Positions 1 to 58,232 of a stretch of 58,232 nucleotides of DNA are shown piece after piece. The position numbers and the translations under genes are program-made. Location of the stretch: assembly GCA_018696595.1 (NCBI GenBank), contig JABHQW010000006.1, forward strand, positions 1-58,232, in the 5' to 3' direction. This DNA is from Candidatus Woesearchaeota archaeon. GTDB taxonomy: Archaea; Nanobdellota; Nanobdellia; Woesearchaeales; GW2011-AR9. Each line of letters starts with the position of its first letter. The stretch's first letter is position 1. The notes beneath the pieces are model-generated. The model saw nothing but the letters and a program-made list of their open reading frames with translations, had not been told where the DNA came from and did no database searches.

Positions 1-1
1 A

Positions 2-436
2 TTTCAAATCAACAACATAAGATGGCCCTTTCTTCCCATCTTTACCAAGCCAAGCAACTTCTACTTGATCTTCTGCTAAAGACTCCAAACTAACATCAGG
101 AAATTTATCAATCAGATCTTTCCTATCTCTATGAAAATAACGTGGATCTTTAACTTTTATTTTCTCAGGAACCACTACTTTTAATTCCCCTTCATCACTA
201 AGAAAATATGCTGCAACGAACTCCGCAATTTCAGATCTCCCATAAGCAAAACACTCTTGCTGCCATTTTGCTGCTACCACTTTATGTCCTCCCGTTTCTA
301 AATATTCCACACCTGTAACATCAAATTGGTAACCACCACCAATAGTCTTAATAAATTCCGATTTCAGTCGATCTCCAACTCCTGGCAGATGTTCTTCTGC
401 TTCAGCAATCTTTTCTTCTAATTTTTTTTCAGTCAT
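2..436 (-). CDS. Hypothetical protein, runs off the left edge (at least 145 aa, MTEKKLEEKIAEAEEHLPG...)
   Basis: Hand-translated: ATG at 436-434, 2 nt after the stop of the upstream ORF, open to position 2. Not in the ORF track because no stop is in the window. Confidence 0.75.
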   Translation of the reverse strand, partial: MTEKKLEEKIAEAEEHLPGVGDRLKSEFIKTIGGGYQFDVTGVEYLETGGHKVVAAKWQQECFAYGRSEIAEFVAAYFLSDEGELKVVVPEKIKVKDPRYFHRDRKDLIDKFPDVSLESLAEDQVEVAWLGKDGKKGPSYVVDLK

Positions 437-438
437 TT

Positions 439-1284
439 TTATTTCACCTCCTTTTCTTTAATTAATTCAACAAAATCCATCCAAGCATCAATCCACAATA
501 ATTTTTCAGGGGCATCCCTACGAGATTCAATTTTTGCTTCCAAATCATCAGCTACACCCAACTCACTAAATTTATTAGCTAATGCATCTGCAGCTTTTTG
601 TCTAATAGCAAGTGGCACATGTCCAAAACTTCCTGAAGTATCATATAACATTAAATGTCCTTCTTCTACAGAACCTGTAATCCAACCCCCACCAAACACA
701 CCATAAAGTCCAATTTCTTGAGGCAAACTACGGTGCTCATAATATGAAGGGGGATGAGCAATAAAATCTTCATCTTTATGGATTTTTTCGAGTAATCCTT
801 TCAATCCTTCTTTCAGTTCAGGATGTTCTTCAATTATGTCTTCATGTTTGTAAGTCAAATAAGTTACAGTATCTCTCAAAGTAAGAGTTTTACCTAGTTC
901 TTCTTTTTTCTGAATATAACTTTCCATTACATGTAAGACATAATCTCTTACGGATTCAATACCATGCTTTTCTTTAACACTAGTTCTGAAATCCTCAGAA
1001 TCTAAATATGCAGCTTCAATAGTTTCAATAGAATCCCCACAATCAGAACTTGGAAAAGGAGTACTAGTTCTAAATCTATCACGAAGTTTAGAATCTTCGG
1101 CGATAGTAACATGTGCAGCATTCTCTTCTTTCGCTAAAATTAATCCAATTTCATCAAAATGTTCTCCATCCAAAAAAACAATATATTTTCTACGCGTTAA
1201 TGGATCATCAATTGTTCCACCATACATACCTCTAACTTCAAGTAAACCTTCTTCACTAACATTTATTTTATATTCTCTTGTCAT
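439..1284 (-). CDS. Hypothetical protein, possibly Janus/Ocnus (PHP14)-like fold with a large insertion
   Basis: 281-aa ORF with KYIVF...HVTI and GGGWI...LYDTSGSFGH motifs. Family assignment tentative. Confidence 0.75.
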   Translation of the reverse strand: MTREYKINVSEEGLLEVRGMYGGTIDDPLTRRKYIVFLDGEHFDEIGLILAKEENAAHVTIAEDSKLRDRFRTSTPFPSSDCGDSIETIEAAYLDSEDFRTSVKEKHGIESVRDYVLHVMESYIQKKEELGKTLTLRDTVTYLTYKHEDIIEEHPELKEGLKGLLEKIHKDEDFIAHPPSYYEHRSLPQEIGLYGVFGGGWITGSVEEGHLMLYDTSGSFGHVPLAIRQKAADALANKFSELGVADDLEAKIESRRDAPEKLLWIDAWMDFVELIKEKEVK

Positions 1285-1363
1285 TTTTTATTCCCTCTTT
1301 TAACACCTACTTTGTAAGTGTTTGTTATACAATAGTAGTAACCACGGAGCATATAAATATTTA

Positions 1364-1381
1364 TTCTCCAAAAATGGAGAA
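1364..1381. promoter_or_regulatory. 7-4-7 inverted repeat TTCTCCA-AAAA-TGGAGAA, candidate operator
   Basis: Perfect IR between divergent promoters, just upstream of the BRE/TATA of the TrmB gene. Confidence 0.4.
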
Positions 1382-1392
1382 CAACAGCAAAG

Positions 1393-1400
1393 TTTAAATA
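1393..1400 (+). promoter_or_regulatory. TATA box (TTTAAATA), leaderless promoter of the TrmB gene
   Basis: A-rich BRE upstream; 23 nt before ATG 1424. Confidence 0.65.
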
Positions 1401-1423
1401 AAACAAACAATTAAGAAGTAAAC

Positions 1424-2146
1424 ATGGACACAAAAATTTTAGAAGATATTGGACTAACAAATGCAGAAATCAAAATATACCTAGCATTATTAGAACTCGG
1501 AACATCAACAGCAGGACCAATCTTAGAAAAATCGGGCTTGCAAAATTCTGTGGTTCACATGACTCTTAAAAAACTAGTAGATAAAGGCCTAGTTACATTT
1601 GTTAAAGAAGGAAAAGTCAACCATTATCAAGCCGCTAATCCGAATCATATTATTGAGTTTATCAACGACAAAAAAGAACGATTTCAAGAGATTCTCCCAG
1701 AATTATTGTTAAAACAACAAACAGCTAAACAAAAGCCAGAAATTATTACTTTCCGAGGGATTAGAGGAATAAAAGAATTACTTTTAGAACTATTAGATGC
1801 AGGTGGAAAAGAACATCACACTTTTGGTTCTACAAAAGAATCTTTAATGCTCGGAGAAGCTTGGTGGATAAGTTATCATAAAAAAAGAGCAAGTAAGAAT
1901 ATTAAAGCAAAACTAATCTTTAATGAATCTTTACAATTCTGGAAAGCTGAAGCAAAATATCCAAAATCAACAATAAGATATACAAATCAAGGTTTTGAAC
2001 CTTTAACAGAAACAATTATCAGAAATGATAAGATAGGTATTATTATCTGGACTAAGAAACCGATGGGCGTTCTAATACACAACAAGATTGCTGCTGATTC
2101 TTACGAGCATTTCTTTAAGATGATCTGGAAAGGATCATTTGAATAA
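1424..2146 (+). CDS. TrmB-family transcriptional regulator
   Basis: N-terminal wHTH (GLTNAEIKIYLALLELG...LVDKGLV) plus C-terminal effector domain. Confidence 0.9.
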   Translation: MDTKILEDIGLTNAEIKIYLALLELGTSTAGPILEKSGLQNSVVHMTLKKLVDKGLVTFVKEGKVNHYQAANPNHIIEFINDKKERFQEILPELLLKQQTAKQKPEIITFRGIRGIKELLLELLDAGGKEHHTFGSTKESLMLGEAWWISYHKKRASKNIKAKLIFNESLQFWKAEAKYPKSTIRYTNQGFEPLTETIIRNDKIGIIIWTKKPMGVLIHNKIAADSYEHFFKMIWKGSFE

Positions 2147-2157
2147 AAAAAGAAAAA

Positions 2158-2448
2158 TTATTTCTCTTTCCAACCAGAATCATGTAAGTCAGTTATAATC
2201 TTATCTAAATCTTGGTGTGTACAATGTATACCCCCAACAAGACTTACTCCTTCAGTACTTCCATCTGGTCTCATTTGTAACGCCATAACTGAATAAACAC
2301 CACCTCTGCCCACTCCAGTATGTCTTTGACCAATTGTACTAAACCCAGTCGCCAATTCAGGATCACCCATTGCTTCCATATTAGGTTTAACATCATATGA
2401 CCCCTCTGACCTACCTATTGAATATGTTTTTAATTCTCTATCATCCAT
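2158..2448 (-). CDS. Hypothetical protein
   Basis: 96-aa ORF with GGAGG-like SD upstream. Confidence 0.7.
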   Translation of the reverse strand: MDDRELKTYSIGRSEGSYDVKPNMEAMGDPELATGFSTIGQRHTGVGRGGVYSVMALQMRPDGSTEGVSLVGGIHCTHQDLDKIITDLHDSGWKEK

Positions 2449-2561
2449 TTTATTTTACCTCCATTTGTTCAATTTAATATTAAGAGAACAAGAGAGATAT
2501 AAAAGTTGGGAAGTATTTTTAGGTCAAAATAAGAAAAAATACAACTAAAAAAATAAAAAAA

Positions 2562-3053
2562 CTAATCACCAATAATTTTCAGTCCAATATCATAATATTT
2601 TTTATAAGGTCCACGGTTTAATTGGCCCACCCACTCATTTATTTCTTTCCAGAATGTTTCTTCTAAAGCAATCAAACCATTTATTTCTTTAATAATTGGA
2701 GCCAAAACTTCCTCTTTTTTTTCTTTTGGCATATTTAATATTTGGAACGGTTTATCTCCTTTAGTTAATTGTTTAACAATATCATTCCATAATTGCTTTA
2801 TTCTTTTTGTATGATCATCAATATTAACCTTAAATCTAAGAACTTTTTTATCATCTTTATGTTCTGTTAAAAAACCAGTAACAACCCACCGAGTACGGAC
2901 AGAATGTCCCACTAATAATTGAACATAATCACGAGCTTGATAAACAAAGTCCCTACTATGCCCGGGATCAGTAATTGTGCCTTCAAGTTTATCTCTAGCT
3001 TTTCCCAGTAAAAATCCAGGAATATTAATTCCACCACTAGTCACATTTACCAT
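2562..3053 (-). CDS. Hypothetical protein
   Basis: 163-aa ORF, no motif recognised. Confidence 0.7.
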   Translation of the reverse strand: MVNVTSGGINIPGFLLGKARDKLEGTITDPGHSRDFVYQARDYVQLLVGHSVRTRWVVTGFLTEHKDDKKVLRFKVNIDDHTKRIKQLWNDIVKQLTKGDKPFQILNMPKEKKEEVLAPIIKEINGLIALEETFWKEINEWVGQLNRGPYKKYYDIGLKIIGD

Positions 3054-3142
3054 ATTATCATTTAGGAAAATATTAAAGTTTATAAAATTACCTAAGAGGT
3101 TAATTCTTCTTAATCACTGATTTTCCTGGATTCTCCAAAACA

Positions 3143-3150
3143 TTTATAAA
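3143..3150 (+). promoter_or_regulatory. BRE/TATA (CAAAACA-TTTATAAA) of the rpl21e operon
   Basis: 23 nt before ATG 3174. Confidence 0.7.
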
Positions 3151-3173
3151 CCATTAACGAAAATAACCTCAAC

Positions 3174-3461
3174 ATGGTAACTAGAACAGGAACTAAACAA
3201 AGGAAAACAAGACACAAGTATACCCAAACATTAAGAAGTAAAGGTAAAATCCCGTTAAGTAAATATTTTCAAAAATTTGTAAACGGAGATAAAGTTAACT
3301 TAAAAGTTTACGCTGGTGTACAAAAAGGACGATTCTTTCCAAGATTTCACGGAATGACTGGGACAGTTTCAGGCCAAAAAGGTTCTTGTTACGAAGTTAC
3401 AATTAAAGATGGTGGAAAAACAAAAAGATTATTCATCCATCCAATACATTTAAGTAAGTAA
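3174..3461 (+). CDS. rpl21e: 50S ribosomal protein L21e (eL21)
   Basis: GDKVNLK...GRFFPRFHGMTGTV...HPIHL; conserved rpl21e-rpo4-DUF655 order. Confidence 0.97.
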   Translation: MVTRTGTKQRKTRHKYTQTLRSKGKIPLSKYFQKFVNGDKVNLKVYAGVQKGRFFPRFHGMTGTVSGQKGSCYEVTIKDGGKTKRLFIHPIHLSK

Positions 3462-3478
3462 ATTATTTAACAATTAAA

Positions 3479-3823
3479 ATGGCAAACCCACAATTTATTG
3501 AACAAACATCACTTTCTTTAGCAGATTTAAAGGAAGAACTGATTAGAATTGAAAAAAGAGATAAAGAATTAAATTATCTTTCAAACAAAACTAAAGAATA
3601 TTTAGACAATTTTGTTAAACTTGATAGTAAACAACAGGAAGAATTGAAAAAGAAGTTATTAGGTCTTAATTTAACTCGATTAAAAGACGAACACGTTGCT
3701 AAAATAATTGATTTCTTACCAAAAACAATTGACGAATTAAAAGTGATTTTGCAAGCGTACCCATTAAGTATGCCCAAAGGAGATCAAGAATCAATTGTTA
3801 AAACGGTTAAGGGATTTATTTAA
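3479..3823 (+). CDS. rpo4: RNA polymerase subunit Rpo4 (RpoF)
   Basis: ELNYLSNKTKEYL, KIIDFLPKTIDELKVIL (HRDC-like); synteny. Confidence 0.9.
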   Translation: MANPQFIEQTSLSLADLKEELIRIEKRDKELNYLSNKTKEYLDNFVKLDSKQQEELKKKLLGLNLTRLKDEHVAKIIDFLPKTIDELKVILQAYPLSMPKGDQESIVKTVKGFI

Positions 3824-3898
3824 GTTCTTAATTTATTACACATAAAAAAACGCAATTTTTATTAACTCCAACAGATACACTACTAACTTGAATAGAAA

Positions 3899-4462
3899 AT
3901 GAACCCAATTGATAAACCACAAACAAGAGAAGAAAGAGCAATCGTCTTAGATTTCCTTGAACACGGATATCCGTTTGACCAAGGATCCATGAAGACACCA
4001 ATAGTGCAAGCTCTTGGATTAACTCATTTAACATTATTAGAACTTATTCCAAAAAAAGGAGTCCATTTACAACCACACCAAGAAGTTTACATTGGCGAGG
4101 GTAAAAGAGATGAGATCCACCACATTAAAGGCAGAATCTTGATTGATAAATTAACAAATTCTGCAGGAAAAGAGTTACCACATGTGGTAGAAGAAGTAAT
4201 TAGTAAAGACAATGATAGATTTATTAGTTTCTTTAACAAAGCTCAACCATTAACGATGAGAATGCACCAGTTAGAATTACTCCCTGGATTAGGAAAAAAG
4301 CACATGTGGGAAGTAATTAATGCTAGAAAAGCAAAACCATTCGAAAACTTTGAAGATTTAAAGAGTAGAGTGAAGTTAATTCCAGACCCAACAGGGATGG
4401 TAGTAAAAAGAATTCTTTCTGAATTAAAAGGAAAAGAGAAGTATAACCTTTTTGTAGGGTAA
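3899..4462 (+). CDS. DUF655 family putative nucleic-acid-binding protein
   Basis: AIVLDFLEHGYP, FFNKAQPLTMRMHQLELLPGLGKKHMW, KPFENFEDL. Confidence 0.93.
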   Translation: MNPIDKPQTREERAIVLDFLEHGYPFDQGSMKTPIVQALGLTHLTLLELIPKKGVHLQPHQEVYIGEGKRDEIHHIKGRILIDKLTNSAGKELPHVVEEVISKDNDRFISFFNKAQPLTMRMHQLELLPGLGKKHMWEVINARKAKPFENFEDLKSRVKLIPDPTGMVVKRILSELKGKEKYNLFVG

Positions 4463-4557
4463 AATACTGCACTTATTTTGTTAGTTACACGAACTCGCCC
4501 GTAAATTAGTACTAATAACAAAACCAGACTTTTTATAACTACAACCTAAGAGAAATG

Positions 4558-4565
4558 TTTATAAA
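4558..4565 (+). promoter_or_regulatory. TATA box of rpl10e
   Basis: TTTATAAA 23 nt before ATG 4589. Confidence 0.65.
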
Positions 4566-4588
4566 TAAACCCCATTTCTAAGATAAAC

Positions 4589-5104
4589 ATGGCGAAATTA
4601 AGAAAGTTTGCAGCGTATCAAGGACTAGAAAGACCATACACAAGAATTAGTAAATATACTAAGAAAAATTACGTTCGTGGTGGATTCCCACACATGAAAG
4701 TTATTAAGTTTGATATGGGTAACCCTAGAAAAGAGTATGATACTGTAATTAAGTTAAATTCTACAAAAGCTATGAATTTCCGTCATAACGCTTTAGAATC
4801 TGCAAGAATGACTTCTAACAGATTGCTAGAAAAAAAAATTGGTAAAGAATACCATCTAAGAATCAAAGTTTATCCGTTCCATGTACTAAGAGAAAACCCC
4901 TTAGCAAGTGGAGCAGGAGCAGACAGAATGAGTACTGGGATGAAGAAGTCTTATGGTAAATCAATTGGTTGTGCAGCAAGAGTTAAAGAAGGCCAAACTG
5001 TAATGGAACTAAGAATTGATAGTGCAAACTTAAAGTTGGGCAAAGAAGCATTAAGTAGAGCAGCAAAGAAATTTCCTTGCACATGTAAAGTAGTTGCTCA
5101 GTAA
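4589..5104 (+). CDS. rpl10e: 50S ribosomal protein uL16 (L10e type)
   Basis: YPFHVLRENP...GAGADRMSTGMKKSYGK; RAAKKFP. Confidence 0.97.
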   Translation: MAKLRKFAAYQGLERPYTRISKYTKKNYVRGGFPHMKVIKFDMGNPRKEYDTVIKLNSTKAMNFRHNALESARMTSNRLLEKKIGKEYHLRIKVYPFHVLRENPLASGAGADRMSTGMKKSYGKSIGCAARVKEGQTVMELRIDSANLKLGKEALSRAAKKFPCTCKVVAQ

Positions 5105-5146
5105 ATATTTTATTTCTTTAATGCAATATAAAAAGATTAGATAATA

Positions 5147-8100
5147 TTATCTCAACCAACTCAACTTCTTCTCAATCTTTCCCAACTCCATCTCAAGTTT
5201 CTGTTCTCTTTTAGTTTCCAATAAATGTTTCCGATCAATTTTATTAATTATCCGGACGGCTTCATTCATTGCTTTCTGATCATTAGAATTTAGTTCTTTA
5301 TTATCTAATGACCGAACTTTCCCTTTATATTTAGAAACTTTAGTAATAATTCTTTTTCGACCCACAACAAAATCAACGTTAGACAACCTCATTTCTACAG
5401 CAGACAATTCTTTATTTAACTGAGCTAATCTTTGCAATTCTAAACGTTTCTTTTCTTCCAGCTTTTTACTAACCTTAATGATCTTAATTTTAGTTTTCTT
5501 TTCTTCAATAAGTTTTCTGGGAGTAACCCGTACAATTTTCTTAACAACAGGTTCATCCAACCGAGCTAATGAACGATTAACTTTTTCTAAGTCTTTAGTT
5601 AACTTATCAACTTTAACATCTTTAACGCGATGTTTCATCTCCAGTTTCTTAGATATTTTCTTAACTTCAGCAATTGCCCTTCTATCTGCCGCAGATATTT
5701 TCTTAACATTATTAAAAGACGTAACCTTACGATCAATCTCTTTAAACCTAATTCCAAAATTCTCTTTACTTAACTTCTCAGTTACCTGTCCTAGTTCTCT
5801 ATTCAGTTTCAATAACTCTGGAGACGGTTCTAAGATTGTAGCTTTTGGTAAAGGTTTCTCTTTTAATTTCTTAAACCCTTTCTTCTCTTCTGCGAATCCT
5901 ATCTTTCTTTCTTTGCTAACTACTGGACGGAATCTAGCTCTAAATTTATGAGGTATTGGTTCATCAATTGTTTTAAGTCTTAAATCAATTTGTTCCAACT
6001 CTTCCATCAATTTTGGTTTTCTTTTATTGCCAATCTCTTTGATTGGTTTCTTCTTTAGTGGAGTTAAAGTAATTGTTGGAATAGCCGAACCTTTAATCTT
6101 AACCTGTGGGAAAGATTTCTTTTGCCAGATATAACTTATTAACCAAGATCTAAACCTAGCCAAATGAGTTCTAGTCCAAACAATAAATAATTGGATCTCT
6201 TTGAAGACAAACTTGAAACCACGAATCAATGCCCTAAAAGGAGTAACAACCATGATTCCCAATCCTAAAGTCATTGCTTTAATCAATAATACCAATCCCT
6301 TTCCAATTTCCAAGATTACTTTCCCAATAAAAGTAAAAGTTCTTTTAATAGCAATAAATAACATCAAGAACAATGCTTTAAACAGATACAACATTCCAGC
6401 AATAGTCCAATGATAATGCTTCTTAGCCAGCTTCTTAGTTTCCTTACCAGCCATCACAGTTGACTCTTTAACATCAAGTAAAGCCTCACTAGTTTTCGTT
6501 ACAGATTTGTTAACATTCTTCTTAACGGCCTTATGGGTCTCCCACAATGCATCAGAGGCGGCATCTGAGACCCGGGTGGAATGCTTAACGGTTCTTCTGA
6601 ATAACTTTCTTAACTGTCGTGCGATGTAATTTCGAACAGATCTCTTAACAAAGATTATCCCTCCAACAAAAGTAAGAGTATATTTAACAATTCTTCGAAC
6701 TAACTTCCTCAATTGACGCATAATGTAATTTCTGATGGAACGCTTAGTCTTTACTGAAGTTTCTCCAAACTCCATTGCTGCTTGAGCAGTTCCACGAACA
6801 GATTTCCTAACTGCCCTCTTAGTGTCTAATGCAGCATCTGAGGTGACATCTGAAACTCGAGTAGAATGCCTAACAATTCTTCGAACTAACTTCCTTAACT
6901 GACGCATGATATAATTTCTAATGGAACGCTTAGTCTTTACAGTACTTTCCCCAATTCCTACTGCTAACTTACCAGTCTCACGCACAGATTTACGAACATT
7001 TCTTTTAATAGCTTTGTGAGTGTCCCATAATGCATCTGAAGAAGCATCTGCCGCCCTAGTTGAATGTCTAACAGTCTTCTTAACAAATTTCCTAAACATA
7101 CGACCAATAAATAACACAACAGCAGCCACCGCAAAAACAACTTTCTTAAAAGGATAAGCAATAACAAATCCAACAATCTTAAAAGACTTGACAATAGTTC
7201 TCTTAACCCTTACTTTAATTGAGAACCTACTTTCACTCTTCTTCTTACTGTACCACTTTCTCAGCTTTGGAACAGTGTAAACAACCACAATTAATAATAC
7301 AATAAATATAGCAAAAGCAATTAGATATAAAGAATAATTATTAAACAATACCTTAGCTTGATTAAAGAAAGCAAAACCAGTAGCCACAGGTAGGCCCTCA
7401 GAAGGTTCATTAAATACTTCATCCTTTTCTTCTTTTTCTTCTACCTCGCTGCTCCCAGATTCTTCCTCAATTGGAACTTCTTCAATTTCCCCTTCTTCAA
7501 CAATCTGTACACACTTCCCAGACTTTAATTGAGTGTCAGGGGGACAACTTATTCCAGAAGACGACCCACTAGAAGAAGTTTCTTCAGTAGTACCAGGAGC
7601 CGCATAATTCAAAATAATGGTCCTGTTCACATCACCCCAATCTTTATTGTTAGCAATATCTTGGGCTAAACAATTCCAAGTATATGCCCCTACACCTAAT
7701 TCAAATGTCCAATTGCTACTGTTAATCTTTCCATTAATGTTAGTTGTTTGATTACGAATAAAATTAGTGTTGCTAGAATCAGTCAAATATAAGGACAAAT
7801 TAACCAGCGCAAGATCATCAGTAACATTACAAACAAAGGAGACATTTGTAAGAGCAGCCGAACTATTAGAATAACTTGCTGCAGGAGATGTTAAAGTTAC
7901 ATTTGATTTCTGATCAGTTACATTAACAAAGAACACACTAGAGTTAGTATTACTAGAGCTATCATTAATACTAACGTTTAGATTGTAAATTCCAATTGAT
8001 AAATTAGTAGCGTTCTCTAAATAACCACTATTGTTAATTTTAAAATGAGTAGTATCATTAATGGTATAGTTACTTATATTGTAATTGTCGCTTGCACTAA

Positions 8101-11100
8101 TTTGGTAAGCAAAAGAAATATTATAACCAGCGGCTTGGTCCTGTGGAAGATTAACGAAATAAGGGGAAGTAATATCAGTTACATTAACAAAGAACACACT
8201 AGAGTTAGTATTACTAGAGCTATCATTGATAGTAATGTTAAGCCAGTAAAGTGTTAAACTTAAAGCAGTAACATTTTCCAAATAACCACTACCATTAATC
8301 ACAAAACTAGTTGTATCATTAACAGAATAATTACTTACATTATGGTTGTCACTAGCATTTATTTGATAAGCAAAAGAATCACCATAATTTATTGTTTGAT
8401 TCTGGGATCGATTAACAAAGTTAGGGACAATACTATCAGTTACATTGACAAAAAATATCGAAGAGTTAGTGTTATTAAAGGTATCATTAATAGTAATGTT
8501 AAGCCAATAAAGTGCCAAAGGCAATGAAGTAGCATTCTCCAAATAACCACTGCTATTAATCTTAAAGTTAGTTGTATCATTAACAGTATAACTGCTTACA
8601 TTATGATTATCACTAGCATTTATTTGATAAGCAAATAGATCACTATAACCAAGAGTTTGATTTTGAGGAATGTTGACAAAGTATGGAGACGTAGTATCTG
8701 TTACGTTAACAAAGATAACACTATGATTTAAGTTGTTAGAAGTATCATTAATGGTAATATTGATCCAGTAAAGTGTTAAACTTAAAGCAGTAACATTTTC
8801 TATGTACCCACTATTATTAATTACAAACCTAGTTGTATCATTAATAGAATAATTCCCTAATGCAACATCATCAGTGGCATTAATGTCATAACTAAATAAA
8901 CTTCCATACTGAACAGTTTGGTTCTGTGGGGTGGGATTAAAAACAGGAAACTCCTTTTCTTCAATAGTAGTATAGTTACTAAAAGCAGAAACTGTTGCTA
9001 TTACTATACCACCAGAGTCTGTAGTAATGTTACAAGTATCAAGATTATCGCAGCGCACTCCACTTTTATATAATAGGTGAGTAGTAGAATTTAATCCCTT
9101 AAATGTAAGCTGAGCAGTAGAGTTAAGATTAGACAGGTTCACATGGTTTGTTAATCCCAAATTATTACTTTCAACAAAAACATTAGTTCCAATTGCAAGA
9201 TTCAAATAGGTTGTTAAATTTGTTTTATTCCAATTAATTTCTCCAAGAGAATTGTTATACACTAAACTATTGAAGTAAGAGTTGCCTGTGGTATCAAGAA
9301 TACTTTTGTTTATGGTAGTAGAAAAGTTATTGTTAATTATAACATTGTTTTCTGAAGTGCCATAAACATAAAATGCAGAGCTTAATGTCCCAGTAGAAGT
9401 AGTGATAAAAGTATTATTTGTAAAAAGATTTGAATCAGAACTACTGACGCTAGCACTAATAGAACTTGTCCCAGTAACTTGCACAAAGTTATCTAAGAAA
9501 CTATTAGAATTGGAACTAGAAAGAGCAAACCCATTTCTTTGAGAAGCAACACTTGTTGAAACATTACAATTTACAATCGTGTTATTATTCGAAGAAGTAA
9601 GTTCAATACCTCTAGAATCGGTGGTTGTTATTGTAACGTTAGTTACATTGACAGAGTTCGCAGTAGATAAGAATATTCCCGAACTGTGTGCCCCTATAGC
9701 ATTAATAGTAATATTTTGAATAGTTCCGTTGCTCATGCCACCAAAATAAATTGGATATTTAGCACTAGTTGTAACATTTCCTTCGTAAACCTTACAATTT
9801 TTAACAGTCACATTATCAAAACCAGTATTGTTCACACCATAACCCAAAGTTCCACCAATAGAATAATTGACTAAGTTATTTGCACAATCTAAAACCACAT
9901 GAGAAGCATTAATTGTAAAACAATGATCAGTTGCATTTACATTTGAAGTTAAAGTAACATCACCATTAACATAACCGCAGCTAGTTGAATTAGCGATTGG
10001 CAGACCTTGTGCAGTAGTAGTATAATTACTAAATGAAGTGATATTAGCATATAAGATTCCGTTAGTAACATCATAACTAACATTACAAAGGTTACCGTTA
10101 TCACATCTAATCCCATCTTTATAAAGCCAAGGAGTTGCTGCATAAGCCAGCCCATAAAATGTAATTTTAGCAGTAGTGTTTAACTGCCCCACGTTTGGAT
10201 GATTAACGACACCAACTAAATTATCTTTTAAGAAAATGGTAGTGTTGATTGAAAGATTAATTGAAGTTGTAAGATTACTAGAATTCCAGAAAATTTTCCC
10301 CATGGAATTATTGTAAGTTAAAGAGTTTAAAGTAGTAAGTACAGATTCATCAAAGATAGGGGCAGATTGTACTGTGGTAACATTATTATTAATTAGTGAA
10401 TTATTAGCAGAATCTTCTTGGATCCAGATACCATAACTAGTTGCTCCACTTGTTTTAACTATGTTGTTTTGGATCGTACAGTTGTAAACATCACCAAAAG
10501 CATTTGATTCTAAGTTGATTCCATAACCATTATCTGTGGAGGTAGTAATATTATTATTACTAACCATAATCGCGTGACTTCTTGTTAAATAAATCCCGTC
10601 TTTATTGGAGATGAAAGTATTATTCTCAATCCTACCAAAGTCGCTTTCAAAGAAATGAAGCCCATCTGCACCACTAGCGTTAACAAAGTTATTTGTAACA
10701 TTAAGGTTGTGTGAACTCCAGTAAAGAGACAACCCACGATTTAAAGCATAAATCGTATTGTTATCAATAATCCAACGAGAACAACCATTTGTACTAATAC
10801 CAAATCCAGTGGTGGTGTTAATCTTATTATGATTCACAATACCATTATTAGAGGTGGTACTACAATCAACACCATATCCTGCAACCAATAACATGGTATT
10901 CCAAGTAACATTGTTATTATTAGAAGAACTAGCAACATCGACAGCGTGGCCATTAGATGCACTGGTGATAAAAGTGTTATTATAGATCTCATTAGTATTC
11001 GAACTACTTACTAATCCAACACCATAACTTGTACTTCCAATAGTGATAAGAGTATTGTTACTTATTTTTGAATTAGTTCCACCACTAAAGTAAATATCGT

Positions 11101-12745
11101 GTTTAGAGCTAGTAGTTACATTTCCTTCAGCAATTTTACAATTTTTTATTGTTAAACTATCATAACCGCCACTATTATCAATACCATATCCCAATGATCC
11201 ATTAATTGAATGGTTAATTAAATAATTATTACAGTCAATAGTAACACTATTAGCGCCAACAACAAGTCCTGTCCCCCGACAAATTAAGTTATCATTTAAA
11301 GTTAAAGAACTAGTAACTATTTTTCCACAGTTAGAGATATTAATACTAGCATTATTCCAATCAGTTTCGTAATCAATCCCATCATATGCTTTTATTGAAC
11401 AAGTCCAATTTTCCCCCGCAGAAGTATTAACATAATTCAAAGTGGAAACTAATATCCGATTATTCTCAGTAAAAATAGCACTTTGTCCAGTTAGATTTTG
11501 AACACCATCTTTATGCCAAGTATAATTAGCATAAACAGTTCCACCGTCTGGGTCCGTTATATTTGCGTAACAAGTTAAGTCGTCTGTAGAGTAATTGTAA
11601 AGCGAAGTAGCATTAAGAATTATTTGAGAGGTACTAGGTGGATTATTTAAAACAATTGTCAGACTATTTGAACAAACTTCTACACCATTGACAACACCAT
11701 CATTCGGAGTCACACAAGCTTGCCAAACATTATCAACAATAGTTTCTTGTGAAACAATTAAATCAGTTCTGTTGTTGTAAAGAGCAGAGATTTGTTCTGC
11801 AGATAAAGAATGGTTATATATTCTCAATTCATCAACTGTTCCATTAAAGTTAATATTAGAAGACTTTCTCTTTCCAATAGATAATGTAGTCTTAGCAGGA
11901 ACAGCGGTATCTGCTAGAGTCCCCTCTTTCTGCCCATTAATATAAATTATTTTGTGAGAATCATTTTGTACAGCAACAATATGGTACCATTGCCCAACAG
12001 TTGGAAGAGTATTAGAACTTACATCTCTCCAACTACCTGAATATGTACCAAAAGTAATATTTGGACCATCAAAATCAGTGTTATCTATTCCTATAAGCAA
12101 ATCATCAGATGTAAAAGGAGTATTTAATGCCAAGATTGGTTGCCGTAAAGTATTATCATTAAACTTAGCCCAAACTTCAATAGAATAGTTAACATGATTC
12201 AGATTGACATTACTAAAGTTAATTTGATCTGCTTCTACTGCCCCTCCATCAAATTCATAAGCCCCTTTACCATCATAACCACCAGTAAGATTATAGATAC
12301 CCCCCTGATGGGTACCACTTGCCCCTGTTGCATAATTAGTAGCATTCTCTGCGCCATCTGGTTCAAAAGGAACATTCAATAATGTCAAAGATTTCCCATC
12401 AACTTTCCAATTAATGATGGTTTTATTCCCAACCCCCTCATGATAATAAACAGTTAGGTTCTCGTTGGTTTTATTTGCCAAAGAAGATGAGTTTAAGATT
12501 GGAGTTGACCCAGATGCCAAACCAGAACCAAAGATTACAATTGAAGAACTTTCGGAAACAACTGATTCACCTTGTATTCCAATAGCGGCTCCAGTTAACA
12601 TATTCTCAGATGACAAACTATTCAATGAGAATCCACTTTCTCTATAAGCAGATAGGCCAATCAACAAGAAAGCAGCCAAGACTACAAATAGTCCTAAGAA
12701 CAACTTCTCTTTCCTCTTGCAGCCCTCTTTCTTCTTATAGTTCAT
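5147..12745 (-). CDS. Giant (2532 aa) membrane-anchored surface protein: N-terminal TM, LamG/ConA domain, Ig-like domain, two parallel beta-helix modules, four cadherin-like repeats, TM, about 700-aa basic tail
   Basis: LamG motifs (WYHIVAV, FNGTVDELRIYNHSLSAEQI), NosD/PbH1-type NNTI/NCKI repeats, dense N-x-S/T sequons, TM at about 7272-7337. Confidence 0.9.
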   Translation of the reverse strand: MNYKKKEGCKRKEKLFLGLFVVLAAFLLIGLSAYRESGFSLNSLSSENMLTGAAIGIQGESVVSESSSIVIFGSGLASGSTPILNSSSLANKTNENLTVYYHEGVGNKTIINWKVDGKSLTLLNVPFEPDGAENATNYATGASGTHQGGIYNLTGGYDGKGAYEFDGGAVEADQINFSNVNLNHVNYSIEVWAKFNDNTLRQPILALNTPFTSDDLLIGIDNTDFDGPNITFGTYSGSWRDVSSNTLPTVGQWYHIVAVQNDSHKIIYINGQKEGTLADTAVPAKTTLSIGKRKSSNINFNGTVDELRIYNHSLSAEQISALYNNRTDLIVSQETIVDNVWQACVTPNDGVVNGVEVCSNSLTIVLNNPPSTSQIILNATSLYNYSTDDLTCYANITDPDGGTVYANYTWHKDGVQNLTGQSAIFTENNRILVSTLNYVNTSAGENWTCSIKAYDGIDYETDWNNASINISNCGKIVTSSLTLNDNLICRGTGLVVGANSVTIDCNNYLINHSINGSLGYGIDNSGGYDSLTIKNCKIAEGNVTTSSKHDIYFSGGTNSKISNNTLITIGSTSYGVGLVSSSNTNEIYNNTFITSASNGHAVDVASSSNNNNVTWNTMLLVAGYGVDCSTTSNNGIVNHNKINTTTGFGISTNGCSRWIIDNNTIYALNRGLSLYWSSHNLNVTNNFVNASGADGLHFFESDFGRIENNTFISNKDGIYLTRSHAIMVSNNNITTSTDNGYGINLESNAFGDVYNCTIQNNIVKTSGATSYGIWIQEDSANNSLINNNVTTVQSAPIFDESVLTTLNSLTYNNSMGKIFWNSSNLTTSINLSINTTIFLKDNLVGVVNHPNVGQLNTTAKITFYGLAYAATPWLYKDGIRCDNGNLCNVSYDVTNGILYANITSFSNYTTTAQGLPIANSTSCGYVNGDVTLTSNVNATDHCFTINASHVVLDCANNLVNYSIGGTLGYGVNNTGFDNVTVKNCKVYEGNVTTSAKYPIYFGGMSNGTIQNITINAIGAHSSGIFLSTANSVNVTNVTITTTDSRGIELTSSNNNTIVNCNVSTSVASQRNGFALSSSNSNSFLDNFVQVTGTSSISASVSSSDSNLFTNNTFITTSTGTLSSAFYVYGTSENNVIINNNFSTTINKSILDTTGNSYFNSLVYNNSLGEINWNKTNLTTYLNLAIGTNVFVESNNLGLTNHVNLSNLNSTAQLTFKGLNSTTHLLYKSGVRCDNLDTCNITTDSGGIVIATVSAFSNYTTIEEKEFPVFNPTPQNQTVQYGSLFSYDINATDDVALGNYSINDTTRFVINNSGYIENVTALSLTLYWINITINDTSNNLNHSVIFVNVTDTTSPYFVNIPQNQTLGYSDLFAYQINASDNHNVSSYTVNDTTNFKINSSGYLENATSLPLALYWLNITINDTFNNTNSSIFFVNVTDSIVPNFVNRSQNQTINYGDSFAYQINASDNHNVSNYSVNDTTSFVINGSGYLENVTALSLTLYWLNITINDSSSNTNSSVFFVNVTDITSPYFVNLPQDQAAGYNISFAYQISASDNYNISNYTINDTTHFKINNSGYLENATNLSIGIYNLNVSINDSSSNTNSSVFFVNVTDQKSNVTLTSPAASYSNSSAALTNVSFVCNVTDDLALVNLSLYLTDSSNTNFIRNQTTNINGKINSSNWTFELGVGAYTWNCLAQDIANNKDWGDVNRTIILNYAAPGTTEETSSSGSSSGISCPPDTQLKSGKCVQIVEEGEIEEVPIEEESGSSEVEEKEEKDEVFNEPSEGLPVATGFAFFNQAKVLFNNYSLYLIAFAIFIVLLIVVVYTVPKLRKWYSKKKSESRFSIKVRVKRTIVKSFKIVGFVIAYPFKKVVFAVAAVVLFIGRMFRKFVKKTVRHSTRAADASSDALWDTHKAIKRNVRKSVRETGKLAVGIGESTVKTKRSIRNYIMRQLRKLVRRIVRHSTRVSDVTSDAALDTKRAVRKSVRGTAQAAMEFGETSVKTKRSIRNYIMRQLRKLVRRIVKYTLTFVGGIIFVKRSVRNYIARQLRKLFRRTVKHSTRVSDAASDALWETHKAVKKNVNKSVTKTSEALLDVKESTVMAGKETKKLAKKHYHWTIAGMLYLFKALFLMLFIAIKRTFTFIGKVILEIGKGLVLLIKAMTLGLGIMVVTPFRALIRGFKFVFKEIQLFIVWTRTHLARFRSWLISYIWQKKSFPQVKIKGSAIPTITLTPLKKKPIKEIGNKRKPKLMEELEQIDLRLKTIDEPIPHKFRARFRPVVSKERKIGFAEEKKGFKKLKEKPLPKATILEPSPELLKLNRELGQVTEKLSKENFGIRFKEIDRKVTSFNNVKKISAADRRAIAEVKKISKKLEMKHRVKDVKVDKLTKDLEKVNRSLARLDEPVVKKIVRVTPRKLIEEKKTKIKIIKVSKKLEEKKRLELQRLAQLNKELSAVEMRLSNVDFVVGRKRIITKVSKYKGKVRSLDNKELNSNDQKAMNEAVRIINKIDRKHLLETKREQKLEMELGKIEKKLSWLR
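6460..7093 (-). repeat. Imperfect repeats of about 62 aa (186 bp) in the basic tail
   Basis: VKTKRSIRNYIMRQLRKLVRRIV repeated; near-identical DNA starting at 6686 and 6872. Confidence 0.85.
7913..8947 (-). repeat. Four tandem 87-aa (261-bp) cadherin-like repeats
   Basis: Units end in FVNVTD; the Asp codons lie at 8696, 8435, 8174 and 7913, exactly 261 bp apart. Confidence 0.9.
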
Positions 12746-13014
12746 ATTTTCTTTATCACCTTGTCATAAAGCTCTAATAGGCCTTTCAGTTCTTTCACTT
12801 TAAGCGAATAGAACTTGTTGGGAAACTCTTTACGAACGTTCAAAAAACCTAAGTCGTAAAGCAGTTTTAAGTGGCGAGAGGCTAAAGAAACGGACATTTC
12901 TGTTGATTCAGCAATATCTTTTACAGTCATTTCTGTATCTGCAATTAATCTTAGAATCTGTCTTCTAGAAAAAGCACTTATTGCTCTAGATAGCTTCTCT
13001 TCTTTAAATTCCAT
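12742..13014 (-). CDS. ArsR/SmtB-family wHTH regulator
   Basis: RRQILRLIA...MTVKDIA...SLASRHLKLLYDLGFL. ATG 13014 preferred over TTG 13023 because the TATA at 13041-13048 lies 26 nt upstream. ATGA overlap with the giant gene. Confidence 0.9.
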   Translation of the reverse strand: MEFKEEKLSRAISAFSRRQILRLIADTEMTVKDIAESTEMSVSLASRHLKLLYDLGFLNVRKEFPNKFYSLKVKELKGLLELYDKVIKKI

Positions 13015-13040
13015 GGATAACAATTAGAATAATCTTCTCC

Positions 13041-13083
13041 TTTATAAAGTTTACGAGTTGTGAAGTTTCGTAACTATGAAACT
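13041..13083 (-). promoter_or_regulatory. TATA box with overlapping inverted repeats, candidate ArsR operator
   Basis: TTTATAAA 13041-13048; TTACGA-N11-TCGTAA 13051-13073; AGTTTC-N8-GAAACT 13064-13083. Confidence 0.45.
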
Positions 13084-13103
13084 CTAAACTACAAAAAAAA
13101 GAA

Positions 13104-14117
13104 TTAATCTGAACTAACTTTAGGAACAGCTTTTTTTTCAGAATCTTCTGTTTCTTCAGAAACTTCAATTATCTCTGGAATTAAAGACCCAATTTTCTCC
13201 TTAATTTCATCAGCAGAGTAATACTTTAAATCAAAATCACCTAACGCTTCTTGAGTTTCTTTGTTTTCCAATTTACTTAAGTAAATTAAGATTTCTTTCT
13301 TATTACCCAGAGTTTTGTAAAGCTGCATCTGTTTCTTAACAGAAAAACCACAATACTCACTCAAATCAAAAACATAAATTACAATATCGGCAACTTCTTT
13401 TAAGACCAACTCTGCAACAAATTCAATGTCGTTCATCTTTTCTTTCCTAGCTAATGTTCCAGGGACATCTAAAACTTGAACTTTTTTATCATTAATTTTA
13501 AAATAACCCGCGTTAACACTTTTTGTAGTAAAAGCATAAGCAGCAACCTCTGCTTTTGTTCCCGTTATTTTGTTAAGCAAAGTAGTCTTTCCAACATTAG
13601 GAAACCCATAAACACAAATAGTGAACATTTCCTTAATATCAGGATAATCCTTCATAATCTTCCTACACTGATCCAAATATACCAAATTAGAATCAATCTG
13701 CTTAAGTATAGAAGAAATTCGGCCATAAAATTGCTTAGATAATTCTTTAATATCGTCTCTACCTTTGGTCTTAACAACTTTAGAAACATATTTTTTATGT
13801 AAAAGACGAGTTTTTTCAATTGCCCAATTAACAGCACCCAAAGATTTTTTATAATTGGGATAATCAAGAGTTAATTTCATTAATTTAGTATAGAATTCTG
13901 AAAGATCTTTTGTGCTAGGAAAGGATTTTAAAGATTTATCCAAACGAGTAACAATTGTATTCTTAACAACATCTAATTTTAACCCTTCTTTCTGCCTAAT
14001 TATTTGTAACCAGTTGCCTTTAAGTTTCTTCATCTTGCCTTTCTGTCTAGCTTTACCAAAGGCTAGATCAAGGATAGCCGTACTGGTTTCAACTGGTGCA
14101 ATATTTTGGAAATTCAT
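13104..14117 (-). CDS. NOG1-family (Obg-like) GTPase
   Basis: NOG1 helical N-terminus; G1 GFPNVGKTT, G2 YAFTT, G3 DVPG. Confidence 0.92.
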   Translation of the reverse strand: MNFQNIAPVETSTAILDLAFGKARQKGKMKKLKGNWLQIIRQKEGLKLDVVKNTIVTRLDKSLKSFPSTKDLSEFYTKLMKLTLDYPNYKKSLGAVNWAIEKTRLLHKKYVSKVVKTKGRDDIKELSKQFYGRISSILKQIDSNLVYLDQCRKIMKDYPDIKEMFTICVYGFPNVGKTTLLNKITGTKAEVAAYAFTTKSVNAGYFKINDKKVQVLDVPGTLARKEKMNDIEFVAELVLKEVADIVIYVFDLSEYCGFSVKKQMQLYKTLGNKKEILIYLSKLENKETQEALGDFDLKYYSADEIKEKIGSLIPEIIEVSEETEDSEKKAVPKVSSD

Positions 14118-14228
14118 TTTTAAATCTTGTTAAAAATGAAGGACAAAAACTCGTCAAAGTTTTTGAAAATTCACTTTAAACAAAGAAAAGAGTATCGTTA
14201 TTTTAAATGTTTCTTATTTATTAGTCAC

Positions 14229-17200
14229 TTATCTTTTTCCCTTCAAAGATTTCCGATGATATGCCAGTGAACTCATCCAACCAATCAAAACCACAATTGC
14301 CAAAGTAACCCATAACCAACCAAGATTAACAAATGAACCTACAAATCCACTTGCTTGACCAGCAAGGTTTGATTTTCCTTTTTCTAATTGAACATCCCCT
14401 TCTTCAAGAACAGAGCTTGCTGATGTATCTTCATCAGCACTTGTTGATTCTTTCTCATCACTTACTACTTTTGCACATAATCCACAATCTTTGTAACAAG
14501 CACCACCATCTTCGTTTGTTTCTTTATCAGGGGCACAAGTTAGTCCATCATTACAGTTACCATCACCACACAATCCCCATGATGACGTTCCACCACTTGA
14601 TGAAGAACTACTACTACTAGAAGAACTATCTGAACTTGAAGCCGCAACCGCCGTTTGTTCAGCAATAACAAATGTACTTAGATGAGTTAGGTTTGCTTCA
14701 ATGAAATTGGAAACAGTATTTACACTCACTACACTTTCTTCAACCCAAGCAGCAGTAGCAGGATTATAATAATAAAACTTAAGATTTGCTTCAGTAATAC
14801 TGTTAGTGGTTAATATAGTTTCATTATACGCCACTCTAACAGTAACCTTATTAATATAATCACTAACTGCAGGGGCAGAAAAGGTGTAATACTTATACTC
14901 GCTAATGTTATAATCAGTAACACTTAATGCTGTACTTTCAGGAGTAGCGTTAAATTCTTGAGCGACAACTGTAAAGTTGTTAGCAAAGGTTTTAGAAACA
15001 TTAAAAGTAAGATTTACTCCAAAAGTATTGTTAACCTTAAAAGTGGAATTACCAGTTAAATTAATGTAAGTAGTATTAGTAAATGCTGCACTAACATTAG
15101 TAATTAATGCGTATATTGTTTTGGTAACCTCGTTTCCAAAACTATCATTACATAAAAAGTCAAACCTTCTATTCCCAACACTTAAATTAGTAACATTCTG
15201 TTGATGAGTTGTAACGCTACTGGTTACATTCATCATAGTGTAATTGATTGTTGTATTTTTATAATAACAAGTAGCACTTTCATCTGTAGTAATATTAAGT
15301 ATTACAAGAGTACCATTACTTGAACCAACTGGGCTTTGTACAAAGATTATTGGACTAACATTATCAGCCGCTGCAGTAGTATAATTACTAAAACTAGAAA
15401 CTCTGGCCACTACTATTCCACCAGCGTCCGAAGTAATGTTACAATAGTTCCCATTATCACACCTAACCCCATCTTTAAGAAGTTGGTGAGTTGTTGAATT
15501 TAATCCCTTAAATGTAAGCTGTGCAGTTTCATTAATTTTCAAAGTATTAGCATCATTCACTAAACCAATCTTATTACTTTGAACATAAGCAGAAACATTC
15601 CTAGCCAAAGAAACGTTAGTACTAAGATTAAGTTTCTCCCACTTGATTTCACTCATAGTATTATTATAAATCAAAGTGTTGTTGTAAGAACCATTATCAT
15701 ATATTGCAAACTGTAAACTATTACTAAAATTATTATTTAGAAGAGTATTATTATAAATGTGGGTTTGTAACTTAATCCCCTGGGTTGCTCGATCAAAAGT
15801 GTTATTCTCAATCCAACTATGATTCATTCTTGTACTCTGGCCCGATGAGTTAAGAGTACCAATTCCAGTAGTTAAAATACCAAAATAATTATGAGTAATC
15901 CTTAAAGAGGCCCTATCAGCAATTAACCCCACCCCTAAATGAGTTAAGTTATTCTTAGTTAAATTTACGTTTGTACCAGAGGTAATCCTAATTCCAACTC
16001 CCCCAACAACTGCACAAGCAGTTCCTCCAACTGAAGCAGTACAATTCATATTATTAATAGTGTTATTCTCAACTCTCAAACGATCAAGGCTAAGAATACT
16101 ATTATCACCAATAATAATACCAACAGGATTGAAACTATTAAGGCCATAAACACGATAGATGTTATTATTATAAATAACAGATTGATTAACAACATTCCCG
16201 GTATTTTCTACAAAAGTAATACCATAAGGACTAGCAGTATCATCGGCCGAAAAGTTTGTGATTGTATTATAAGAAATATTTGCTTGAGTACTATTATAAA
16301 AAGCAATTCCTCCACCAGTTTCGCCAGTTATATTGGCATGACCAGCAGTATTATTCCAAACAGTACCGTTAGGGCTATGTTGGAATATTATTCCCGCACC
16401 AAAGTTCCTAACAACACAATTCTTAACAGTAATGTTAGTATAAACCCCAGTATTAATTACACCCGTATCATCAGAACCGCCATCACCGACAATAGAATAA
16501 CCAGCACAATCTAGGATAATATTGTTAGCACCAATAACGATACCATTACCAGTACAACCAGTAACAGCCGCAGTTAAATTGGTATTAGTAGTTATTGTTG
16601 AACCACAAGCTTCTTGAGTAGTATAGTTACTAAAACTAGAAACCTTTGCAACAACTAACCCACCAGTGTCTGTAGTAATGTTACAAAGAACACCCCCATC
16701 ACACCGGACGCCATCTTTTAAAAGCCAATGAACTGTTGAGTTTAAACCCTTAAATGTCAACTGTGCAGTATCATTAATCTTTAAAGTATTAGCATCATTC
16801 ACTAAACCAATTTTATTACTTTGAACATAAACAGAAACATTAGTATAAATGGAAACATTCATAGTAAGATTAGTCTTTTCCCACTTAATTTCCCCCTCAG
16901 AATTATTGTAAATCAATGTGTTATTATTAGTACCATTATCTAAGATAGCATACGCTAAACTACCACTGAAATTATTGTTCAAGAAAGTGTTGTTAAAGTT
17001 TGGTCCAAGTAAATACACCGCTCTTGTTAACCCACTAAACGTATTTCCCTCAACCCAAGTACTGTTAAAAGGAACCGTTTGATCACCTGGAATGTCCCGG
17101 GCATATATACCATAAATGCTATCAGAGATAGTATTATTAACAATCTTCATGTAACTTAGTTTTGGAAGTATTCCAGTTCCAACATTTAAGATAGTATTAT

Positions 17201-19412
17201 TAGCAATACTAACATTAGTACCCGAAGTCATTGCAATCCCAATTCCTCCCTGAAAAAATTCACAAGCAGTACCAGCAGCCAAAGAAGTACAAGTTATATT
17301 TCTAATAGAATTATTAGAGATTTTCAAACCAGTTAATAATAACTTTGTAACATCTCCTTCTTGTATGCCCACTGGCACAATAGCATCAGTACCAAAAATA
17401 TAAGAGATATTGTTATTAGCAATCGCTCCCGCAATCTGTCCATTAACGGAATCTAATAATTTTATTCCAATTGGGCCAGCAGCTAAAAGAGCATTAGATA
17501 AGTTTGTAATTTTATTATTAGAAATATTAATTCCAGAACAATTGGTAAAATCAATTCCAATCATGGTGGCTGGAGCAGCAATATTATCAACGTGTCCAAT
17601 AGTGTTATTTAAGAAAGTATGGTTATTTGAATGAGACATTGTAACCCCAACTTCAAATCCACGAATAACACAATTTTTAATAGTAACGTTATTAAATTGA
17701 CTTCCAGGAGGAGCACTATTAATAATTCCAAGGCTTCCCGAATTTTGAACACCAATTATTGAATAACCAGCACAATCTAAAACAACATTACTTGCACCAA
17801 TTGAAAGCCCAGTACTGCCACAATCAACAATATCACTTACTAAAGTATTACTAGCATCAACAAGAGAAGTCCCACAATTAAACTCACTAGTAGTATAATT
17901 ACTAAAACTAGTAACTCTAGCAACAACTAACCCACCAGTATCAGTAGTGATATTACAAAGATCACCATTATCACAACGAATGCCATCTTTAAATAATTGG
18001 TGAACTGAATTGTTTAATCCCTTAAAAGTAATTTGTGCAGTTTCATTTAATTTTAAAGTATTAGCATCATTAACTAAACCAACCAGATTACTTTGAACAG
18101 AAGCAGAAACATTCCTAGCCAAAGAAACATTAGTACTAATATTAATTTTTTCCCACTTGATTTCACTCATAGTATTATTATAAATCAAAGTGTTATTGTA
18201 AGCACTATAATCTAAGATTGCAAATTGTAAACTATTAGTGAAATTGTTATTAATAAAAGTGTTGTTAAAAATGTTAGTGCTCAAATAAAAAGCTTGAGTC
18301 AAACCATCAAAAGTATTATTTTCAACCCAACTATGATTAAAACGAGTATTTGTACCACCAGTGTTTAATGTGTAAATACCGTAAGTGCCGTTACTGAAAA
18401 GATTACCAGTAATTCGTAAACCAAATTGATCAACAATAAGCCCAGTATTAACACTAGAAATTTTGTTATTAGTTAAGTTTACATTGATTCCAGACCGAAT
18501 CGAGACCCCAATACTACCAACAATATCACAAATTGTTCCAGCAGCTGCACTAGTACAAGTAAGATTGGTAATAGTATTATTCACAACCTCTAAGCCAGTA
18601 AGATCTAAGACACCAGAATCACCAATACTAAGAGCAACAGGAGTAGCATTATCTACACCATAAATACGCGAGATATTGTTATGAGCAATTATAGAACCAG
18701 AAAGACCACTCCCGAGAGCTTCAGCATACATCATACCAAAAGCACTATCTATATTAGTAGAAGTCAGATTGGTAATTATATTATTAGAAATATTTGCATC
18801 AGAACAATTAGTAAAACTAATTCCCCAATTGGGTTCAGTCAGATTAATATGACCAAGAGTATTGTTCCAAATTGTAGAATTAGGTGAATGCATAAAATTT
18901 ATTCCCGTACCAAAATTCTTGATTACACAATTTTTAATAGTAATGTCAGACCATGTAGAACCGGGAGGCGGAGAATTCTTAATACCACTATCAAAAGCAT
19001 CACCATCTCCAATGATAGAAAATCCTGCGCAATCAATAGTAACACTTGATGCACCAACGCTAAGTCCGTCAATAGTACAGGCCAGATTACTATTCATAGT
19101 TATAGATCCAGTAACCTCATCACCACAATTACAGGGCCAAGAAGAACAAGGAGCTTGTGGGATTAAATCTCCTTCAACAACAATATTTTCAGAATCTTCA
19201 AAATCTACAGAACTTTCCAAGTTAAGATAATCTCCTGAACCAATCCCAATCACAGCACCAGTAAGATATTCTCCACTGTTAGAAAAAAGACTTTCCATCC
19301 CTAATTTCATAGAATCAGAAGGAGAAGAATAATCAAAATTATTAATAAGTCCAAAACCAATTAGCATAACTGCTACAGATAAAAACAAAAATGTATAATT
19401 CTTAGTTCGCAA
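14229..19412 (-). CDS. Large (1727 aa) surface protein with three parallel beta-helix modules, Ig-like and S-layer-like C-terminal domains, Ser-rich linker, Cys-rich knot and C-terminal TM
   Basis: Three modules from C-x-x-x-I...C to FSNYTT; CGDGNCNDG motif; LGWLWVTLAIVVLIGW anchor; TTG start with GGTGA SD. Confidence 0.9.
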   Translation of the reverse strand: MRTKNYTFLFLSVAVMLIGFGLINNFDYSSPSDSMKLGMESLFSNSGEYLTGAVIGIGSGDYLNLESSVDFEDSENIVVEGDLIPQAPCSSWPCNCGDEVTGSITMNSNLACTIDGLSVGASSVTIDCAGFSIIGDGDAFDSGIKNSPPPGSTWSDITIKNCVIKNFGTGINFMHSPNSTIWNNTLGHINLTEPNWGISFTNCSDANISNNIITNLTSTNIDSAFGMMYAEALGSGLSGSIIAHNNISRIYGVDNATPVALSIGDSGVLDLTGLEVVNNTITNLTCTSAAAGTICDIVGSIGVSIRSGINVNLTNNKISSVNTGLIVDQFGLRITGNLFSNGTYGIYTLNTGGTNTRFNHSWVENNTFDGLTQAFYLSTNIFNNTFINNNFTNSLQFAILDYSAYNNTLIYNNTMSEIKWEKINISTNVSLARNVSASVQSNLVGLVNDANTLKLNETAQITFKGLNNSVHQLFKDGIRCDNGDLCNITTDTGGLVVARVTSFSNYTTSEFNCGTSLVDASNTLVSDIVDCGSTGLSIGASNVVLDCAGYSIIGVQNSGSLGIINSAPPGSQFNNVTIKNCVIRGFEVGVTMSHSNNHTFLNNTIGHVDNIAAPATMIGIDFTNCSGINISNNKITNLSNALLAAGPIGIKLLDSVNGQIAGAIANNNISYIFGTDAIVPVGIQEGDVTKLLLTGLKISNNSIRNITCTSLAAGTACEFFQGGIGIAMTSGTNVSIANNTILNVGTGILPKLSYMKIVNNTISDSIYGIYARDIPGDQTVPFNSTWVEGNTFSGLTRAVYLLGPNFNNTFLNNNFSGSLAYAILDNGTNNNTLIYNNSEGEIKWEKTNLTMNVSIYTNVSVYVQSNKIGLVNDANTLKINDTAQLTFKGLNSTVHWLLKDGVRCDGGVLCNITTDTGGLVVAKVSSFSNYTTQEACGSTITTNTNLTAAVTGCTGNGIVIGANNIILDCAGYSIVGDGGSDDTGVINTGVYTNITVKNCVVRNFGAGIIFQHSPNGTVWNNTAGHANITGETGGGIAFYNSTQANISYNTITNFSADDTASPYGITFVENTGNVVNQSVIYNNNIYRVYGLNSFNPVGIIIGDNSILSLDRLRVENNTINNMNCTASVGGTACAVVGGVGIRITSGTNVNLTKNNLTHLGVGLIADRASLRITHNYFGILTTGIGTLNSSGQSTRMNHSWIENNTFDRATQGIKLQTHIYNNTLLNNNFSNSLQFAIYDNGSYNNTLIYNNTMSEIKWEKLNLSTNVSLARNVSAYVQSNKIGLVNDANTLKINETAQLTFKGLNSTTHQLLKDGVRCDNGNYCNITSDAGGIVVARVSSFSNYTTAAADNVSPIIFVQSPVGSSNGTLVILNITTDESATCYYKNTTINYTMMNVTSSVTTHQQNVTNLSVGNRRFDFLCNDSFGNEVTKTIYALITNVSAAFTNTTYINLTGNSTFKVNNTFGVNLTFNVSKTFANNFTVVAQEFNATPESTALSVTDYNISEYKYYTFSAPAVSDYINKVTVRVAYNETILTTNSITEANLKFYYYNPATAAWVEESVVSVNTVSNFIEANLTHLSTFVIAEQTAVAASSSDSSSSSSSSSSSGGTSSWGLCGDGNCNDGLTCAPDKETNEDGGACYKDCGLCAKVVSDEKESTSADEDTSASSVLEEGDVQLEKGKSNLAGQASGFVGSFVNLGWLWVTLAIVVLIGWMSSLAYHRKSLKGKR

Positions 19413-19530
19413 CTTTACTTTTCACCCTTTTTTTATTAATAATAGTAAAACTTTTTTATTTATAAATGTTTTTATTTATATAAAGAGAAGAAATAGTAAA
19501 TAATATAAACAATAAAATAATGGTTAAAAC

Positions 19531-20493
19531 TTGGTGATAGATTTGAAAAGAACAAAAGATAAAAATATCTATGTGGTTGGCCATTTAAATCCAGACACAG
19601 ATTCTATTTGTTCCGCAATTGCTTACGCACATTTCTTAACGGAGAAACATAAAAAGAACGTCATTCCTGCTAGGGCAGGAGAATTAAATTCTGAAACTAA
19701 GTTTGTTTTAAAAAAATGGGGCTTTAAAGTTCCAATAAGATTAAGTAACGCTTCTGGTAAAAACATAATTATTGTTGACCATAATGAGATCGATCAATCA
19801 GTAAGAAATATTCGAGAAGCAAAGATCCTAGAGATTATTGACCATCATCGTATTGGAGATGTGGAAACAATCCACCCTATTCCTTTTGAAAACGAACCAA
19901 GAGGAGCAACTTGTGCAATTATTGCAGATAGGTATAGTTGGTTCAGAATTCCAATCAAAAGAAAACTTGCCGGGTTAATGCTTTCAGCAATTCTTTCAGA
20001 CACATTATTGTTAAAAAGCCCAACCACAATACCAAAAGATCGAGTTTTGGCTAAAAAACTTGCTAAGGTTGCTAAAGTTAGTTTGCAAAAATATGGCAAT
20101 GAAATGTTAGAAGCAGGTTGTGATGCCATTAAACATAGTGCGAACAAAATTATTCTAACTGATTTCAAGACTTACAGAAAAGAAAGAAGGAAGATTGGAA
20201 TTTCTCAAGCGCCAGTCATTGGCTTCAAGAAGATCATGGAAAGAAAAGAAGAACTACTTAAAGAATTATCAAGATTACAGAAAAAGAACAATTATGTGGC
20301 TATGTTTCTAATGATTACTGATATTATTGCCGGAGATAGTTACTTGTTCTTTGCTGGAAATGAAAGTAAGATTAAACCCCTTTTCAAAAAGAAAGTTGAA
20401 AGAATAGGAGATTTAAAAGGTGGAATAATATTCTTAAAGAAAGTTGTTTCTAGAAAAAAACAAGTACAACTTAAAGTTTTAGAATTATTGTAG
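19531..20493 (+). CDS. ppaC: Manganese-dependent inorganic pyrophosphatase (family II, DHH)
   Basis: GHLNPDTDS, VDHN, IDHHR, SDT, DFK, SRKKQ. Exact start uncertain (TTG or GTG). Confidence 0.95.
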   Translation: MVIDLKRTKDKNIYVVGHLNPDTDSICSAIAYAHFLTEKHKKNVIPARAGELNSETKFVLKKWGFKVPIRLSNASGKNIIIVDHNEIDQSVRNIREAKILEIIDHHRIGDVETIHPIPFENEPRGATCAIIADRYSWFRIPIKRKLAGLMLSAILSDTLLLKSPTTIPKDRVLAKKLAKVAKVSLQKYGNEMLEAGCDAIKHSANKIILTDFKTYRKERRKIGISQAPVIGFKKIMERKEELLKELSRLQKKNNYVAMFLMITDIIAGDSYLFFAGNESKIKPLFKKKVERIGDLKGGIIFLKKVVSRKKQVQLKVLELL

Positions 20494-20543
20494 TAAAAAA
20501 ATTAAGAATTAAAATAAAATCTTAAAAATAAAAACCCCACTAA

Positions 20544-23500
20544 TTATATCTTCAGACTAGTAACTTTACTAATCCCATGATCGTTCATTGAAACACCATA
20601 AAGATTATCTGCTTCTGAGATAATTGAATCATTGTGCGAAATTAAAACATACTGTGCCTTACCAGAATAATTCTTTATCAACTTAGCTAAAGTTTCAGAA
20701 TTGTGTTTATCCAATGCAGCATCAATCTCATCTAAGACATAAAATGTTGCAGGTTGATACTCTTGAATCGCAAAAATAAACGATAAAGCAGTAAGAGTTT
20801 TCTCTCCACCAGATAAAGATTTAATGTCCATAAATCTGTTACCAGTTAACTTAACCCTAATACTTAATCCATCCTCAAATGGTTTGTTAGGATTATCTAA
20901 CTGTAAGTAAGCTTTCCCTTTCTTAAACAAACTAGCGAAAATGGTCTGGAAATTTTCATTGGCTTGATTATAAGTAGTCATAAAATGTTCTTTCTTCTTA
21001 GTTTCAATTTCATTCATTAATGTTAAAACATCAGTCTTTTCTGTTGCCAAAGAATCTTTCTTCTCAACAAGATTATTATATTCTGTTTCAACTTCTTCAT
21101 AAACTTCTAACGCTTTCATGTTAACTGCCGACATTTGTGAAATCATAACTTCAAATCGATTAATTTCACGTTGCAATTCTTTTAAATCCTTATTCTTAAG
21201 AATCTCAGCATCTTTATACTTCTCAAATTCTTCCTTCAACCCAGCAAGTCTAGCTTTTACTTCTGCATTTCTTAAAGAAACTAAATTAATCTCTCTTTCA
21301 TTAGTTCTAACTTTCTCACGGAAGTTTTCCATCTCATTTTCTGCTTTCGTAACTTCTGAAGCAAGCTTTTCTCGAGTGTTAAATAATTCTTTATATTTTG
21401 AGTAAAACACTTTACTTTCTTTCTCTTTTTGAACAAGATCTTTATCTCTTTTCTGAATATTTTCAGTTAACTCTTTAATCTCTTTATTAAATTCACTTTC
21501 TTCTTTGTCATGCTGCTTAATAATTTCCTTGATTTTTTCAGTCTCAGGAGCAATTAGTTGGTCAACCTGTTCAGATTTGTTTTTAAGTTCATTCTCTAAC
21601 CGAATCAAATCCTCTTTACATGATTGTTTAGATTCTTCAAAAGCACTTAACTGCGCTAATAATCTTGGATTCCTTAATTCATTAATTTGAGATCGTAATA
21701 TTTGTTTTCCTGATTTTAAAGAAGCAAGATCACGATTAATAGAAGAAACGTTCTTTTGTATCTCAGAAAGATCACCAGTAACTTTCTTCAACCGATCAAT
21801 TAACTCTTTCTTTAAATCAGAACTAGCACTTAAATCAGAATCATCTAAATGTAATGTTCGTTCTAACTTAATAATTTCTCCTTCCATTTCTCCACGCAGA
21901 TTTCTTAATGAAGAAATTTCAGTTTCATTGGCAGACCTTTTATCTTCTAAACTTGAAACAACGTTTTGTAATTGTTGCATTTCCTCTTCTAATCTTTCTA
22001 AAGCTTCCAAAGAATCTTTTTCTTTAAAGCCCATACTTGCTCGCTTAGCCCTGAATCCACCACGCATAACCCCACTTGCTTCAGCAATGTTCCCATCAAT
22101 TGTACTCATCTTAACTCTTCCGATTCCAACTTTACGAGCCACATCAAGATCATCAACAACTAGAGTATTACCAAAAACATAAGAAAATGCTTTTTTGTAT
22201 TGCGATTTATAACTAACTAAGTTAAGAGCAAAATCATGAACCCCTGATTGAGAAGATAATTTTTTATTCTCGGTATAAATTTCCTGATAGCGGATTTTAT
22301 TTAAAGGAATAAATGAGGCAGAACCCAGTTTATTATTTCTAAGATATTTGATACAATCAGCTGCAACGTGTTCATTCTCAACAACAATGTGTTGCATTCT
22401 TCCACCGGCTGCAGTTTCTAAAGCAGTAGCAAACTTTCTTTTAACTTGTCCTAATTCAGAAATTGTTCCATGTACGCCTTTAAACTTATTTTTATTTTGA
22501 ACAATAGAACTAACCGCCTTATTACTAGATAATCCTGCTTGAATTGTTAATGTTTTAGCATTCAATTGAGCGTGCCTTTCTTGCAAATCTACCAACTTTT
22601 TTCGTGCATTAGCAATCTGAGCAGCAAAACTACTATCTTCTTCTAAGCAACGGTTCAATCTTAATGTAGATTCTTTAAAATTAGTTTTCTTTCCTTGTAA
22701 ATCTTTAATTTGATCTTTATTTTCTTTTTCAACTTCTCTAACTTTCTTAATCTTTTCATCCAAAGTTTCAAGTTGGTATTCAATTTTATCTTTTTCCCTT
22801 AACAATTCCTGTTGAGATTGACGAATCTTTTGAACTTCTTCTTGTTTCTGTTCAATAAGTTTGTCTTTACTATCTAAATCTTGTTCAATCTCTGTTGAAG
22901 ATTCAATTTTGTGTTTCTTTTTGAAAGCAGCAATACTTTTTTCTAAATCTTCTTTTTCCTTATTCTTAAGTCGGATTTCTTTCTGTAAATCTTTTTGCCT
23001 TTCTGAAGAAGAAGAAGATTTTTCTTGTAAATCTTTTAATTCTTGACCAAATTGATCTTTTCTTTGTTGAATTTTATTAATTTCATCTTTAAGAGCAGAA
23101 ACTCGAGCTTTATCTTTTGCTAGTGTAACTTTAAGATCTTCAATTTGGCGATGAATTTTTAATTGATCTTTTTCTCCTTTTTGTTCAATCTCTTTATTCA
23201 AATCACTAATTTTATTTTTGTTGCCACGAATTGTGTTCAGCAAATCTTCGATCTTCTTTTCAGCAGAACCAATTTTCCCTTGATTATTCTCTGTTTCTTT
23301 GTCATATTTAGTTTTTATTGCTTCTTTTTCTTGAATTTGTAAATGTAAATTTGTTGCTTTATAAGAATCAATTTGATCTTTCAATTCTTTAAATTTAAGT
23401 GCTTGATCACGATCTTTTTTCAGTTCTCTAAGATAAGTCTTTCTTTCTTTTAAAATAATTTCAGCATTGTTTAGTTTGTCATCAACCTTGTTTAATTCTA

Positions 23501-24038
23501 AGTTTGCTTTGTGTTTCTTTTCTTCATAAATCGAAACATCACTAATCTCTTCAATAACTTTTCTTCTTTCAACTGGAGACATATCTACAAAGTGCGTAAT
23601 TGATCCCTGTAAGATAATATTATATCCATCAGGATTAATTTTAGCAGAAGATAATAAATCAACAACTTCCGAACGGGTATGTTTTTTATTGTTTATTCTA
23701 TATGTACTGCCGCCTTTCTTATTAATAGTTCTATTAACGATAATTTCCTTATCTTCGTGAGGGAATACTTTATTTTGATTACAAAAAGCGATTTCTACGT
23801 ACGCTTTAGTAGCGGGAGTTTTTTTCTTGCCACCATTAAAAATTAAGTTAGCTGCTTTTTCTGCCCGCATAGATTTTGCAGAAATTCTTCCTAGAACGAA
23901 ACAGATTGCGTCCCCAACATTACTCTTCCCAGAACCATTCGGCCCAAGAATACAATTGAATTTATTGTCAAGAGGGATATCTGTTTTGTGAGCAAAACTC
24001 TTAAAACCGTGAATTGTAATTCTATTTATCTTAGTCAT
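20544..24038 (-). CDS. smc: Chromosome segregation protein SMC
   Basis: Walker A GPNGSGKS, hinge GRVKMSTIDG...GGF, signature LSGGEK, Walker B LDEID, long coiled coils. Confidence 0.98.
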   Translation of the reverse strand: MTKINRITIHGFKSFAHKTDIPLDNKFNCILGPNGSGKSNVGDAICFVLGRISAKSMRAEKAANLIFNGGKKKTPATKAYVEIAFCNQNKVFPHEDKEIIVNRTINKKGGSTYRINNKKHTRSEVVDLLSSAKINPDGYNIILQGSITHFVDMSPVERRKVIEEISDVSIYEEKKHKANLELNKVDDKLNNAEIILKERKTYLRELKKDRDQALKFKELKDQIDSYKATNLHLQIQEKEAIKTKYDKETENNQGKIGSAEKKIEDLLNTIRGNKNKISDLNKEIEQKGEKDQLKIHRQIEDLKVTLAKDKARVSALKDEINKIQQRKDQFGQELKDLQEKSSSSSERQKDLQKEIRLKNKEKEDLEKSIAAFKKKHKIESSTEIEQDLDSKDKLIEQKQEEVQKIRQSQQELLREKDKIEYQLETLDEKIKKVREVEKENKDQIKDLQGKKTNFKESTLRLNRCLEEDSSFAAQIANARKKLVDLQERHAQLNAKTLTIQAGLSSNKAVSSIVQNKNKFKGVHGTISELGQVKRKFATALETAAGGRMQHIVVENEHVAADCIKYLRNNKLGSASFIPLNKIRYQEIYTENKKLSSQSGVHDFALNLVSYKSQYKKAFSYVFGNTLVVDDLDVARKVGIGRVKMSTIDGNIAEASGVMRGGFRAKRASMGFKEKDSLEALERLEEEMQQLQNVVSSLEDKRSANETEISSLRNLRGEMEGEIIKLERTLHLDDSDLSASSDLKKELIDRLKKVTGDLSEIQKNVSSINRDLASLKSGKQILRSQINELRNPRLLAQLSAFEESKQSCKEDLIRLENELKNKSEQVDQLIAPETEKIKEIIKQHDKEESEFNKEIKELTENIQKRDKDLVQKEKESKVFYSKYKELFNTREKLASEVTKAENEMENFREKVRTNEREINLVSLRNAEVKARLAGLKEEFEKYKDAEILKNKDLKELQREINRFEVMISQMSAVNMKALEVYEEVETEYNNLVEKKDSLATEKTDVLTLMNEIETKKKEHFMTTYNQANENFQTIFASLFKKGKAYLQLDNPNKPFEDGLSIRVKLTGNRFMDIKSLSGGEKTLTALSFIFAIQEYQPATFYVLDEIDAALDKHNSETLAKLIKNYSGKAQYVLISHNDSIISEADNLYGVSMNDHGISKVTSLKI

Positions 24039-24167
24039 AATGAACCATCCTCTTTCTTCTTAATAACGTTTTATTTTTGATTTATAAATGTTACTATTCT
24101 GGGTTCATAAGTTACAGCTATAGTAGAATTATTTAATGCTATAAGAATCTAAAATAAAAATAAGAAT

Positions 24168-24887
24168 TTAACTAAACAATTCTCTTAACCAAACAAAGAA
24201 CCCTTCATCATCTTCTCCAACTTCTTCAACAACAGGTAAAGGAGCTGGTTCCTGAACTTCTGGTTCAACTGGTTCTTCAACTACTTCTTCTACAATTGGT
24301 TTTTTAATCACTTCACCAACAATCGCTTTCTGTTCCGCTTTTCCAATTACGAATTCACCCATATCTTGAGAGATTGCAGTAAAGTAAATATAATTCCCTT
24401 CTTTTTTCTGAAATTCAGTTTCTAAAGGTTCACCATTAAGGAAAAGTTTCAAGGTAGAAGTTTTCAGGCCTAATTCTAACATTTTACTTTCTTCTAATTT
24501 CAAATCAAAGACAATATCGCCAATCTTTTCTTCATCTACAGAAGTCATATGAAATTGAGAATATTTTACTCCGTCAAATTCCCAACCGAGAACTTCAAGT
24601 TCCTCAGTAGTAATTTTAGAATTTTTAATTCCTTCAACAAAATAAACAGTTGCGTATTGAACACCTGCTTCGTCAACTTCAAAGAAAAGTTCAGTACCCT
24701 CTTGCATATAAGCAATAGTCATAATTGCATTTCCAGATAGGTTACTTTCAGAATTGTAATTTAGAAATCCCACAATTGGTAAAACTACTACTAATGCAAT
24801 GAAAAACCAAAAAAATTGATGTTCGTGATGACTCCCCATTTTAGTATGGTGTGATTTACTTTTTTTTACTATCCTCTTTTTTGCCAT
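24168..24887 (-). CDS. Membrane-anchored protein with a PGF-pre-PGF-like domain
   Basis: N-terminal TM; LETEF...YIYFTAISQDMGEFVIG resembles a degenerate PGF-pre-PGF end; acidic Pro/Glu linker. Confidence 0.7.
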   Translation of the reverse strand: MAKKRIVKKSKSHHTKMGSHHEHQFFWFFIALVVVLPIVGFLNYNSESNLSGNAIMTIAYMQEGTELFFEVDEAGVQYATVYFVEGIKNSKITTEELEVLGWEFDGVKYSQFHMTSVDEEKIGDIVFDLKLEESKMLELGLKTSTLKLFLNGEPLETEFQKKEGNYIYFTAISQDMGEFVIGKAEQKAIVGEVIKKPIVEEVVEEPVEPEVQEPAPLPVVEEVGEDDEGFFVWLRELFS

Positions 24888-24951
24888 TATGCCTATAAGT
24901 AATTTGTATGAGTATATAAATTTAACTTTAAAAGAAAGTTAAGAAAAGATG

Positions 24952-25076
24952 TGGGGCTGCGGGGATTTGAACCCCGAACACCTAGATTTCAATTACGACA
25001 TAATCATATCTTCAGTCTAGTGCTCTCTTTTCCTTGCCCTTTAAGAAAAAGACAATCCAGATTGAGCTACAGCCCC
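24952..25076 (-). tRNA. tRNA-Phe(GAA) with two introns (D-loop 25028-25056; anticodon 37/38 24988-25009), no encoded CCA
   Basis: Spliced: GGGGCTG TA GCTC AATCTGG|GA GAGC A CTAGA CTGAAG|A TCTAG GTGTT CGGGG TTCAAAT CCCCG CAGCCCC A. TATA at 25103-25110. Confidence 0.9.
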
Positions 25077-25205
25077 AAGTAACAATCAAAATCCAGCCAC
25101 TATTTATAAATGTTTTTACGAACAAAGTGAGAAAAAACGTCTAAAAATCCGATGATTTTTAAGAATGTTTTTGGTTTTAAGAATTCAGATTCTAACTTTA
25201 TTCAT

Positions 25206-27413
25206 TCATACACCTAAACTATTCTTCATGATTGCCATTGCAAAGACGTTAAACAGTAACATCACAGTTCCCGCTAAAAAGCAAAATAACAGAGTAGAAT
25301 TAATAAGATTCTTCCCTAAAGAATATCTTTCTCCAAGTTTATCTGCACCATTTTCAATCCCATTACTAAGCACGGTTAGAATATAAGCAATTTGAACGAT
25401 GTAAAGACCGACAATAATTTGAAAATGAAATGTAGGAATACCAATACCAAAGATTTCCATCATATCTCCCCAACCACCAACAGATTCACCAGTAGATGCA
25501 AATGAAGTTAACTTTGCACTTAACTGAGTCAGTATAGTCGAAATCATTGAGGTGATTCCAATAACAACTCCAGAAATTGCTGGTGTTAGAAACTTAACTT
25601 GTGCTTTCATTGAAGAAATAACATCTGCCATCAAATCTTTTAATCTTTCTTCAACTCGGTGAATCTCTTTAATATAACGAGACATTGATAATAAAGCCTG
25701 AGCAGCAATTCTTGGCCCTTTCTTAATACTCTCCAGAAGAACTTTCATTGAACTCTCAATAACTTTGGAAGGAAAAGTAACAACAGCACCAACTTTTTGA
25801 TCAAACAATGATTCTTCCAATCCTACCCCTAATTTAGTCATATTTCTTTCTGCTAAACTAAAAAATTCTCCAGAAGTTGTACCTTGCATATTCTCAGCAA
25901 CTTTAGCAAAAGCAATCTCTGCAGGAATCCCATCACCTAAACGGTTACCTAACTGAAACAAAGCAGAAGAAAATTCATCTTCTAATTGTTTTGTTTTTTC
26001 TCGAACTTTAATTACGTTCTTAGAGCGTAAAGCAAAAAACAATCCAACAGAAACACCAATCCCCGCAGTAACAACTAAAGATAATAACGAAGAACCAATC
26101 CCATAAGGTCCCACCCTTTCAGCATGTTCACAACCAGGAATCCCAGGAGGACAAATATAATCTAAAAATTTATATTTCCCAGCAGCATCTTGAATTTCAA
26201 AATCGGGACTTAAATTGTGTAAAATAATTGGGCTAAAACCAATCAATAACATCACTACAAAAATCATCACACAAAAATAAAAAGGATTAACACTAATTAC
26301 TAACTTTTTTCCAAGAGGGATATTAACATTTCTTAATTTCTTAAATCCTTTCTGTTCACTAATATCAACAGCACCATAACCCGCGGGGCGTTTAGATAAA
26401 ATAGTTTTTCCAAGATAAAAAACACCGATAGGTAAGCTGACATTGTAAAGCATAGAAATATAAACGGCAGTTTTTATTGTGCTTGTCCCATCACCACTCA
26501 TAAAACTAACAACTAAAGGCAAGATAACTAGCCCCAAAATTGGCAAGATAATACCCAACATGTGCAACATAGTCATTGGAGATTTTAAATTATGAGCATA
26601 ATGTAACATGTTTTCGTAAGTTCCGTTTAGAATAACATCTAAAGATTTGTCTAACAATGCCAATCTACGATCTTCAGAAGTTTCAAATAATGAAGATTCA
26701 ATCAAATGGAATGCTTCCACAAATTCTTTATTCCATTCTTTCCAAGTCTCAAGATAAGAGTCAGCAGATTCTCTAATGTTACTATACTTCTGAGTTTCAA
26801 CATCCCATAATATTTTCCTAAAATCTAAAGACAACGGAGGAGATAAATGATCTGCTGCGAATTCGATCGCTCTCTCTAAATTAGAAGTGTGACGCATGTA
26901 AGTAACAACATAAAATATGGATTGGACCATCTGATTAGATGCCTTCATTCGCCAAGTGTTAGCCATAAAACCAGGAAATTTCTGTAAAGCAGGAATTAAT
27001 AATCCCCCTAGAACCAAAAAAAAGAACACAAAGAAAAAGCTAGGTTGACCAACAGTCCCCATAAGTGTTATACCTAAAAGATAACCAAAAAAGCTCCCAA
27101 ACAATATTACTGCAATTGGTAAAAGTATTGCTAATGATTGTACACCAGAAGGTGTAACATTCAGATGACAAACATCTAAATCTTTTTGAATAATTGGTGC
27201 TTTCTTTTTATCTGCAGTAAGTTTAAGTAATTTTTCTGAAAAGTTACAAGCTTTTTCATATAATGAGTAACGAGTTGGATAAAGTTCTCTTTTAAATTCA
27301 GAATATTCTTTAGTAGTGAACTGAGTTGCGGGCTTACTAGCTCCTTCGCCAAATTCCTTTTTTACTTTAGCCTTATATTTTTCTAAAAGCTGTTGATAAT
27401 CTTCTTCCTTCAT
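25206..27413 (-). CDS. Type II secretion system F / TadC / ArlJ-like membrane platform protein (type IV pilus family)
   Basis: Two T2SSF-like halves (YMRHTSNLERAIEF...PLSLDF; ALFQLGNRLGDGIPAEIA), multiple TMs. Confidence 0.85.
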   Translation of the reverse strand: MKEEDYQQLLEKYKAKVKKEFGEGASKPATQFTTKEYSEFKRELYPTRYSLYEKACNFSEKLLKLTADKKKAPIIQKDLDVCHLNVTPSGVQSLAILLPIAVILFGSFFGYLLGITLMGTVGQPSFFFVFFFLVLGGLLIPALQKFPGFMANTWRMKASNQMVQSIFYVVTYMRHTSNLERAIEFAADHLSPPLSLDFRKILWDVETQKYSNIRESADSYLETWKEWNKEFVEAFHLIESSLFETSEDRRLALLDKSLDVILNGTYENMLHYAHNLKSPMTMLHMLGIILPILGLVILPLVVSFMSGDGTSTIKTAVYISMLYNVSLPIGVFYLGKTILSKRPAGYGAVDISEQKGFKKLRNVNIPLGKKLVISVNPFYFCVMIFVVMLLIGFSPIILHNLSPDFEIQDAAGKYKFLDYICPPGIPGCEHAERVGPYGIGSSLLSLVVTAGIGVSVGLFFALRSKNVIKVREKTKQLEDEFSSALFQLGNRLGDGIPAEIAFAKVAENMQGTTSGEFFSLAERNMTKLGVGLEESLFDQKVGAVVTFPSKVIESSMKVLLESIKKGPRIAAQALLSMSRYIKEIHRVEERLKDLMADVISSMKAQVKFLTPAISGVVIGITSMISTILTQLSAKLTSFASTGESVGGWGDMMEIFGIGIPTFHFQIIVGLYIVQIAYILTVLSNGIENGADKLGERYSLGKNLINSTLLFCFLAGTVMLLFNVFAMAIMKNSLGV

Positions 27414-27474
27414 CTTCCCTCTTTTTAATAGGGGTTATTTTATCTGTTTAAAAATATTACTAAGAAAGAAACAT

Positions 27475-27966
27475 TCATTCTAAATTAAATGAATAAACAT
27501 TTTCATCGGGATTTACAGGAATGTTGATTAAAGCCAAGTATGTGTCAGTGAATTTTTCTTTAATATTTTCTTTATCATCATCAAAATCATCATCAAAATT
27601 CTGTTCTTCTTCATAAGCTAAAAAATTTAATGATGAAACAAAATATCCTTTCATTTTAGCTGTTAAACGATGAACTTCAGGAAAAGATGTAATTCCAGTT
27701 ACTTTCGTTCCTTTAACACCAATTGTTTGATTCAATCTTCTAAAAATGGTTCCCCCATCAAGATGATAACTATTTTGATAATAACAATTAACCTTACCAT
27801 GACCATCATAAACTAAGATTGCACCCAAAAAACCATCAAGTCCCAAATTCTGGTTTAATTCTTCACTTAAAGGCATAAAAGCTTCTTTCAATTCTTTAAT
27901 TGTTGCTAGCCTTGTTCGAACCATAACTTTTTTTACAATTTTTTCTAAAGGAACAAGATCTGCCAT
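27475..27966 (-). CDS. Hypothetical protein
   Basis: 163-aa ORF with acidic patch; no family recognised. Confidence 0.7.
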   Translation of the reverse strand: MADLVPLEKIVKKVMVRTRLATIKELKEAFMPLSEELNQNLGLDGFLGAILVYDGHGKVNCYYQNSYHLDGGTIFRRLNQTIGVKGTKVTGITSFPEVHRLTAKMKGYFVSSLNFLAYEEEQNFDDDFDDDKENIKEKFTDTYLALINIPVNPDENVYSFNLE

Positions 27967-28019
27967 TTACTAGTTTTAATGCGAAGATTTTTAAAAATGT
28001 TATGTAATAAAACAAAAGT

Positions 28020-29153
28020 ATGTTTTCATTCACCATAAACAAGAAACTTGGACAAGCAAGAACAGGAATAATTAAAACAGCTCATGGAGATATTAGAACT
28101 CCTGCGTTCATCCCAGTAGCTACTAAAGCAACGGTTAAATCATTAACTCCAAAACAGCTTAATGAAATTGGTTTTGATGCAATTCTTTCAAATACTTATC
28201 ATCTTTACTTGCAACCAGGAGCAGATGTTGTTGAGAAACTTGGTGGTTTGCAAAAAGTTTCTGCTTGGCATAAACCAATGTTTACAGATTCCGGTGGATT
28301 TCAAGTTATGAGTTTAAATGAAAGTTTGTGTAAAGTTGATGATGAAGGAGTAGACTTTCGATCTTGTATTGACGATTCTAAACACAGATTTACTCCAGAA
28401 AAATCTATGCAAATCCAAAGAAAATTAGGTGCAGATTTAATTTTCTCATTTGACCAATGTTTAGATATTAATGCTGATTATGAGACTACAAAAGAATCTC
28501 TTGCTAGAACTCATGCATGGGAAGAAAGAAGTCTTGTTGAATTTAAGAAATTGAACATTGACAACAAGCAAGCACTTTATGGTATCGTACAAGGCGGAAG
28601 ATTTAAAGATCTCCGTGAAGAGAGTGCCAAGTTCATTGCTTCACTTGATTTCGATGCTTTATCTATTGGCAGTATCTTTGGTGATCCTAAAGAAGAAAGT
28701 TTTGCTTTAGTTAAACATGCAATGAAATTCCTTCCAGAAGAAAAAACCAAACATCTTCTGGGAATTGGAACCGTTGAAGATATTTTTAATTACGTTTCTT
28801 TAGGATTAGACACTTTTGATTGTGTCCTAGCTACTAGATTAGCTAGACAAGGGAGTATCTTCTTGCGACCAGAATCTGGAGGAAATGAAGAAAATAAGTT
28901 CCGTTACAGAATAACAAACGTTAAATTCAAAGAAAGTTTAGAACCCCTTGATAATAATTGTGAGTGTTATGTTTGTAAAAACTTTTCTCAAGGTTATATT
29001 AATCATTTATTCAAAGCAAAAGAAATATTATCAAATACTTTAGCAACTTATCACAATCTTTATTTCTTTAAGAAAATGATGGATGAGATCCGAGAAAGTA
29101 TTGAAGATGGAGGCTTTGTTGAATTGAAAAAAAAGTGGTTGGAAAGAAACTGA
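28020..29153 (+). CDS. tgt: tRNA-guanine transglycosylase, bacterial (G34) type
   Basis: NTYHL, TDSGGFQ, FDQC, GIVQGG, FDCV, CxCxxC...H zinc site; 377 aa, no PUA domain. Confidence 0.93.
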   Translation: MFSFTINKKLGQARTGIIKTAHGDIRTPAFIPVATKATVKSLTPKQLNEIGFDAILSNTYHLYLQPGADVVEKLGGLQKVSAWHKPMFTDSGGFQVMSLNESLCKVDDEGVDFRSCIDDSKHRFTPEKSMQIQRKLGADLIFSFDQCLDINADYETTKESLARTHAWEERSLVEFKKLNIDNKQALYGIVQGGRFKDLREESAKFIASLDFDALSIGSIFGDPKEESFALVKHAMKFLPEEKTKHLLGIGTVEDIFNYVSLGLDTFDCVLATRLARQGSIFLRPESGGNEENKFRYRITNVKFKESLEPLDNNCECYVCKNFSQGYINHLFKAKEILSNTLATYHNLYFFKKMMDEIRESIEDGGFVELKKKWLERN

Positions 29154-29155
29154 TT

Positions 29156-29575
29156 TTAATAAGAACCTATATTTTCAAATCCTTCAAGAATTGCTCTCTT
29201 TTCGTTAGGGTCAATTTTGTATTGATCTAATTCATTCTTGTCAACCCAAACATATTTACTATGTTCTGAACTTAAAGAAATTGAAATTGGATCTTCTTGA
29301 GCTTTTACAAAAAACGAATATTCTGTATATTGTGTTTCATCAATAGGATGGGTGTACTCAAAATATTGAGAACCAACAATTATTGAAAGACCTGTTTCTT
29401 CTAAGAATTCTCTTATTATTGCTGTTTCTAAATCTTCATCTACTTCTTGGTGTCCACCTGGTCGTTCATAAAAATCAGGTAAAAAAGTTTTGGAACTTAC
29501 CCTTCGTAACAAAAGAACTTTGTCCTGATGGTACAAAAACCCAGCAACAAGAGTTTTCTGAGTTAATTTATCCAT
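29156..29575 (-). CDS. NUDIX hydrolase
   Basis: Nudix box GGHQEVDEDLETAIIREFLEETGL. Confidence 0.92.
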   Translation of the reverse strand: MDKLTQKTLVAGFLYHQDKVLLLRRVSSKTFLPDFYERPGGHQEVDEDLETAIIREFLEETGLSIIVGSQYFEYTHPIDETQYTEYSFFVKAQEDPISISLSSEHSKYVWVDKNELDQYKIDPNEKRAILEGFENIGSY

Positions 29576-29581
29576 CTTTAA

Positions 29582-31309
29582 TCAAACCTTCTTCTCTTTA
29601 ATCTCTTTCAGAAGATCTTCAATAAACTGATCAACTTTAACATCAAACTTAGTCTTTCCAGCTCTATCCCGAACAGCTAAAGTTTTCTTCTCAACTTCCT
29701 TATCACCAATAGTTAAGATGTAATTAACTTTCTGCATCTGAGCATCTCTAACCTTCTTACCCATAGATTCTGAACGATCATCTAATTCAACCCTAATACC
29801 AGCATCAACCATCTGCTTGATAACTTTCTTAGCGAAAGGAACATTATTGTCAGTAATTGTAACAATCTTAACTTGTGTAGGACTTAACCAAGCAGGAAAC
29901 TTCCCATTCAGATGTTCTGTTAAGATTCCAATAAATCGTTCTATAGCTCCGTAAATTACTCGATGAAGAATAACTGGCCGTTTTTCTTTACCATCTTTAT
30001 TAGTATAATTTAAATCAAACCGTTCAGGAAGAGACATGTCTAATTGAATTGTTGAACATTGCCAAGTTCTGTCAAGAGAATCTTTCAAATGGAAATCAAT
30101 TTTTGGACCATAGAAAGCACCGTCTCCTTCATTAACCTTAAATTTAATCTTCTTCTTTTTCAAAACTTTTTCCAAAGCCTTTTCTGTAAAGTCCCACGTT
30201 TTATCATCACCAATTCTTTTCTCTGGCCTAGTAGACAATTCAATATGATGGAAATCTAAATTAAAAGTAGCAAACATTTCTTTAATAATATCAATAATGT
30301 AACCAACTTCATCTTCTAATTGTTCTTCAGTACAAAAGATATGTGCATCATCTTGTGTGAACTGAATAACTCTAAACAAACCTGCTAAAACACCAGACAA
30401 TTCTTGTCGATGAACTAAACCAAGTTCACCCACTCTTAACGGAAGATCTTTGTAAGATTTAGATGAAGCTTTGTAAACTAACATCCCCCCAGGACAGTTC
30501 ATTGGCTTAACAGCAAATTCTCTTTTCTCATATTCGCTAATGAACATGTTTTCATGATATTTAGCCCAATGTCCTGAAAGTAACCAAAGTTTCTTATCCA
30601 AAATTTGCGGAGTAGAAATTTCTTCATAACCATTTTCCTGATGAACTTCTCTCCAATAATCAGTCAATTTGTTTTTAATAATTAATCCTTTGTTGTGCCA
30701 GAAAACCATTCCAGGAGCAACTTCATTAAAACTCCATAAATCTAAATCTTTTCCAATAATTCGGTGATCATTATCTTTTAATTTTAAAGTATCCAACCGA
30801 GAACGAGAAATTTGTTTTAATAAATGAGCAACCTCTTCTTTACTTAGCTCTTTCTCAACAACTTTCTTTTCTTTACCTGCATTTCCTTCTTCAACAGAGA
30901 ACTCCCTACTCAATTCTGATAAAGGATGACCTTTACAACTTACATCAAATGATTTATACCAACCAAATGGCGCCCGAGAAACTTTGTATCCTTTAAGTTG
31001 CTTCTCTGCTTCTTTCATTACTTCCTCTGCAACTTTTGGATTAGATAAACTAGAACTTAGGTGTGCATAAGGATAAAGAACAATTGTTTTGGTATTAACT
31101 TTTTCGGAAATATCTTTAATCTCTTTCAAATATTTCTTCACAATTTCTTTAACATTATTTTCATCTCGCTTTTCTACTGCTGTAAAAACAACTAGACATT
31201 CTTCAACTCTTTCTTTCTTGCCTTTCTCAACGCCTTCTTCAGCACCTTTGAAAGCTTTCTTCTTTGCTTGAAATTCAATAAAGTCCGCATGGATTGTTAG
31301 GATTTTCAT
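29582..31309 (-). CDS. thrS: Threonyl-tRNA synthetase (archaeal editing domain plus bacterial-type catalytic core)
   Basis: YPYAHLSS and APFGWYK...CKGHPLSELS editing motifs; KPMNCPG, FTQDDAHIF, QCSTIQLD, HRVIYG core. Confidence 0.97.
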   Translation of the reverse strand: MKILTIHADFIEFQAKKKAFKGAEEGVEKGKKERVEECLVVFTAVEKRDENNVKEIVKKYLKEIKDISEKVNTKTIVLYPYAHLSSSLSNPKVAEEVMKEAEKQLKGYKVSRAPFGWYKSFDVSCKGHPLSELSREFSVEEGNAGKEKKVVEKELSKEEVAHLLKQISRSRLDTLKLKDNDHRIIGKDLDLWSFNEVAPGMVFWHNKGLIIKNKLTDYWREVHQENGYEEISTPQILDKKLWLLSGHWAKYHENMFISEYEKREFAVKPMNCPGGMLVYKASSKSYKDLPLRVGELGLVHRQELSGVLAGLFRVIQFTQDDAHIFCTEEQLEDEVGYIIDIIKEMFATFNLDFHHIELSTRPEKRIGDDKTWDFTEKALEKVLKKKKIKFKVNEGDGAFYGPKIDFHLKDSLDRTWQCSTIQLDMSLPERFDLNYTNKDGKEKRPVILHRVIYGAIERFIGILTEHLNGKFPAWLSPTQVKIVTITDNNVPFAKKVIKQMVDAGIRVELDDRSESMGKKVRDAQMQKVNYILTIGDKEVEKKTLAVRDRAGKTKFDVKVDQFIEDLLKEIKEKKV

Positions 31310-31376
31310 GATAATAACCTCATTTTCTTAGTGATTTTTTCTTTATTTAAAAAACATTCTAAAATTAACCTAAACA

Positions 31377-31384
31377 TTTATAAA
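31377..31384 (+). promoter_or_regulatory. BRE/TATA of rps15, implying a leader of about 95 nt
   Basis: AAACA-TTTATAAA; predicted start near 31408, ATG at 31504. Confidence 0.6.
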
Positions 31385-31407
31385 CCAATCACGCAATTAA
31401 AGCAATA

Positions 31408-31503
31408 CTTTGAGAGATACAGCGGTTCATTGCTTCTGTATACTGGAAGGGTGAGATAACTCTTATTCTTCATACAAATGTAAATTAAAAAGGTAAAAAT
31501 AAA
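31408..31503 (+). promoter_or_regulatory. Candidate structured rps15 5' leader
   Basis: Hairpins ATACAG/CTGTAT (31417-31441) and GAAG...GAG-ATAA-CTC...CTTC (31446-31471). Confidence 0.45.
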
Positions 31504-31956
31504 ATGGCTAGAATGCATAGTAGGAAAAAAGGAAAGTCTGGTTCAAAGAGACCAGAAAGTAAAACCCCATCATGGGCACCATATAAAGAGAAAGAAGTCG
31601 AGAAATTAGTAATCAAGTTTGCTAAAGCAGGTAAAACAACTTCAGAAATTGGAATCATATTAAGAGATAGTTATGGGATCCATAGCGTAAAAACATTAAC
31701 TCAAAAAAGAATTGGTCAAGTCTTAGAAGAAAACAATCTTAGTAAAGAATTACCTGAAGATTTGTTAAACTTAATTGGGAAGTTAGTTAATGTTAAAGCA
31801 CATCATGAGAAAAATAATCATGATCAAACTTCTAAAAGAGGCGTGCAATTAACAATTTCAAAAATTAACAGATTGGTTAAATATTACAAGAAATCTAAAA
31901 AACTTCCAGCGGATTGGAAATTTAATCAAGACAGAATGAAGATGTATCTAGAATAG
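31504..31956 (+). CDS. rps15: 30S ribosomal protein uS15 (archaeal S15P/S13e)
   Basis: MARMHSRKKGKSGS, GIILRDSYGI, LPEDL, SKINRLVKYYK...LPADW. Confidence 0.98.
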   Translation: MARMHSRKKGKSGSKRPESKTPSWAPYKEKEVEKLVIKFAKAGKTTSEIGIILRDSYGIHSVKTLTQKRIGQVLEENNLSKELPEDLLNLIGKLVNVKAHHEKNNHDQTSKRGVQLTISKINRLVKYYKKSKKLPADWKFNQDRMKMYLE

Positions 31957-31962
31957 ATACAC

Positions 31963-31988
31963 TTTTTTTATTTCTTATTTTTTTATTT
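31963..31988 (+). terminator. Oligo-T archaeal terminator candidate after rps15
   Basis: TTTTTTTATTTCTTATTTTTTTATTT 7 nt after the stop. Confidence 0.45.
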
Positions 31989-32109
31989 GTGAGCAGAGCC
32001 GGCTCGTTTTGTTTATATTGTTTATGGGTGCGGTCCCTCCCGTATGGAGCGTCCCCAACCGCAGACTTATGTCTTCTCAGATAAACACTCGCAAATTGGC
32101 GTTGCTCAC
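31989..32109. ncRNA. Unidentified structured GC-rich RNA candidate (121 nt)
   Basis: Nested stems GTGAGCA/TGCTCAC, TGTTTAT/ATAAACA, GCGGT/ACCGC, CTCC/GGAG, AGAC/GTCT. Strand undetermined. Confidence 0.5.
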
Positions 32110-32182
32110 ACAAATAATAAGGTATGAATAATAGAAACATTTTTATTCTCTTTTTCTTTTCTTTTATTATTAAAGGTAAATT

Positions 32183-32416
32183 ATGGAAACCGAGCCAATT
32201 AAACAAAATCGCACAATTCTAATTATTGCTATTGTTATCGCTGTAATTGCTATAGTAAGCTTAACAGTTAGTACTACAATAACTGGTGGGACAATTATCA
32301 AGAAAGTCTCTTGTTACGACAAAGATGATTGTAATGACCATAATGAAGCAACTGAAGACTCTTGTAAGAATCCAGCAACAGAATATTCTTTATGTATTAA
32401 CAAACCAGTAAATTAA
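32183..32416 (+). CDS. Small membrane-anchored protein with a Cys-rich repeat
   Basis: N-terminal TM, ITGGTI, CYDKDDCNDHNEATEDSC motif. Confidence 0.8.
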   Translation: METEPIKQNRTILIIAIVIAVIAIVSLTVSTTITGGTIIKKVSCYDKDDCNDHNEATEDSCKNPATEYSLCINKPVN

Positions 32417-32445
32417 ATTAATAAATAAGAAAAAATAAAAAGAAA

Positions 32446-32748
32446 TCATAACATAGTTCTTATGCTTTCTATGTTAGAAGCAATGTCATGACCTTTCTTA
32501 GTTAACTCTAAAAGTTTTAACCGACCTTCTTTCTTGAACTTAATCAAATCAGATTTCTGCATTTCTTGCAAAATCTTAACCACATGTGAATAGGTGCAGT
32601 CAATTTGTTTTGCTAATACTGATGCGTAAACATTAGCATTTGCATTTTTTAGTTCTACCAACATCATGGCTGGTTTCTCTCGGAAAAATACTTCAAAGAT
32701 GGATTTCTCTGTTTTAATCAATTTGCCACCCCGCAATTTAGTTTCCAT
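32446..32748 (-). CDS. Winged-helix DNA-binding protein (MarR-like)
   Basis: YASVLAKQIDCTYSHVVKIL...LIKFKKEGR...LTKKG. Confidence 0.88.
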   Translation of the reverse strand: METKLRGGKLIKTEKSIFEVFFREKPAMMLVELKNANANVYASVLAKQIDCTYSHVVKILQEMQKSDLIKFKKEGRLKLLELTKKGHDIASNIESIRTML

Positions 32749-32790
32749 CTTCCACCCCTCAAATTAAATTTAAAATCTTAAGCATTGTTC

Positions 32791-32814
32791 GCTTGCAAAA
32801 TATACATTGCAAGC
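32791..32814. promoter_or_regulatory. Perfect 8-8-8 inverted repeat GCTTGCAA-N8-TTGCAAGC, candidate operator
   Basis: Lies over the predicted start site of the minus-strand promoter (TATA 32820-32827) of the wHTH gene. Confidence 0.6.
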
Positions 32815-32881
32815 ACTTATATTTAAAGCTTTTGCTTGTGTTTCAGTAATGTTTTTAAAGGGTTAATCAATAAAGAAACTT

Positions 32882-34756
32882 ATGTCTTCTGAATTTAAAA
32901 ACGAATTTTTTCCTCATCAAGAAGTTAGAAAAGGACAAGATGAATTAATAGAAGATATTGAAAAAGCATTTTCTGAAAAGAAAATTTTATTGGCACATGC
33001 CCCGACAGGACTTGGAAAAACTGCCAGTGCTTTAGCAGTAGCAATGAAGTATGCCTTAGAACATAAGAAAAAAGTTTTTTTTCTAACTAACAGACATACT
33101 CAACATAAGATTGCTATCGATACTTTAAAACTAATCAATGAAAAAAGTCAAAAAGAAATCTCTTGCGCAGATTTAATTGGAAAAAGATGGATGTGTAACC
33201 AAAAGATTGCGGGCCTGTTTGGAACAGAATTTAACGAGTTTTGTAAAAGTGTTGTAGAGAAAGGTGAATGTGAATTTTATAATAATGTTAAACAAAAAAA
33301 AGAATTAACTGTAACAGCAAAAAAACTATTAACAGACCTAAGAAGAAAAGGACCGTTACATAACGAAGAATTAATTGTAATTTGTAAAGATGAAAAGAAA
33401 TGTAGTTATGAAATTGCTTTGGCTCTTGCTAAAGAGTCAAACGTTTTAATTGGAGATTATTATTATTTGTTTAATCCTTTTGTTCAATCAACAATATTTA
33501 AGAAACTAGACATTGAAATGGAAGATGTAATTTTAGTTGTTGATGAAGGCCATAATCTTCCTGGAAGAGTTACAGAAATGTTAAGTTCTAATCTTAGTAG
33601 TTATATTATCAAAAACGCAATTATGGAAGCCAAGAAATATAATTATCGAGGCATGATAATTTGGTTACAAGGATTAAACACAATTATTAATAAAATGGCT
33701 GAATTCGATCAAGCAAATAGTTTTTCTAAAGAAATGTTAGTAGAAAAAGAAGAATTCTTGGATGAAGTAAAAAAAGTAGTTGACTATGATCAATTTATTG
33801 AAGAGTTAGAATTAGCAGCAGATGAAATCAGAAAGAAACAAAGAAAAAGTTATTTGGGGGGAATTGCCCATTTCTTAGAAGAATGGAAAGGAGAAGATGA
33901 TGGGTTTACTAGAATTATTTCTGAGAAAGGAAGTAAGTATGGACCAATAACAACTTTAAGTTATTCTTGTTTAGATCCGAGTATTATTACTAAAACTGTT
34001 TTTGACAGAATCCATTCAGGATTAATAATGAGTGGAACTCTGAAACCAACTTTTATGTATAAAGATATTTTAGGAATTACAAATGGAGTGGAACGAGAAT
34101 ATTTTTCACCATTTCCACCAGAAAATCAATTAAGTTTAGTTGTTCCAGAAACAAGTACAAAATATAATTTAAGAAATGAAACCATGTTTAGTTTGATGGG
34201 CCAGAAATGTTCAGAATTCTCTTCGTTAATCCCAGGAAACATAGCCTTGTTTTTCCCTTCGTATCACCTAAGAGATCAAGTTGCCCAATTTATTCAATCC
34301 AGTAAAAAATTATTTTGGGAAAAAAGTGATATGAATAAAGAAGAAAAGGAAGGTCTTTTGAATTCTTTTCGAGCAGAAAAAGATGAAGGTGGAATTTTAT
34401 TAGGAGTTTCAGGAGCAAATTTTGCTGAAGGGGTTGATTTACCTGGCGACTTGTTAAATGGCGTTGTGGTTATTGGATTACCATTAGCTAAACCAGATCT
34501 TAAAACTAGAGAAATTATTAAATATTATGATCAAGAATTTGGTCGCGGCTGGAATTATGGTTACATTTTCCCGGCAATGAGTAAATGTATCCAATCAGCA
34601 GGAAGATGTATTCGTTCAGAAACAGATAAAGGTGTAGTCATCTATTTAGATGAACGCTTTGCTTGGCAAAATTATTATTCATGTTTGCCTCGAGAAGGTT
34701 TAATTGTTTCTAAGGATTACGAAAAACGATTGAAAGAATTCTTTAAGGAGGAGTAA
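32882..34756 (+). CDS. xpd: XPD/Rad3/DinG-family Fe-S DNA helicase
   Basis: APTGLGKT, four spaced Cys, VVDEGHNL, MSGTL, FAEGVD, QSAGRCIR. Confidence 0.93.
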   Translation: MSSEFKNEFFPHQEVRKGQDELIEDIEKAFSEKKILLAHAPTGLGKTASALAVAMKYALEHKKKVFFLTNRHTQHKIAIDTLKLINEKSQKEISCADLIGKRWMCNQKIAGLFGTEFNEFCKSVVEKGECEFYNNVKQKKELTVTAKKLLTDLRRKGPLHNEELIVICKDEKKCSYEIALALAKESNVLIGDYYYLFNPFVQSTIFKKLDIEMEDVILVVDEGHNLPGRVTEMLSSNLSSYIIKNAIMEAKKYNYRGMIIWLQGLNTIINKMAEFDQANSFSKEMLVEKEEFLDEVKKVVDYDQFIEELELAADEIRKKQRKSYLGGIAHFLEEWKGEDDGFTRIISEKGSKYGPITTLSYSCLDPSIITKTVFDRIHSGLIMSGTLKPTFMYKDILGITNGVEREYFSPFPPENQLSLVVPETSTKYNLRNETMFSLMGQKCSEFSSLIPGNIALFFPSYHLRDQVAQFIQSSKKLFWEKSDMNKEEKEGLLNSFRAEKDEGGILLGVSGANFAEGVDLPGDLLNGVVVIGLPLAKPDLKTREIIKYYDQEFGRGWNYGYIFPAMSKCIQSAGRCIRSETDKGVVIYLDERFAWQNYYSCLPREGLIVSKDYEKRLKEFFKEE

Positions 34757-35087
34757 GCCCTCTTTTTTTACGGTAATGCCTTACTTCTTGATGAAGACCA
34801 AAATAATCAGTTAAATCCCTTACACAATTATGTTGTTGGCACCAAAAAGGCCTATTTTCTTCCAATTTACATAATAAAGTTTCTTCATTCAATAAAACAC
34901 AAGTGCCAAAATTATCCTTGCTCCTAATGTAGTAACCCTCATCTTTTTTTATCACATTCTCTTCTCCCACTAAATCTATCTCAACTTCAAATATTGCCCT
35001 ACCATCAACATAGCAACAAGCACTAAGGCAGCTCTGGTCTCTTCTATTACTCCAAAGAATAGAACAAATAGTCATATTTAATGGCAT
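34743..35087 (-). CDS. YkgJ-family Cys-cluster protein
   Basis: CLSACC...CVLL...CKL...RPFWC pattern. Confidence 0.75.
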   Translation of the reverse strand: MPLNMTICSILWSNRRDQSCLSACCYVDGRAIFEVEIDLVGEENVIKKDEGYYIRSKDNFGTCVLLNEETLLCKLEENRPFWCQQHNCVRDLTDYFGLHQEVRHYRKKRGLTPP

Positions 35088-35224
35088 ATTTCCAAACTAT
35101 AAAAGAATTTAGGCACAAAATTAGGCACTCCCTGATTTAGCTATTAATTTACAGTTTGTAGCTTATAAGTAACCAGTATACAAAAACGTAACATTTATAT
35201 ACCTGTTGTACTTTCCTACTAATA

Positions 35225-35290
35225 TCACGATAGCTGGGTTCCAAGAATTCTACCACCCTCACCCCCTCTTCGGAACCCGCTTTTTATTTT
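35225..35290 (+). ncRNA. Candidate small RNA: GC hairpin with a 20-nt C-rich loop and oligo-U tail
   Basis: BRE/TATA at 35194-35201 with no downstream + strand ORF; stem 35233-35246 / 35267-35280; T-run from 35281. Confidence 0.45.
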
Positions 35291-35299
35291 TCTTAAGAA

Positions 35300-35950
35300 T
35301 TAATTTGAATAAGATTTCTTACTTCCCGAATAACTATAATGTAGCTCAGCGAATTCACAGTTAGAGCAAGTAGCGTCTAAGTTCACCCAATCTCCCTCAG
35401 ATTTATATCGAGAAATTGCTTCTTTTAGTTTAACTTGCACAAACACGTGGCCAGGCACAAAAACAAATCTTGTCTGTAAACCAATAGATTGTAATAAAGA
35501 AGATAAAAGAATAGAAGCATCATCACAATCCCCAGAGTTAGAATTAAAAGATTCTTGAGGGGTTTTATAATATTCAAAAGCTAACGGATCGTTAAGATAA
35601 TTAAAATTCTTCTGTACGAAATAAAATATCGCTTTAGAATTACAAACTTTACTTGTTTCTTCACAAGATAACGTTACAATTTTATCCGCAATTTGTTTGA
35701 TTTCAGGAGTTACTTGCACATAAGCAGTTATTTTTTCTGAGTTCGTTTCAGGAATAGTCATTTCAGGAACATTTAAATTTTCCAATGTCGGCAAATAATT
35801 AGGTTCTGGATTCTGTTTAATTCCGTAATAAGGAATCAGCCACATTACTAACAATAAAATCAAGAATAGTCCTATAATAACTTTGATTGGTCCTTTATAC
35901 CAAGGTTCGTGATCGTCTTCATGTTGTTCTAAAGTGTTATGTTCATGCAT
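35300..35950 (-). CDS. Transglutaminase-like cysteine protease domain membrane protein
   Basis: N-terminal TM; GDCDD, GHVFVQV and WVNLDAT give a Cys-His-Asp triad. Confidence 0.9.
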   Translation of the reverse strand: MHEHNTLEQHEDDHEPWYKGPIKVIIGLFLILLLVMWLIPYYGIKQNPEPNYLPTLENLNVPEMTIPETNSEKITAYVQVTPEIKQIADKIVTLSCEETSKVCNSKAIFYFVQKNFNYLNDPLAFEYYKTPQESFNSNSGDCDDASILLSSLLQSIGLQTRFVFVPGHVFVQVKLKEAISRYKSEGDWVNLDATCSNCEFAELHYSYSGSKKSYSN

Positions 35951-35996
35951 AAATAAAAGAATAAATTTAGAGTATATAATTGTTTAGAAAAAAAAG

Positions 35997-36113
35997 TGCG
36001 GGGGAGGAGATTTGAACTCCCGAACCCACTAAGAGACAGGATCTTAAGTCCTGCGCATTTGACCAGACTTTGCTCAAAGGATCTAAAAGCAATTGCTTAA
36101 AGGTAACCCCCGC
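35997..36113 (-). tRNA. tRNA-Leu(TAA) with a 31-nt non-canonical intron (36075-36105, position 8/9), no encoded CCA
   Basis: Spliced: GCGGGGG T|A GCA AAGTCTGGTCAAA TGC G CAGGA CTTAAGA TCCTG, long variable arm, GGGAG TTCAAAT CTCCT CCCCCGC A. Confidence 0.9.
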
Positions 36114-36190
36114 AGATCTGGTTATCGCAGGTGTCTCTTAACTTAGTAAGTTAAAAAGAAAATCTAACCCTTATTTATAAATTCTTCCTT

Positions 36191-36796
36191 TTATTTTCTT
36201 AGTTTTGGAAGTTTAGAAATGGGGTTGATTTCTTCTAAAAAACGAATTTGATCTTTTCGACTTAATTGTAACACATAATGAGGTTTTCTCTTTGGTCTAA
36301 TTATTGGACCTTGGATTGTATGTTTATAATTTAAGTTTGATAATAAGAAAGAAAGTTGATCAATTCCTTTTTTATTAGTAGAGAACATTCTTACAATGTT
36401 TATGGCAGTACCATCCCCATCAAAGAATCCTCTTAGGAAAAAAACTTTAATTTCTTTATTAGAATCAATTACTGAATTTGGAACCTGCCATTTTAAGTGT
36501 CCTAAAGGAGTCTGATTAATAATACTTTTAATAATAGCATGATTACCAATGTTAATTTTTCCATGTTTAGTAATTTTAAAAGTAAAACCAAATTCTTTAT
36601 TCAAAAGAGAAATGTAATGATTGGCTAAGTTGATATCTTTACTATAAAATTCAATTCGTTCTGATCTCTTATCTTTACGATAACGTTTTTTAAGTCCATT
36701 AATTTCCCAATAACTAGAATAAGAGATAATATGGCTACCTTCAGCACATAAAAGTCCCAATATCTCAGCAAATTCTTTACTTATTTTATTATTCAT
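36191..36796 (-). mobile_element. Free-standing double-motif LAGLIDADG (intein-type) homing endonuclease-like gene
   Basis: FAEILGLLCAEGS and FLRGFFDGDGT; no Hint or splicing residues; GAGGTGA SD. Confidence 0.85.
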
Positions 36797-37062
36797 TTAA
36801 GTCACCTCTTTGTTTCTACTCATTAAAACAAAGAGTTTTTCAAAAAAGAGTAAGTCTAGCGAAACCCATTAAATTTCTTCTTGGTTTCAGACAGAAAGAC
36901 AAAGATCTTTTTGGCGTCCTAAAAATGTTTTTTGTTCATTTTTATGATACCAAAATAATTTTATTAAGGGTTTTGCGTTAGCTCTTTTTCATTATCCTTA
37001 CAGAACTAATCATTAATAAATATTATCCAAACCTGTCGAGTGTGTCTAGTGGCTTTTAGAAT

Positions 37063-37497
37063 TTACTTTCTCTTCTTCTCTTTTAACAATCGAAGAATCT
37101 TATTCATATCTTTCTGTAATAACTGATTTTCACGTTCAGCTTTTCGATTAATCGCATGATCATAACTAGCATCAATTCTATCTCTTTCAGCCTGCCTATT
37201 TTGAGTCATTAAAATAATCGGTGCTTGAACTGCTGCCAAACAAGATAAAACTAAGTTAAGAAGAATAAATGGGTAAGGATCAAATGGTTTGTTTAATAAA
37301 ATCCAACTGTTAATTCCCATCCAAACAATTAACAATCCAAAAAAGAGTATGATAAAAGTCCAACTACCACCAAACTTAGCAATAATATCTGCTGCTTTCT
37401 GCCCAACACTTAACTTTTGTCTAAAAACGGGATGATGTTTATGTTTAGTAGGATGATGATTCTTAGAACTATCCTTCTTAGACCTCTTTTTTGCCAT
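37063..37497 (-). CDS. DUF1003 family membrane protein
   Basis: AKFGGSWTFII, PFDPYPFILLNLVLSCLAAVQAPIILMTQNRQ. Confidence 0.93.
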   Translation of the reverse strand: MAKKRSKKDSSKNHHPTKHKHHPVFRQKLSVGQKAADIIAKFGGSWTFIILFFGLLIVWMGINSWILLNKPFDPYPFILLNLVLSCLAAVQAPIILMTQNRQAERDRIDASYDHAINRKAERENQLLQKDMNKILRLLKEKKRK

Positions 37498-37595
37498 GGA
37501 AGAAAATGAATATTTTATGATTTATATAACTTTTGTTCATCTCAAGTTAAAAACAAACAGAATAATTTATAAGTAAAAAAGTAATTATTAAGAAT

Positions 37596-37784
37596 ATGAA
37601 TGTTGCTTTACCCGTAATCTTAATTATAATTGCTAATCTGGTTATTTACTGGATTTTTTTTGGTAACAAGGATCCAAGAAAAAAATCAGGATTAGAATTA
37701 TTTGGTAATTCAAATCAGCCAACTTTTTATAAAAAGAAATTTGAAGATAAACTAGAAAAGGAGGTCAAGAAAAATGTCAGATAG
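37596..37784 (+). CDS. Small membrane protein
   Basis: 62 aa, one TM; TATA 37566-37573 lies 22 nt upstream; overlaps the next gene. Confidence 0.65.
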   Translation: MNVALPVILIIIANLVIYWIFFGNKDPRKKSGLELFGNSNQPTFYKKKFEDKLEKEVKKNVR

Positions 37785-38292
37785 AGCATTAGTAATTGAC
37801 CATTTAAAATTTAGTTATGAAGGGATATTTAATGCAACCGAATTCTATGCTTTGATCCCAGAATTCTTTTACAATAGAAATTGGGATTGGCACGAGAAAC
37901 TAAATGAAGAGATTATTACTCAGAAAGGTAAACAGATCAAATTAGTCTTTGAACCATGGAAAAGTGTCAGTGATTATTACAAAATGAATCTAAGGGTCCA
38001 AGTAATCATTTCAGATTTAAAAGATGTAGAAATAGAACACGATGGTGAACAATTAAGATTAAATCAGGGATTGATGAAAATAACAATTGATGGGTTCATT
38101 ATCAATGATCGAAACGGACTTTGGCACGTCAAAGACAAACCGTTTTATTGGTTCTTAACAGTAATATTTGATCGGTATTTATTCAAAAGAAATTTTGAGA
38201 AGTTTGAACGATGGGTCAAACATGATGTAGACGAATTGTTATATCAAATGAAAACTTTCCTTAATGTTTACAAATATTCAGAACACGTATAA
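37774..38292 (+). CDS. Conserved hypothetical protein, paralog 1
   Basis: Collinear similarity to the next ORF (Y.GIF, EK..EE, PwK/PfK, .G...i..D, W..Kp). Confidence 0.85.
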   Translation: MSDRALVIDHLKFSYEGIFNATEFYALIPEFFYNRNWDWHEKLNEEIITQKGKQIKLVFEPWKSVSDYYKMNLRVQVIISDLKDVEIEHDGEQLRLNQGLMKITIDGFIINDRNGLWHVKDKPFYWFLTVIFDRYLFKRNFEKFERWVKHDVDELLYQMKTFLNVYKYSEHV

Positions 38293-38294
38293 AA

Positions 38295-38909
38295 ATGATT
38301 AGTGAAATTAATTATGAAAAACTATTGCTGATTAATAATCGGCAATTAAAGTATAAAGGAATTTTTATAGCTAGTGAATTATTTAACGCAGTCAATAAAG
38401 CAATTGAAGAACAAGGGTATACAAAAAGAGAAAAGAAAAGTGAAGAAACAGTTACAAATGAAGGAAGAAGTACGTATATTGAGCTAAGACCCTTCAAGGA
38501 GATTACTAATTATTTAACTCTAATGATTAAAATTAAGATTCGCTTAGATGGGATCACAGAAACAACTGAAGAAGTAAAAAATGAGAAAAGAGTATTTCAA
38601 CAAGGAGACATTCTAGTTTCATTTGATGCTTGGTTAATGGCAGATTATAAAGACAGATGGGGAATGAAACCATTATTTTACTTTCTTAAAGGCATGGCCA
38701 ACAAATATTTAATTAAAGGGGACATAGAAGTCAATGCCCCAGGACAACTTGCCCAAGATACCGCAATAATTTATGCAAGGATCAAAACACAATTGAATTC
38801 TTATTTAGGCGCAGAAACAAAAGAAATTAAAGAAGAAGAGATTGTTAAACAAGTTGAATCTGAATTAAAAAAAGAAATGGAAAATGAAAAGAAGGTATTA
38901 GATTCTTAA
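38295..38909 (+). CDS. Conserved hypothetical protein, paralog 2
   Basis: Paralog of 37774-38292; 2-nt spacing. Confidence 0.85.
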   Translation: MISEINYEKLLLINNRQLKYKGIFIASELFNAVNKAIEEQGYTKREKKSEETVTNEGRSTYIELRPFKEITNYLTLMIKIKIRLDGITETTEEVKNEKRVFQQGDILVSFDAWLMADYKDRWGMKPLFYFLKGMANKYLIKGDIEVNAPGQLAQDTAIIYARIKTQLNSYLGAETKEIKEEEIVKQVESELKKEMENEKKVLDS

Positions 38910-40180
38910 TTTAATAATTCTCCCCTTAAATCATAAGTAGTAGTTTTCTTAACTTTAATGATTAGCACTTGACCAAGTTTATAATCTCCAGTAACTAAAG
39001 TGGGTTTGTAAGAATTATTTCTTCCAATCCATTGGTTTTCTTCTTTACCTTTTTCATCAATTAAAATTTCTCCTTCCCAATCCATCCAACGTTCATTTTG
39101 TAACCGGAATATATTTTGACAAATGTCTGTAACGATTTTTGACCGATGTTTAATTACTTCTGAAGGGAGTTGTTTCATCTTTGCTGCTTTTGTTTTCGGC
39201 CGAGCCCAGAACTTAGAAATGTTAATCACATCAAAAGACAATTCCCTAATAGTGTTTAAAGTTTCCCAGTTTTGTTCTTCTGTCTCCCCTGGAAAACCAA
39301 CAATAACATCAGTTGCAATTGTCATCCGGGGATATTTTAGTTTAATATCTTTCACTAATTGTTTATACTCCTCAACAGAATATTCTCGGTTCATCGCTTT
39401 AAGAACTTCATTGCTCCCAGATTGTAAAGGTAAATGTAAAAACTTGAAAATTTTATTTGATTTTAATAATTCTAAAAATTCATCTTTAAACTTTAATAAA
39501 TGATTGGGGTTCATCATTCCAATCCGAATCTTAAACTGACCAGGAAGAGCAATTAGTTCTTTCAATAAATGTACTAAGTTTGTATTAATATCAAAACCAT
39601 AACAACCAGTATCTTGAGAAGTTAGCCAAATTTCTTTAACATCATCTCTTAATGCTAAAAGAAACTCATTCTTGATTTCCTCAATTGAATAAGATTGTAA
39701 GTTTCCTCTTGCCGCTTTAGTTTTACAAAAAGTACATGCACCTAAACAGCCCCTAGAGATCGGAATGATCTCAATCACCGGGTTTTTCCTAACTCTTGGC
39801 AAATTAAGAGGAGGCATTTCATTAGTGTCTAACATCTGAATAACATTATCATTAAGTGCTTCTTCTACAACTTCAACAATGTTATGGATCTGTTTAGTTC
39901 CCACTAAAGGATACTTTTTTATTTTTTGAGGGTCAGTTTGAGCAATACAACCAGCCACAATAACAATTTTGTAAGGATATTGTTCTTTAATTTCTTTTAA
40001 CCTTCTATGAAAAGCATTCTCACTTTTTGTTTTAACTGTACAAGTGTTTAAAATAACCACATCTGCTTCTTCGATTTCGTTAATTATTTCAAACTTGGCT
40101 TGTTTTAATAGTCCGGCCATCTGTTCTGAATCAGCAAAGTTATGTGAGCATCCTTGCGTTTCAATGTAGATTTTAGTCAT
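38906..40180 (-). CDS. mtaB: tRNA t6A37 methylthiotransferase (MtaB/e-MtaB, MiaB-like radical SAM)
   Basis: ETQGCSHN, LNTCTVK, VAGC, CLGACTFC, TDVIVGFPGET, C-terminal TRAM domain. Confidence 0.9.
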   Translation of the reverse strand: MTKIYIETQGCSHNFADSEQMAGLLKQAKFEIINEIEEADVVILNTCTVKTKSENAFHRRLKEIKEQYPYKIVIVAGCIAQTDPQKIKKYPLVGTKQIHNIVEVVEEALNDNVIQMLDTNEMPPLNLPRVRKNPVIEIIPISRGCLGACTFCKTKAARGNLQSYSIEEIKNEFLLALRDDVKEIWLTSQDTGCYGFDINTNLVHLLKELIALPGQFKIRIGMMNPNHLLKFKDEFLELLKSNKIFKFLHLPLQSGSNEVLKAMNREYSVEEYKQLVKDIKLKYPRMTIATDVIVGFPGETEEQNWETLNTIRELSFDVINISKFWARPKTKAAKMKQLPSEVIKHRSKIVTDICQNIFRLQNERWMDWEGEILIDEKGKEENQWIGRNNSYKPTLVTGDYKLGQVLIIKVKKTTTYDLRGELLN

Positions 40181-40222
40181 TTTGTATTCGGAGAGAATTG
40201 GCTTTAAAAATGTTTGGGATAA

Positions 40223-42127
40223 TTAGAACCCTAATCTGTCAAGAATAACTTTCTTATCAAACTCCTCTAGGTCTTTATACTCTTGACCCATTCCTAAAAA
40301 TAAAATTGGTTTCTTGATAGTGTATGCAATACTTAATGGAGCACCGCCTTTCTCATCAATGTCTGCTTTAGTTAATACAGCGCCATCCATTTCAACTAAT
40401 TCATTGAATTTTCTTGCCTGCTCAATACAATCATTCCCCGTAATAGATTCCCCGACAAAGATTTTTAGGTCAGGATTAGTTACTCGAATAATCTTTTCCA
40501 ATTCAGCCATTAAGTTAGTATTGGAATGTAAACGTCCAGCAGTATCAATTAAAACCACATCAATACCTTTCTTTTCTGCATACTTAACAGCATCAAAAGC
40601 AACTGCTGCGGCATCTGAACCATAATCGTGCTTAATCATCTTTACTTCTAACTTGTTAGCATGTTCTTCTAACTGTTGAATTGCTGCTGCTCTAAAAGTA
40701 TCGCAAGCTGCAAGAACTACAGACAAATTGTTTTCTTTAAAGTAATTAGCTAATTTAGCAATAGAAGTTGTTTTCCCTGTACCATTAATTCCAAAGAAAG
40801 TGATAATAAGTGGTTTTTTTCCTTTAGCTTTCTCTAAAAGATCAATTTTGTCAAATGTAAGGATTTCGTTTAAAGTCTTGCTTAAAGTTTCTTCAATTTT
40901 TTTCGGAACGTCTCTAGGCAGAGGCTTGTCAACCAATTCTTTACTTAAGTCTTCCTTAATCTTTTCAATAACTTCTACAGAAACATTGTTCTCTAATAAT
41001 GCCATTTCTAATTCCCAGAACAAAGTTTCAAATTTCTCTGCAGAGATTGTTTTTGTGGTTAATGTTTGTTTGACTTTACCGAAGAAACCTTTCTTCTCTG
41101 GTTCTTTAAGTTCTTCAGTTTTAGGTTCTTCTTCAACAATAGTTTCTTTTGTTTCAGATTCCTTTTCTTCTTCTGGTTTTAATTCTTCAACTTTTTCTTC
41201 AATAACTATTTCTTTCTCAGTTTCTTTAACTTTAGATTCTTCAGGAGTTTCTTCAATAACTTTTTCTTTTCGCTTAAACAAACCAAATAACTTTTTTTCT
41301 TTTTTAGGTTCTTCTTCAGTTGGTGGAATCTTGATCTCCTTTGTTTCTTCTGTTACTTTTGGAGTTGTTCCCTCAGATTCTTCTTTCTTTTCTTCTACAA
41401 CTGGCTCTTTAATCTTTTCTTCTTCAATAATTAGTTTAGGTTCTTCTTTTTCTTCTTCAGCAACTTCTTCCAATAATTCTGTCGCGGTAGGTTGTCTTTC
41501 CGCTTCCTTGATTCTTTCTTGTTCTTCTTGAGGTAATTCTTCAACAGCAAACTTTTCTTTAGTCGCTTCAATGAGTGATTCCGCAGAAGGGATCTCTCTA
41601 TTATCGGACTCTTCGGGGATCGGAACAAATTCTCCCTCTTCTTTTTTATTAGTTTCTTCAATAAGTTTATCTGCTTTCTCAAGTTCTTCTTCTGTAATTT
41701 CTGGAGCGGGTTCTTCAGGCAGAATTTTTTTTTCTTCTTCAGCAGGTTTCTCTTCAACAATAGGTTTTTCTTCAGTAACTTCTGGTTCTTCTTTAGCTTC
41801 TTTCTCTTCAATAACTTCTTTTTCTTCAGCAACTTCTTCTTTATTAGCTTCTTCAATAAGTTTGTCTGCTTTCTCAAGTTCTTCTTCTGTAATTTCTTCT
41901 CCTCTTTTAGGTAGAACTTCTTTCTCTTCAATAACTTCTTCAGCTGGTTCTTCTTTAGCTTCTTCCTTCTCTTCTTTAATTTCTTCTTTAGGTTCCTCAG
42001 CAACTTCTTCAACAGACTCTTCTACTTCTTTCTCAACAATCTCTTCCTTAACTTCAGCCTCTTCTTCAGCTTTCTTAGAAAAAACGTTCATTGCTCCCTT
42101 AAGCTTGTCTTTAAGTTTGCCGAACAT
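40223..42127 (-). CDS. ftsY: SRP receptor FtsY with a very long acidic N-terminal region
   Basis: GINGTGKTT, DTFRAAA, DTAGR, TKAD, GMGQEYKDL. Confidence 0.97.
   Translation of the reverse strand: MFGKLKDKLKGAMNVFSKKAEEEAEVKEEIVEKEVEESVEEVAEEPKEEIKEEKEEAKEEPAEEVIEEKEVLPKRGEEITEEELEKADKLIEEANKEEVAEEKEVIEEKEAKEEPEVTEEKPIVEEKPAEEEKKILPEEPAPEITEEELEKADKLIEETNKKEEGEFVPIPEESDNREIPSAESLIEATKEKFAVEELPQEEQERIKEAERQPTATELLEEVAEEEKEEPKLIIEEEKIKEPVVEEKKEESEGTTPKVTEETKEIKIPPTEEEPKKEKKLFGLFKRKEKVIEETPEESKVKETEKEIVIEEKVEELKPEEEKESETKETIVEEEPKTEELKEPEKKGFFGKVKQTLTTKTISAEKFETLFWELEMALLENNVSVEVIEKIKEDLSKELVDKPLPRDVPKKIEETLSKTLNEILTFDKIDLLEKAKGKKPLIITFFGINGTGKTTSIAKLANYFKENNLSVVLAACDTFRAAAIQQLEEHANKLEVKMIKHDYGSDAAAVAFDAVKYAEKKGIDVVLIDTAGRLHSNTNLMAELEKIIRVTNPDLKIFVGESITGNDCIEQARKFNELVEMDGAVLTKADIDEKGGAPLSIAYTIKKPILFLGMGQEYKDLEEFDKKVILDRLGF
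41645..41897 (-). repeat. 58-bp direct repeat, 2 mismatches (EITEEELEKADKLIEExNK), copies 41645-41702 and 41840-41897
   Basis: Direct comparison; offset 195 bp, in frame. Confidence 0.9.
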
Positions 42128-42132
42128 TTTAA

Positions 42133-42540
42133 TTATTGAACCTCTTCTTCAACTTCTTTAAAAAGTTTCATTGCTTCAGAATTCATCTTCATCATCATTG
42201 AATCAGTTTCAATAATTCTTCCCATGATGTCTTTCTTCTGCTCCTCTAATAACTCAACCACTTCAGGAATAGTTTTCTCAACAGTAGTATTCATTCCCAC
42301 ATTAACTACTAACTTCTGATTCTCTTTTAGTTCTCCTTTAATGAAAATACCATTAGCGACAGGAGCCAAGAATTCATTATCTAGTTTCGTCTTAGCAATT
42401 TCTTTAACTGCTTCGATAGAAATGTCTAATTCACTACTCTGTTCGTTAAGCATTCCTAAATGTTGATTAACTTCTTCCAGCTGTTGTTGAATCATCTGGA
42501 ATTGCATGTACTTTTGTTGTATTTGTTCTTCGTTCGTCAT
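42133..42540 (-). CDS. pfdA: Prefoldin subunit alpha
   Basis: EFLAPVANGIFIKG...LVVNVGMNTTVEK; adjacent to ftsY as is usual in archaea. Confidence 0.95.
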   Translation of the reverse strand: MTNEEQIQQKYMQFQMIQQQLEEVNQHLGMLNEQSSELDISIEAVKEIAKTKLDNEFLAPVANGIFIKGELKENQKLVVNVGMNTTVEKTIPEVVELLEEQKKDIMGRIIETDSMMMKMNSEAMKLFKEVEEEVQ

Positions 42541-42548
42541 TTTTCAGA

Positions 42549-42755
42549 TTAAAGTTTTTGTTTTAGTGCAATTAAAAATTCTTGGTAAGCTTTCTCTGCT
42601 TTTAGAAACTTCATGTCCCCGGATTCTAATCGAGAGATACCACTTAAGAAAGGAGAGTTAATAATCATAACTTCTTCTCCATCTTTCTCTAAATTATCCA
42701 GTTCTTTTTCTACCAAAATCCTTAAAACAGCCATATCTTCGTTTGTTAATGTCAT
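42549..42755 (-). CDS. Small hypothetical protein
   Basis: 68 aa, 8 nt upstream of pfdA on the same strand. Confidence 0.7.
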   Translation of the reverse strand: MTLTNEDMAVLRILVEKELDNLEKDGEEVMIINSPFLSGISRLESGDMKFLKAEKAYQEFLIALKQKL

Positions 42756-42824
42756 AGAAGTCTAAATAACTGATTCCTTTTATAATCTTTTTGGAAATTA
42801 TAAATTAGTGCTATAACCAATTAA

Positions 42825-43208
42825 TTATCGATACTTAGAATCTAACATCTCTGTCAATGCATTAGTAGCTTTTTGTCGGTTAAAATATTGAGAAAATCCT
42901 TCTCTTCCAAAATTGTCTTTCTCCAAGTGATTAACAAGAGCATCAACCGTTCCTTCAATATCTCCAGTAACTAAAACTTGATGACTCCTTCCTATACTAT
43001 AACTCGCAATAGGATCTGGGCCCAACCTTGGGGGAATTGTTGAAATATCTCTTTCATATACATCCATACCTAAAGCAGAATAATGTACAAGCCCTTCCAA
43101 TGGATTAACACAATAGCTTAAAGTAACTAAATGTCCAGTATCTGCAACATAAGCTGCAAAATCATCTGCCTTCAACTCTTTTTTAGAATTATCAATCTCG
43201 TCGTTCAT
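42825..43208 (-). CDS. Hypothetical protein
   Basis: ORF track start is TTG 43223; ATG 43208 preferred because GGAGGT lies just upstream of it. Confidence 0.7.
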   Translation of the reverse strand: MNDEIDNSKKELKADDFAAYVADTGHLVTLSYCVNPLEGLVHYSALGMDVYERDISTIPPRLGPDPIASYSIGRSHQVLVTGDIEGTVDALVNHLEKDNFGREGFSQYFNRQKATNALTEMLDSKYR

Positions 43209-43361
43209 TTTAATAACCTCCAAATCTATCTACCTCAATCAAAGTTAACAATAGTTAATTATTATAAAGGTATTGGAGAACATTGTTTTTTTCTATTAAA
43301 AACACACTACTGTACCAAAAATAGCCATAAATTTTTAAATCCCCCCAAGAAATAACAACAT

Positions 43362-44297
43362 ATGCTTACAGAACAACAAAAAGAACGCCTGTACAAACAA
43401 CAGTATAGACTAGTAGGAGATCATTCAGCCGTAAAGATTTGTTTTTGGACAAAAGAATGTGTAAGAGAAAAAAATAAAGTTTGTTACAAAGAACATTTCT
43501 ACAATATTCATTGCGGAAATTGTTTAGAAATGTCTCCAGCTATTACTTGTAACCATAGATGTTTACATTGCTGGCGAGACACATCCGTATTTTCAAAAAA
43601 TTGGCAAGGGGAAGCAGATGATCCAAAAGAGATCATCCAAGGTTGTATTGAAGCTCGGAAAAAATTAATGATTGGTTTCAAGGGTCATGAGAATGTAGAT
43701 TTAAAGAAGTTTGAGAATTATGTGATTCCTGACCATGCCGCTATTTCGTTAACAGGAGAACCTTGTTTGTATCCAAAATTACATTTATTAATTGATTCGT
43801 TCTTTGACGATTTTAATTTTAGAACAGTATTTTTGGTAACTAACGGAACCGTTCCAGAAATGCTAAAAAAGTTTGGAACAGAAAGTAAACATTTTCCAAC
43901 AAATCTTTATATGTCCTTAGAGGCATTTGATCAAGAGTCATACCAAAAATTCAATAACCCTGTAGATCCAGAAACTTGGAACAAAGTTCAAGAGAGTATG
44001 AAATATTTGTCAACTGTTAAAAATAAAACAAAAACAATTCTTAGAATTACTGCAGTCAAGGATTTCAATATGGACAAAGCGAAAGAGTTTGTTAAATATA
44101 TTGAATTAATGCAACCGACGCACATTGAGATTAAAGGATATGGTTTTCTTGGCTATTCTCGTAAGAGATTGAAAGAAGAGAACGTTCCTGAATGGGAAGA
44201 AGTAAAAGAGTTTTCTAAAGAACTGACTAAATTAACTGGATACAAAGTTACTGAGGAACATGAACCAAGTACGGTTATTCAGTTAAGTTTAAAATAA
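43362..44297 (+). CDS. tyw1: 4-demethylwyosine synthase Tyw1/Taw1 (radical SAM)
   Basis: HSAVKIC.WTK, CYKEHFY, CNHRCLHCWR, HAAISLTGEP, FLVTNGT. Confidence 0.93.
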   Translation: MLTEQQKERLYKQQYRLVGDHSAVKICFWTKECVREKNKVCYKEHFYNIHCGNCLEMSPAITCNHRCLHCWRDTSVFSKNWQGEADDPKEIIQGCIEARKKLMIGFKGHENVDLKKFENYVIPDHAAISLTGEPCLYPKLHLLIDSFFDDFNFRTVFLVTNGTVPEMLKKFGTESKHFPTNLYMSLEAFDQESYQKFNNPVDPETWNKVQESMKYLSTVKNKTKTILRITAVKDFNMDKAKEFVKYIELMQPTHIEIKGYGFLGYSRKRLKEENVPEWEEVKEFSKELTKLTGYKVTEEHEPSTVIQLSLK

Positions 44298-44318
44298 ACA
44301 AATCATTTATTAACTAAA

Positions 44319-44774
44319 ATGGCACATGACACAGATCAAAAACATGGACTTTACTTCGAATCAATTCTTCAACTTAGAGATGTTGATAAAGAGGTAATAG
44401 ATTTTACAGAAGATGAAATCTTTAGAGTTAAGTTAAAAATAGCTAAGACTGTGGCATTGAAAAACGGAATTGATTATTACTTATCAGATAATTCTTTAAC
44501 AAGAGCGTTAGGAAAAAGATTGAAAGATAAATTTGGTGGAGATATAAAAGTAACCTCCAGTTTATGGGGAGTTAAGAAAGATCGAGAAGTTTATCGAGTA
44601 ACAGTCTTATTTAGAGGAGTTCCATTCAAAAAGAATGAGATTGTAACTTACGATGGAGAAGATTACAAAGTTGTTTCTTTAAGTAAAGATATTTTCTTAC
44701 AAGCGGTTAAGCATGGTAAGAAAGTTCATATCAGATATCACAGAATGAATCAAATTCGGAAAAAAGTAGATTAA
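44319..44774 (+). CDS. NMD3-related protein (short form)
   Basis: YFESILQLR, KNGIDYYL, KFGG.IK.TSSL.G.KK...YRVTVLFR. Confidence 0.8.
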   Translation: MAHDTDQKHGLYFESILQLRDVDKEVIDFTEDEIFRVKLKIAKTVALKNGIDYYLSDNSLTRALGKRLKDKFGGDIKVTSSLWGVKKDREVYRVTVLFRGVPFKKNEIVTYDGEDYKVVSLSKDIFLQAVKHGKKVHIRYHRMNQIRKKVD

Positions 44775-45733
44775 CTTTTACCCAACTTCTTCTTCAACAA
44801 AGCCAATTTATTTTCCATAGAAGTTTCCCCAATCTTAACCAATTCGTCAACTTTGCCAAAATCTCCCCAACCTAAATGTCTGAAACTAGGAATTACTTTA
44901 ACATCTACCCGAGAATGCCTTAATCTTTCCCTAGCCAGATTCTCAAAAAGAACACTCATTGTTTCATCCATAACCTTAGCAATGGTTGGCAATTCTTTTC
45001 CAGCCATGATTCTTAAAATTTTTGCAGGATAAAGAAGTTTGTCGAAAATCAAATATAAGATTTTCTTAAAAAACTTTGGCCACCTAGTGGGAATAATGTA
45101 ATTCTTGATATTAAGCAACTCTTCTGCAATAAATATTTTTCTCAGTTCTGTAAGAAACGTAGTTTCCTTCACTATGGGCCCTTCAATAACTTTTTTCTTA
45201 CCAGAATAAAGATCCACTGCAATAACCAAATCTGCCCCCATATGCTTAACAACATTAAAAGGAGTAGGATCAGTTACTGCACCATCAATAAAACGATCAG
45301 CCCCAATTTTCAAAGGAGCAAAGATTCCTGGAACAGACATAGAAGCTCTTACTGCTTTAGCAACATTTCCTTCAGAGATAACGGCCTTTTCATGTTTATC
45401 CAGATTATAAGAAACAACCCTTAAAGGGATAGACAAATCGGAAAATTCTTTATTAGAAACTAACTTTCTAATTTTATTCTCAATCATCCGGCCTTCAATC
45501 AGACCTGCTTTAGGGATAGTAAAGTCGACCATCTTTTTCCATTTAGTAGTTTTGGCAATCTCTTCAATTTCATCAGGAGAATGACCCGCCGCGTATAAAG
45601 AACCAATAACTGCACCAATAGAAGTTCCAGCAATATAATCAGGATAAATTTTATGTTTGTGTAAAACTTTAAGAACACCAATGTGGGCCAAACCTCTAGC
45701 AGAACCACCACCAAGAGCCAATCCTATCTTCAA
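44771..45733 (-). CDS. Patatin-like phospholipase (RssA/NTE family)
   Basis: GGGSARG, GTSIG, ASMSVPGIF, IDGA. Confidence 0.95.
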   Translation of the reverse strand: MKIGLALGGGSARGLAHIGVLKVLHKHKIYPDYIAGTSIGAVIGSLYAAGHSPDEIEEIAKTTKWKKMVDFTIPKAGLIEGRMIENKIRKLVSNKEFSDLSIPLRVVSYNLDKHEKAVISEGNVAKAVRASMSVPGIFAPLKIGADRFIDGAVTDPTPFNVVKHMGADLVIAVDLYSGKKKVIEGPIVKETTFLTELRKIFIAEELLNIKNYIIPTRWPKFFKKILYLIFDKLLYPAKILRIMAGKELPTIAKVMDETMSVLFENLARERLRHSRVDVKVIPSFRHLGWGDFGKVDELVKIGETSMENKLALLKKKLGKS

Positions 45734-45861
45734 AGAATTCTTTTTCCGTCTTACTTGTTTCTTTTTTATTTTACTTCCCTCTTTTTAATCAAGCAATATT
45801 TCAAGCTATAAAACCTTTTTGGTTAAGTAACCTTATCAACAGAAACAATTTGCTTATAATT

Positions 45862-46416
45862 TTATTGCCCTAACTTGTAAATTAATTTATTCGTTGTAAT
45901 TAATGAACCAATCATTAACTTGAAAGCATCACAGGTATTTTTATGCCAATCTTTATCAACCAATGAAATTTTAGGTCCTCCGGCTGCATCTGTTACTAAG
46001 TATGGTTGAATATGTCTATATGCTGCATCCACAGCAGAAAAAGTAACACAACATCCTGAAAAAACCCCAGTAAAATACAATTTATCAATTTTATTTCTTT
46101 TACAATATTTCTCAAAATCAGTATCATAAAATAAACTATATTCATGCTTTTTCACAATTTTATCATACTTAAACCCAGATAATTCTTTGATTAATTTTCT
46201 TCCCGAAGGGTCATCTTTAAATTCTTCTCCCCATAACTTAATCATCACTGGGTTTTTTATTGAATAATTAAAATCAGGAACAGAAATAATAACTTTCTTT
46301 TTTCTTTTCTTAAATTCTTTAACCAATTTAATAATATTCTTAATTATTTTTTTAGGGTTCTGTGTGTCTTTCATATATCCTTCCAACATATCAATAACAA
46401 TCAATGCTTCAACCAT
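45862..46416 (-). CDS. Isochorismatase-family cysteine hydrolase
   Basis: LIVIDM, KKHEYSLF, TGVFSGCCV. Start moved to ATG 46416, 22 nt from TATA 46439-46446. Confidence 0.9.
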   Translation of the reverse strand: MVEALIVIDMLEGYMKDTQNPKKIIKNIIKLVKEFKKRKKKVIISVPDFNYSIKNPVMIKLWGEEFKDDPSGRKLIKELSGFKYDKIVKKHEYSLFYDTDFEKYCKRNKIDKLYFTGVFSGCCVTFSAVDAAYRHIQPYLVTDAAGGPKISLVDKDWHKNTCDAFKLMIGSLITTNKLIYKLGQ

Positions 46417-46513
46417 AAATAGAAACAAAATAAACACCTATTTAAATTATTCGGACAACAACAATCCTACAAAACAACAAACTTTAATAATAAACCACCC
46501 CATTCATTAAACT

Positions 46514-48322
46514 ATGAATATAAAAAAAATTGTTTGCTTGTTAATGTTCATCATCCTAATAATTACAATTTCAAACACAGTTCTAGCTGTTAACACAGAA
46601 CCCTACCATATGAAACTTCTTGCAGTACAAGAGAACGGGGAAATTTACATTGGAAGTGATGCAGATTTATATTTAGAACTTAAAGAAGGTTCTGGCAGAG
46701 TTTTCTTAGAAACATTTCCATTAACAAAAATGGACACACAAATATCTACAAGATTCGCTAAAGATATTGCTTGTAATCATTTCAAGTTAGATTGTAACAA
46801 TTATGATTTCATTTACACAATCAAATCAAAATCTAACATCATTGGCGGACCATCTGCAGGGGCAGCGATATCTGCTTTAACTACAATCGCACTAATGGAT
46901 TTAGAATATGATAAAGATGTAACCATTACTGGAACAATTAATTCTGGCGGAATTGTTGGCATGGTTGGTGGAGTGAAAGAAAAATTAGAAGCCGCATCCC
47001 AGGTTAACCTAAAGAAAGTGTTGATTGCTAAAGGTAACAGCAAACAGAAACCGCTTGCCATAAACAACGAAACTTCCGAGGAACAATTGGATTTATTAAA
47101 TTATGCCAAAGAAAATCTAAGTTTAGAAGTTATAGAAGTTGTTGATTTAGATGAAGTACTATTCCATCTGACAGGCGTAAATTTCAATGATAAAGAATTC
47201 GAAGTTTATGAAGATGACCAATACAAAGAGATCATGCAGTCTTTACAAAATATTCTTTGTGACAGAACAAAAAGTCTGATTCAAGAAGTTAAAGAAGAAG
47301 GAGTACAATTAAACCAAACAGAAGTTAATAAAAGAATTGAAAAATCAATTAATGCAACCCAGAAAGGAGATTATTATTCTGCCGCAAGTTTTTGTTTTGG
47401 TAACAATATTTACATCAAGAGTAATTATTATGAAGAGATGATTGTTTCTAAAGGAAAATTAACTACCCTGTTCAAAACGTTAGAGAAAAAAACATTATTA
47501 TTAGAAAGTAAGATTGAAGAAGAGGAAATTAAAACAATTTCTGATTTACAAACATTCATGGTAGTTAAAGAAAGATTAAATGATGTTAAGCAACAGATTA
47601 AAATATTTAATGAAGAAAAAGAACAAGCCTTACTAACAGACTTATATTCTTTATTGGGATATGCTGAAGAGAGATATTTTTCTGCCTTATCTTGGACACA
47701 ATTTTTTTCTATGGATGGAAAAAAGTTAATTGTTGATCAACAACGGCTAGAACAATCTTGTTTACAAAAAGTTTCTGAAGCCGAAGAAAGACACCAATAT
47801 GTAAGTTTATTTTTAGGGGATTTTCATATTGTTGGCATAAAAGAAAAAATTGAGATTGCTAAACAATCCCAATTAAACCAAGAATTTGAATTGTGTTTGA
47901 TTATGGCGGCTCAAGCAAAAGCAGAATCAAACGCAATCTTAAGTTCAATGGGTTTAAGTGATGAAACGATTGTAGAATTCTTAGATAGTAAAATCAAAGC
48001 AGTAGAAAGAATTATTTCTGAAAACAGTGCCGAAGAAACATTTCCAATTTTGGGATATTCATACTACCAATATGCTAATAATTTAAAAGAAGAACAACCT
48101 TACACTGGATTAATTTATTTAGAATATGCTTTAGAAATGAGTGATTTAGGGATTTATTTCCCTGAAGAGAAAGAATTTAATGCTCAAAGTTTTAAGATTA
48201 AAAGAGATTGGATGTTAATTTTAGTAGGTTTCTTAGTAGGAGTTTTAGTAACAATAATTATCTTTGTTATTGAGAGAGGTTGGTTTAGAAGAGTTCCTAA
48301 ATTGAAGTTTGTTAAGAAGTAA
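46514..48322 (+). CDS. Secreted, membrane-anchored S16 (Lon-like, ATPase-less) serine protease
   Basis: Signal peptide, IGGPSAG, ITGTINSGG, VGGVKEK (Ser-Lys dyad), C-terminal TM. Confidence 0.9.
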   Translation: MNIKKIVCLLMFIILIITISNTVLAVNTEPYHMKLLAVQENGEIYIGSDADLYLELKEGSGRVFLETFPLTKMDTQISTRFAKDIACNHFKLDCNNYDFIYTIKSKSNIIGGPSAGAAISALTTIALMDLEYDKDVTITGTINSGGIVGMVGGVKEKLEAASQVNLKKVLIAKGNSKQKPLAINNETSEEQLDLLNYAKENLSLEVIEVVDLDEVLFHLTGVNFNDKEFEVYEDDQYKEIMQSLQNILCDRTKSLIQEVKEEGVQLNQTEVNKRIEKSINATQKGDYYSAASFCFGNNIYIKSNYYEEMIVSKGKLTTLFKTLEKKTLLLESKIEEEEIKTISDLQTFMVVKERLNDVKQQIKIFNEEKEQALLTDLYSLLGYAEERYFSALSWTQFFSMDGKKLIVDQQRLEQSCLQKVSEAEERHQYVSLFLGDFHIVGIKEKIEIAKQSQLNQEFELCLIMAAQAKAESNAILSSMGLSDETIVEFLDSKIKAVERIISENSAEETFPILGYSYYQYANNLKEEQPYTGLIYLEYALEMSDLGIYFPEEKEFNAQSFKIKRDWMLILVGFLVGVLVTIIIFVIERGWFRRVPKLKFVKK

Positions 48323-48344
48323 GCTCAAAACAAAATAATTGATT

Positions 48345-48420
48345 CTAGAACATTAAGTAAATATAAACCCCGGGCAAACCTTCGAAAAGGTTTGCTGGGG
48401 AAAAAGAGGTGATAGATGTT
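48345..48420 (-). ncRNA. Candidate small RNA: AUCACCUC 5' segment plus UUCG-capped GC hairpin
   Basis: Minus-strand BRE/TATA at 48444-48451; 14-bp hairpin 48368-48400 with a UUCG loop on this strand. Confidence 0.4.
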
Positions 48421-48610
48421 TAATACTTGAGAGTAGCAACCCATATATAAAGGTTTCGGTTATTTTAGTATTCCAAAGTAGTGAATAACCACATGGAAAG
48501 GTTTATTAAATTATAACTTATTCAAGAATATGATTTTAATAAAAGAGGTAAACAAAGGAACAAGTTCCTTTTTACTTTTTTTAAATCTAAGTTCAAAATA
48601 GAGGTGTTAT

Positions 48611-49474
48611 ATGATGAAGAAAATAATTATTTTTAGTTTAATCCTAGCAATCATGTTTAGTTTCTCAGCCATAGGGGCAAGTAATATTGATGGCCTAACG
48701 AACGAATTAGAAGGAAAAGAGATCCCGGCCCCACTAGGGACTTTGTTTGGAGATGAAAGGATTAATTTACATTTTGCATTAGATAATGGAGAAGAATTAG
48801 TTTTAGGATTAATAACAGAAGATGATAAGTTTAAAAGTCTTGAAGTTGGAGAACTAGAAAAACCTTCATTAAATGTTTACACTACAGAAACGGTAGTTAA
48901 AGCAATAGAGAATTCTGATAATCCCCCTTCAGTATTAAAAAATGCTCTTGAAAATGGAGAGATCACATATAAAGCAGTTGGTTTTATGAATAAAATTAAA
49001 TTTGCAGTGCTTTCAGTAGTAATGAAATTCCTTGATGGTGCAGAAGAAAAAGCAGAAAAAGAAACCAAAGAGGATGAACCCGTTAAAGAAGAAGTTCCAG
49101 AAACAGAAGAAACAGTAGATGAAACAGAAACCGTCGCAATGGTTGAAGAAGAAACAACTGAAGAAGTGAAAATAGAAGAACCCGTTGTTGTAGAACCAAG
49201 TGGACCAAAAACCCATATTGTAAAATTAATTGATGGTGGTTTTGGAAATGCATCAATCACAATTAAAGTAGGAGACACTGTTGAATGGCACAATGAAAGA
49301 GACGGAAACACAAAGAAAGCATTAATTATAGGGTCACAACAATGTTTCAAAATTAAAAGTAGTATATTTGAATGGGGAGATTACTACTCGTGGACATTTG
49401 AGAAAGCAGAAACTTGTACAATTATTGATGGAATATTTACAACAGCATCAATGAAAATAATTGTTAAGGAGTGA
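48611..49474 (+). CDS. Secreted protein with an acidic linker and C-terminal cupredoxin-like domain
   Basis: Signal peptide; SITIKVGDTVEWHN...YYSWTF...MKIIVK. Confidence 0.8.
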   Translation: MMKKIIIFSLILAIMFSFSAIGASNIDGLTNELEGKEIPAPLGTLFGDERINLHFALDNGEELVLGLITEDDKFKSLEVGELEKPSLNVYTTETVVKAIENSDNPPSVLKNALENGEITYKAVGFMNKIKFAVLSVVMKFLDGAEEKAEKETKEDEPVKEEVPETEETVDETETVAMVEEETTEEVKIEEPVVVEPSGPKTHIVKLIDGGFGNASITIKVGDTVEWHNERDGNTKKALIIGSQQCFKIKSSIFEWGDYYSWTFEKAETCTIIDGIFTTASMKIIVKE

Positions 49475-50478
49475 TAATGAAAATTGGCTTTTTTGAATTA
49501 GAACCTTGGGAAAAGAAAGAGATTAGAAAAGTTTTTTCCAAGGACAAATTATTTTTCTCAGAAAAAAGATTAACATTAAGAAACGTAAGGAGGTATAAAG
49601 AGTTAGAAGCAATTGCAATCTTTGTACATTCTGAGATTGATAAAGAAGTTCTTAAAAAGTTACCAAAACTAAAATATATTACAACAATGAGTACTGGTTT
49701 TAATCATATTGACCTAGAAGAATGTAAAAAAAGAAGAATTTCTGTTAGTAATGTTCCAACATACGGAGAAAACACAGTAGCCGAACATACATTTGCTTTA
49801 ATCTTAGCATTAAGTAGAAAAATTGTTGATTGTGTTAATAGAACCCACTTAGGAAGTTTTCGTTTAGAAGGATTAAGAGGATTTGATTTAAAAGATAAAA
49901 CCATTGGGGTTGTTGGCGGAGGAAATATTGGCAAACATGTTATTCGCATGGCTAAAGGGTTTGAAATGAATGTTTTAGTATTTGATATTTACAAAGACAT
50001 AAAATTAGCAAAAAAGCTAGGATACAAATATGCAAGTATGGAAAAAATGCTTAAAGAATCAGATGTAATTACACTTCATGTTCCAGAAAACAAACACACC
50101 CATCATTTAATTGATAAAGATAAATTAACATTAATGAAAAAGTCTGCGGTTCTAATTAATACTTCTCGTGGTGGTATTGTTGACACAAAAGCTTTAGTTA
50201 ATGCTTTGAAAAAGAAAAAGATTGCAGGGGCAGCTTTAGATGTTTTAGAGGATGAATGTAAAATAATTGAAGAAACTCAATTATTGAAAAAAGAGTTTGG
50301 TGGCAGGTGCGATTTACATAAAATTGTAGAAAAGCATGCTTTACTTAAAATGAAGAACGTTATTGTCACACCCCATAATGCTTTCAATACACATGAAGCT
50401 TTAATGCGGATATTACAAACAACTATTAAGAATCTTGCTAGTTTTAAGAATGGAAGAAAGATTAATGAGGTCAAGTAA
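49471..50478 (+). CDS. D-2-hydroxyacid dehydrogenase (D-lactate dehydrogenase-like)
   Basis: STGFNHID, VAEHT, GGGNIG, LINTSRG, LDVLEDE, TPHNAF. Confidence 0.93.
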   Translation: MIMKIGFFELEPWEKKEIRKVFSKDKLFFSEKRLTLRNVRRYKELEAIAIFVHSEIDKEVLKKLPKLKYITTMSTGFNHIDLEECKKRRISVSNVPTYGENTVAEHTFALILALSRKIVDCVNRTHLGSFRLEGLRGFDLKDKTIGVVGGGNIGKHVIRMAKGFEMNVLVFDIYKDIKLAKKLGYKYASMEKMLKESDVITLHVPENKHTHHLIDKDKLTLMKKSAVLINTSRGGIVDTKALVNALKKKKIAGAALDVLEDECKIIEETQLLKKEFGGRCDLHKIVEKHALLKMKNVIVTPHNAFNTHEALMRILQTTIKNLASFKNGRKINEVK

Positions 50479-50481
50479 AGT

Positions 50482-50874
50482 TTATTCCCTACAATGACTT
50501 TGTTGTTGTATACCCATTTTAAAAGTCTCAACTTCTCCCCTCAAAGTTTCATACCCAGGAGTTTGTTTACGTTTATCAGATAAAGCATCTAAGTTATCTA
50601 AAGCATCACCACAAAGTTGTTCTGCAAGCAAATAATTCCCTTGAGAACAATCTGTTTGTGCCCATTGGTAAAGTGCCTCAGCACAACGATAAAGTCCAAA
50701 ATCAGAAAGAGGCTTATCTTCTTCTGGAGATAAAGTTTTTTCTCCAATACAAGAACTTAATTCCCTTGGTAAAGGATGTTTGAATCCACTATAAGTCCCA
50801 TTTTCTAAGTAACGAACACAACCTGCAGTAAACAAAGTAGCTGCAAGAGTAACCATAGTTAATCCGTTTCTCAT
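50482..50874 (-). CDS. Putative lipoprotein, hypothetical
   Basis: From ATG 50874: MRNGLTMVTLAATLFTAGC, a lipobox-like signal. Confidence 0.65.
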   Translation of the reverse strand: MRNGLTMVTLAATLFTAGCVRYLENGTYSGFKHPLPRELSSCIGEKTLSPEEDKPLSDFGLYRCAEALYQWAQTDCSQGNYLLAEQLCGDALDNLDALSDKRKQTPGYETLRGEVETFKMGIQQQSHCRE

Positions 50875-50967
50875 TTTAAGTAAAATAAGCCCAGAGTTAA
50901 TAAATTTTGTTGAATTGAGGCACAAAAACACACAAATAATTTAAAATGCAAAATAATCAAGTAAAAT

Positions 50968-51558
50968 ATGGTGAAAGATTTAGCATTGATTTTCGGTAGC
51001 AAGAGTAAAGCACAAGAGATATTTTATTTGTTAAGTAAAGCAAAATCTGTAGTTAGACAAGGATTCTATGAACACGAATTACCAAAAGTAGAAAAGTTCT
51101 GCCAAGAAAATAATATCCATTTAGTAAGATCAAGATTTAAAGTTCTTCTAGCAGATGAAACCAGTTTTTCAAATAAAGGCATCAGAGTTCCATATCAAGA
51201 TAAAAGAGAAGGGATGTATTTTGTATATTTATCTAAAGATCAACAAAAATCTTGGTTAGCCGCATATTATGAAATCATGAAAAATGATGCAGATCTGGGA
51301 ATGTTATTAGGATACCCAAAATGTTGTATAGAATTCTTTCTTAAACGTTTTAGCTCCAATAATCCTAATCTACAACTGCAACCAACAAATATGTACACGA
51401 ACATTTCCAAAAGAGATAAAGATCATGTTCTAATCTCACATTTCCCTTGTAGTTCTGATTGTCAAGAAAGTATTCAGTTAGGAAGACAATATCTAGCTAT
51501 AATCAACGAATGTGATAAAGAAAGATATAAAGAATTAATTAAAGAACTTAAAATCTAA
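50968..51558 (+). CDS. DUF483-like protein
   Basis: LGMLLGYPKCCIEFF and ISHFPCSSDCQES. Confidence 0.75.
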   Translation: MVKDLALIFGSKSKAQEIFYLLSKAKSVVRQGFYEHELPKVEKFCQENNIHLVRSRFKVLLADETSFSNKGIRVPYQDKREGMYFVYLSKDQQKSWLAAYYEIMKNDADLGMLLGYPKCCIEFFLKRFSSNNPNLQLQPTNMYTNISKRDKDHVLISHFPCSSDCQESIQLGRQYLAIINECDKERYKELIKELKI

Positions 51559-51662
51559 CCAGACTGGATTCTTCTCTTACGTTTAGCCTTTTTCATTTTC
51601 TTACGTTGCCACTTCCAACGCATTTGTCCTTTCTTTTTCCAACGTCTTGAACTTCTTTTCAT
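51555..51662 (-). CDS. rpl41e: Ribosomal protein eL41/eS32 (35 aa), missing from the ORF track
   Basis: MKRSSRRWKKKGQMRWKWQRKKMKKAKRKRRIQSG; TATA 51686-51693 lies 23 nt upstream. Confidence 0.92.
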   Translation of the reverse strand: MKRSSRRWKKKGQMRWKWQRKKMKKAKRKRRIQSG

Positions 51663-51713
51663 CTAATTGCTTGAGATGTGGTTTATTTATAAAGGTTTTG
51701 GTGGAGTTAAAGG

Positions 51714-51761
51714 AAATAGTAGTGTCAATTTGTGAATGATATCAGCCCGACACTACTATTT
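51714..51761. repeat. Perfect 13-bp inverted repeat with a 22-nt spacer
   Basis: AAATAGTAGTGTC (51714-51726) / GACACTACTATTT (51749-51761). Confidence 0.85.
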
Positions 51762-51830
51762 TAAGAAACTAACAGGAGTTACTTTTATAAACAAAAAAAC
51801 ATTCCTAAACTAAAAAGAGGTTGATAAAAG

Positions 51831-52715
51831 ATGATAATAACTAGTTTAAGCAATTCTAAAAGTATAGCTAAAAGTCTGGCTAGAAAACTTAAATGCAAAT
51901 ATTCAGGAACTACTATCTCAAGTTTTCCAGATGGAGATTTATACTTAAAGTTCAATACAAATCTAAAAAAGAAAAAATTAGTTATTGTTCAATCATTTCA
52001 ACCACATTCTGATATGTCTCTTTTTGATATTGTTTTTGCTGCAGAAACTGCAAAAAGTTTAGGGGCAAAGAAAGTAATTCTTGTTGCACCATATCTTGCT
52101 TACATGAGGCAGGACAAAAGATTTAATTCAGGGGAATGTATTTCTAGTAGAGTTATGGCTAAAATGCTTAACAATTCAATTGACAAATTAATTACAATTG
52201 ACCCACATATCCACAGATACAAATCATTAAAAGATATTTTTACGATTTCTGCAAAAAAGTTAACAGCTAATCCTTTAATCGCAGAATATATTCAAAAGAA
52301 ATTCAAAAATGAAGTTATTATTGGTCCTGATTGGGAATCTTACCAATGGGCAGAAAGTATTGCCAAACATGTTCATGTGCAAGCCACAGTATTAAAGAAA
52401 ACTAGATTTTCTTCTAGACATGTAGAAGTTAAGATGATTAAACCAGTCCCAATTAAAGGAAAAAATGTAATAATTGTTGATGACATTATTTCTACTGGTC
52501 ACACCGTAGCAGAAGCTGCTAAGAAAGCTAGAAAAATGGGGGCGAAATCTGTTTCTGCGATTGGGGTCCACGGATTATTTGTTGAGAATGGTATGGAGAA
52601 ATTGAAAAAAGCAGGTGTTAATAAAATCATTACCACCAACTGCATTGAACACAAAACAAATAAGATTGATGTAACTCCGTTATTGTTTAATGAATTGAAG
52701 CGTGAAAAGAAATAA
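51831..52715 (+). CDS. prs: Ribose-phosphate pyrophosphokinase
   Basis: FPDGDLY, PYLAYMRQDK, IGPD, IVDDIISTGHT, HGLF. Confidence 0.96.
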   Translation: MIITSLSNSKSIAKSLARKLKCKYSGTTISSFPDGDLYLKFNTNLKKKKLVIVQSFQPHSDMSLFDIVFAAETAKSLGAKKVILVAPYLAYMRQDKRFNSGECISSRVMAKMLNNSIDKLITIDPHIHRYKSLKDIFTISAKKLTANPLIAEYIQKKFKNEVIIGPDWESYQWAESIAKHVHVQATVLKKTRFSSRHVEVKMIKPVPIKGKNVIIVDDIISTGHTVAEAAKKARKMGAKSVSAIGVHGLFVENGMEKLKKAGVNKIITTNCIEHKTNKIDVTPLLFNELKREKK

Positions 52716-52764
52716 ACTTTCTAACACTATAAAATTTATAAGTAGCTCCACATTCTCTTAATCT

Positions 52765-53400
52765 ATGGAAGAAAAGAGCCATCAATCAGAAATACTGACA
52801 ATCATGTTTACTGATATTGTAGGTTATACTTCCACCACAGCAAGATTAAACAGAAAAGAGTTTAATCAACTGCATGATGTTTTTGATAACATTTCTCTAC
52901 CAATATTTAAGAAACACTCAGGTAACGTAATTAAGAAAATTGGAGATTCTTTCATGGTCACATTTAAATCGGCCACAGAAGGAGTTTTGTGCGGAATAGA
53001 TTTACAAAAATCGTTTCAAAAACATCACAAAGAAAATCAATCAAGAAACCCCCTTAGAATTAGGGTCGCCCTACATTCGGGAGAAGTTCTTTTGAGAGAC
53101 AATGATGTTTATGGAGATGCAGTAAATTTATCTGCCAGAGTTGAAGGCCTAACACAAGCAGGAGAGATTTACTTTACAGAATCAGTTGCCCAATCAATGA
53201 ACAAGAATGAAATTGATTTTTTAGATTTAGGATACACCCCAGTTAAAGGTTTTTCTGAACCAATAAGAATCTTTAAAGTTAAATGGAAAAGAGATCAAAG
53301 AAGAATCCTTTGGGGTTGGATTTTGGAAACATTTCTGATAGTTTTATTAATTAGTGTAATAATTGTCGCCGCTGGTTTTTTGTATAAGACTTATTTTTAA
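52765..53400 (+). CDS. Class III adenylate cyclase with C-terminal TM, paralog 1
   Basis: FTDIVGYT, KKIGDSF, HSGEV, DVYGDAVNLSARVE. Confidence 0.92.
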   Translation: MEEKSHQSEILTIMFTDIVGYTSTTARLNRKEFNQLHDVFDNISLPIFKKHSGNVIKKIGDSFMVTFKSATEGVLCGIDLQKSFQKHHKENQSRNPLRIRVALHSGEVLLRDNDVYGDAVNLSARVEGLTQAGEIYFTESVAQSMNKNEIDFLDLGYTPVKGFSEPIRIFKVKWKRDQRRILWGWILETFLIVLLISVIIVAAGFLYKTYF

Positions 53401-53438
53401 GATAAATTTTTAAGTAACCCCCTATTTTTCATTCTAAA

Positions 53439-54095
53439 TTGGCAAAAAAAAATAAATCAGAAGTATTAACAGTAATGTTTGTGGACATAGTTAGTTACAC
53501 CAAAACTACCGCCAATCTTGATAGAGAGAACTTCAATTATTTACATGATGTCTTTGACACTATTTGCCATAAGTTCTTCAAAGAACATGAAGGAAAAGTA
53601 ATTAAGAAAATAGGGGATGCTTTTTTAGTAACATTCAAATCTGCGACTGAAGCGGTTCTTTGTGGAATAAATTTACAGAATTCCTTTTATGAGTATAATC
53701 AAAAACACAGAAAACAAGACCCATTAAAAATTAGGGTTGCATTACATTCAGGAGAAATTTTGCATAGGCATGGAGATATTTATGGAGATGCAGTAAATAC
53801 TGCTGCCAGAGTTGAAGGAATAACAAAAGCAAATCATGTTGTTTTCAGTGAACCAGTTTATGCTGCCATGAACAAGAATGAAATGGATTATATTTATCTT
53901 GGTGCAAAAAAACTGAAAGGTTTACAACGTCCGTTAAAAGTGTTTAGAGTAAAAACAAAAATGGACGAAATCCTAGATAGAAAAAAGAGGACTAGAAAGT
54001 TTTTCAACAAAATAAAAAGAAAAATTGTTGGGGTTGTTGTTTTAGGGGTTGTTGTAATAGCAATATTTCTTTTAGTAAAGTATTTGTTTGGTTAG
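53439..54095 (+). CDS. Class III adenylate cyclase with C-terminal TM, paralog 2
   Basis: FVDIVSYT, KKIGDAF, DIYGDAVNTAARVE; TTG start supported by TATA 53407-53414. Confidence 0.92.
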   Translation: MAKKNKSEVLTVMFVDIVSYTKTTANLDRENFNYLHDVFDTICHKFFKEHEGKVIKKIGDAFLVTFKSATEAVLCGINLQNSFYEYNQKHRKQDPLKIRVALHSGEILHRHGDIYGDAVNTAARVEGITKANHVVFSEPVYAAMNKNEMDYIYLGAKKLKGLQRPLKVFRVKTKMDEILDRKKRTRKFFNKIKRKIVGVVVLGVVVIAIFLLVKYLFG

Positions 54096-54158
54096 AAAAA
54101 TCAGTTTGGTAACTTCTGAGTAGTAAACTATATAAACTGACCCCATTTTTTATTGAAA

Positions 54159-54236
54159 ATGGACAAACTTAACCACAATAACGAAGAAACTAAAAAATAC
54201 GTTTTGTTAATAACAACTTTTAGGAGTAGGTTCTAA
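54159..54236 (+). CDS. 25-aa leaderless micro-ORF coupled to bshA
   Basis: TATA 54129-54136, ATG 22 nt later, MDKLNHNNEETKKYVLLITTFRSRF; its TAA overlaps the bshA ATG (TAATG). Confidence 0.4.
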   Translation: MDKLNHNNEETKKYVLLITTFRSRF

Positions 54237-55399
54237 TGAAATCTAGTTTAGATTTGGCATATCTTTTGTATTGTAGACCCCATTTAGGGGGATCGGGAGT
54301 AATGAGTTTAGAACTAGCAAAACAAATGAGGAGAAAAGGACACAATGTGACCTTAATAAGTTACCCTGGAACGTTTCTTAGTTCAGAAGAACAAGAGATG
54401 GGAATTAATTTGGTTCAAACGCAAGCAATTAATTATCCTTGTTTTAAGTCAGAACCTTTTTCTGAGACCTTTGCTTCAGTAATTGCTAATTTAGGAGAAG
54501 AAAAAAACTTAAACATTATTCATGCAAATTATGCAATTACTCATGGACTTGCAGCAACAACAGCAAAAAGAATATTAGAAAGAAAAGGCAAAGATTTGAA
54601 AGTTTTAGTTACTAGTCACGGATCAGACATTCATACAAATGGGCACCACCATTTATTAGCCCCAACAATTGAACAAATTTTGTGGGAATCAGATGCAATC
54701 TCTTTTGTTTCAGAATCTTTACAAACAGAAGCAGAAGAACTATTTCCTTCAATAAAAAACAAAGGAGAAGCTATTTATAATTTTGTAGACACCGACAGAT
54801 TTCGTTTTAGTGAAGATGAAAGAAGAAGTATTAGATCTGCAGAAAAAATTCCAGATGGCGCCACAGTAATATACCATGCCTCAAATTTTAGAGAACTAAA
54901 AAATGCCCAAGATCTTATAAGTATTGCAATTAATGATAAAGAAGAAGAGGATGCAAGGTTTTACTTTTTAATGGTGGGCGATGGTCCCGAGAAAACTATC
55001 ATGGAAGATAAAGTTAGATCATTAGGACTTGAAAAATATTTTCATTTTGTCGGTAAAAAAGAAAATGTAGTGCCGTATATTAATGCTTCTGACATTGTTG
55101 TTCTCCCTTCAAAAAGGGAATCTTTCGGACTGGTTTTATTAGAAGGAATGGCTTGTGGAAGACCAGTAATTGGATCAAGAGTTGGTGGAATTCCCGAAGT
55201 CATCCAAGATGGAGAAAATGGGTTTTTATTTTCCAAAATTGATGAGCTATATGTCTTTGCAGATCAAATCAGAAGAAATACAGATTTAGGAAAAAGGTTT
55301 GGAGAACAAGGCAAATTAATGGCCAGTTCAAAGTTTTCAGTTGATAAAGTTGTAGGACAGTATGAAAGTATATATTATAAAATGGTGGCGGGCAATTAA
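54236..55399 (+). CDS. bshA: GT4 glycosyltransferase, BshA-like (GlcNAc-malate synthase type)
   Basis: GGSGVMSLELA, IIHANYAITH, TSHGSD, YNFVD, HASNFRELK, RESFGLVLLEGM parallel Bacillus BshA motifs. Confidence 0.85.
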   Translation: MKSSLDLAYLLYCRPHLGGSGVMSLELAKQMRRKGHNVTLISYPGTFLSSEEQEMGINLVQTQAINYPCFKSEPFSETFASVIANLGEEKNLNIIHANYAITHGLAATTAKRILERKGKDLKVLVTSHGSDIHTNGHHHLLAPTIEQILWESDAISFVSESLQTEAEELFPSIKNKGEAIYNFVDTDRFRFSEDERRSIRSAEKIPDGATVIYHASNFRELKNAQDLISIAINDKEEEDARFYFLMVGDGPEKTIMEDKVRSLGLEKYFHFVGKKENVVPYINASDIVVLPSKRESFGLVLLEGMACGRPVIGSRVGGIPEVIQDGENGFLFSKIDELYVFADQIRRNTDLGKRFGEQGKLMASSKFSVDKVVGQYESIYYKMVAGN

Positions 55400-55401
55400 A
55401 G

Positions 55402-56064
55402 ATGACAAATTTACAATTACCTTCAAATTTACTTGCAATTATGGCCCATGAAGATGATGAGGTTGGTGGATGTGGTGGCCTTTTAATAAAGAATCAACAA
55501 CTAGAAGGAGATTCACATGTAATTTGTTTTGGTGGTTCTGACCCAAAACGAGCAAAAGAATTTGAAGCTGCTTGTAAATTAATGGGAGTTTCAAGTCATC
55601 AACTGTTGGGTTATAGTGAACAAGATTATGACCAAAACAAATTAGAAAGAATAATTCAGATAAGAGATATTATTCTGAGAATAAAACCAGACTATGTTTT
55701 AACACATCGGTCTGCTGGTGATTATCATTTAAATCACCAAACAGTTTCAGAAATAGTAAAAAGATCCGCAATTATGGCAAATACTGCCAAAGAAGGAGTT
55801 AGAGTTAAAGGAATACTTTATACTGAGACACATTCACTTCATTCAGTAGTGCATGAATTAGTAGATGTAAGTGATGTCCAAGAATCTATTGAACAAGCAC
55901 TTCTATGTCATGAAAGTCAAATTAGTAAAAACGATGGATATTATTTAAAGTTAATTAGCAAAAGAAATAGTTTAAGAGGTTTACAAAACGGAACCCATTT
56001 TGCTGAAGCTTATCAATTTGAACCATTAGAATTAGTGGGGAATTTTCATAAGACTATAAAATGA
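55402..56064 (+). CDS. PIG-L/LmbE family deacetylase (BshB-like) 1
   Basis: AHEDDEVGGCGG, DYHLNH, ALLCHESQ, RG...AEAY. Confidence 0.88.
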   Translation: MTNLQLPSNLLAIMAHEDDEVGGCGGLLIKNQQLEGDSHVICFGGSDPKRAKEFEAACKLMGVSSHQLLGYSEQDYDQNKLERIIQIRDIILRIKPDYVLTHRSAGDYHLNHQTVSEIVKRSAIMANTAKEGVRVKGILYTETHSLHSVVHELVDVSDVQESIEQALLCHESQISKNDGYYLKLISKRNSLRGLQNGTHFAEAYQFEPLELVGNFHKTIK

Positions 56065-57179
56065 AACAATTAGCAGATTTATTAAAATCAGAAGAAGGAA
56101 CAGAATTCTTAAGGGAAAATGAAATTTATACTCATCCTGCTCAGTTTACAACCCAATTAAAAAAACCAACAGTTTTGTTTGGTGCAAAACAAGACCCAAT
56201 TGATAAGCCAGTAGTTTATGCAGGACAACAAATATATTTAGATTATACTGCTTCAGTTAGAGATAAAATCCAATTATTAGCAGAACTGGATGGACCAATT
56301 GACAGTTTTTTCTTATGGTTAGACACTGATAGAAGCGGATCAGATAAACTGATTAGTAAAATCATTTGGCCAGTGGATGAAACACAAGTAAGTATTAGTA
56401 TATCGACAGGGAAAAATAAAAATATAGAAACGCGGTTTGTAAAATTAGATCAAAAACAAATAAGAAGTTCTATAGATCGGCTAGGTACATTAATCCGACA
56501 AACCAACCCATCTCAGAAAGCTATTGAAAGTTATTCCGCATTAAGAAAACTATTTTCTGAAACCAATGCGAGTACTTTAGCCGAACTTAATTTAGAGGTC
56601 ACTAGTTTTTTAGTTGAAGATTATCTTCAAGTAAGCATAAATAATATAATTGCTTCTCAATTAATTCAAGACCCTATAGTTCTTGATGCCCTTAAATGTT
56701 TAATATCTCAAAGAGAAGGTGTCATAGAGGCATATAATAATAGTGTTCAAAAATTAGTTGAGTTAGGCATAGACCCACAAGTTAGAAAGCTTCCCCCATT
56801 TTACTTGCCCCTACATTTTTCTTGTGACCAAGACAATACTAGGGTCAATCTAACTTATAATAAAAAGGGAGAAGACCATTATGCCGCGGGCGAATGTAAA
56901 TGTGGTAAAACTTTTGAGTTCTTTATTGGTTCTAATACTAACGTTAATTTAGATGAAGTTGTGTCAACAAACAGATGGAGTCCTGATGTGACTTTGCCCT
57001 TATTACTACGAGAAGGTATTAGTGGTGCAATTGTTGGAAAAAGTTCTGCTTTGTATGGAATTGTTTTAAATCAAGTTCTCAAAGAAGCATTATCTAAAAC
57101 GCCAGTTCCAATGTTAGTGCCAAATTCTTCTGGAGACACAAATCCACAAAGTTTAATACATAATTATATAAATCAATAA
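56061..57179 (+). CDS. Divergent, C-terminally shortened BshC-like putative ligase
   Basis: GQQ...K...FLW, LDQ...ID, WSPDV.LP...G...Y...PMLVP are collinear with BshC motifs (by eye); ATGA-type overlap with the upstream gene. Confidence 0.65.
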   Translation: MKQLADLLKSEEGTEFLRENEIYTHPAQFTTQLKKPTVLFGAKQDPIDKPVVYAGQQIYLDYTASVRDKIQLLAELDGPIDSFFLWLDTDRSGSDKLISKIIWPVDETQVSISISTGKNKNIETRFVKLDQKQIRSSIDRLGTLIRQTNPSQKAIESYSALRKLFSETNASTLAELNLEVTSFLVEDYLQVSINNIIASQLIQDPIVLDALKCLISQREGVIEAYNNSVQKLVELGIDPQVRKLPPFYLPLHFSCDQDNTRVNLTYNKKGEDHYAAGECKCGKTFEFFIGSNTNVNLDEVVSTNRWSPDVTLPLLLREGISGAIVGKSSALYGIVLNQVLKEALSKTPVPMLVPNSSGDTNPQSLIHNYINQ

Positions 57180-57194
57180 ATAATCCTAAATCAA

Positions 57195-57896
57195 ATGAAA
57201 TTACTCTTAATTATAGCGCACCCGGACGATGAAATTTCATGTGCTGGAACAGTTGAAAAACTTAAAAAGGAAAAGGGAACTTGCAAGATTGTATGTTTCA
57301 CTGGAAATCCCATTAGAAATTCTGAATTAAAAGAAAGTTGTAAAAAACTAGGTGCAACATTTGAGACTTTTAATATTAAGGAAAATGAATTAAAAATTAA
57401 GATCCACAATTGTTATGAAAAATTAGTGAAGATTATTAGAGATTTCAAACCAGAGATTATCATTACTCAAGATCCAAAAGATTACCACCCCCACCACAGA
57501 TGGGTTTACAATATTGCAAAAGAAGCTGTAGAGTTTGCATCACATGATAAAAAAGGCCATACCACTCCTCTTTTCTTAAGTATGGAGACAAATAATTTAT
57601 TTCATGCTCCCGACATTTTTGTTGATATTTCAGAGGAGCAAAAGTTTAGAAATGAATTAATAAAAGTATATTCTTCAGAATTACAAAAAGAACATAAGAA
57701 AAATTATTACATAGAGTTTTGTGAAGCAAAATCAAGATTAAGAGGAGTGCAAGTTGGAACAGAACACGCGGAAGCATTCATTGTGAATAAACAACCAATT
57801 CACGGAAACTTTTATTCAAAATCAAGAGTAACAACTAATTTAAAACAATTAAACACTTTATCTTTAAATTCTTCTACAATACAAAATAAAGAATAA
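57195..57896 (+). CDS. PIG-L/LmbE family deacetylase (BshB-like) 2
   Basis: AHPDDEISCAG, DYHPHH, RLRGVQVG...AEAF. Confidence 0.88.
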   Translation: MKLLLIIAHPDDEISCAGTVEKLKKEKGTCKIVCFTGNPIRNSELKESCKKLGATFETFNIKENELKIKIHNCYEKLVKIIRDFKPEIIITQDPKDYHPHHRWVYNIAKEAVEFASHDKKGHTTPLFLSMETNNLFHAPDIFVDISEEQKFRNELIKVYSSELQKEHKKNYYIEFCEAKSRLRGVQVGTEHAEAFIVNKQPIHGNFYSKSRVTTNLKQLNTLSLNSSTIQNKE

Positions 57897-58232
57897 CAGG
57901 CAGTATCAAACAACCCATTAAATGATTCTTACCAACGCCCCAACTAGAAGCAAGTATTCCTACAGCGGTTGCAGTTACTAAAATAGTCAACCCGAGAAAA
58001 CCGTCAAAAAAGAAAGTTAACAAAGTTATGAAACCAACAATACTCCAAACAATGTAATTGTAATTCACTTTAACAATTAGTTTAGAAAAAACTTTAGAAA
58101 GATTAATTGCTAAGAAAGCAGCGATTCCACCAACTATTAAAGCAACCCCAAGAAATAATAAAACTTCTTGTATGCCAATCTCACCAAGCAATTTATTTAC
58201 AGTTAGGATGGCACCATTTCTAGCTTTTTGAA
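57874..58232 (-). CDS. TctA/DUF112-family membrane protein, C-terminal part (start lies beyond the window)
   Basis: Frame open to the window edge (...QKARNGAILTVNKLLG...); C-terminal GVGKNHLMGCLILPVILYF. Confidence 0.75.
   Translation of the reverse strand, partial: QKARNGAILTVNKLLGEIGIQEVLLFLGVALIVGGIAAFLAINLSKVFSKLIVKVNYNYIVWSIVGFITLLTFFFDGFLGLTILVTATAVGILASSWGVGKNHLMGCLILPVILYFVL

Follow-up and report, generated by a model that had tools for sequence, protein, structure and literature searches.

A predicted BHB intron between positions 8 and 9 of an archaeal tRNA-Leu(UAA) gene, with an antisense leader and a co-occurring LAGLIDADG gene

The tRNA-Leu(UAA) gene of a marine member of the Woesearchaeota (DPANN) carries an insert directly after its 5′ acceptor strand which, very likely, is a BHB intron spliced out from between U8 and A9; splicing is inferred, without RNA evidence. 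For the locus as a whole, we are fairly confident that the best explanation is an 8/9 BHB intron whose motif is presented by an antisense 5′ leader and which probably forms part of a mobile cassette. As a splicing substrate, the insert is an ordinary archaeal BHB intron of the EndA-spliced kind (splicing again being inferred) at an unusual site. Its interest comes from its context, namely a covarying antisense leader, a slide between positions 8/9 and 9/10 among relatives, and a strict association with a free-standing LAGLIDADG gene. The locus lies in a 58,232-nt stretch of DNA, here called the window. Its features, in order of transcription and all on the minus strand, are as follows.

36191..36796, minus: free-standing double-motif LAGLIDADG homing-endonuclease gene, 201 aa, with E19 and D128
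36172..36181, minus: TATA-like box TTTATAAATA, 59-68 nt upstream of G1 (from sequence only)
36114..36137, minus: antisense 5′ leader (from folding, duplex energies and covariation; transcription inferred from the TATA-like box)
36132-36137, minus: leader GAGACA, predicted by folding to pair with tRNA positions 42-47
36126-36131, minus: leader CCUGCG, predicted by folding to pair with tRNA positions 25-30
36116-36122, minus: leader ACCAGAU, predicted by folding to pair with D-loop G15-U20 (36068-36062)
35997..36113, minus: tRNA-Leu(UAA) gene, class II, discriminator A; 117 nt, 86 nt after splicing
36106..36113, minus: 5′ exon G1-U8, GCGGGGGU (from sequence layout and orthologues)
36108..36111, minus: central 4-bp helix, 5′ strand G3-G6, part of the acceptor stem in the cloverleaf (from register scoring)
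36105..36107, minus: 5′ bulge G7-U8/U, predicted cut after U8 (from register scoring)
36075..36105, minus: 31-nt BHB intron between U8 and A9 (from register scoring and homologous inserts)
36081-36104, minus: inner helix and AAGC/GCUU hairpin of the intron (from register scoring)
36077..36080, minus: central helix, 3′ strand CCUU, intron nt 26-29 (from register scoring)
36074..36076, minus: 3′ bulge U-G/A9, predicted cut before A9 (from register scoring)
36071..36073, minus: outer helix h, 3′ strand G10 C11 A12, with partners C2, G1 and U-1 (36112-36114)
35997..36074, minus: 3′ exon, A9 to discriminator A73 (from an Rfam match and orthologues)
35988..35995, minus: T-run 3′ of the discriminator, a likely terminator (read from the sequence)

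The acceptor stem of the tRNA is formed by GCGGGGG on the 5′ side and CCCCCGC on the 3′ side. An anticodon arm of CAGGA-CUUAAGA-UCCUG, with the loop CUUAAGA giving the anticodon UAA, is followed by a long variable arm and a T arm of GGGAG-UUCAAAU-CUCCU; CCA is not encoded. Like many tRNA genes in DPANN genomes, this one escapes standard tRNA finders. ARAGORN, run with and without its intron mode, found no tRNA at the locus and reported none in the window. The Rfam tRNA model matched the gene only over model positions 9-63 (36074..36005, 30.6 bits), as expected from an insert directly after the 5′ acceptor strand. The host genome measures 1.19 Mb in 8 contigs, at 32% G+C and 97% completeness, and its seawater habitat is taken from DNA runs that match the locus. 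Just 16-18 of its tRNA genes are visible to Rfam, because many contain non-canonical introns; two other partial Rfam matches contain introns in the T-loop. Scans for acceptor and T-arm sequences proved too noisy for a genome-wide tRNA inventory and were dropped, and other introns near positions 7-10 are not excluded.

By layout, 32 nt separate G7 (36107) from A9 (36074), one of which is U8, so the insert is 31 nt long, as the first-pass annotation had it. For BHB motifs, the cut falls after the second base of the bulge. In the 8/9 register, the outer helix forms three of three pairs (U-1:A12, G1:C11 and C2:G10), and the central helix, between G3-G6 and CCUU, is weak, with two G-C and two G-U pairs. 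The inner helix h′ comprises an A-U pair, a C.A mismatch, C-G and U-A, and continues into the AAGC/GCUU hairpin. In the allele of the type found in a related genome, G448, h′ is paired at four of four positions, with U-A where the window copy has the C.A mismatch. An hBHBh′ motif is defined by h and h′ helices with at least two Watson-Crick pairs each (PMC7714728). Helix h has three, one of them contributed by leader base -1, and two 3-nt bulges on opposite strands flank a 4-bp helix, as the motif demands. Register scoring thus upheld the annotation's proposal of a full BHB at 8/9, with the helices and bulges that it had named, and also its view that the 9/10 register pairs worse. At 9/10, one of three outer pairs forms, the central helix has one G-C and three G-U pairs, and no inner helix lies beside the bulge.

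The annotation had further suggested that a mature U8-A9 would support 8/9 and U8-U9 would support 9/10. Run on the DNA of orthologues, this comparison gave U8-A9, within GGGGG-U-A-GCAAAG, in at least 17 uninterrupted genes among 60 related genomes, and splicing the window gene at 8/9 restores the same sequence. Since the uninterrupted orthologues have U8-A9, we infer U8-A9 for the mature tRNA here, and 8/9 is the only register that gives it; the product of 9/10 splicing in the window gene would be U8-U9. An intron at 9/10 in this gene, with U8-U9 in the mature tRNA, is highly improbable. The insert would be 31 nt long in either register, some relatives (class B, below) do use 9/10, and U9 is present in some archaeal tRNA-Leu. 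Against this stand the poor outer and central helices and the missing inner helix at 9/10, together with the fact that the uninterrupted orthologues, and both classes of interrupted gene when spliced in their best register, all yield U8-A9-G10.

Could the insert instead be retained, in a pseudogene or in a tRNA with an extra arm? No RNA run contains the locus to exclude this directly, and standard tRNA finders reject the gene. Such a reading is nevertheless scarcely tenable, as the gene at 36113..35997 is an essential one: it provides the sole UAA anticodon arm found in the 97%-complete assembly, and 59% of the Leu codons in the five ORFs of the window that were sampled are UUA. In addition, the exon sequences are conserved, strong conservation within the intron is confined to the bases that the BHB requires, and the genome encodes EndA. 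A spliced intron at 8/9 remains the preferred reading.

Homologous inserts in tRNA-Leu(UAA) occur in 20 of 113 genomes of the family. Eighteen were found by a search for the G7-G10 pattern and two, in genomes G500 and G443, by inspection; one pattern match was a false positive. Outside the family, we found homologous inserts in two genomes of other families in the order and on four further metagenome contigs. The interiors of the 20 orthologous inserts differ, with a pyrimidine tract (mostly CCUU) and two bases at the 3′ end being kept. Across relatives, CCUU is the best-conserved part of the intron, and its retention amid differing interiors argues that the BHB is more than a chance match.

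The 20 genes scored fall into two classes. Class A, with 13 members including the window gene, has the 8/9 register (GGGGGU / ... CCUU-NG / AGCAAAG, with slashes at the intron boundaries), and class B, with seven, has the 9/10 register (GGGGGUA / ... CCYU-NG / GCAAAG). All three outer pairs form in 13 of 13 class A genes and all four central pairs in 11 of 13; in class B, the central helix is complete in seven of seven. The 4-bp helix of each class forms solely in its own register, and U8-A9-G10 results from both. Position 2 tracks the register: 12 of the 13 class A genes have C2, which pairs with G10, and five of the seven class B genes have U2, which pairs with A12. A slide by one base is possible because CCUU can pair with either G3-G6 or G4-G7 of the run G3-G7. 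On a tree of the adjoining endonuclease the two classes are interleaved, so that the slide must have occurred more than once. The relatives are not independent, so that all of these counts overstate the support.

Other introns also occur in tRNA-Leu(UAA) genes of the order (loci L025-L046 and L129-L172), in the D-loop, at a 24/25-like position, at 37/38 and at a T-loop position resembling 59/60, in many combinations. Close relatives differ in their sets of introns, which suggests fast gain and loss.

The predicted splicing motif is built from the 5′ strands of the acceptor and D stems and therefore competes with the cloverleaf. Folding agreed with the first-pass annotation that the pre-tRNA must refold, breaking both stems. 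In the unconstrained minimum free energy fold of the region, a helix between the leader and the D-loop is found together with both BHB helices, the outer of which it extends. With a 37-nt leader, the best strict-BHB fold has a predicted energy of -50.9 kcal/mol, against -41.6 for the best fold with an acceptor stem (37 °C model). With the leader trimmed to U-1, the order reverses, to -28.2 kcal/mol for the strict-BHB fold and -40.5 for the acceptor-stem fold. In these energy models, then, the splice-competent fold wins only if the leader is present. Judged by its position, the TATA-like box would give a leader of about 35 nt, and we infer that the leader is part of the transcript. A palindrome of 8-1-8 nt (TTAACTTA-C-TAAGTTAA, minus strand, 36139-36155) separates the TATA-like box from the antisense leader and would fall about the predicted transcription start.

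Among 22 intron-bearing genes, the duplex between leader and D-arm has a mean energy of -12.3 kcal/mol, compared with -8.8 kcal/mol in nine family genes without the insert and -6.5 kcal/mol in eight genes from other families. In 19 of the 22, a leader:D-arm helix of 5-11 bp ends within about 3 nt of G1, and U-1 is found without exception in 21 intron-bearing genes. Pairing was scored by explicit pair counts; the consensus that RNAalifold derived from a MAFFT alignment had no meaning, since genes of different register and introns of varying length are not aligned correctly. With the register fixed, pairs form in 79% of all cells of the structure tested (71% for the leader helix alone), and sliding the partner lowers the paired cells to 26-40%. 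Compensatory changes between A-U and G-C are seen at three leader columns, two of which track D-loop positions 16 and 20; the third occurs in one sequence. The observed count of double changes was reached by none of 500 shuffles. Taken singly, the window gene has a leader duplex that does not differ significantly from shuffled sequences (z = -1.25, p = 0.11), and support for the leader comes from the group of genes rather than from this gene by itself.

Our view is that the leader is probably required to present the motif, and hence that splicing precedes 5′ processing, though the leader RNA is itself inferred. Some family genes that lack both the insert and the endonuclease gene share part of the leader motif, so the leader may predate the intron. 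The predicted energies after splicing still strongly favour a leader-bound rod over the cloverleaf (-45.8 versus -31.6), which leaves the access of RNase P unexplained. We also considered the leader as a C/D-box guide and ruled this out, finding no box C or box D motifs by eye. A close parallel is in Nanoarchaeum equitans, where complementary leader and trailer sequences unite the halves of split tRNA genes and form the BHB (PMC3218864). As there, sequence outside the mature tRNA would pair so as to present a BHB to EndA. The pairing proposed here differs in acting in cis, between the leader and the D-loop and anticodon-stem flank of its own tRNA, and the gene is unsplit.

The genome provides the splicing endonuclease that an hBHBh′ intron needs. 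We found one EndA gene (one PF01974 match; contig C7:39420-40040, corresponding to L047:1474-2097, minus strand) for an alpha-type protein of 207 aa. Among solved structures, it is closest to the alpha subunit of N. equitans and the alpha4 EndA of M. jannaschii. Its alignment to the M. jannaschii enzyme is gapless, and it has no loop insert of the broad-specificity type. Y, H and K residues occupy the positions that we take to be those of the catalytic triad. A lysine-rich N-terminal extension of about 35 residues, absent from the M. jannaschii protein, might be an added RNA-binding element. Searches with PF01974 and an EndA protein query revealed no second (beta) subunit, although a very divergent one is not excluded. 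Enzymes of the alpha4 type need a strict hBHBh′ motif (PMC3239211), and in DPANN archaea alpha4-type EndA accompanies heavy disruption of tRNA genes (PMC5829648). An RNase P RNA gene is also present in the genome.

We propose a pathway in which the primary transcript would not form a cloverleaf. Instead, G3-G6 would pair with CCUU of the intron, and U-1, G1 and C2 with A12, C11 and G10, and leader pairing to the D-loop and to positions 25-30 and 42-47 would complete a long rod displaying a 3-4-3 BHB. The single alpha-type EndA would then cut after U8 and before A9, and an RNA ligase would join the exons. Finally, RNase P would remove the leader, and the tRNA could fold normally with U8-A9.

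A second interrupted tRNA gene in the window, for tRNA-Phe(GAA) (24952-25076, minus strand; Rfam, 50.5 bits), contains two inserts, one of about 31 nt in the D-loop and one of 22 nt at or near 37/38. On visual inspection, no clean 3-4-3 motif is formed by the insert in the anticodon loop, where the 3′ segment from hairpin to stem has too few bases. The alpha4-like EndA may therefore also handle relaxed motifs.

The first-pass annotation had also suggested that 8/9 is uncommon among archaeal intron positions. The available part of a review of non-canonical sites lists 20/21, 22/23, 25/26, 29/30, 30/31, 45/46, 53/54, 56/57 and 59/60, terms an intron at 3/4 'an extreme case', and in that part names neither 8/9 nor 9/10 (PMC4090602). 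To this extent the suggestion stands; beyond that review it is unsettled. Position 8/9 is rare at best, and the intron is not of a new kind. It resembles other archaeal non-canonical BHB introns, such as those of multi-intron genes in the Thermoproteales, including the one at 3/4, and those at 53/54 and 59/60 in ARMAN-2, in being short and without an ORF. Like them, it is predicted to have two 3-nt bulges around a 4-bp helix, to be cut by EndA and to sit wherever a BHB can form (PMC3239211; PMC4090602, as far as available), and it occurs in a lineage rich in disrupted tRNA genes (PMC5829648). It differs in its location at the junction of the acceptor and D stems (8/9, sliding to 9/10), a site unnamed in the available portions of these texts. 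It differs further in drawing its motif from the 5′ acceptor strand, base -1 and the 5′ D-stem strand, with an antisense leader in addition, and in a host EndA that looks like a plain alpha4-type enzyme without a loop insert.

The LAGLIDADG gene lies 77 nt upstream of the tRNA gene on the same strand, and its product matches Pfam LAGLIDADG_3 (PF14528, E = 1.3e-13). Its two motifs, LGLLCAEGS (with E19) and FFDGDGT (with D128), are invariant in 10 orthologues, consistent with a two-motif monomer of about 200 aa. The nearest solved structure, by a weak match (E = 0.003), is I-DmoI; D128 aligns with the acidic residue of the second I-DmoI motif, presumably E117. The gene is under purifying selection (dN/dS 0.11-0.18), and from this ratio, about 0.15, and the retained catalytic residues we infer that a DNA-cutting function is maintained, in the absence of cleavage data. 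We rejected a single long intron containing the ORF, as no second copy of the 8-nt 5′ exon was found upstream of the gene.

Orthologues of the gene are present in 11 of the 113 family genomes, in 11 genera (nine intact genes and two remnants), in one genome of another family (G249), and seven times on metagenome contigs, four of these being new. At 16 of 16 distinct loci, the orthologue lies directly upstream of an intron-bearing tRNA-Leu(UAA). In a tblastn search of all tRNA-Leu loci fetched, matches were confined to loci with an 8/9-9/10 insert, and neither the 113 family genomes nor the metagenome contigs had an orthologue at an uninterrupted locus. Genomes G500 and G443, whose inserts the pattern search had missed, likewise have the gene upstream of an intron-bearing tRNA-Leu(UAA). 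Presence of the gene varies within genera, and about half of the intron-bearing genes (nine to ten) are without it. In three loci, of genomes G026, G500 and G249 (L138, L160 and L130), the LAGLIDADG frame continues through the leader and the 8-nt 5′ exon to a stop codon inside the intron or straddling its start. There, the tRNA must be co-transcribed with the LAGLIDADG gene, and the same bases would serve as codons for the protein C-terminus, as partner of the D-loop and as part of the tRNA.

A LAGLIDADG protein beside an intron might also serve as a maturase-like RNA helper for folding or splicing rather than as a DNA endonuclease. LAGLIDADG maturases exist for organellar group I introns, and an intron that needs so unusual a fold could call for one, in which case the co-occurrence would follow naturally. 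This is very unlikely in view of the two invariant catalytic acidic residues and of the half of the intron-bearing genes that lack the protein, which indicates that it is not required for splicing.

We lean instead, with somewhat better than balanced confidence, towards a reading in which intron, leader and upstream LAGLIDADG gene together form a mobile cassette; cleavage and protection are inferred from co-occurrence. An archaeal counterpart in enzyme type is I-DmoI, from a BHB intron in the Desulfurococcus 23S rRNA, where the enzyme is again a double-motif LAGLIDADG monomer of about 200 aa. DNA-level homing of archaeal rRNA BHB introns with a LAGLIDADG endonuclease is established. At our locus, the endonuclease gene instead stands outside the intron, upstream of an 8-nt 5′ exon, the host is a tRNA gene, the intron has only 31 nt, and the similarity to I-DmoI is, as noted, weak. 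The gene layout is that of collaborative homing in phages, where alleles without the intron are cut at its insertion site by a free-standing endonuclease, the genome that carries the intron is protected by it, and both elements are copied by repair (PMC6083498). A free-standing endonuclease gene adjoining an intron-containing gene, and always found with the intron, fits that arrangement in both position and co-occurrence. The phage system differs in that it involves a self-splicing group I intron, an Endo VII-type enzyme and a protein-coding gene, whereas here the intron is of the protein-spliced BHB type, the enzyme belongs to the LAGLIDADG family and the gene encodes a cellular tRNA, with cleavage and protection only inferred. 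In the literature searched, we found no description of a collaborative-homing pairing of an endonuclease with an archaeal tRNA intron.

By this model, the endonuclease would cut intron-less tRNA-Leu(UAA) DNA at the 8/9 junction, the intron would protect its own gene from the endonuclease, and repair would copy the cassette. A fuller version, on which our confidence is evenly divided, is a selfish cassette of three parts. In it, the endonuclease cuts the uninterrupted 8/9 site; the BHB intron destroys that site and is harmless, since EndA excises it; and the leader exposes the motif on the acceptor strand to a plain alpha4-type EndA.

Comparison of loci bears on whether the cassette moves. In genome G027, a site syntenic with the window locus is empty, with a DUF1003 gene, about 75 nt, an uninterrupted tRNA and then a transglutaminase-like gene, and neither a LAGLIDADG gene nor the leader motif. 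Genome G001, of the same genus as the window genome (locus L038), has a tRNA-Leu(UAA) with neither the 8/9 intron nor the LAGLIDADG gene. Its tRNA gene also lies between DUF1003 and transglutaminase-like genes, in inverted orientation, and is interrupted at 37/38 and in the T-loop by introns that are absent from the window gene. Between the window genome and G448, dS is 0.54 for the LAGLIDADG gene, compared with 1.68 for XPD and 1.52 for a MiaB-like gene. At about one third of the genome level, this value suggests that the cassette is younger than the split of the two genomes. A patchy distribution, low dS against G448 and the presence of remnants are together what a homing cycle calls for. 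The cassette was also present in DNA contigs from four of four seawater studies, together with a variant of about 91% identity that is similar to the G448 allele, and intron-less alleles were found there too, on contigs of other organisms. No joint between presence and absence within one strain was found in the contigs of these four studies, with short-sided joints (24 nt) being excluded from consideration. The upstream flanks of the cassette differ between genomes, and simple two-sided homologous repair cannot therefore explain every transfer.

The link between gene and intron could also reflect nothing more than common descent, with a single insertion, vertical inheritance and frequent loss, and with neither targeting of 8/9 nor mobility of the intron. 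We consider this possible but rather unlikely. All counts come from related genomes, the nine to ten intron-bearing genes without the endonuclease gene would be simple losses under such a history, and the differing upstream flanks and the lack of cleavage data leave room for it. In the comparison with genome G016, moreover, dS of the LAGLIDADG gene is 2.16, equal to that of housekeeping genes (2.1-2.2). Common descent accounts less well for 16 of 16 orthologues adjoining an intron-bearing gene and none an uninterrupted one, for the joint absence of intron and gene from G001 and the empty syntenic site in G027, for the reduced dS against G448, and for catalytic residues kept under a dN/dS near 0.15. 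A mobile cassette thus remains the reading that we favour.

A 20-nt element, CCACTAGACACACT(C/A)GACA, occurs in six copies in the genome, at 37034-37053 of the window (minus strand) and at C2:35104, C2:56262, C3:3318, C3:133802 and C3:151405. All six are followed, after about 15-20 nt, by a TATA-like box. In the window, the copy comes directly after the stop codon of DUF1003 and marks the left end of the region homologous to the G448 cassette. The element may be a binding site for a regulator or a promoter module.

The locus further illustrates how a tRNA gene may tolerate an intron where the acceptor stem must unfold. The leader seems to act as a built-in folding guide, and this implies a fixed order of processing, with splicing before 5′ trimming. 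At the level of the gene, how archaeal tRNA introns arrive at new sites "remains open" (bioRxiv 10.64898/2026.10.13.758758). Because LAGLIDADG gene and intron are strictly associated, experiments can test how a tRNA intron originates and spreads, and naturally occurring sites in the empty, filled and decayed state can be compared. If the cassette is indeed mobile, it would be, as far as we have found, the first collaborative homing outside phage group I introns and the first DNA-level route identified for the gain and spread of an archaeal tRNA intron. The locus is thus a testable candidate for a protein-spliced tRNA intron that travels with a conserved homing endonuclease gene, apparently active insofar as activity can be inferred.

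Follow-up and report, generated by a model that had tools for sequence, protein, structure and literature searches.

Alone among the steps of bacillithiol synthesis, the BshC reaction still lacks an in vitro reconstitution, and the activated cysteine donor has yet to be identified (PMC5790435, PMC4360819). In mycothiol synthesis, the Cys:GlcN-Ins ligase MshC (3C8Z) is a class I aaRS-like enzyme and a close paralogue of CysRS, acting after a GT4 glycosyltransferase and a PIG-L deacetylase (PMC2922099). A survey of 2025 found no archaea with a complete bacillithiol pathway (PMC12719100). The window analysed here, a stretch of 58,232 nucleotides from a Candidatus Woesearchaeota archaeon with a genome of 1.19 Mb, carries a gene without annotation, called X in the following, in the order bshA/PIG-L/X/PIG-L (Table 1). 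X is a remote homologue of BshC in which only the class I aaRS-like Rossmann core remains. It is likely the "missing" ligase of a bacillithiol-type pathway, since it is located where BshC belongs, between the first two pathway genes.

Table 1. Features of the X operon and of the X protein (positions in the window)
Feature	Position	Strand	Basis
bshA-type GT4 glycosyltransferase, 387 aa, first gene of the operon	54236..55399	+	TIGR03999 thiol_BshA 307 bits, cut-off 273.7
PIG-L/LmbE-family de-N-acetylase, paralogue 1, 220 aa	55402..56064	+	Pfam PIG-L E 3e-18; TIGR04001 62.8 bits
X, compact BshC-like protein, 372 aa	56061..57179	+	AF2 model, structure matches, family alignment A1
GQQ behind strand 1, where class I enzymes have the HIGH loop	56223..56231	+	on the invariant BshC GQQ; conserved across the X family
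FFLWLDTDRSGSD motif	56307..56345	+	on BshC FWLQTEDHD; D90 on E122, R91 on D123
Beta-rich insertion with invariant YLP, R261, C255/C279/C281 and H273	56802..56933	+	model, alignment
RWSPDVTLP	56973..56999	+	on BshC FSTSALLRP (B. subtilis RFSNNVVTRP)
GKSSALY	57036..57056	+	on BshC GGPGEIAY; helix N-terminus in the model
PVPMLVP, last core strand	57102..57122	+	on BshC MPLIVPR; only 18 residues follow, which include one helix (57153-57176)
PIG-L/LmbE-family de-N-acetylase, paralogue 2, 233 aa	57195..57896	+	Pfam PIG-L E 3e-22; TIGR04001 76.8 bits

Fold of X and homology to BshC

The open reading frame of X is a real gene. A chance reading frame is ruled out by more than 216 full-length homologues, which are about 380 residues long. 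The family is rare and unannotated, with 167 representatives in 1.84 billion proteins. A search of the 39 nearest archaeal genomes did not return X, and no further copy was present among 200 randomly sampled Chloroflexota genomes. A word-index search, which is weak evidence, returned no longer, fused relatives, and no paper describing the family was found in the literature. Pfam and NCBIfam scans of X gave noise only, with no match at E <= 1, and the curated BshC HMMs PF10079 and TIGR03998 did not match it.

The AF2 model of X (pLDDT 89.6) was then compared with known structures. Foldseek placed 4WBD, the BshC of B. subtilis, at the top (E 1e-12, TM 0.61), and the same structure was the best match in VIA-align with Z 28.2, an rmsd of 3.1 and 343 of the 372 residues aligned. 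The second match was class I LysRS (1IRX; PF01921) with Z 19.2 over 267 residues, and MshC/CysRS followed at Z of about 10.6. The class I enzymes LysRS, CysRS, GluRS, ArgRS, MetRS, TyrRS and TrpRS were all matched at Z 8-19, and the ESM Atlas gave the same ranking. X has a class I-type Rossmann fold, and its Rossmann-like core carries connecting-peptide insertions as in 4WBD.

At the sequence level, phmmer and hmmsearch of X and of the profile of its family alignment (A1) did not reach BshC among the PDB sequences. When the family profile was run with hmmsearch against 1.84 billion proteins, P0380 (E 3.2e-7) and P0385 (E 1.5e-6) were found, which both bear PF10079 above its cut-off. An hhalign comparison of A1 with 25 canonical BshC proteins was collinear over 283 columns, motif on motif; its E value of 0.01 and probability of 4% are, taken alone, not proof of homology. 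The structural and profile similarity to BshC on which the original prediction of a new BshC subfamily depended was found in both kinds of search. Taken together, the structure matches, the profile hits to PF10079 proteins and the lack of a Pfam or NCBIfam model support a separate family related to BshC, minimal in its architecture and with motifs of its own.

The profile alignment of X and BshC ends at BshC column 383 of 550, showing that the C-terminal coiled-coil dimerisation domain (PF24850) is absent from X, which stops 18 residues past the last core strand. The structural alignment, however, reaches BshC residue 515, which makes the short helix at the C-terminus of the X model a probable counterpart of the BshC helix behind the coiled coil. 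The coiled coil itself is missing as had been proposed.

Conserved motifs and the cysteine cluster

The B. subtilis strings used in the first motif comparison are correct, as 4WBD contains GGQQAGLL..YTIHK, FWVAGEDHD, SLDQEKCAAWID, RFSNNVVTRP, GPGEINY and PPVMPR. In the collinear profile-profile alignment the pairs FFLWLDTDRSGSD/FWLQTEDHD, RWSPDV/FSTSALLRP, GKSSALY/GGPGEIAY and PVPMLVP/MPLIVPR were all recovered. GQQ also fell on GQQ, but the lysine said to be kept behind it occupies different columns in the two families. The match of KLDQKQ to SLDQEK did not hold, being about 5 residues out of register in the profile alignment and not a family-level motif.

About 25 residues are invariant across X clades of 28-45% identity, mostly in loops at the C-terminal edge of the Rossmann sheet. 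A comparison of 29 family members showed D88, D90 and R91 of the FFLWLDTDRSGSD motif in every one. Invariant residues are also R305, W306, S307, D309, V310 and P313 of RWSPDVTLP and G326, S328, S329 and Y332 of GKSSALY, where residue 327 is K, R or Q. The beta-rich insertion forms four strands in the AF2 model, and its R261 is aligned to the invariant R284 of BshC. The pocket of X is probably formed by the loop with GQQ, by DxDR, ExR and RWSxDV, by a G(K/R)SS helix cap and by R261, which sits on the beta insertion.

The motif set that is invariant in BshC (GQQ..K, W.Q.EDHD, S..RP..QD, GGPGE..Y, PQER) is not retained in X. Only GQQ, the W, one acidic residue, R261, S307, Y332 and the P..P strand are common to both. 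EDHD has become DTDR, GGPGE has become G(K/R/Q)SS, and PQER is replaced or absent. Since motifs that are invariant in canonical BshC are replaced, the substrate or the donor of X could differ. The loss of most signature residues would also fit a relic without catalytic activity, or a protein that regulates the PIG-L enzymes or serves them as a scaffold, but the invariant residues at the edge of the sheet and a gene order that is kept across phyla speak against this, and we regard it as highly improbable.

The cluster C...CxC of C255, C279 and C281 together with H273 is invariant in 28 close relatives (A1). It has been lost in an alphaproteobacterial clade and in some other X clades, and for this reason it looks like a clade-specific structural zinc knuckle, a Cys3(His) site that probably braces the beta insertion. 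The knuckle that had been suggested is plausible for X itself. The lack of the cysteines in whole clades led us to reject, as a feature of the entire family, a catalytic zinc that binds the thiolate in the manner of CysRS and MshC.

Operons in archaea and bacteria

The operon in the window is translationally coupled, with a 4-base overlap between the ATG of X and the stop of the PIG-L gene before it, and has a host-like composition. Its GT4 protein lies above the BshA cut-off, and both PIG-L proteins remain far below the BshB1 cut-off of TIGR04001 (182.5 bits). In paralogue 1, AHEDDE and the second His are kept and HPDH reads HLNH. In paralogue 2, HPDH reads HPHH, so that the Asp of this motif is lost in both proteins. 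A six-frame search with PF10079 found no canonical BshC in the host genome, which is 97% complete. Bacilliredoxin (Brx; TIGR04191) was not found in this genome, and the BSSB reductase YpdA/Bdr (TIGR04018) gave no match above the cut-off.

We considered contamination of the archaeal bin and dismissed it. GC content is uniform along the contig at about 32%, wyosine-formation (TYW1/Taw1-type) and DUF483 genes are present on it, which we take to be archaeal-type markers, and the BshA of the window is 53% identical to the BshA-type GT4 of G035, another archaeon in this order. The X gene itself probably came into this archaeon from a Chloroflexota-type bacterium.

In three archaea of the same order (G035, G342 and G339), a cluster GT4/PIG-L(/PIG-L)/ATP-grasp carboxylate-amine ligase is present, and the G035 PIG-L is 36% identical to paralogue 2 of the window. 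The identity of the ligase is given by Pfam matches in all 3 members, by Atlas features and by an ExN motif in the A4 consensus; its AF2 model, made from a 3-sequence alignment, has a pLDDT of 43. The gene of this ligase is absent from the window genome. As these archaea have the ATP-grasp enzyme instead, X would fill the ligase slot, and the presence of such an enzyme in the same slot provides evolutionary evidence, independent of X, for a carboxylate-amine ligation as the third step.

The context of X was further sampled at 29 species-level loci from Chloroflexota, Actinomycetota, Alphaproteobacteria, Zixibacteria, Myxococcota and others. In most of them X lies directly between the genes of a BshA-type GT4 and of a BshB1 PIG-L protein, so that co-location with bshA and bshB is seen there as well as in the window. 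The bacterial GT4 proteins reach 209-321 bits on TIGR03999 (cut-off 273.7) and the PIG-L proteins 239-268 bits on TIGR04001, above its cut-off. A 449-residue variant of X occurs in the same type of operon. PF10079 was absent in 19 of the 20 X-bearing genomes tested; the exception, G048, carries canonical BshC in addition to X. In Roseicella aquatilis NE82, a named strain and not a MAG, the X operon is present and BshC is absent. The genomic context called for by the original prediction thus shows BshA/BshB1-class neighbours in genomes without canonical BshC, which points to the same step of the same pathway for X.

Among 10 bacteria that carry X, YpdA exceeded the cut-off in none; one match came close at 313 bits. 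Since Brx was not found and YpdA did not pass its cut-off, a classical recycled bacillithiol redox buffer is not corroborated.

A protein of about 1030 residues with PIG-L and NEW3 (NPCBM-associated) domains adjoins the operon in 17 of the 29 loci. NEW3 is named for its association with alpha-galactosidase, and with such a neighbour X might modify an amino sugar on a glycan or glycolipid of the cell envelope, in which case no soluble metabolite would be made. X, however, has no signal peptide or membrane segment in its sequence, no envelope-glycan genes flank the operon within the window, and a GT4 at the BshA equivalog level implies malate as the acceptor. A role in the envelope is therefore very unlikely.

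Proposed role and comparison with known systems

In the proposed pathway, BshA would join GlcNAc to L-malate, the PIG-L deacetylase would then free the 2-amino group, and X, as the amide-forming third enzyme, would ligate an amino acid onto GlcN-malate. X would thereby occupy the slot that is held by the ATP-grasp ligase in related archaea. We consider it probable that X catalyses this third step and that the amino acid is most likely L-cysteine, which we infer would be activated at its carboxylate with ATP, as in MshC. Against this reading stand the low BshB1 scores of the two PIG-L proteins in the window and their loss of the HPDH Asp, the uncorroborated redox buffer, the hosts from groups with other thiols, the replaced BshC motifs and the co-occurrence of X and canonical BshC in G048.

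A different donor was weighed against cysteine. X would then add another amino acid or an acyl group to the deacetylated GlcN-glycoside, and a non-thiol GlcN-malate conjugate would result. The exchange of EDHD and GGPGE in X would agree with such a change, as would the general absence of the recycling markers Brx and YpdA. Several hosts of X belong to the Actinomycetota and Alphaproteobacteria, which generally use mycothiol or glutathione, and the ATP-grasp ligase in the same slot of related archaea has no known specificity. On the other hand, the neighbours of X are of the BshA/BshB1 class, at or near the equivalog cut-offs, and canonical BshC is missing from nearly all tested hosts as a functional replacement predicts. 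No sequence feature indicates any particular alternative donor. Nothing was found in support of the earlier suggestion that another acyl or aminoacyl group is transferred, the context points to the same step, and we judge a different donor unlikely.

A second alternative concerns the mechanism and not the role in the pathway. Like a cyclodipeptide synthase, X could take the cysteine from Cys-tRNA(Cys) without activation by ATP. Cyclodipeptide synthases are among the fold matches (Z of about 7), and the class I signatures are weak in X: no His-bearing HIGH loop follows strand 1 (GQQIYLDY), and GKSS is a partial KMSKS-like motif only, in which the Lys can even be Q. An archaeal PF10079 protein adjoins a CysRS gene. 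The ATP-grasp ligases in the same slot of the related archaea, however, use ATP directly, the X model has no anticodon-binding or other evident RNA-binding domain, and the invariant Ser-Ser at the helix N-terminus would fit the binding of a phosphate. For BshC an activity with ATP plus Cys was never shown, and reviews propose an unidentified activated Cys (PMC5790435), but MshC, the closest characterised analogue, is described as adenylating cysteine independently of tRNA (PMC2922099). On balance, a tRNA-dependent X appears quite improbable.

We return to the ATP-dependent cysteine ligase as the preferred reading. The analogy between X and BshC rests on genetics and not on a known mechanism, because canonical BshC was never reconstituted in vitro (PMC5790435, PMC4360819). 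It is conceivable, though rather doubtful, that X, as a monomer and without a partner, would ligate Cys to GlcN-malate in vitro, which canonical BshC has not done. If so, the last step of bacillithiol synthesis would be settled, and bacillithiol-type thiols would occur in unexpected lineages, such as DPANN-sized archaea, Anaerolineae and some Actinomycetota and Alphaproteobacteria. In many such hosts the pathway might be under cyclic-nucleotide control. Roseicella aquatilis NE82 offers a direct experimental entry to the X operon.

Among the known systems, the archaeal GT4/PIG-L/ATP-grasp clusters share the operon architecture with the ligase gene in third place, but their ligase is unrelated to X. 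The catalytic domain of class I LysRS resembles X at 13-14% identity, whereas X lacks its anticodon-binding domain and the HIGH motif. MshC is the functional analogue and has the HIGH and KMSKS motifs and a catalytic zinc that binds the thiolate of Cys. In X, HIGH is absent and the Cys cluster is dispensable in some clades. BshC (YllA; 4WBD; PF10079 and PF24850; TIGR03998) has the Rossmann-like core with its connecting-peptide insertions in common with X, and both are genomically linked to BshA and BshB. Their collinear anchors are GQQ, W86, D90/E122, R261/R284, S307/S323, Y332/Y349 and the final P..P strand. At an identity of 12-18%, BshC has about 540 residues compared with the 372 of X, and it carries the coiled-coil hairpin and PQER, which are both lacking in X, whereas most X clades add the Cys cluster. 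A ligase of this kind means that surveys based on BLAST or HMMs under-count the bacillithiol pathway. As a natural version of BshC cut to the catalytic core, X would be a smaller and possibly more tractable enzyme for the BshC reaction.

X operon and its archaeal host

The gene for the 372-residue compact BshC-like protein X is third of four in a tightly packed operon and lies between two paralogous PIG-L genes (table). No Pfam or NCBIfam model, those of BshC included, matched X at E <= 1. In both window PIG-L paralogues AH(E/P)DDE, the distal His and the metal ligands are retained, but the Asp of the HPDH motif is replaced (HLNH in the first, HPHH in the second); HPDH is present in five of five bacterial X-linked BshB1 proteins compared. 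Both paralogues scored far under the TIGR04001 BshB1 cut-off. Immediately 5' of bshA stand two class III adenylate/guanylate cyclase genes in tandem, whose products each have a C-terminal membrane segment; a D-isomer-specific 2-hydroxyacid dehydrogenase gene is found farther upstream, a few genes from the operon.

The host is an archaeon. Its genome (1.19 Mb, 8 contigs, 97% complete) has an rRNA operon that scored best with archaeal SSU and LSU models. We also take two genes on the contig of X as archaeal-type markers, one for wyosine formation (TYW1/Taw1-type) and one of the DUF483 family. The GC content is about 32%, the host value, across the whole window.

Coordinates of the X operon, its neighbours and related loci (L numbers denote loci in other genomes)
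Feature	Location	Strand	Remark
2-hydroxyacid dehydrogenase	window 49471-50478	+	
Cyclase, first	window 52765-53400	+	
Cyclase, second	window 53439-54095	+	
GT4 (BshA)	window 54236-55399	+	operon gene 1; 307 bits vs TIGR03999 thiol_BshA (curated cut-off 273.7)
PIG-L/LmbE deacetylase, paralogue 1	window 55402-56064	+	stop overlaps ATG of X
X	window 56061-57179	+	372 aa
PIG-L, paralogue 2	window 57195-57896	+	downstream of X
cNMP-domain genes near X	L006:3655-6756; L019:9974-11635; L016:9229-11466		examples
Fusion gene upstream of X	L004:3545-7360		also L009, L011, L012, L030
Additional operon gene	L020:9955-11070; L027:4954-6138		also L023, L025, L029
Operon with P0349, X variant	L055:2193-8068		
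CysRS gene and P0380, archaeal BshC-like	L056:4302-7656		
GT4/PIG-L(/PIG-L)/ATP-grasp operons	L043:3170-6199; L054:3758-6679; L053:5263-8910	- (L054)	three archaea of the window's order

Relation of X to BshC

The fold of X was predicted with AlphaFold from a 28-sequence alignment, which gave a confident model (pLDDT 89.6, pTM 0.88). Foldseek ranked B. subtilis BshC (4WBD) first (E 1e-12) and class I LysRS next (7e-9). In an exhaustive VIA-align search 4WBD was matched with Z 28.2 (rmsd 3.1, 343 of 372 residues, 12% identity), class I LysRS with Z 19.2, and MshC, CysRS and other class I synthetases with about 8-11. The ESM Atlas returned unannotated Chloroflexota clusters, then PF10079-bearing archaeal clusters (TM 0.85) and then LysRS-I. 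HMM searches from X against PDB sequences did not reach BshC, and hhalign of the X family with 25 canonical BshC sequences was weak (E 0.01), yet collinear over 283 columns, motif on motif. The homology was settled by a library-wide hmmsearch, in which the X profile matched P0380 (E 3.2e-7) and P0385 (E 1.5e-6), both with PF10079 above cut-off. The new BshC-related subfamily proposed in the original prediction is thus borne out by fold and profile.

That prediction had quoted the B. subtilis strings accurately, and hhalign aligned its pairings of GQQ, FFLWLDTDRS with FWVAGEDHD, RWSPDV with RFSNNV, GKSSALY with GPGEINY and PVPMLVP with PPVMPR. Two details fell away: KLDQKQ and SLDQEK are out of register and no family feature, and the Lys after GQQ, thought to be kept, falls in different columns in X and BshC. 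The alignment does not go beyond column 383 of the 550 in BshC, and the PF24850 coiled coil, carried by all canonical BshC proteins listed for comparison, is therefore missing from X, as had been claimed. Since the structural alignment extends to BshC residue 515, the last helix of the X model is probably the counterpart of the one found after the coiled coil in BshC; X resembles a BshC from which the coiled-coil hairpin has been excised.

Conservation was examined in 29 family members from three clades. Invariant were D88, D90, R91, E123, R125, S199, Y248-L249-P250, R261, A275, R305-W306-S307, D309, V310, P313, S321, G322, G326, S328, S329, Y332, P350 and P354. R261 aligned to the invariant R284 of BshC; in GKSS the Lys varies (K/R/Q) and both serines, at a helix N-terminus, are invariant. 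C255, C279, C281 and H273 are invariant within the Chloroflexota-type set, most Actinomycetota members keep the cysteines and not H273, and other residues stand in place of the cysteines in the alphaproteobacterial clade, the Myxococcota member and others. The zinc knuckle suspected at this site is plausible for X but clade-specific. Because of these losses, and because the universal YLP and R261 share the beta insertion with the cluster, we infer a structural knuckle bracing the insertion near the active site and dispensable in some lineages. A catalytic thiolate-binding zinc, as in CysRS and MshC, was rejected as a family-wide feature, since entire clades lack the cysteines.

Distribution and bacterial loci

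By word-index search X has more than 216 full-length relatives (about 380 residues, 38-44% identity), all annotated 'hypothetical' and none with a Pfam domain. Among 1.84 billion representatives only 167 proteins matched the family profile at E <= 1e-3 (exhaustive hmmsearch), and X was not found in the 39 nearest archaeal genomes or in another 200 Chloroflexota genomes that were sampled. X is thus a genuine and conserved protein, but a rare one whose family has a sporadic distribution. A 449-residue variant, P0349 (no Pfam domain; matched by the X profile at E 1e-18), takes the X position in an operon of the same type, PIG-L/NEW3 - GT4 - X' - PIG-L, and several further relatives have 440-470 residues.

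The bacterial context was sampled at 29 species-level loci from Chloroflexota, 'Bacteroidota', Zixibacteria, Actinomycetota, Myxococcota, a Kuenenia-labelled MAG and Alphaproteobacteria, among the last the named strain Roseicella aquatilis NE82. In the majority, GT4 lies directly 5' of X and a PIG-L gene directly 3'. The sampled GT4s scored 209-321 bits against TIGR03999, and the PIG-Ls 239-268 bits against TIGR04001, well over the cut-off of 182.5. A six-frame whole-genome search with positive controls found canonical BshC (PF10079) missing from 19 of 20 X-bearing genomes, the exception being a 10.8-Mb Myxococcota MAG. A third-step role for X would predict just this combination, a position between BshA- and BshB1-class genes and no canonical BshC.

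Other genes recur near X. A cNMP-binding domain occurred within 8 kb at 19 of the 29 loci, in 17 of them as part of a protein of about 1030 residues with PIG-L and NEW3 domains; other loci have MFS-cNMP or SulP-STAS-cNMP genes. Together with the window cyclases upstream of bshA, this suggests a recurrent link between the X operon and cyclic-nucleotide signalling. Directly upstream of X in several Anaerolineae-type loci is a fusion of about 1270-1330 residues with FHA, indoleamine 2,3-dioxygenase, FAD/NAD-binding reductase and cytochrome b5 domains (cluster c8), adjoined upstream by a gene for a small CBS-domain protein. Operons of the alphaproteobacterial-type clade, where X lacks the Cys cluster, contain a conserved additional gene (about 370-395 residues) with no Pfam or NCBIfam match.

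Proposed reaction and archaeal ligases

On balance we favour a role for X as the amide ligase of the third step in a bacillithiol-type pathway, in which the deacetylated aminosugar GlcN-malate would be ligated, most likely with cysteine. Transfer of a different acyl or aminoacyl group, put forward in the original prediction, gained no support from the analysis, so that this prediction is borne out in part. The reaction of BshC has yet to be reconstituted, and from which activated donor it takes cysteine is not known (PMC5790435, PMC4360819); for X we infer adenylation by analogy with MshC (PMC2922099), or alternatively X may use an aminoacyl-tRNA route. At a single locus the gene of P0380 (551 residues) lies directly 3' of a cysteinyl-tRNA synthetase gene, which may hint at the cysteine donor of BshC-type enzymes.

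The bacillithiol reading is weakened by the sub-cut-off PIG-Ls with altered HPDH and by the thiol partners: in the window genome bacilliredoxin was not found and no YpdA scored above cut-off, as in all 10 X-bearing bacteria searched for YpdA. Some X hosts also belong to groups that are known in general for using glutathione or mycothiol. What the ligase makes may thus be bacillithiol put to another use or a related aminoacyl-GlcN-malate.

In a 2025 BLAST survey no archaeon had all of BshA, BshB and BshC (PMC12719100), and an earlier review placed archaeal BshA and BshC homologues mainly in Asgard (PMC7278568). Searches of the BshC/bacillithiol literature turned up neither a short BshC-like family nor an ATP-grasp substitute.

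The window BshA shares only about 27% identity with the bacterial X-linked BshAs, but 53% with a BshA-class protein (281 bits) of G035, an archaeon of the same order. There the operon reads GT4/PIG-L/376-residue protein, with identical gene order in G342, and GT4/PIG-L/PIG-L/third protein in G339, two further archaea of this order. The third protein matched ATPgrasp_Ter in all three members (best E 9e-6), its top Atlas feature matches were all ATP-grasp families (0.98) and the alignment consensus contains an ExN motif; by sequence it is a predicted ATP-grasp carboxylate-amine ligase. It has no homologue in the window genome. In a phylogeny, window X falls within the Chloroflexota-type clade (support 96/93), and its branch is long. 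In the simplest scenario a bacterial BshC-like gene replaced the ligase of an archaeal GT4/PIG-L/ligase operon, and this displacement independently supports carboxylate-amine ligation on a deacetylated aminosugar by X. A BshA/BshB-type pathway with an unrelated ATP-grasp enzyme at the third step, as in these three archaea, appears to be undescribed.
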